A DNA stretch of 27,089 nt from an uncultured Candidatus Peribacteria bacterium (GTDB lineage Bacteria; Patescibacteriota; Gracilibacteria; UBA1369; UBA12463). The notes beneath the pieces are model-generated. The model did not search any database. It saw only the letters and a program-made list of their open reading frames with translations, and was not told the DNA's origin. The stretch covers positions 1-27,089 of the forward strand of contig CAYHPV010000002.1 of NCBI GenBank assembly GCA_964358735.1, read 5' to 3'. A program made the position numbers and the translations under genes. Of this stretch, positions 1-27,089 are shown in pieces; positions within the stretch are counted from its first letter, which is position 1; every line of letters starts with the position of its first letter.

Positions 1-35
1 TGTAACATTGAAAGCGGCCTAGCGTATACAAGGGC

Positions 36-125
36 ATGAAATACGCAACATTTGTCGCCCGAAATATCGCGATGATAGCCCTAGCCGGAGGCTGGATGGC
101 AGTACTTATGTACCTGACGAGGTAG
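36..125 (+). CDS. Possible 29-aa single-TM small protein (MKYATFVARNIAMIALAGGWMAVLMYLTR), below the ORF-track cutoff
   Basis: ATG 36-38 to TAG 123-125; hydrophobic core; convergent 20-nt overlap with the folP 3' end; no clear promoter. Confidence 0.3.
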   Translation: MKYATFVARNIAMIALAGGWMAVLMYLTR

Positions 126-1305
126 AATTCGTCACGATTGAGTAAGCCATATCCAGAGCCCGACGTGCCGCCCGCACGTCATGCATTCGCAGCATCGAAG
201 CCCCATGTTCATACGCCAAAACCGCACTCGCCACTCCACCCTCATGGCGTTCTTCAAGCTTGCCCGGAATAAAAGATTTACGCGACGGACCAACCAGAAG
301 AGGCAGCCCAAATATTTTCAACTCGCCAAGTCTGCGTAAAATTTCCAGACTATACTTCGGATATCCACTCACAAAGGCCCCCATGCCGGGATCAAGAATG
401 AGTCGATCACGAGAAATCCCCTTCGAGACAGCATACGCAACGCGGGTCTCCAAAAAAGAAATCACCGCCTCCATCACATCGTCATATGGCGTCAATTCAC
501 GACTCGTCCGCGCCGTCGTATCTTTTGAGTACATCATGACGGTCAAAACATTCAATTCTGCAATAACAGAAGCCATTTTTTTATCACCTCGCAGAGCCGT
601 CACATCATTAACAATAGATGCACCATGTTCAATCGCCATCCGAGCTACAGAAGATTTCCATGTATCCACCGATAACGACACTTTTTTTAAAATTTTCTTT
701 TTCGAAAAAATTTCAAACACCGGCCTCACTCTCGCGAGTTCTTCCTTCACAGAAACATCCTTTGATCCCGGCCCCGTCGATTCTCCCCCTACGTCAATAA
801 TATCCGCTCCCTCATCGATCATCTGTTCGACTCGTTTCATGACTCGCACGCCATCAATCTTTCCACCGACGAAAAAACTTCCTCCATCAGAAAACGAATC
901 CGGCGTCACATTCATAATACCCATTATTTTTGGCTTCGCATAAACGAAATTACCGGCCGATCGTAAAACATCTCTCAACCGCTCCCCCACCTCTTTCAAT
1001 CCAAACGGCTGCGCCCGTAAATTCAATACAAGCATCTCAAGTTGCGACACACTCGCCATCAGTACCGCATCCGTCGACTCGCCCTCCAGAAACGATGCCG
1101 CCTTTGGCAACGCCAAATCAGCCCCGACCGCAATACACTCCTGTTTCAAAATATTCGCCGCCCGCACCGAAAGTCCCTTCAGCGCAAAAATCTTCATAAG
1201 CATTTTTTTCGCCATAATCCCCACCCCCCCGGGGTCCACACCCAAAGACAGCAGCTCATGCTGCGCCTCACGTAAACTCGAAATGTGCCGAAGAAAAATC
1301 TTCAT
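106..1305 (-). CDS. folP: Dihydropteroate synthase with ~120-aa N-terminal extension (Helicobacter-type putative dihydropteroate reductase domain)
   Basis: DHPS motifs IMGIMNVTPDSFSDGG, DVGGESTGPG, SVDTWK, LDPGMG, GPSRKSF, RMHDV; N-terminal LKQECIAVGAD and QPFGLK motifs; 4-nt ATGA overlap with pabC. Confidence 0.95.
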   Translation of the reverse strand: MKIFLRHISSLREAQHELLSLGVDPGGVGIMAKKMLMKIFALKGLSVRAANILKQECIAVGADLALPKAASFLEGESTDAVLMASVSQLEMLVLNLRAQPFGLKEVGERLRDVLRSAGNFVYAKPKIMGIMNVTPDSFSDGGSFFVGGKIDGVRVMKRVEQMIDEGADIIDVGGESTGPGSKDVSVKEELARVRPVFEIFSKKKILKKVSLSVDTWKSSVARMAIEHGASIVNDVTALRGDKKMASVIAELNVLTVMMYSKDTTARTSRELTPYDDVMEAVISFLETRVAYAVSKGISRDRLILDPGMGAFVSGYPKYSLEILRRLGELKIFGLPLLVGPSRKSFIPGKLEERHEGGVASAVLAYEHGASMLRMHDVRAARRALDMAYSIVTNSTSSGT

Positions 1306-2150
1306 AAGGAGTCAAGAAATGCGCTGTACACAGCTTTGGTAATTGGCCCCGGTTTCCCTTTTCCTAGAGCCCTATCCCCTACCTTCACGACACTCACCAC
1401 GCCACTCGGAGCATTGGTAAAAAAGACCTCATCGGCAGCCCGAACAAACGATTTTTTAAAATAGGCATAGACAATTTTTTTCAAAATTTTCTTGCGCACC
1501 AGCCCGCGTGCAATCCGCAAAATCGCGTCACGCGTCACGCCCGGAAGAATTCCTGACCTCGGCGTATAGAGAACTCCATGTCTCACCACAAAGACATTAC
1601 TCACCGCACCCTCACTCACATAGCCTTCACGGTCCACGAGCAGCATATCAAAGAGCCCATGCGAAAGTGCATACATTCTCGCCATCACCAGCGGAAAAAG
1701 ACTCGTGCTCTTCACCGTCGGAAACGCCCGCTCCACGGGGAAAAAATCTGCCGTCACCTCCGGCAATGCCACTTTTCCCGTAAACACCGGCAAAGCATAG
1801 CAGGTCACACACACCGTCACACGTCCTTTGGTATCCGGCGCAAATCGCGCACCCTTCGACGCACTCATCCCCCGCGTCACCATCACGCGAACCCGCGCCT
1901 CTCGATAATTATTTTTTCTGATAAGCGTCTGTACCTGATCAATCAGCCGCGCAAACGAGTACGGAAGTTTCATCCCAGCTATTGCCATGGATTTTTCCAG
2001 CCGCTTCATGTGCACATCCGGCTTCCAAAGCGCGCCCCGATACGTCCGCATCGTCTCATAGACGCCATCTCCATAAAGAAATCCCTGGTCAAAGACGGAT
2101 ATGTGAGCCTCCTGCTCCGGAATATATTTCCCATTGAGAAAAACAATCAT
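1302..2150 (-). CDS. pabC: Class IV PLP aminotransferase (aminodeoxychorismate lyase / IlvE-Dat family), probably PabC
   Basis: DQGFLYGDGVYET, PLP-Lys in TVKSTS, EGAVSNVF, LPGVTR, ADEVFFTN; coupled to folP. The PabC versus IlvE call rests on context only. Confidence 0.8.
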   Translation of the reverse strand: MIVFLNGKYIPEQEAHISVFDQGFLYGDGVYETMRTYRGALWKPDVHMKRLEKSMAIAGMKLPYSFARLIDQVQTLIRKNNYREARVRVMVTRGMSASKGARFAPDTKGRVTVCVTCYALPVFTGKVALPEVTADFFPVERAFPTVKSTSLFPLVMARMYALSHGLFDMLLVDREGYVSEGAVSNVFVVRHGVLYTPRSGILPGVTRDAILRIARGLVRKKILKKIVYAYFKKSFVRAADEVFFTNAPSGVVSVVKVGDRALGKGKPGPITKAVYSAFLDSL

Positions 2151-2186
2151 GGCCCGATGATAGCAGCATTCGTCGCCTCTTGTCAG
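2151..2186 (-). promoter_or_regulatory. sigma70 promoter giving a probably leaderless pabC-folP mRNA
   Basis: Minus strand CTGACA(2186-2181)-18 nt-TATCAT(2162-2157) with TG extension; only 6 nt to the ATG. Confidence 0.6.
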
Positions 2187-2196
2187 TAAAAAATAA

Positions 2197-2514
2197 TCAA
2201 TCCTTCAGTGCCAAATCGCGGAGATAAGCAGAAATTGAGGTATAGCCTTTCTTAAGAGCCTTTTTCTCAATTTTCTTTTTGTATTCTGAGCCTATTCTAA
2301 AACGCACAATCTCCTCACGCTTTTCATACTCACGCGCATCAAGAATATGATCAGGAAGATACTGAATCAATTCAGGAACATCCTCATTCAAAAAACCTTG
2401 ATCAATTCTTGCAGCTGGACACTCTACATAAGTTTCCATTTCATTCACTTTTTTGAGCGTACAAGGATATTTTTTATTACCGATATTAACATAAAAAGTT
2501 ATGGTTTTTTTCAT
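2197..2514 (-). CDS. Putative antitoxin: atypical N-terminal domain plus C-terminal ribbon-helix-helix
   Basis: C-terminal EIVRFRI..YKKKIEKKALKKGYTSISAYLRDLALK has an RHH pattern; ATGA overlap with hicA. Confidence 0.75.
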   Translation of the reverse strand: MKKTITFYVNIGNKKYPCTLKKVNEMETYVECPAARIDQGFLNEDVPELIQYLPDHILDAREYEKREEIVRFRIGSEYKKKIEKKALKKGYTSISAYLRDLALKD

Positions 2515-2759
2515 GGAAAAATGAGAAGAAATGATTTAATAACATTTGAAGCTTCAACCTTATAATACGTAGCACAGTCATTATTGTGCAAGGGAAGAAT
2601 AATATCTCTCTGAATCTTAGGATGACGAAATTTATTATGACTTCCTTTTCCGTGTGAATGACTAAATCCAAGACCGAGAAGAAGATGAACAATTTCCGAA
2701 TATCGAAGCGTTGCCGGCCTTTCCAGAAATTTTTTCAATAACTTCTTTTTTTGTGACAT
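2511..2759 (-). CDS. hicA: HicA-family mRNA interferase toxin
   Basis: 82 aa basic protein; LGF....GKGSH..F.HP and LPLH motifs of the HicA dsRBD-like fold. Confidence 0.9.
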   Translation of the reverse strand: MSQKKKLLKKFLERPATLRYSEIVHLLLGLGFSHSHGKGSHNKFRHPKIQRDIILPLHNNDCATYYKVEASNVIKSFLLIFP

Positions 2760-2774
2760 ATTTCATATGGTTAC

Positions 2775-2803
2775 ATTATACAAAAGTGTAGCTACAAAAG
2801 CAA
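2775..2803 (-). promoter_or_regulatory. TA operon promoter with palindromic operator
   Basis: TTGCTT(2803-2798)-17 nt-TATAAT(2780-2775); perfect palindrome TGTAGCTACA at 2787-2796 inside the spacer. Confidence 0.8.
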
Positions 2804-2813
2804 GAGTAAAAAA

Positions 2814-3632
2814 TCACAAAGGACTTCGAATAAATCCAAGCCCCACCGACGTCACCTGCGTATATCGCTGTGTCGTGCGAATATTTGCATGCCCAAGTAA
2901 CTCTTGAATATATCGGATATCCACGCCATTTTCGAGTAAGTGTGTCGCAAAACTATGTCGCAACGAGTGAAACGTCGCCGCCTTCTTCAATCCCACCCGC
3001 ACCATCGCCCGCTCAAAAATCTTCTGCGCCGTCCGACTCGTCAGCCGCCCTGCGCGCTCACTCATAAACACAAATGTTTCTCCGCCTCTTCCCGCAACCA
3101 AGCTTCGCAACTCATCCCGAATCCTCTCCGGAAAAACTGTCGCCCGATCTTTGCCGCCCTTTCCACCACGCACCCACAGGCGCAAACTCTCAAAATCCAA
3201 ATCCCGAACCCTTAAGCTCACCACCTCACTCACGCGCAATCCCGCCCCATACGCCAACGTAATCATGAGTCGATGCTTCACGTTCACCACACTCGCAATA
3301 ATCCTGCGAATCTCTTCCCTCGACAGCACCACCGGCAGCTTCCGACTCCGCTTCGCAAAGCGAATATCTAATCCCCTTCCGAGCTTCAAAATCCGTCGAT
3401 ACACAAACAACATCGCATTCAAATAGAGATTCACTGTTTGCGACGCACACCCCCTATCCCGTTTCATCAACAAAAATCGCATCACATTTTCCCTCCTCAT
3501 AGCCAAATCCCCACCAACAAACTTCAAATATTCCGCAAAACATCGCACATAACTCGAAACCGTCCGCGGACTATATCCCCTCACCCTCAGCTCATCTCTC
3601 AGCTGCTCAATAATATGTTGCATATCGATCAC
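2814..3632 (-). CDS. Tyrosine recombinase, IntI-like but lacking the integron-specific I2 insertion
   Basis: IntI-like N-terminus (LRVRGYSPRTVSSY, ASQTVNLYLNA); full catalytic set GLRVSE, GKGGKDR, HSLRH, LGH, RYT; only 272 aa. The true start may be the Met at 3623. Confidence 0.9.
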   Translation of the reverse strand: MIDMQHIIEQLRDELRVRGYSPRTVSSYVRCFAEYLKFVGGDLAMRRENVMRFLLMKRDRGCASQTVNLYLNAMLFVYRRILKLGRGLDIRFAKRSRKLPVVLSREEIRRIIASVVNVKHRLMITLAYGAGLRVSEVVSLRVRDLDFESLRLWVRGGKGGKDRATVFPERIRDELRSLVAGRGGETFVFMSERAGRLTSRTAQKIFERAMVRVGLKKAATFHSLRHSFATHLLENGVDIRYIQELLGHANIRTTQRYTQVTSVGLGFIRSPL

Positions 3633-3647
3633 TCTACCACTCCGACC

Positions 3648-3734
3648 TTACCAATTTATAACCAACTCCTAACATTTTTCTTCTATTTTTCTAACAAAAT
3701 CCTGACAAAATCATAACAAAACATCACAAAAAAA
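3648..3734 (+). repeat. 11-bp-phased TAAC-box array upstream of the recombinase
   Basis: TTAC 3648, TAAC 3659, TAAC 3670, (TTCT 3681), TAAC 3692, TGAC 3703, TAAC 3714, TCAC 3724; the last four are followed by AAAA. Confidence 0.65.
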
Positions 3735-3767
3735 TAAGACATAAATATCTAGAATAAGCCAAAAAAC

Positions 3768-3784
3768 TGTGATAGCATCTGGGA
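3768..3784 (+). promoter_or_regulatory. Extended -10 promoter, probably leaderless, for the 136-aa ORF
   Basis: TGa-TAGCAT (-10 at 3773-3778), 6 nt before ATG 3785; -35 weak. Confidence 0.5.
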
Positions 3785-4195
3785 ATGAATATCTATAAAA
3801 CAAAGGCAAGAAAATTATCCGGAACTGACTTTAAAGAAATACATCAAAAGGCGGTTCATATTTATGAAGTGATTCGCAAACGATCAAAACGTCGAACATA
3901 TATTCGATCAATATATTTTGGAAAAAATAAAATCTTTCTAGGGATATTCTGGCAGCATGTCTATGAAAAAAAGAATTACGGCGATCAAATGAGGAGAATG
4001 AAATATTTTCCATGTGCCATAGAGCTCATCCAAAACTCACATTGCAATCCGACAACAAAAGAAAATCCAAACAAAAAATCAGAGTTACTTCATAGATTTT
4101 ACGGCTCTACACCTGAAAATGAGCACTTCATTGTCCAAATCAAAGAAGACAAACGAAGTGGAGAGAAATTCCTTATTTCAATATTTCCAGCATAA
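3785..4195 (+). CDS. 136-aa basic hypothetical protein, possibly a BECR/RelE-like RNase toxin
   Basis: Clean ORF with own promoter; FWQH, RRMKYF and C-terminal FIVQIKE...KFLISIFP resemble the BECR-fold nuclease layout (inference). Confidence 0.75.
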   Translation: MNIYKTKARKLSGTDFKEIHQKAVHIYEVIRKRSKRRTYIRSIYFGKNKIFLGIFWQHVYEKKNYGDQMRRMKYFPCAIELIQNSHCNPTTKENPNKKSELLHRFYGSTPENEHFIVQIKEDKRSGEKFLISIFPA

Positions 4196-4196
4196 A

Positions 4197-4251
4197 CAAA
4201 AAGACTCTCCGCTAACTGTAGTGTATAAACTACGGGCCGAAAGCCTTTTCT
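4197..4251 (-). ncRNA. Putative ~55-nt hairpin sRNA, copy 1
   Basis: AGAAAAGGCUUUCGGCCCGUAGUUUAUACACUACAGUUAGCGGAGAGUCUUUUU; 12-bp terminal stem, inner GUAGU/ACUAC stem, U5 tail; own promoter. Confidence 0.7.
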
Positions 4252-4257
4252 AGCGCA

Positions 4258-4286
4258 AGTATAGCAATATTCATTTAAAAAATCAA
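4258..4286 (-). promoter_or_regulatory. sigma70 promoter of sRNA copy 1
   Basis: TTGATT(4286-4281)-17 nt-TATACT(4263-4258) with TG extension. Confidence 0.75.
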
Positions 4287-4314
4287 TTCTTTGGATTTGT
4301 ATAGGAAAATGGTC

Positions 4315-4370
4315 AGAAAAAGGCCTCCGCTAATGTGTGGTATATAAACCCCGTGCCGAGGACCTTTTCT
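4315..4370 (-). ncRNA. Putative ~56-nt hairpin sRNA, copy 2
   Basis: AGAAAAGGUCCUCGGCACGGGGUUUAUAUACCACACAUUAGCGGAGGCCUUUUUCU; roughly three-quarters identical to copy 1 with compensatory stem changes; offset 119 bp. Confidence 0.7.
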
Positions 4371-4376
4371 AAGGCC

Positions 4377-4405
4377 ATTATGCTCATTTTAAAGCCAATA
4401 TGCAA
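4377..4405 (-). promoter_or_regulatory. sigma70 promoter of sRNA copy 2
   Basis: TTGCAT(4405-4400)-17 nt-CATAAT(4382-4377); same distance to the AGAAAAGG start as in copy 1. Confidence 0.75.
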
Positions 4406-4457
4406 GATATTTCTCAAATCCGACCCAGTATTCAAAGCTAAATTTCGCACATCCATC

Positions 4458-4506
4458 CCGAAACTGCTGTTTATACGAAGTGTTTTCATATAGAATCGAG
4501 TTATGT
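4458..4506 (+). other. Integron-type recombination site (attI-like or minimal attC) ending in R' box GTTATGT
   Basis: AAC(4462-4464)-5 nt-TTTATACGAA/TTCATATAGA stem-5 nt-GTTATGT(4500-4506); downstream sequence is complementary to the R'' at 5846. Confidence 0.5.
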
Positions 4507-4655
4507 GAAATGCATGTTTTACTTTTGGGCTATCGCCCAGCTCTAAAAAAGAATCCAATTTTGTTTTTTTTATCTATTTATATAGGGGGATAAGGTATTT
4601 TCTCCGCTCTGCTACGAAAATAATTTATTTAAATAATTTTTAACCAAAAAATAGT

Positions 4656-4979
4656 ATGAAAATAGGAATCATTATAAGTCAAACCAATCCCGAAATCGTA
4701 TGGAACGCTTTTCGATTAGCAAATTTTTCTCTTACGCAAGGTGATGAGGTTAAAATTTTTCTTGTTGGCGAAGGCGTGGAATATGAGACTGGCAGTTCTG
4801 AAAAATTCAATATTCAAGAGCAGGCGACAGAATTTTTAAAATCGGATAAAGCTGAAATCATGGCATGTGGCACATGTTTGAAGTTGCGCAAACAAGAAGC
4901 GACAAACACATGTCCAATGAGTACCATGAAAGATTTATACGCATTAGTTAAGGAATGTGACAAAATTTTAACTTTTTAA
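4656..4979 (+). CDS. DsrE/DsrF-like family protein
   Basis: WNAFRLA, VKIFLVGEGV, ACGTC, STMKDL..LV.ECDKILTF pattern; 107 aa. Confidence 0.85.
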   Translation: MKIGIIISQTNPEIVWNAFRLANFSLTQGDEVKIFLVGEGVEYETGSSEKFNIQEQATEFLKSDKAEIMACGTCLKLRKQEATNTCPMSTMKDLYALVKECDKILTF

Positions 4980-4988
4980 TCAAAAATT

Positions 4989-5702
4989 ATGAAAAAACTA
5001 CTTTTTCTCACAATTTCTATTTCCGTTCTTGGTCTTATTTCGCCAACAACTTCTTTCGCGCAAGGAATGATGGGCTTTCCAAATGTATCTATTGATAATG
5101 CCACCATACAAAGCCAGCAACAGGAAGAACAAGAAGGTAAAAACTTTTTGGATAACTTAACGAACAAAACAGTTGCTTGTTCGCAACTCAATGATTCGGA
5201 TTTTGAAAAAATCGGCGAATATTTTATGGGTCAATCCATTGGAGACACAACAAGGCATATTGCCATGAATGAGATGATGAAAAGAATGATGGGCGAAAAA
5301 GGCGAAGAACAAGCGCACGCGGTAATGGGCAAGCGATTGAGCGGTTGCGATACTTCCGCCGCATTTCCATCGCAAGACGCTGGCTTTTTTCCAATGCTAA
5401 ATATGATGACGGGAGGGTGGTCGTCTCCCTCAAAATTTAATCAAACTAACAATAATCCTATGATGTGGAATTTTGGCAATAATCCGATGGGGTGGGGTTT
5501 CGGCGCTTTCGGTTGGATTTTTATGATCCTAGTGTGGGCTGTAATTATCGCTGGCATTTTTGCGCTTATCAAATGGCTTGCAGCACAATCTCACAACGCA
5601 CATGGTCACGAAAAATCCCCGCTTGAAATCCTAAAAGAACGCTACGCTAAAGGCGAGATTGATAAAAAAGAATTCGAAGAAAGAAAAAAAGATTTGAGCT
5701 AG
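4989..5702 (+). CDS. Exported/membrane Met-Gly-rich protein with C-terminal SHOCT domain
   Basis: Signal peptide (..SFAQ), Met-rich segments, one TM helix, C-terminal PLEILKERYAKGEIDKKEFEERKKDL. Confidence 0.85.
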   Translation: MKKLLFLTISISVLGLISPTTSFAQGMMGFPNVSIDNATIQSQQQEEQEGKNFLDNLTNKTVACSQLNDSDFEKIGEYFMGQSIGDTTRHIAMNEMMKRMMGEKGEEQAHAVMGKRLSGCDTSAAFPSQDAGFFPMLNMMTGGWSSPSKFNQTNNNPMMWNFGNNPMGWGFGAFGWIFMILVWAVIIAGIFALIKWLAAQSHNAHGHEKSPLEILKERYAKGEIDKKEFEERKKDLS

Positions 5703-5722
5703 CTCACATTTCTCTATAAGGA

Positions 5723-5773
5723 GTTTTTGATTTTGGGCATTCACCCCTAACCCCTCTGCCCAAAATCAAAAAC
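5723..5773. repeat. 17-bp perfect inverted repeat (hairpin / bidirectional terminator-like) with C-rich loop
   Basis: GTTTTTGATTTTGGGCA - TTCACCCCTAACCCCTC - TGCCCAAAATCAAAAAC. Confidence 0.75.
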
Positions 5774-5804
5774 GAAAAAACAAAATTAGATTATTTTTTA
5801 GAGC

Positions 5805-5826
5805 AATCCCGATTGCTATCGGGATT
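5805..5826. repeat. Short palindromic hairpin AATCCCGA-TTGCTA-TCGGGATT
   Basis: 8-bp perfect stem with 6-nt loop. Confidence 0.65.
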
Positions 5827-5878
5827 AAAGAAAAACATGCACATCACATAACTAGCTATATCCACGTCAATGCAATTT

Positions 5879-6832
5879 TCATGATAATTGATTAGTAAAA
5901 GGTGTGCCCCGCTTCCATACGGCAAAAACAACATGTACCATCTTGTGCATCACGGCACAAAGAGCGACACGATAAGGTTTCCCCTCGGATCGCTTTTTTG
6001 TGAAAAACACTCTAAAAATATTGTCGTGTAAAACGGCGACAGAAGACGCATTGAAAAAACGAGTGCGCAAAATCTTGCTGCCACGCTTGGTAATATACCC
6101 TTTTCCGTGAATGCTTGTTCCACTCTCATACACACGGGAATCAAGGCCGACATAAGCGGTTAATCGTTTTGCGTCAGGGAAACGGGCAATATCTCCAATT
6201 TCCGCGACGCAGGTCGCAGCGGTTTGAGGTCCAACGCCAGGGATAGATTGCAGCAACTTCTGCAAATCAGGATTAAATTTTCTGATTTTTCTATCCAGTA
6301 AAAGAATTTTTTCATCTAGAAACTCCACAAGATCCTTGTTCACTTCCGAAATGTCATTTGCAAGATAACTTTCACGCAGACAAACTTCCTCCTGTCTCAA
6401 TTTGGCTTGTACTCTCAGCATTGAAAACTTTGATCTCTGACGCACCAAAGTTTTAAGAGTAAGGATGTTGGAAGTATCACGAAAAGGATGCCCGGCGCCG
6501 TTAATCAAACAAATACGAATCAGCTTGGCATCATGAATATCTGTTTTGACACTGCGAACAGTCGATTTGCTTTGCCCCCGTGTAATTAAAGGATTAATTA
6601 CGTTGACGGTATAACCGGCCTTTGTAGCCAGAAAAGAAAGTTGAAGGTGATATGAGCCTGTTGATTCCAGACCAATGAGAGTCTTCTCGTTTGAAAACTT
6701 GTGAGCACTCAAATAATGAAGGAATTGAGAGATTCCAAGGCCGGAATTGTCAAATTTCACGATACCTCCATGCTCGTCAAAACAGGCATGAAAATCACGT
6801 TTGGAAACATCTATACCGATGTATTTGTTCAT
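5879..6832 (-). CDS. IS110 DEDD recombinase/transposase, apparently intact
   Basis: IGIDVSK, GLESTGSY, KTDIHDA (D-E-D-D); SIPGVG; GLDSRVYESG (catalytic Ser); KRGSKILR; AVMHKM. Confidence 0.95.
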   Translation of the reverse strand: MNKYIGIDVSKRDFHACFDEHGGIVKFDNSGLGISQFLHYLSAHKFSNEKTLIGLESTGSYHLQLSFLATKAGYTVNVINPLITRGQSKSTVRSVKTDIHDAKLIRICLINGAGHPFRDTSNILTLKTLVRQRSKFSMLRVQAKLRQEEVCLRESYLANDISEVNKDLVEFLDEKILLLDRKIRKFNPDLQKLLQSIPGVGPQTAATCVAEIGDIARFPDAKRLTAYVGLDSRVYESGTSIHGKGYITKRGSKILRTRFFNASSVAVLHDNIFRVFFTKKRSEGKPYRVALCAVMHKMVHVVFAVWKRGTPFTNQLS

Positions 6833-6914
6833 AATCTTGATTTTTAGGTTGTATTGGACATAAAATCTAAGAGAAAGAAAAGAAGAAAAGAAAGAGAAAG
6901 GCGGTAGCTGCGAA

Positions 6915-15127: not shown

Positions 15128-15376
15128 ATGAACATCACCTCTCAAAAATTCGCTCAGCTCCTTAGAAACTCAACGCTCAGTAAAGATGAGCAGCTCGCCA
15201 TTCTAAACCTCTTGGCTACTCTAAACGAAGATCAAGTTATCGTACTGGCAAAAATTCTGGAAACTGACAATAAAAATCAGCAAATCACCTTCGAAAACGC
15301 CTCATCAAAGCGTGATGAAATTCTCCTGAGATTCAAGCTCGATCTCAAAAATATCGAGAAGGGATTGAAGGGGTAA
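15128..15376 (+). CDS. 82-aa helical hypothetical protein
   Basis: ORF 20 nt after the large gene; amphipathic helices. Confidence 0.75.
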   Translation: MNITSQKFAQLLRNSTLSKDEQLAILNLLATLNEDQVIVLAKILETDNKNQQITFENASSKRDEILLRFKLDLKNIEKGLKG

Positions 15377-15403
15377 TGTCAGATTACAGACTCGTCACAA
15401 GCA

Positions 15404-16660
15404 CTACGCCTTTCCCGCCTCCACCGTCTCAATTTTTCCAATTACCAGATCTCGAAACTCCGTCTCAGGAGGAAGTTTCGTTCCTTTGGCTAAGGTAATT
15501 TTTTCATGAGTCTCGTTATCTTTTTCAAATTTCTGAACGGAACCATTCGCCAACTTCACCTCACCGGGCTTCGCAAAACGAATAGCAGCCACATACATAT
15601 CTGCCGGAAGAGTCACCTCAGCTTTAGCAATAAAACGCTTTTTAATAGTTTTCGTCTGACCAGGAACCACTCCTTCAAATAACTTCGCAAACGTCGGCTG
15701 ATCTTTGAGATCTTCAAGTTTTCGATGATCGAGAGCTCCATCAGTCAGCTCGGCCAGATGGTCGGCAGCCTGATCAACATATTTACCAAACCACTTCGTC
15801 CCACGCAAAACATCGACAAGGCCTTTTCCAAGTCCAATACCAAGAAAACCAAAGATAATGCCCCAGGTACCAACCCCAGCAAACGCTTCATTCATTTTTG
15901 CCTCATCGCCACCAAAAACAAACTGTTTCAAAACCCCCTCCACGCCAGGATTTTTTTCACGGAATTCAGCTCGTGCCTTCGCAACCGCATCCCCTTGCTC
16001 TTTTTCGCTTCCTGCCTTAGCAGCACTCTCCTGCTCAGTTTTCAAAGTAGCATCCGCCTGTTTTTGTACCGCTTCCATTCCAAGCTTCACCGCCTGATCA
16101 TATTTTTGCTTATTCACCGGATCCATATCAAGTATCACAGCTTTTCCATTTTCGATTTTAAACTTCACCTGAATACTGTCATCCGCGCCATCCGTCAAAA
16201 TATAAGGATATTTGAGCATAAGTGCATCCACATAGGATCCAAAAAATTTATCCATAAAAACCGCAACAGCATTGGCTTTTTCAGCCTTCTGGGAATCATT
16301 GGTTTCAGGCCACCTCGAGACAACCTCCTTCGCACGAGCAAAGACTCGATCAAGGCACGTTTGATTATCTTTTTTGGTAAAAGGCACATCGGGTGACCAA
16401 GCCTCCATTTCCTTGGCAACCTTATCAAAAAGAATATTCTTCTCCGAATCCACGAGCGGAACCGTAGCAGAAAGTGGTGGAACCACATTACTTTTTAGAG
16501 TATCAAGTTTACCACGAGTACCGGCATGAGCCTCTCGTTCAGCATCCTCTCGAGCTTTTTGAAGTTCTGCTGGGGTCGGCTTCGGTGCTTCAGCTTTTGG
16601 AGCCGGAGCCTTCGGTGCCTCCACGACCGCCGGTTTTGGTGTCTCTCCTGGTGCTGCCAT
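15404..16660 (-). CDS. 418-aa hypothetical protein with Pro/Ala/Lys-rich N-terminus and one hydrophobic Gly-rich helix
   Basis: Long ORF; APKAPAPKAEAPKP start; GTWGIIFGFLGIGLG segment; own promoter. Confidence 0.8.
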   Translation of the reverse strand: MAAPGETPKPAVVEAPKAPAPKAEAPKPTPAELQKAREDAEREAHAGTRGKLDTLKSNVVPPLSATVPLVDSEKNILFDKVAKEMEAWSPDVPFTKKDNQTCLDRVFARAKEVVSRWPETNDSQKAEKANAVAVFMDKFFGSYVDALMLKYPYILTDGADDSIQVKFKIENGKAVILDMDPVNKQKYDQAVKLGMEAVQKQADATLKTEQESAAKAGSEKEQGDAVAKARAEFREKNPGVEGVLKQFVFGGDEAKMNEAFAGVGTWGIIFGFLGIGLGKGLVDVLRGTKWFGKYVDQAADHLAELTDGALDHRKLEDLKDQPTFAKLFEGVVPGQTKTIKKRFIAKAEVTLPADMYVAAIRFAKPGEVKLANGSVQKFEKDNETHEKITLAKGTKLPPETEFRDLVIGKIETVEAGKA

Positions 16661-16691
16661 ATAAGTCCATGAAAAAATAATGCTTCAGGTA

Positions 16692-16720
16692 AGTATACCA
16701 TAAAACAGCTTCGGGAACAA
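16692..16720 (-). promoter_or_regulatory. sigma70 promoter for the 418-aa gene
   Basis: TTGTTC(16720-16715)-17 nt-TATACT(16697-16692) with TG extension. Confidence 0.6.
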
Positions 16721-16806
16721 GATGTTCATGTGAAAAATAAAGCTAAAATTCTTCATATGAAGAAAATCAAAGCTGAATCTAACCAATGAGTCAGTCGGTT
16801 ACCCCC

Positions 16807-18072
16807 CTACCCCATCAACTTCTCAAATCTCCCCGGATCGTCATACGGCCCAATCACCGCGAGATACATTTTATAGAGAGAAAAAATATCTTCGGCCAGC
16901 CGTCGAACATCCTCAACCGTCACAAGATCCACCGCAGCGGCTATAGCATCCGGATCCTTCGTAACGCCATACAGTACCTGATATTTTCCAAGCAAATGCG
17001 CATACTCCTCAGAATCCTCCAATTTCAAAATCATTTTTCCCTTAATAAATTCCTTTGTTTTCAAAAGCTCTTTTGCAGAAATGGTCTCACTCGCAATTTT
17101 TTTATACTCATCCACGACCGCCTCAATCGCCATATCGATTCGCTTGAGATCGACTCCGGCATTGGTAGAAAAAATTCCACAATCAGTAAAACCCTCAGCC
17201 GCTGAGCCAATATAGTAGGCCAGACCCTTTTCCTCGCGCACCGAAAGAAACATGCGAGAGCTCATGCCCGCGCCAAGCGCGACACTCAGCACCTTGCTCA
17301 CCCAAAAATCCGGATGAGACTCGGCAACCTGCGGAAAACCAACGCAAATATGCGACTGCTCTGTTTTTCTTTCGCGTAAAAATACACGCTTACCGGTATT
17401 AAATGGCTCAAGAGAAGCCTGAACACGTGTCGCATCACCAGTATCCATCTCCGTAAAATATTTTTCAATCATCTTCACCACATCTTCATGATGAATATTT
17501 CCAGCCACAGAGATAACCGTATTCTTCGGAACGTACAGCGATTTCTTGAACTCCACAAACTCATCTCGCGTACAGCCCGTAATAACATCTTTGGTACCAA
17601 CTTGATCCCATCCCATCGGCTGATCCCCAAAAAGCAACTGCTCAAAATCCCAACCAATCTGATATGTCGGTGTGTCCTGATACATATTGTACTCCTCCAT
17701 AATCACGCCTCGCTCCTTATCAATTTCCGCGGTATCAAAGGTCGCATGAATCAGCATATCCGAGATCACATCAAGTGATGTATCGAGATGATTTGCTGCA
17801 GCCTTCACGTAATATCCGACATACTCTTTTCCCGTGAACGCATTGAAATCTCCACCAATATTATCAATAGTTTCAGAAACCTCGCGGGCATTTTTATACC
17901 GCTTCGCCCCTTTAAAAAACATATGTTCCAGAAAGTGCGAAATCCCATTTATTTTTTTCGTCTCAAATCGGGAACCGGCTCTCACGAGGACAAGCACCGT
18001 CGCCGCCATCGTATTTTCAAGTCGCTTCGTCACCACACGAAGGCCATTGGGAAGCGTTGTCAAACTGATCAT
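16807..18072 (-). CDS. M16 (pitrilysin/MPP-like) zinc peptidase
   Basis: Inverted zinc motif HFLEH, NAFT, ERGVIMEE, MSSRMFLSVREEKGLAY. Confidence 0.95.
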   Translation of the reverse strand: MISLTTLPNGLRVVTKRLENTMAATVLVLVRAGSRFETKKINGISHFLEHMFFKGAKRYKNAREVSETIDNIGGDFNAFTGKEYVGYYVKAAANHLDTSLDVISDMLIHATFDTAEIDKERGVIMEEYNMYQDTPTYQIGWDFEQLLFGDQPMGWDQVGTKDVITGCTRDEFVEFKKSLYVPKNTVISVAGNIHHEDVVKMIEKYFTEMDTGDATRVQASLEPFNTGKRVFLRERKTEQSHICVGFPQVAESHPDFWVSKVLSVALGAGMSSRMFLSVREEKGLAYYIGSAAEGFTDCGIFSTNAGVDLKRIDMAIEAVVDEYKKIASETISAKELLKTKEFIKGKMILKLEDSEEYAHLLGKYQVLYGVTKDPDAIAAAVDLVTVEDVRRLAEDIFSLYKMYLAVIGPYDDPGRFEKLMG

Positions 18073-18149
18073 AATTGTAAGTAAAAAAGTGAAAAACAGC
18101 TTTAAAAAGCCCGTTCAGAATACGCGTTCGATTGATTCAAGTCAAAACC

Positions 18150-18178
18150 TTGCCTTATCGAATCAAAAATGATACAAT
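18150..18178 (+). promoter_or_regulatory. Promoter of the Fic gene with candidate operator
   Basis: TTGCCT(18150-18155)-17 nt-TACAAT(18173-18178); imperfect inverted repeat GAATCA-aaaa-TGATAC at 18160-18175. Confidence 0.65.
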
Positions 18179-18190
18179 TACAGTACAAAT

Positions 18191-19255
18191 ATGAAACAAT
18201 TAATTAAAAATCAGCTTTCGCCACGACAGGAGATTTTGATTCAATTCATACAATCTCACTCACATGCGACGAATAAGGAGCTGCTCAACCACCTGCAGCA
18301 GTACTTCGAGATGATTTCTCGCCCAACGATTATTCGGGATCTCAATGACCTCATTGCTAAAAATCTCATTCTCCGTCACAGCCAGGGTCGAGGCGTCTGG
18401 TACGAATATGGTGTGCGCGAACTCCTTGCATGGATGAATCCTGAAAATTACTTCAAGGTAGAACCGGATCAGCGATTACTGAAACCGGGGCGACTTGATC
18501 TTACGCAGTCAAAAGAATGGGGAAATGTCTTCTCGGCACAGGAAAAAGCTCAGCTCGAAGAAAAAACAAAAACGCTCCAGGGCCATATTCAAAACTATAA
18601 TGGAGCAGCACTGAAAAAGGAACTCGAAAGAATAACTATCGAATTCGCGTGGAAATCCTCACATATCGAGGGTAATACGTACACCCTTCTTGATACAGAA
18701 CGTCTCATCAGGGAACATAAAGAAGCTCCAGGGAAACAGCACGGTGAAGCTCTCATGATTCTCAACCACAAAACCGTCCTCGAGTATACCTGGACGCACG
18801 CAGAAGACTATCAACAAGTTACTGTGAAACAAATTGAAGAACTTCATGATCTGATAAGTAAAGATCTTGGTATAGAAACCGGTATTCGAAAAAAACCTGT
18901 CGGTATCATTGGAACCGCCTACCTACCGCATGATAATCAATTTCAAATTCGCGAAGCACTTGAGCAGCTCGTAACGCTTATAAATGACATAAAAGATCCA
19001 TACACCAAAGCGCTTATCGCTCTTGGGGGCCTTGCGTACATCCAGCCCTTCGAAGACGGCAACAAACGGACATCACGCACGCTCACGAACGCCATTTTGA
19101 TCGCCTACAACTGCTGTCCCCTCTCGTATCGCAGTATCGATGAAATCGAGTACAAAAAGGCCATCATTATCCTCTACGAACAACACTCAATTGCCTACCT
19201 GAAGCAACTTTTCATGGAACAGTACGAGTTCGCGGTGAAGAATTATTTTCAGTAA
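18191..19255 (+). CDS. Winged-HTH + Fic-domain protein with His-to-Gln change in the Fic motif
   Basis: N-terminal SRPTIIRDLNDL HTH; inhibitory SSHIEG; motif IQPFEDGNKRTSR. Confidence 0.92.
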   Translation: MKQLIKNQLSPRQEILIQFIQSHSHATNKELLNHLQQYFEMISRPTIIRDLNDLIAKNLILRHSQGRGVWYEYGVRELLAWMNPENYFKVEPDQRLLKPGRLDLTQSKEWGNVFSAQEKAQLEEKTKTLQGHIQNYNGAALKKELERITIEFAWKSSHIEGNTYTLLDTERLIREHKEAPGKQHGEALMILNHKTVLEYTWTHAEDYQQVTVKQIEELHDLISKDLGIETGIRKKPVGIIGTAYLPHDNQFQIREALEQLVTLINDIKDPYTKALIALGGLAYIQPFEDGNKRTSRTLTNAILIAYNCCPLSYRSIDEIEYKKAIIILYEQHSIAYLKQLFMEQYEFAVKNYFQ

Positions 19256-19366
19256 AGCGAATACCGTTCCAAAACAGGGGTAAAGGCATCACAAAAAAGC
19301 ATTGAAGCAACACAAAGCTAATATACAGCTTCAAAAAATGGCTCCACTCCCCTATACTATACTCCT

Positions 19367-21808
19367 ATGGTCGAAGCCCGTCGTCCCAAATCTCCGGTAA
19401 ATCGCCTGAAAGTTATTCTGATTATTCAGGGTGTGATTATTGGAATAATTATTATGAAACTTTTCTGGCTGCAGGTCGTGCGTCAGAATTATTTTCGCAC
19501 CGTCGCCGCAAAAGAGCACTCCGGCTACACTGAGCTCCCCGCTCGTCGCGGAGAAATTCTCATGCGTGATAATAACTCAAAAGATCTTTATAGAATCGCG
19601 ACCAACACGACACTCGATCTGGTATACGTCGATCCAACCCTCGTAAAAAATCCGGATAAGATCGTGGAAACCTTGGCACCCATACTATTTGATCCGAAAG
19701 AAGCGCGCGAAGAAGACACGGCCCGCATGGAAGAAGAAAGAAAAAAGCTGGAACCGATTTTGACGGAAATTGAGAAGCAAGAGAAGGAGCTAAAAGAATT
19801 AGAAGAGCGAAAAAAGAAAGAGGTGGCTCCTACTATTGCAGAAAGTACTTCCCCGGTTCCCATCGCCACAACTCCCGTCGCCGATTCTCCCAAAGTCGAA
19901 CCCCTTAAACCAACCATCCAGCTCACCGCCGAGCAGCAAATTATTTTAAAACCGCTCACCGACGACGAACTTAAAGAAAAATTCCGACAGACACTCCAGA
20001 CAAAAATCACCTCAAAAACAAGAACGTATATTCTTCTTGGAACGGATATTGATGAAAAAGTTATTGAAAAAATTGCCGAGAAAAATCTCCCGGGAGTAGA
20101 TGCAAGAGAAAAAAGTGTGACGATTTATCCACTGGAAATCCAAAATAGAGGCCACGTTTTTGGCGCGCTATCAGACACGCTCGACATCTCCGAGTCTCAG
20201 ATCCTGAAACTCGTAAATAGTAAAAACCGCTACGCTGTTCTCAAAAGAAAAATATCGCCCGAAGCATCGGGAACCATAAAGGAACTTCTGAAGAGTGACA
20301 AAGAGGGGGCATTTGCCGGCCTTGGAATGCAACCGGAGTATTACCGCTACTATCCGGAAAAAAGCCTCGCGGCAAGTGTCATCGGTTACGTCAACAGCCT
20401 TGGCATTGGCCTTTACGGAATCGAGAGCAAATTCAACGTGCAGCTCCAGGGGAAAAAGGGCATATTCCAGACACAAAAAGACTCGATCGGACGGCAGATC
20501 ACCGTGGGAGAAAGTACGATTCAACCCGCCGTCGACGGAGACAATATCGTGCTCACCATCGACCGATCAATCCAGATGAAACTCGACAAAATCATCGAAC
20601 GCGGCGTAAAAGACAATCGAGCCGACGATGGACTCGCGATCGTCTACGATCCCCAAACCGGAAAAATTATTGCCATGTCGCACTATCCATCGTTTGATCC
20701 GAACGAATATAGCAAGGTATACGAAAAAGAAACGATCAATCTGAAACCGGAAGAAGTACAGCGACTCGTCGCGGTAGAAGAAAAAACCGGCCATTATACC
20801 CTCATCACCGACAGCCAGACCGGTATGAAAATCAACATCTTCAAAGAAGTCTATCGAGATGGAACGATTAAATATAAAAAATATAAAAATACCATCGGCG
20901 CCGAAGTCTACCACAATAAATCCGTCGCGTGGCCCTACGAACCAGGATCAGTCTTCAAGCCGCTCGTCATGGCCGCCGCCATCGACGATCACGACGTGAC
21001 GCCAAATACCCAATACAATGACTCCGGCCCAATTAAAACCGATGAATATACGATCAAAAACGCTCTGGAAAAATACTATGGAACCATCACGATGACGCAG
21101 GTATTGGAAAAGTCTCTGAACACCGGTATGGCCTTCATCGCGAGAAAAATCGGGAGAAATCTTCTGTATAACTACATCATGAAGTTTGGATTCGGTGAGA
21201 GAACCGACGTCGAACTGGACAACGAAGCCACCGGAAAAATCGAACACTTCACCAAGTGGGCCGAGTCGGAACTCATCACGCACGCCTTCGGACAGGGTAT
21301 CACGGTAACTCCGATGCAGATGGTCACCGCGTACGGAGCACTCGCCAATAAAGGGACCATGATGCAGCCATATATCGTTGAAGAAATTCAACAGGCCAAT
21401 GGAAAAATAATCAAAAACGATCCACATATCGTGCGACAAGTGGTCGGTGAAGAAACGGCAAATATGGTAACGGAGATGATGATCAGCGCCGTCGAACGCG
21501 GGGTGGCGACGCACGCCGCGGTTCCGAATCACTACCTCGCCGGAAAAACTGGAACCGCGCAAACCTACTATCGAGGAAAACCTCTCACCGGACCTGGGAC
21601 AACCCTCGCATCAGTGGTCGGCTACGGCCCCATAGACAAGCCACGATTTGTGATTCTCGTAAAACTCACCCGTCCGAGACTGAGCGAGTGGGCCGACGCC
21701 ACCTCCGCTCCGATTTTTTCACAAATAGCAAAATTTCTCTTCGATTACTACAACATTCCACCGGACAAAAAAACATTCATCCCTCCAACCGCGATTGGAG
21801 TGGAATAA
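19367..21808 (+). CDS. Class B penicillin-binding protein (PBP2/FtsI-like) with insertions
   Basis: N-terminal TM, RGEI; EPGSVFK (SxxK), SLN (SxN), KTGT. Confidence 0.95.
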   Translation: MVEARRPKSPVNRLKVILIIQGVIIGIIIMKLFWLQVVRQNYFRTVAAKEHSGYTELPARRGEILMRDNNSKDLYRIATNTTLDLVYVDPTLVKNPDKIVETLAPILFDPKEAREEDTARMEEERKKLEPILTEIEKQEKELKELEERKKKEVAPTIAESTSPVPIATTPVADSPKVEPLKPTIQLTAEQQIILKPLTDDELKEKFRQTLQTKITSKTRTYILLGTDIDEKVIEKIAEKNLPGVDAREKSVTIYPLEIQNRGHVFGALSDTLDISESQILKLVNSKNRYAVLKRKISPEASGTIKELLKSDKEGAFAGLGMQPEYYRYYPEKSLAASVIGYVNSLGIGLYGIESKFNVQLQGKKGIFQTQKDSIGRQITVGESTIQPAVDGDNIVLTIDRSIQMKLDKIIERGVKDNRADDGLAIVYDPQTGKIIAMSHYPSFDPNEYSKVYEKETINLKPEEVQRLVAVEEKTGHYTLITDSQTGMKINIFKEVYRDGTIKYKKYKNTIGAEVYHNKSVAWPYEPGSVFKPLVMAAAIDDHDVTPNTQYNDSGPIKTDEYTIKNALEKYYGTITMTQVLEKSLNTGMAFIARKIGRNLLYNYIMKFGFGERTDVELDNEATGKIEHFTKWAESELITHAFGQGITVTPMQMVTAYGALANKGTMMQPYIVEEIQQANGKIIKNDPHIVRQVVGEETANMVTEMMISAVERGVATHAAVPNHYLAGKTGTAQTYYRGKPLTGPGTTLASVVGYGPIDKPRFVILVKLTRPRLSEWADATSAPIFSQIAKFLFDYYNIPPDKKTFIPPTAIGVE

Positions 21809-21831
21809 GCAACACGCGAATCGTATAACAA

Positions 21832-22443
21832 TTAAAATCGCAGTCCCTTAATTTTCCCCCACACCTCATTCGCCATCTTCCAATCGAGATGGTTCATAAA
21901 ATCTTCGAGGTATGATTTTCGATCACTCCCATAGTCGATGAAGTAAGCATGTTCATACACATCCAGCACGATGACGGGAATCGCACCCCACACGCCACCC
22001 TGATTGTGCATGTCGCCAATGTAGTTATGAAGTCGTCCATCATTGGTATCGTAGGCCAAAACAGCCCATCCGCGAGCCGACATACCACAGGCTTTGAAAT
22101 CAGCGATCCACGCATCCACCGATCCAAATTCGGCACTCAAGGCCTCCCCAAGCGCACCCGAATCTCCAGAACTCTGCCCCTCTCCACCGAGCACGCTGAA
22201 ATAATCTTCATGCAAATAGACACCATTTGCCGCAAATGTTTCTTCTAATTTAAGTGCACGAAAATCACTAAACGTCACATTATTTCCAAGCGCGCGATCA
22301 ACACTTTTCAACTTCTCCTCGATCTCATTTTTTTTATTCACATACCCGACATACAATTTATCATGATGGATCTCCAGCGCTTTTTCAGAAATATTTCCAA
22401 CACGTCGAAGAGTGAACGGGAGTGGCTTGGCATCGTACGACAT
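21832..22443 (-). CDS. sod: Fe/Mn superoxide dismutase family protein
   Basis: IHH, NGVYLHE, DVYEHAYFIDYG metal ligands. Confidence 0.93.
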   Translation of the reverse strand: MSYDAKPLPFTLRRVGNISEKALEIHHDKLYVGYVNKKNEIEEKLKSVDRALGNNVTFSDFRALKLEETFAANGVYLHEDYFSVLGGEGQSSGDSGALGEALSAEFGSVDAWIADFKACGMSARGWAVLAYDTNDGRLHNYIGDMHNQGGVWGAIPVIVLDVYEHAYFIDYGSDRKSYLEDFMNHLDWKMANEVWGKIKGLRF

Positions 22444-22548
22444 AAAAAATAGTTAATAAATAATGGTAATTTCGGTATCAGCATACTCTTTTCAGGGTAT
22501 GACGCAATAAAGATATTTCCTCTTGTCGTGATAAAGCAAACAAACTAC

Positions 22549-22647
22549 TATAATACCAAGAAGTTATTGAGAGATTTTTTTCTCACCCGTACGTCACATC
22601 ATCTTCACCCTCACTCGGACCCTACTTCTCAAAAAAGTGGGGTTTTT
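22549..22647 (+). ncRNA. Candidate orphan ~85-nt transcript with own -10 box and terminator
   Basis: TATAAT 22549-22554; TGAGA/TCTCA hairpin; terminator CCCTACTT-7 nt-AAGTGGGG-TTTTT (22620-22647); no ATG ORF; -35 weak. Confidence 0.35.
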
Positions 22648-22666
22648 AAAAGTGACATAAAAACAA

Positions 22667-23629
22667 TTACAGTGCATGGAGTTCGATAAGACCGGCGCGT
22701 ATGTTACTCATTCCATCATCCACATTCTGAAATTTTTTCGTTGTAAGTGCCTGTTGGACACGCTTGGCATTCATCGCAAGGACATCAAGGATTTGGACAG
22801 CGCCATCGTGTCCATCATAGATCGCTTTTACCTCGGGAAACACAATATCAGAAGAGCCTGACTCGGCAATTTTTGTACTCACTTGCAGGGTACGCCAGGT
22901 GGTCTGACCCGCAACCGCACGTCGAAGACCGGGCATAATATCGAGACCTAAATAGTGAAGATACTCTTTGGCCTGAGGAGGCTTCGGTTCAAAATGACGA
23001 AATTTTTCAGGTATCCCAAGTGCATTATCAAAGAACTGACCAAAAGGATTTCGAAATGGAGCATTAGAGGCGAAAATAGAAAAATTCTGAGGAGAGAGAC
23101 CGGGAACTGAAAACTGAATATGGTCGGCAAGCGATGTACTCGTAGCCATATTACGAGGCTTCGGAGCCACAGAAAGTGGCGTAACTCCATCCATATCGAG
23201 TACACCATCAGAAAATTCGCGCCGATGTTGCAAAAGATAATCATGAATAGTGTTCCACTCGTCATGGGTACACTCAGCATACCGCATCTTTCCTTGAGGA
23301 AGTGGTGCGACATGTACTCCCATCTGCTCCAAATGCTCTACAAGCTGCTGGGCATCGCCCTCAAAATGTTTATCGTCCGAGCCAATAGCGCCAATGAGTT
23401 GACGCATACATGATCGAATTTCGACATCTCGAAAAAATCGCATCATAACCAATCTCTCCTCTTCCTGCAATCCATCAAGAGTTTGCGTTGCGGTAGCGAG
23501 AACGCGCGGAGTATCGGACGAAGAAGGAACGGAGATTGAACGAGAACTTGAGGGAGAAGGGTAATAAGTACCAGGAGAATCAACATCAACATGAGAACTA
23601 TGAGAACCAGAATCAGAACGAGTATCCAT
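22667..23629 (-). CDS. 320-aa hypothetical protein, paralog of 23730-24716
   Basis: Long ORF; Ser-rich N-terminus; collinear blocks shared with its neighbour. Confidence 0.8.
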   Translation of the reverse strand: MDTRSDSGSHSSHVDVDSPGTYYPSPSSSRSISVPSSSDTPRVLATATQTLDGLQEEERLVMMRFFRDVEIRSCMRQLIGAIGSDDKHFEGDAQQLVEHLEQMGVHVAPLPQGKMRYAECTHDEWNTIHDYLLQHRREFSDGVLDMDGVTPLSVAPKPRNMATSTSLADHIQFSVPGLSPQNFSIFASNAPFRNPFGQFFDNALGIPEKFRHFEPKPPQAKEYLHYLGLDIMPGLRRAVAGQTTWRTLQVSTKIAESGSSDIVFPEVKAIYDGHDGAVQILDVLAMNAKRVQQALTTKKFQNVDDGMSNIRAGLIELHAL

Positions 23630-23729
23630 ATAAGAACAGATTAAGAATACCAGAATTCAACAATAAGACAACGTTGCCGCTTCGTCAACAACGTAGCAGC
23701 ATTTCAAAAAGAATCACCGAATTTTAGCT

Positions 23730-27089: not shown

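Follow-up and report, generated by a model that had tools for sequence, protein, structure and literature searches.

Hairpin RNA genes convergent with a BECR-like protein gene in Patescibacteria form a candidate toxin and RNA antidote module

The locus described here lies in a 27,089-nt stretch of contig CAYHPV010000002.1 (assembly GCA_964358735.1), which is referred to below as the window; all coordinates are positions in it. A gene for a small basic protein is followed, on the opposite strand, by two short RNA genes, and is preceded by a set of upstream elements and a divergent recombinase gene:

2814-3632, minus strand: short (272 aa) IntI-like tyrosine recombinase (Pfam Phage_integrase), divergent from the module
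3690-3736, plus strand: four YTRACAAAA tracts, phased at 10-11 bp, ahead of the protein gene and read directly from the sequence
3745-3761, plus strand: degenerate copy of the palindrome TGGCT-N6-AGCCA, found by alignment of upstream regions
3770-3778, plus strand: extended -10 element TGaTAGCAT, 6 nt upstream of the ATG
3785-4195, plus strand: protein gene; product basic, 136 aa, pI 9.9, from a Patescibacteria family without a name; putative endoRNase ("toxin")
4197-4251, minus strand: sRNA gene A, predicted hairpin transcript of ~55 nt with 5' end AGAAAAGG and 3' end U5
4258-4286, minus strand: promoter of sRNA A, TTGATT-17-TATACT with TG before it, its position conserved in the family
4315-4370, minus strand: sRNA gene B, the other hairpin RNA gene, diverged ("B-type") and without a protein gene of its own
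4377-4405, minus strand: promoter of sRNA B, TTGCAT-17-CATAAT

The neighbours of the module in the window include HicA and IS110 as well as the integrase.

sRNA A is predicted to start at A4251, to run as a hairpin to about position 4203 and to end in a U5 tract (4202-4198) that abuts the TAA stop codon (4193-4195) of ORF 3785-4195, and its complement is the sole terminator-like element 3' of the protein gene. Its promoter consists of a -35 element TTGATT (4286-4281), a 17-nt spacer and a -10 element TATACT (4263-4258). For sRNA B the predicted start is A4370 and the U5 tract lies at 4321-4317, with a -35 element TTGCAT (4405-4400) that recurs in the B-type genes of the foreign loci L078 and L090, again a 17-nt spacer, and a -10 element CATAAT (4382-4377); behind this gene stands only a short remnant, reading FFGFV*. 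The fold of A has a minimum free energy of -20.1 kcal/mol (z = -4.5), that of B one of -18.9 kcal/mol (z = -3.6). Anatomy, folding and promoter positions confirm the original prediction that two separately promoted hairpin RNA genes lie behind the ORF. The sigma70-type promoters that it named are likewise borne out, since across the family 81 of 99 copies keep a promoter match of at least 9/12 at a fixed site, 6-9 nt ahead of the hairpin, compared with 1.9% of random 50-mers from the same loci, and TG precedes the -10 element in 66 of the 99. An 81-aa minus-strand ORF (4313-4558) that overlaps RNA B and its promoter was treated as spurious because it has no family match.

The differences between the two RNAs were originally described as largely structure-preserving, and this holds for the outer stem, where U-A and U.G pairs of one copy are C-G in the other, and for the inner stem, where A-U stands against G-C; the apical stem of B has, in addition, a bulged U and a G.A mismatch. 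Both are high-scoring members of one family by covariance model (68.2 bits, E 2e-15, for A; 70.2 bits for B). They are 67% identical across the model and 74% over 46 nt, whereas sRNA A shares 92% identity with an RNA gene of a different genome (L020), and the closest relatives of sRNA B are found at L095 and L078, as the second RNA copy of each locus (82-83% identical). With identity this low and each gene closer to foreign RNA genes than to its neighbour, A and B are old paralogues arranged in tandem. A recent 119-bp local duplication is ruled out as their origin on the same grounds, and the earlier term "direct duplication" was misleading.

Structure on the RNA strand is under selection, as had been proposed. 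In an alignment fitted to the model, 96.4% of the cells pair and compensatory changes occur at 14 of 18 pairs, a result matched by 0 of 500 shuffles, while slid controls pair at 51-68%; the dependence of these counts on a model-fitted alignment is mitigated by an independent MAFFT/RNAalifold run, which recovered these helices and gave compensatory changes at 12 of 15 pairs. In 97 of 101 copies the sRNA strand folds more stably than the complementary strand (-23.5 vs -16.9 kcal/mol, p = 3e-17), and does so through G.U pairs. Rfam holds no family to which the hairpins belong: at the gathering score the window yields two tRNAs and nothing else, and a permissive scan of 4150-4450 gave one chance-level snoRNA match (E 1.7), so that the suggested check for a known family came out negative. 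Mimicry of a tRNA anticodon arm or of rRNA was considered and set aside, as none of the tRNA or rRNA genes of the genome was matched in nhmmer and covariance-model searches. This body of evidence also bears on the simplest account of the locus, in which the hairpin is merely a bidirectional terminator, the facing promoter causes transcriptional interference or occasional read-through antisense transcription, and the short RNA has no function. Such an account would fit the convergent arrangement of promoter and terminator, as well as the symmetry of A-run and U-run, which is typical for bidirectional terminators and kept in 101 copies. It is nevertheless very improbable, given the preference for a stable fold on the sRNA strand, the phylum-wide conservation of loop and bulge sequences, and the retention of promoter and hairpin together in tandem and orphan RNA genes.

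Conservation in the RNA extends beyond base pairing. The pairs G23-C54 and G26-C51 are invariant (98/98 rows) and C19-G64 nearly so (96/98), while neighbouring pairs covary freely; unpaired G17 is kept in at least 90% of the copies. An internal loop, UCGGC / UUAGCGGA, is conserved and contains a conserved G.G pair that switches to A.A or G-C in concert, and the apical loop reads UUUAUAYA. Such sequence-specific constraint on paired and unpaired positions alike suggests direct binding of the RNA by a protein, although pure antisense RNAs also have conserved bulges and loops.

Upstream of the protein gene, the YTRACAAAA tracts form part of a conserved block of ~110 bp that belongs to the module and is present at 9 of the 11 paralogues in the genome and in a subclade of foreign loci (L020, L047, L059-61, L077, L078, L090 and L095); we infer for these tracts a role as a UP-element-like bend or as protein-binding repeats. 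The palindrome TGGCT-N6-AGCCA overlies the -35 region in the paralogues, where it is a possible operator, and the left arm of the copy in the window has decayed to TATCT. As the -10 element ends only 6 nt before the ATG, the mRNA is predicted to be leaderless, without a 5' UTR. Among foreign loci, a -10-like hexamer ends 4-12 nt before the start codon in 38 of 61, compared with 23% at random sites, and a Shine-Dalgarno-like 4-mer occurs in just 3 of 61.

The best NCBIfam match of the 272-aa recombinase is the integron integrase TIGR02249, at 217.8 bits and thus short of the cut-off of 265. Homologues of it adjoin the protein gene at six of 80 foreign loci (L029, L031, L066, L078, L090 and L095) and are missing near the other 10 modules of this genome, which makes the enzyme a recurrent but inconstant neighbour. 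Its presence would be accounted for if the hairpin were a DNA-level element, an attC-like site by which the ORF and hairpin move as a cassette under the action of the adjoining recombinase. This is the least likely of the explanations considered, and an integron attC site was dropped: read directly, the hairpin arms hold no RYYYAAC / GTTRRRY core sites, the hairpin is found only with one protein family or its remnants and never behind other genes, and 10 of the 11 modules stand singly between housekeeping genes with no integrase nearby. A recombination site would, moreover, leave the conserved promoter and U-tract unexplained.

The linkage between protein and RNA is strict. The source genome, a patescibacterial genome of 1.17 Mb, encodes 11 paralogues of the 136-aa protein (49-70% identity), and a convergent RNA gene lies at 11 of 11; the covariance model finds 15 RNA copies, one of them a contig-end duplicate, including three further RNA genes without an intact protein gene. 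Like toxin-antitoxin loci, the modules lie dispersed, each by itself between housekeeping genes. In other CPR genomes, an opposite-strand RNA is present at 82 of 82 protein copies (80 loci), with a gap of -5 to +24 nt between stop codon and RNA in 78; in the remaining four the open frame enters the hairpin or the match falls just under the alignment cut-off. The motif was thus present, as at least one covariance-model copy, behind the protein gene in every homologue examined, which was a check proposed at the outset, and in a sample of 121 genomes an intact protein gene always came with an adjoining RNA. Among the sequencing runs listed, those that contain the locus are all DNA runs (groundwater metagenomes), and transcription of the RNAs is predicted from their promoters and terminators. 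RNA genes do outlive the protein, as in sRNA B of the window, at C21:4061-4120, which retains a toxin remnant ...RTGNKYFISVFPIQ*, and at C115:400-458, while no protein gene without RNA was found among the 11 paralogues, the 82 foreign copies or the 121-genome sample. Protein and sRNA very probably make up a real functional module, and the asymmetry between them is that expected of a toxin and its antidote, which is probably what they are. The opposite assignment, with the RNA as toxin and the protein as antidote, is contradicted by the intact orphan RNA genes.

The protein family comprises 294 representative clusters at 50% identity, each annotated as "hypothetical" and without a Pfam domain. 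The AlphaFold2 model of the window protein (pLDDT 95.9) has several helices (53-60, 65-73 and 75-84) followed by a four-stranded sheet (90-93, 100-108, 114-122 and 128-135). His58, conserved in 66 of 71 members, lies within a helix of this predicted fold and Ser132, conserved in 71 of 71, within its last strand. PBECR domains have been described with an active site in which a helix provides a His and the region near the C-terminus a Ser/Thr (PMC5512222), and the predicted structure agrees with that layout as well as with the BECR core of helices followed by a sheet of four to five strands. Foldseek retrieves predicted structures of LPD3-containing phage polyvalent proteins (E 5e-4 to 2e-3, TM 0.5-0.6), neighbours in the ESM Atlas include LPD3, PBECR2, MqsR and DUF4258, and hhalign against an LPD3-like solo protein/ORF gives E 2e-4 at 45% probability with the His and a C-terminal SVxP aligned. 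The fold and the conserved residues would suit a BECR-type RNase.

Assignment of the protein as a nuclease is nonetheless weak, as it relies on sub-threshold similarity. Among 71 members none reaches any Pfam cut-off, and the sub-threshold PBECR2/3 matches of some are led by one to PBECR2 (E 0.0019) in a single member. The window protein (P0001) has no significant match in Pfam, NCBIfam or PADLOC, its NCBIfam Cmr1 match (E 0.012) being at chance level. A sequence profile search of the PDB found no match even up to E 10, and Foldseek against the PDB gave nothing at E <= 0.001, with faint resemblance to CdiA-CT (E 0.14) and HigB (E 0.35), so that the protein matches significantly neither a curated BECR/PBECR-LPD3 family model nor a solved BECR structure. 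The LPD3 Pfam model itself gave one weak match in 301 Patescibacteria genomes and none in the source genome. An IS200/RAYT-type HUH transposase with flanking hairpins was also considered and dropped, since there is no HUH motif and only a single conserved His.

In another explanation, the protein is not toxic alone but forms an obligate ribonucleoprotein or enzyme-substrate pair with the hairpin, binding or processing it for a task such as RNA-based sensing, regulation or defence. RNA motif and protein are strictly co-inherited and co-conserved, the protein is basic, and some PBECR domains have been proposed to be inactive RNA binders (PMC5512222). The domain is also fused to HNH and STAND/NACHT NTPase domains in P0052 and P0083, where it occupies a C-terminal position on STAND NTPases, the usual place of sensor or ligand-binding domains. 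We regard this explanation as improbable: it leaves unexplained why RNA genes outlive the protein and the reverse is never seen, eleven diverged and scattered copies in 1.17 Mb are more in keeping with selfish or defence modules than with a housekeeping ribonucleoprotein, and the conserved His and Ser favour catalysis.

Among characterised systems, the closest in gene arrangement is par (Fst RNAI/RNAII) of Enterococcus faecalis pAD1, in which convergent toxin and RNA genes share a bidirectional intrinsic terminator that is the region of complementarity, and in which the RNA likewise has its own promoter (PMC8167048). Convergent genes with a shared bidirectional terminator are also what the genes and predicted hairpin of the present module display. 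Fst, however, is a 33-aa membrane peptide unrelated to the module protein, which is predicted to be a soluble, basic alpha/beta protein. The par RNAII also pairs with 5' direct repeats (DRa/DRb) and so blocks translation, whereas the module mRNA, if leaderless, has no 5' UTR. Moreover, unlike in par, the module sRNA is in its entirety the terminator hairpin, with a sequence conserved across the phylum. The type I pairs txpA/RatA and bsrG/SR4 of Bacillus subtilis resemble the module in their 3' overlap, but antitoxin RNAs of the RatA/SR4 type are about 180-220 nt long, overlap by 75-120 nt and control small hydrophobic peptides, in contrast to a 55-nt RNA and an RNase-like fold. Type I toxins are typically hydrophobic or membrane peptides of <60 aa, from which the 136-aa protein, with its pI of 9.9 and predicted soluble fold, departs; SymE and RalR are the accepted nuclease-toxin exceptions, and SymE/SymR and RalR/RalA are precedents for a soluble nuclease-type toxin under the control of a small RNA (PMC8167048). 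SymR and RalA, though, act at the 5' end or inside the coding region, while the module RNA lies at the 3' end, and SymE has an AbrB-like fold related to the module protein in neither sequence nor structure.

Type III systems (ToxIN, AbiQ/AntiQ, CptIN, TenpIN) share with the proposed module an endoRNase toxin that is inhibited through direct binding of a small RNA, a link to abortive infection and possible repetition of the RNA unit. Their RNA repeats lie upstream of the toxin, in the same transcript and with a terminator between, and are processed by the toxin (PMC8167048), whereas the RNAs of the module are downstream, convergent and each under a promoter of its own. No toxin of the ToxN, AbiQ, CptN or TenpN family is present at the locus, as PADLOC and Pfam give no match to the module protein. 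The original view that the layout differs from both type III and classic type I loci stands, on account of the downstream, convergent, separately promoted RNAs and of a protein that is not a small hydrophobic peptide. We know of no type III system so far with a convergent, separately promoted RNA. At the level of the protein, the predicted succession of helices and a four-stranded antiparallel sheet is shared with LPD3 (PF18798), PBECR (PF18810/PF18812) and BECR toxins (colicin D/E5, RelE/HigB, CdiA-CT). LPD3/PBECR domains occur in conflict-system proteins of phages and conjugative elements, and the module domain likewise occurs in fusions of conflict type; unlike them, the module protein has about 50 extra N-terminal residues, and its gene is a solo one, carried on patescibacterial chromosomes next to an RNA partner. 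No RNA partner for LPD3/PBECR domains is described in the literature searched, and a search for CPR small-RNA or toxin systems, or for BECR toxins with RNA antitoxins, returned nothing relevant.

Taken as a whole, we propose with a probability of roughly 0.55 that the locus is a self-contained conflict module of two parts, an RNase and an RNA antidote, and of toxin-antitoxin or abortive-infection type. The plus strand would give rise to a leaderless mRNA for a small basic BECR-like protein, taken to be a metal-independent endoRNase and the toxin, and the minus strand would carry one or more strong constitutive promoters, each producing a ~55-nt RNA that folds into one long hairpin with a U-tail and acts as the antidote. 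The sRNA would act mainly by binding the RNase directly, as a pseudo-substrate or inhibitor, following a logic like that of type III systems, with recognition through the internal loop and its G.G pair and through the apical loop. Should transcription of the RNA stop, for instance because a phage shuts it off or the locus is lost, RNase no longer bound would cleave RNA of the cell or the phage. The earlier reading of the locus as a toxin-antitoxin-like system of sRNA genes and a convergent putative nuclease finds support in the strict co-occurrence, the covariation, the promoters and the fold. The conflict-system setting, with HNH and STAND/NACHT fusions, scattered single modules and HicA, integrase and IS110 as neighbours, supports it as well. 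Against it, an RNA closed into a stable hairpin, its 5' end paired, would probably have a long lifetime, which is atypical of an antitoxin; SymR offers a precedent for an unusually stable antitoxin RNA (PMC8167048). As the main mode of action considered by itself, direct binding to the protein is a tentative choice, and antisense action a more doubtful one.

A second layer of control, of type I character, may accompany binding. The hairpin is predicted to be a bidirectional intrinsic terminator located at the stop codon, and for this reason the 3' end of the protein mRNA should be exactly complementary to the sRNA. The two would form a duplex cut by RNase III, after which the protective 3' hairpin is gone and the toxin mRNA is degraded. 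A strictly antisense explanation holds that this is all the sRNA does, pairing only with the 3' terminator hairpin of the toxin mRNA, through a kissing contact of the 6-8-nt apical loops, and never touching the protein. The geometry would force complementarity, as stop codon and hairpin are separated by -5 to +24 nt that hold no other terminator, and the conserved 5' A-run of the sRNA supplies the U-tract of the mRNA strand. The predicted leaderless mRNA offers no 5' target, RNase III is encoded in the source genome, and divergence of stems among paralogues would automatically insulate each pair. Precedents exist in the bidirectional terminator of par RNAI/RNAII and the 3'-end overlaps of RatA/txpA and SR4/bsrG (PMC8167048). 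Purely antisense action would not, however, require base pairs and unpaired bases that are invariant throughout the phylum, and it gives no reason for orphan RNA genes that keep intact promoters with no cognate mRNA, as at C21 and in sRNA B of the window. Two fully closed complementary hairpins would, in addition, pair slowly, and loops made of A and U alone would make a weak kissing contact. For these reasons a purely antisense function appears unlikely, although it is the strongest competitor of direct inhibition.

Patescibacteria/CPR make up a large part of bacterial diversity, and their small RNAs and conflict systems have been little studied. The locus adds to them a structured RNA family that is new, strongly supported by covariation and without a match in Rfam, a protein family, likewise new, whose fold is confidently predicted, and a rule of protein-RNA linkage that held in all cases examined. 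The module is about 650 bp long. If the reading as a toxin with an RNA antidote is true, its architecture would fall outside the current definitions of type I and type III systems, it would provide the first natural inhibitor for LPD3/PBECR-like domains, and it would account for the presence of 11 module loci in one genome of 1.17 Mb. More speculatively, and with odds well below even, a single ~55-nt hairpin may combine three roles, as terminator, 3' antisense RNA and direct inhibitor of an unnamed BECR-like RNase; a module of this sort, with type I and type III logic combined, would form a new class of RNA antidote system that is common among the Patescibacteria. Because its RNA needs continuous transcription, it would serve these bacteria, whose immune systems are poorly characterised, as a sensor of transcription shut-off for abortive infection.

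Behind the gene for the 136-aa protein (3785-4195, plus strand), the minus strand of positions 4405-4194 carries two hairpin sRNA genes, units A and B, which share one common design:

Unit A promoter, minus strand, read from the sequence: -35 TTGATT at 4286-4281, 17 nt, -10 TATACT at 4263-4258
Unit A RNA, minus strand: predicted start A4251, with 6 nt between it and the -10; 5' end AGAAAAGG; U5 at 4202-4198
Unit B promoter, minus strand: -35 TTGCAT at 4405-4400, 17 nt, -10 CATAAT at 4382-4377
Unit B RNA, minus strand: predicted start A4370; U5 at 4321-4317

The unit A promoter is recovered by a consensus scan, with TG preceding its -10, and the predicted transcript is an end-to-end hairpin followed by U5, this U-tract abutting the TAA stop (4193-4195) of the protein gene. 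Folding energies are -20.1 kcal/mol for A (z = -4.5 against shuffles) and -18.9 kcal/mol for B (z = -3.6), and comparison of the two folds bears out the original observation that differences between the copies preserve structure. The accompanying description of a 119-bp direct duplication does not hold, as A and B are only 67% identical over the covariance model and each is closer to RNA genes elsewhere: A to an RNA gene of L020, a homologue locus from another CPR genome (92% identical), and B to the second RNA copies of the similarly fetched loci L095 and L078 (82-83%). B-type genes in L078 and L090 have the TTGCAT -35 of unit B as well. A and B are thus old paralogues.

The minus-strand hairpin is under selection as an RNA, in agreement with the earlier proposal of a structured sRNA. 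In an alignment of 101 copies, pairing holds in 96.4% of cells and double changes occur at 14 of the 18 pairs, covariation values that none of 500 shuffles reached, and slid-register controls pair at only 51-68%. Since this alignment was fitted to the covariance model R1, the analysis was repeated on 43 diverse copies with MAFFT and RNAalifold, which returned the same two helices with compensatory changes in 12 of 15 pairs. Owing to frequent G.U pairs, 97 of the 101 copies have a more stable fold on the sRNA strand than on the complementary one (means -23.5 versus -16.9 kcal/mol), and R1 scores 25-40 bits lower on the mRNA strand. Of 99 copies, 81 have a -35/-10 pair with 9 or more of its 12 positions matched, placed 6-9 nt ahead of the hairpin's first paired base, compared with 1.9% of random sites, and an extended -10 is present in 66 copies. 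Some positions are fixed beyond pairing needs: G23-C54 and G26-C51 are invariant and C19-G64 almost so, while the two pairs between covary freely, and the unpaired G of UCGGC is conserved; where it does change, its partner G changes too, giving A.A or G-C.

The protein family belongs to the Patescibacteria/CPR (Gracilibacteria, Peregrinibacteria, Peribacteria, Magasanikbacteria, Moranbacteria and others) and comprises 294 representative clusters at 50% identity, all with the source name "hypothetical protein" and none with a Pfam domain. The hairpin was expected downstream of protein homologues, and R1 indeed matches the opposite strand directly past the protein stop in 80/80 fetched loci. In 78 copies the hairpin lies -5 to +24 nt from the stop; in the remaining four, the open frame enters the hairpin or the match falls just under the alignment cut-off. 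Several of these loci (L020, L078, L084, L090 and L095) carry two or three RNA genes in tandem. Among 121 genomes sampled across the phylum, six have an intact or nearly intact protein gene, in each case adjoined by the RNA, and a few further genomes have RNA-like matches with the protein absent.

The window's own genome (1.17 Mb, 197 contigs, 46.7% G+C, 96% complete), of which the window is contig C2, encodes 11 paralogues of the protein at 49-70% identity (tblastn), and behind every one lies a hairpin copy with its own promoter on the opposite strand. Searches with nhmmer and R1 found 15 RNA copies, one being a contig-end duplicate. Three lack an intact protein gene: unit B, C21:4061-4120 and C115:400-458. 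The C21 orphan (region L109:3941-4120) keeps promoter, hairpin and U5, together with the final 14 codons (RTGNKYFISVFPIQ, then the stop) of a toxin gene that is otherwise deleted; the C115 orphan (L110:400-458) keeps promoter and hairpin, its U-tract having decayed. The modules stand singly among housekeeping genes (lexA, obg, dut, ruvA, tgt, aspS and a glycosyltransferase gene). Group-II-intron-like reverse transcriptase genes immediately precede two of the 11 (L110:2368-3402 on C115 and L105:2030-2698 on C4); neither of these genes reaches the equivalog cut-off, and the one on C4 is truncated.

The protein is never found without the RNA, the RNA sometimes without the protein; this pattern is what a harmful protein and a protective RNA would produce, and it supports the toxin-antitoxin-like character originally proposed. 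A real, functional protein-sRNA module is strongly indicated (probability about 0.9), and its interpretation as a toxin plus RNA antidote is reasonably probable.

The protein itself matches no family in curated libraries or a PDB sequence search. Its AlphaFold2 model (71 sequences, pLDDT 95.9) predicts an N-terminal helix and beta-hairpin, three helices and a four-stranded sheet. Foldseek against the PDB gave nothing at E <= 0.001, only faint CdiA-CT and HigB resemblances; against predicted viral structures it found LPD3-bearing polyvalent proteins (E 5e-4 to 2e-3, TM 0.5-0.6). ESM Atlas neighbours fall in clusters of LPD3, PBECR2, MqsR and DUF4258, and a few family members have sub-threshold PBECR2/3 matches. 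The active sites of PBECR domains combine a His in an N-terminal helix with a C-terminal Thr/Ser (PMC5512222, the paper defining these domains); here, His58 is conserved in 66/71 sequences in predicted helix 53-60 and Ser132 in 71/71 in the predicted last strand, alongside conserved Arg36, Lys49, Lys62 and Arg71. An hhalign comparison with an LPD3-like 136-aa ORF of another Patescibacteria genome (E 2e-4) places the His and a C-terminal SVxP in register. In P0052 and P0083, representatives of two of the family's clusters, the domain is the C-terminal part of 685-736-aa NACHT/STAND NTPase proteins, P0052 alone also having an N-terminal HNH nuclease domain, an architecture resembling that of antiviral STAND proteins. 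The 136-aa protein is probably a metal-independent endoRNase, which falls short of a family assignment. The LPD3-like ORF (L112:1483-1893) is a distant relative. It is followed, at L112:1894-2010, by GC-rich hairpins and a T-run that can be read on the opposite strand, perhaps an analogous RNA partner that differs in sequence.

In most of this genome's paralogues, 6 nt separate the -10 (TGnTAGYAT) from the ATG, so the protein mRNA should be leaderless. At foreign loci a -10-like box lies 4-12 nt before the start in 62%, versus 23% of random sites, and a Shine-Dalgarno-like 4-mer occurs in only 5%. Nine of the 11 local copies, and one subclade of foreign loci, share a ~110-bp upstream block of phased ACAAAA tracts and a TGGCT-N6-AGCCA palindrome. 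No other element stands between stop codon and hairpin, so the mRNA would end at the hairpin's complement or enter the sRNA promoter; on the mRNA strand CUUUU(U)CU follows the complement because the sRNA starts with an A-run.

Antisense action is built into this convergent geometry, the genome encodes RNase III, and precedents exist in par, RatA/txpA and SR4/bsrG (PMC8167048). Direct inhibition of the protein better explains the particular bases and base pairs invariant phylum-wide, the concerted change of the non-Watson-Crick pair, and the retention of orphan and tandem RNA genes. Both modes are possible and compatible with each other; tentatively, and with only a slight preference over antisense action as the main mode, the sRNA would chiefly inhibit the protein directly, with antisense decay of the toxin mRNA as a second layer.

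The window's module has as neighbours an IntI-like recombinase, HicA and NikA-like genes and an IS110 element:

2814-3632, minus strand: tyrosine recombinase, 272 aa; best NCBIfam match integron integrase TIGR02249, 217.8 bits (cut-off 265)
2511-2759, minus strand: HicA-toxin-like ORF, overlapping the NikA-like ORF by 4 bp and adjoining the recombinase
2197-2514, minus strand: NikA-like ORF, sub-threshold match

Because the TIGR02249 match is below cut-off and split into two stretches, the recombinase is IntI-like but without the IntI insert. Its homologues adjoin the module in 6/80 foreign loci (L029, L031, L066, L078, L090 and L095), the last three with the arrangement of the window's module: a recombinase diverging from the protein gene, which is followed by two or three RNA genes. 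It is absent from the other ten modules of this genome, and is treated as a recurrent neighbour rather than a component. The HicA-like and NikA-like ORFs add further mobile-element or TA-type content beside it. On the module's other side, two adjacent inverted-repeat pairs at 4499-4569 and 5775-5853 (30 nt, 93% complementary, and 27 nt, 89% complementary) flank a DsrE-like gene (4656-4979) and a SHOCT-domain gene (4989-5702). Positions 5723-5773 form a perfect 17-nt hairpin, and the gene of an IS110-family transposase follows at 5879-6832 (minus strand). The arrangement resembles a small cassette, mobile or invertible.

Among known systems, par likewise has a bidirectional terminator shared by both genes, but the peptide toxin and 5' pairing of par and type I loci are both lacking here. 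Type III systems are defined by co-transcribed upstream repeats, whereas the RNA genes here are downstream, convergent and individually promoted, the difference in layout originally pointed out. The 136-aa protein reaches no family threshold, the Rfam check proposed for the hairpin found no family and none describing the RNA-protein pair, and no paper in the literature searched describes that pair. The module would be a variant among RNA-controlled toxin modules.
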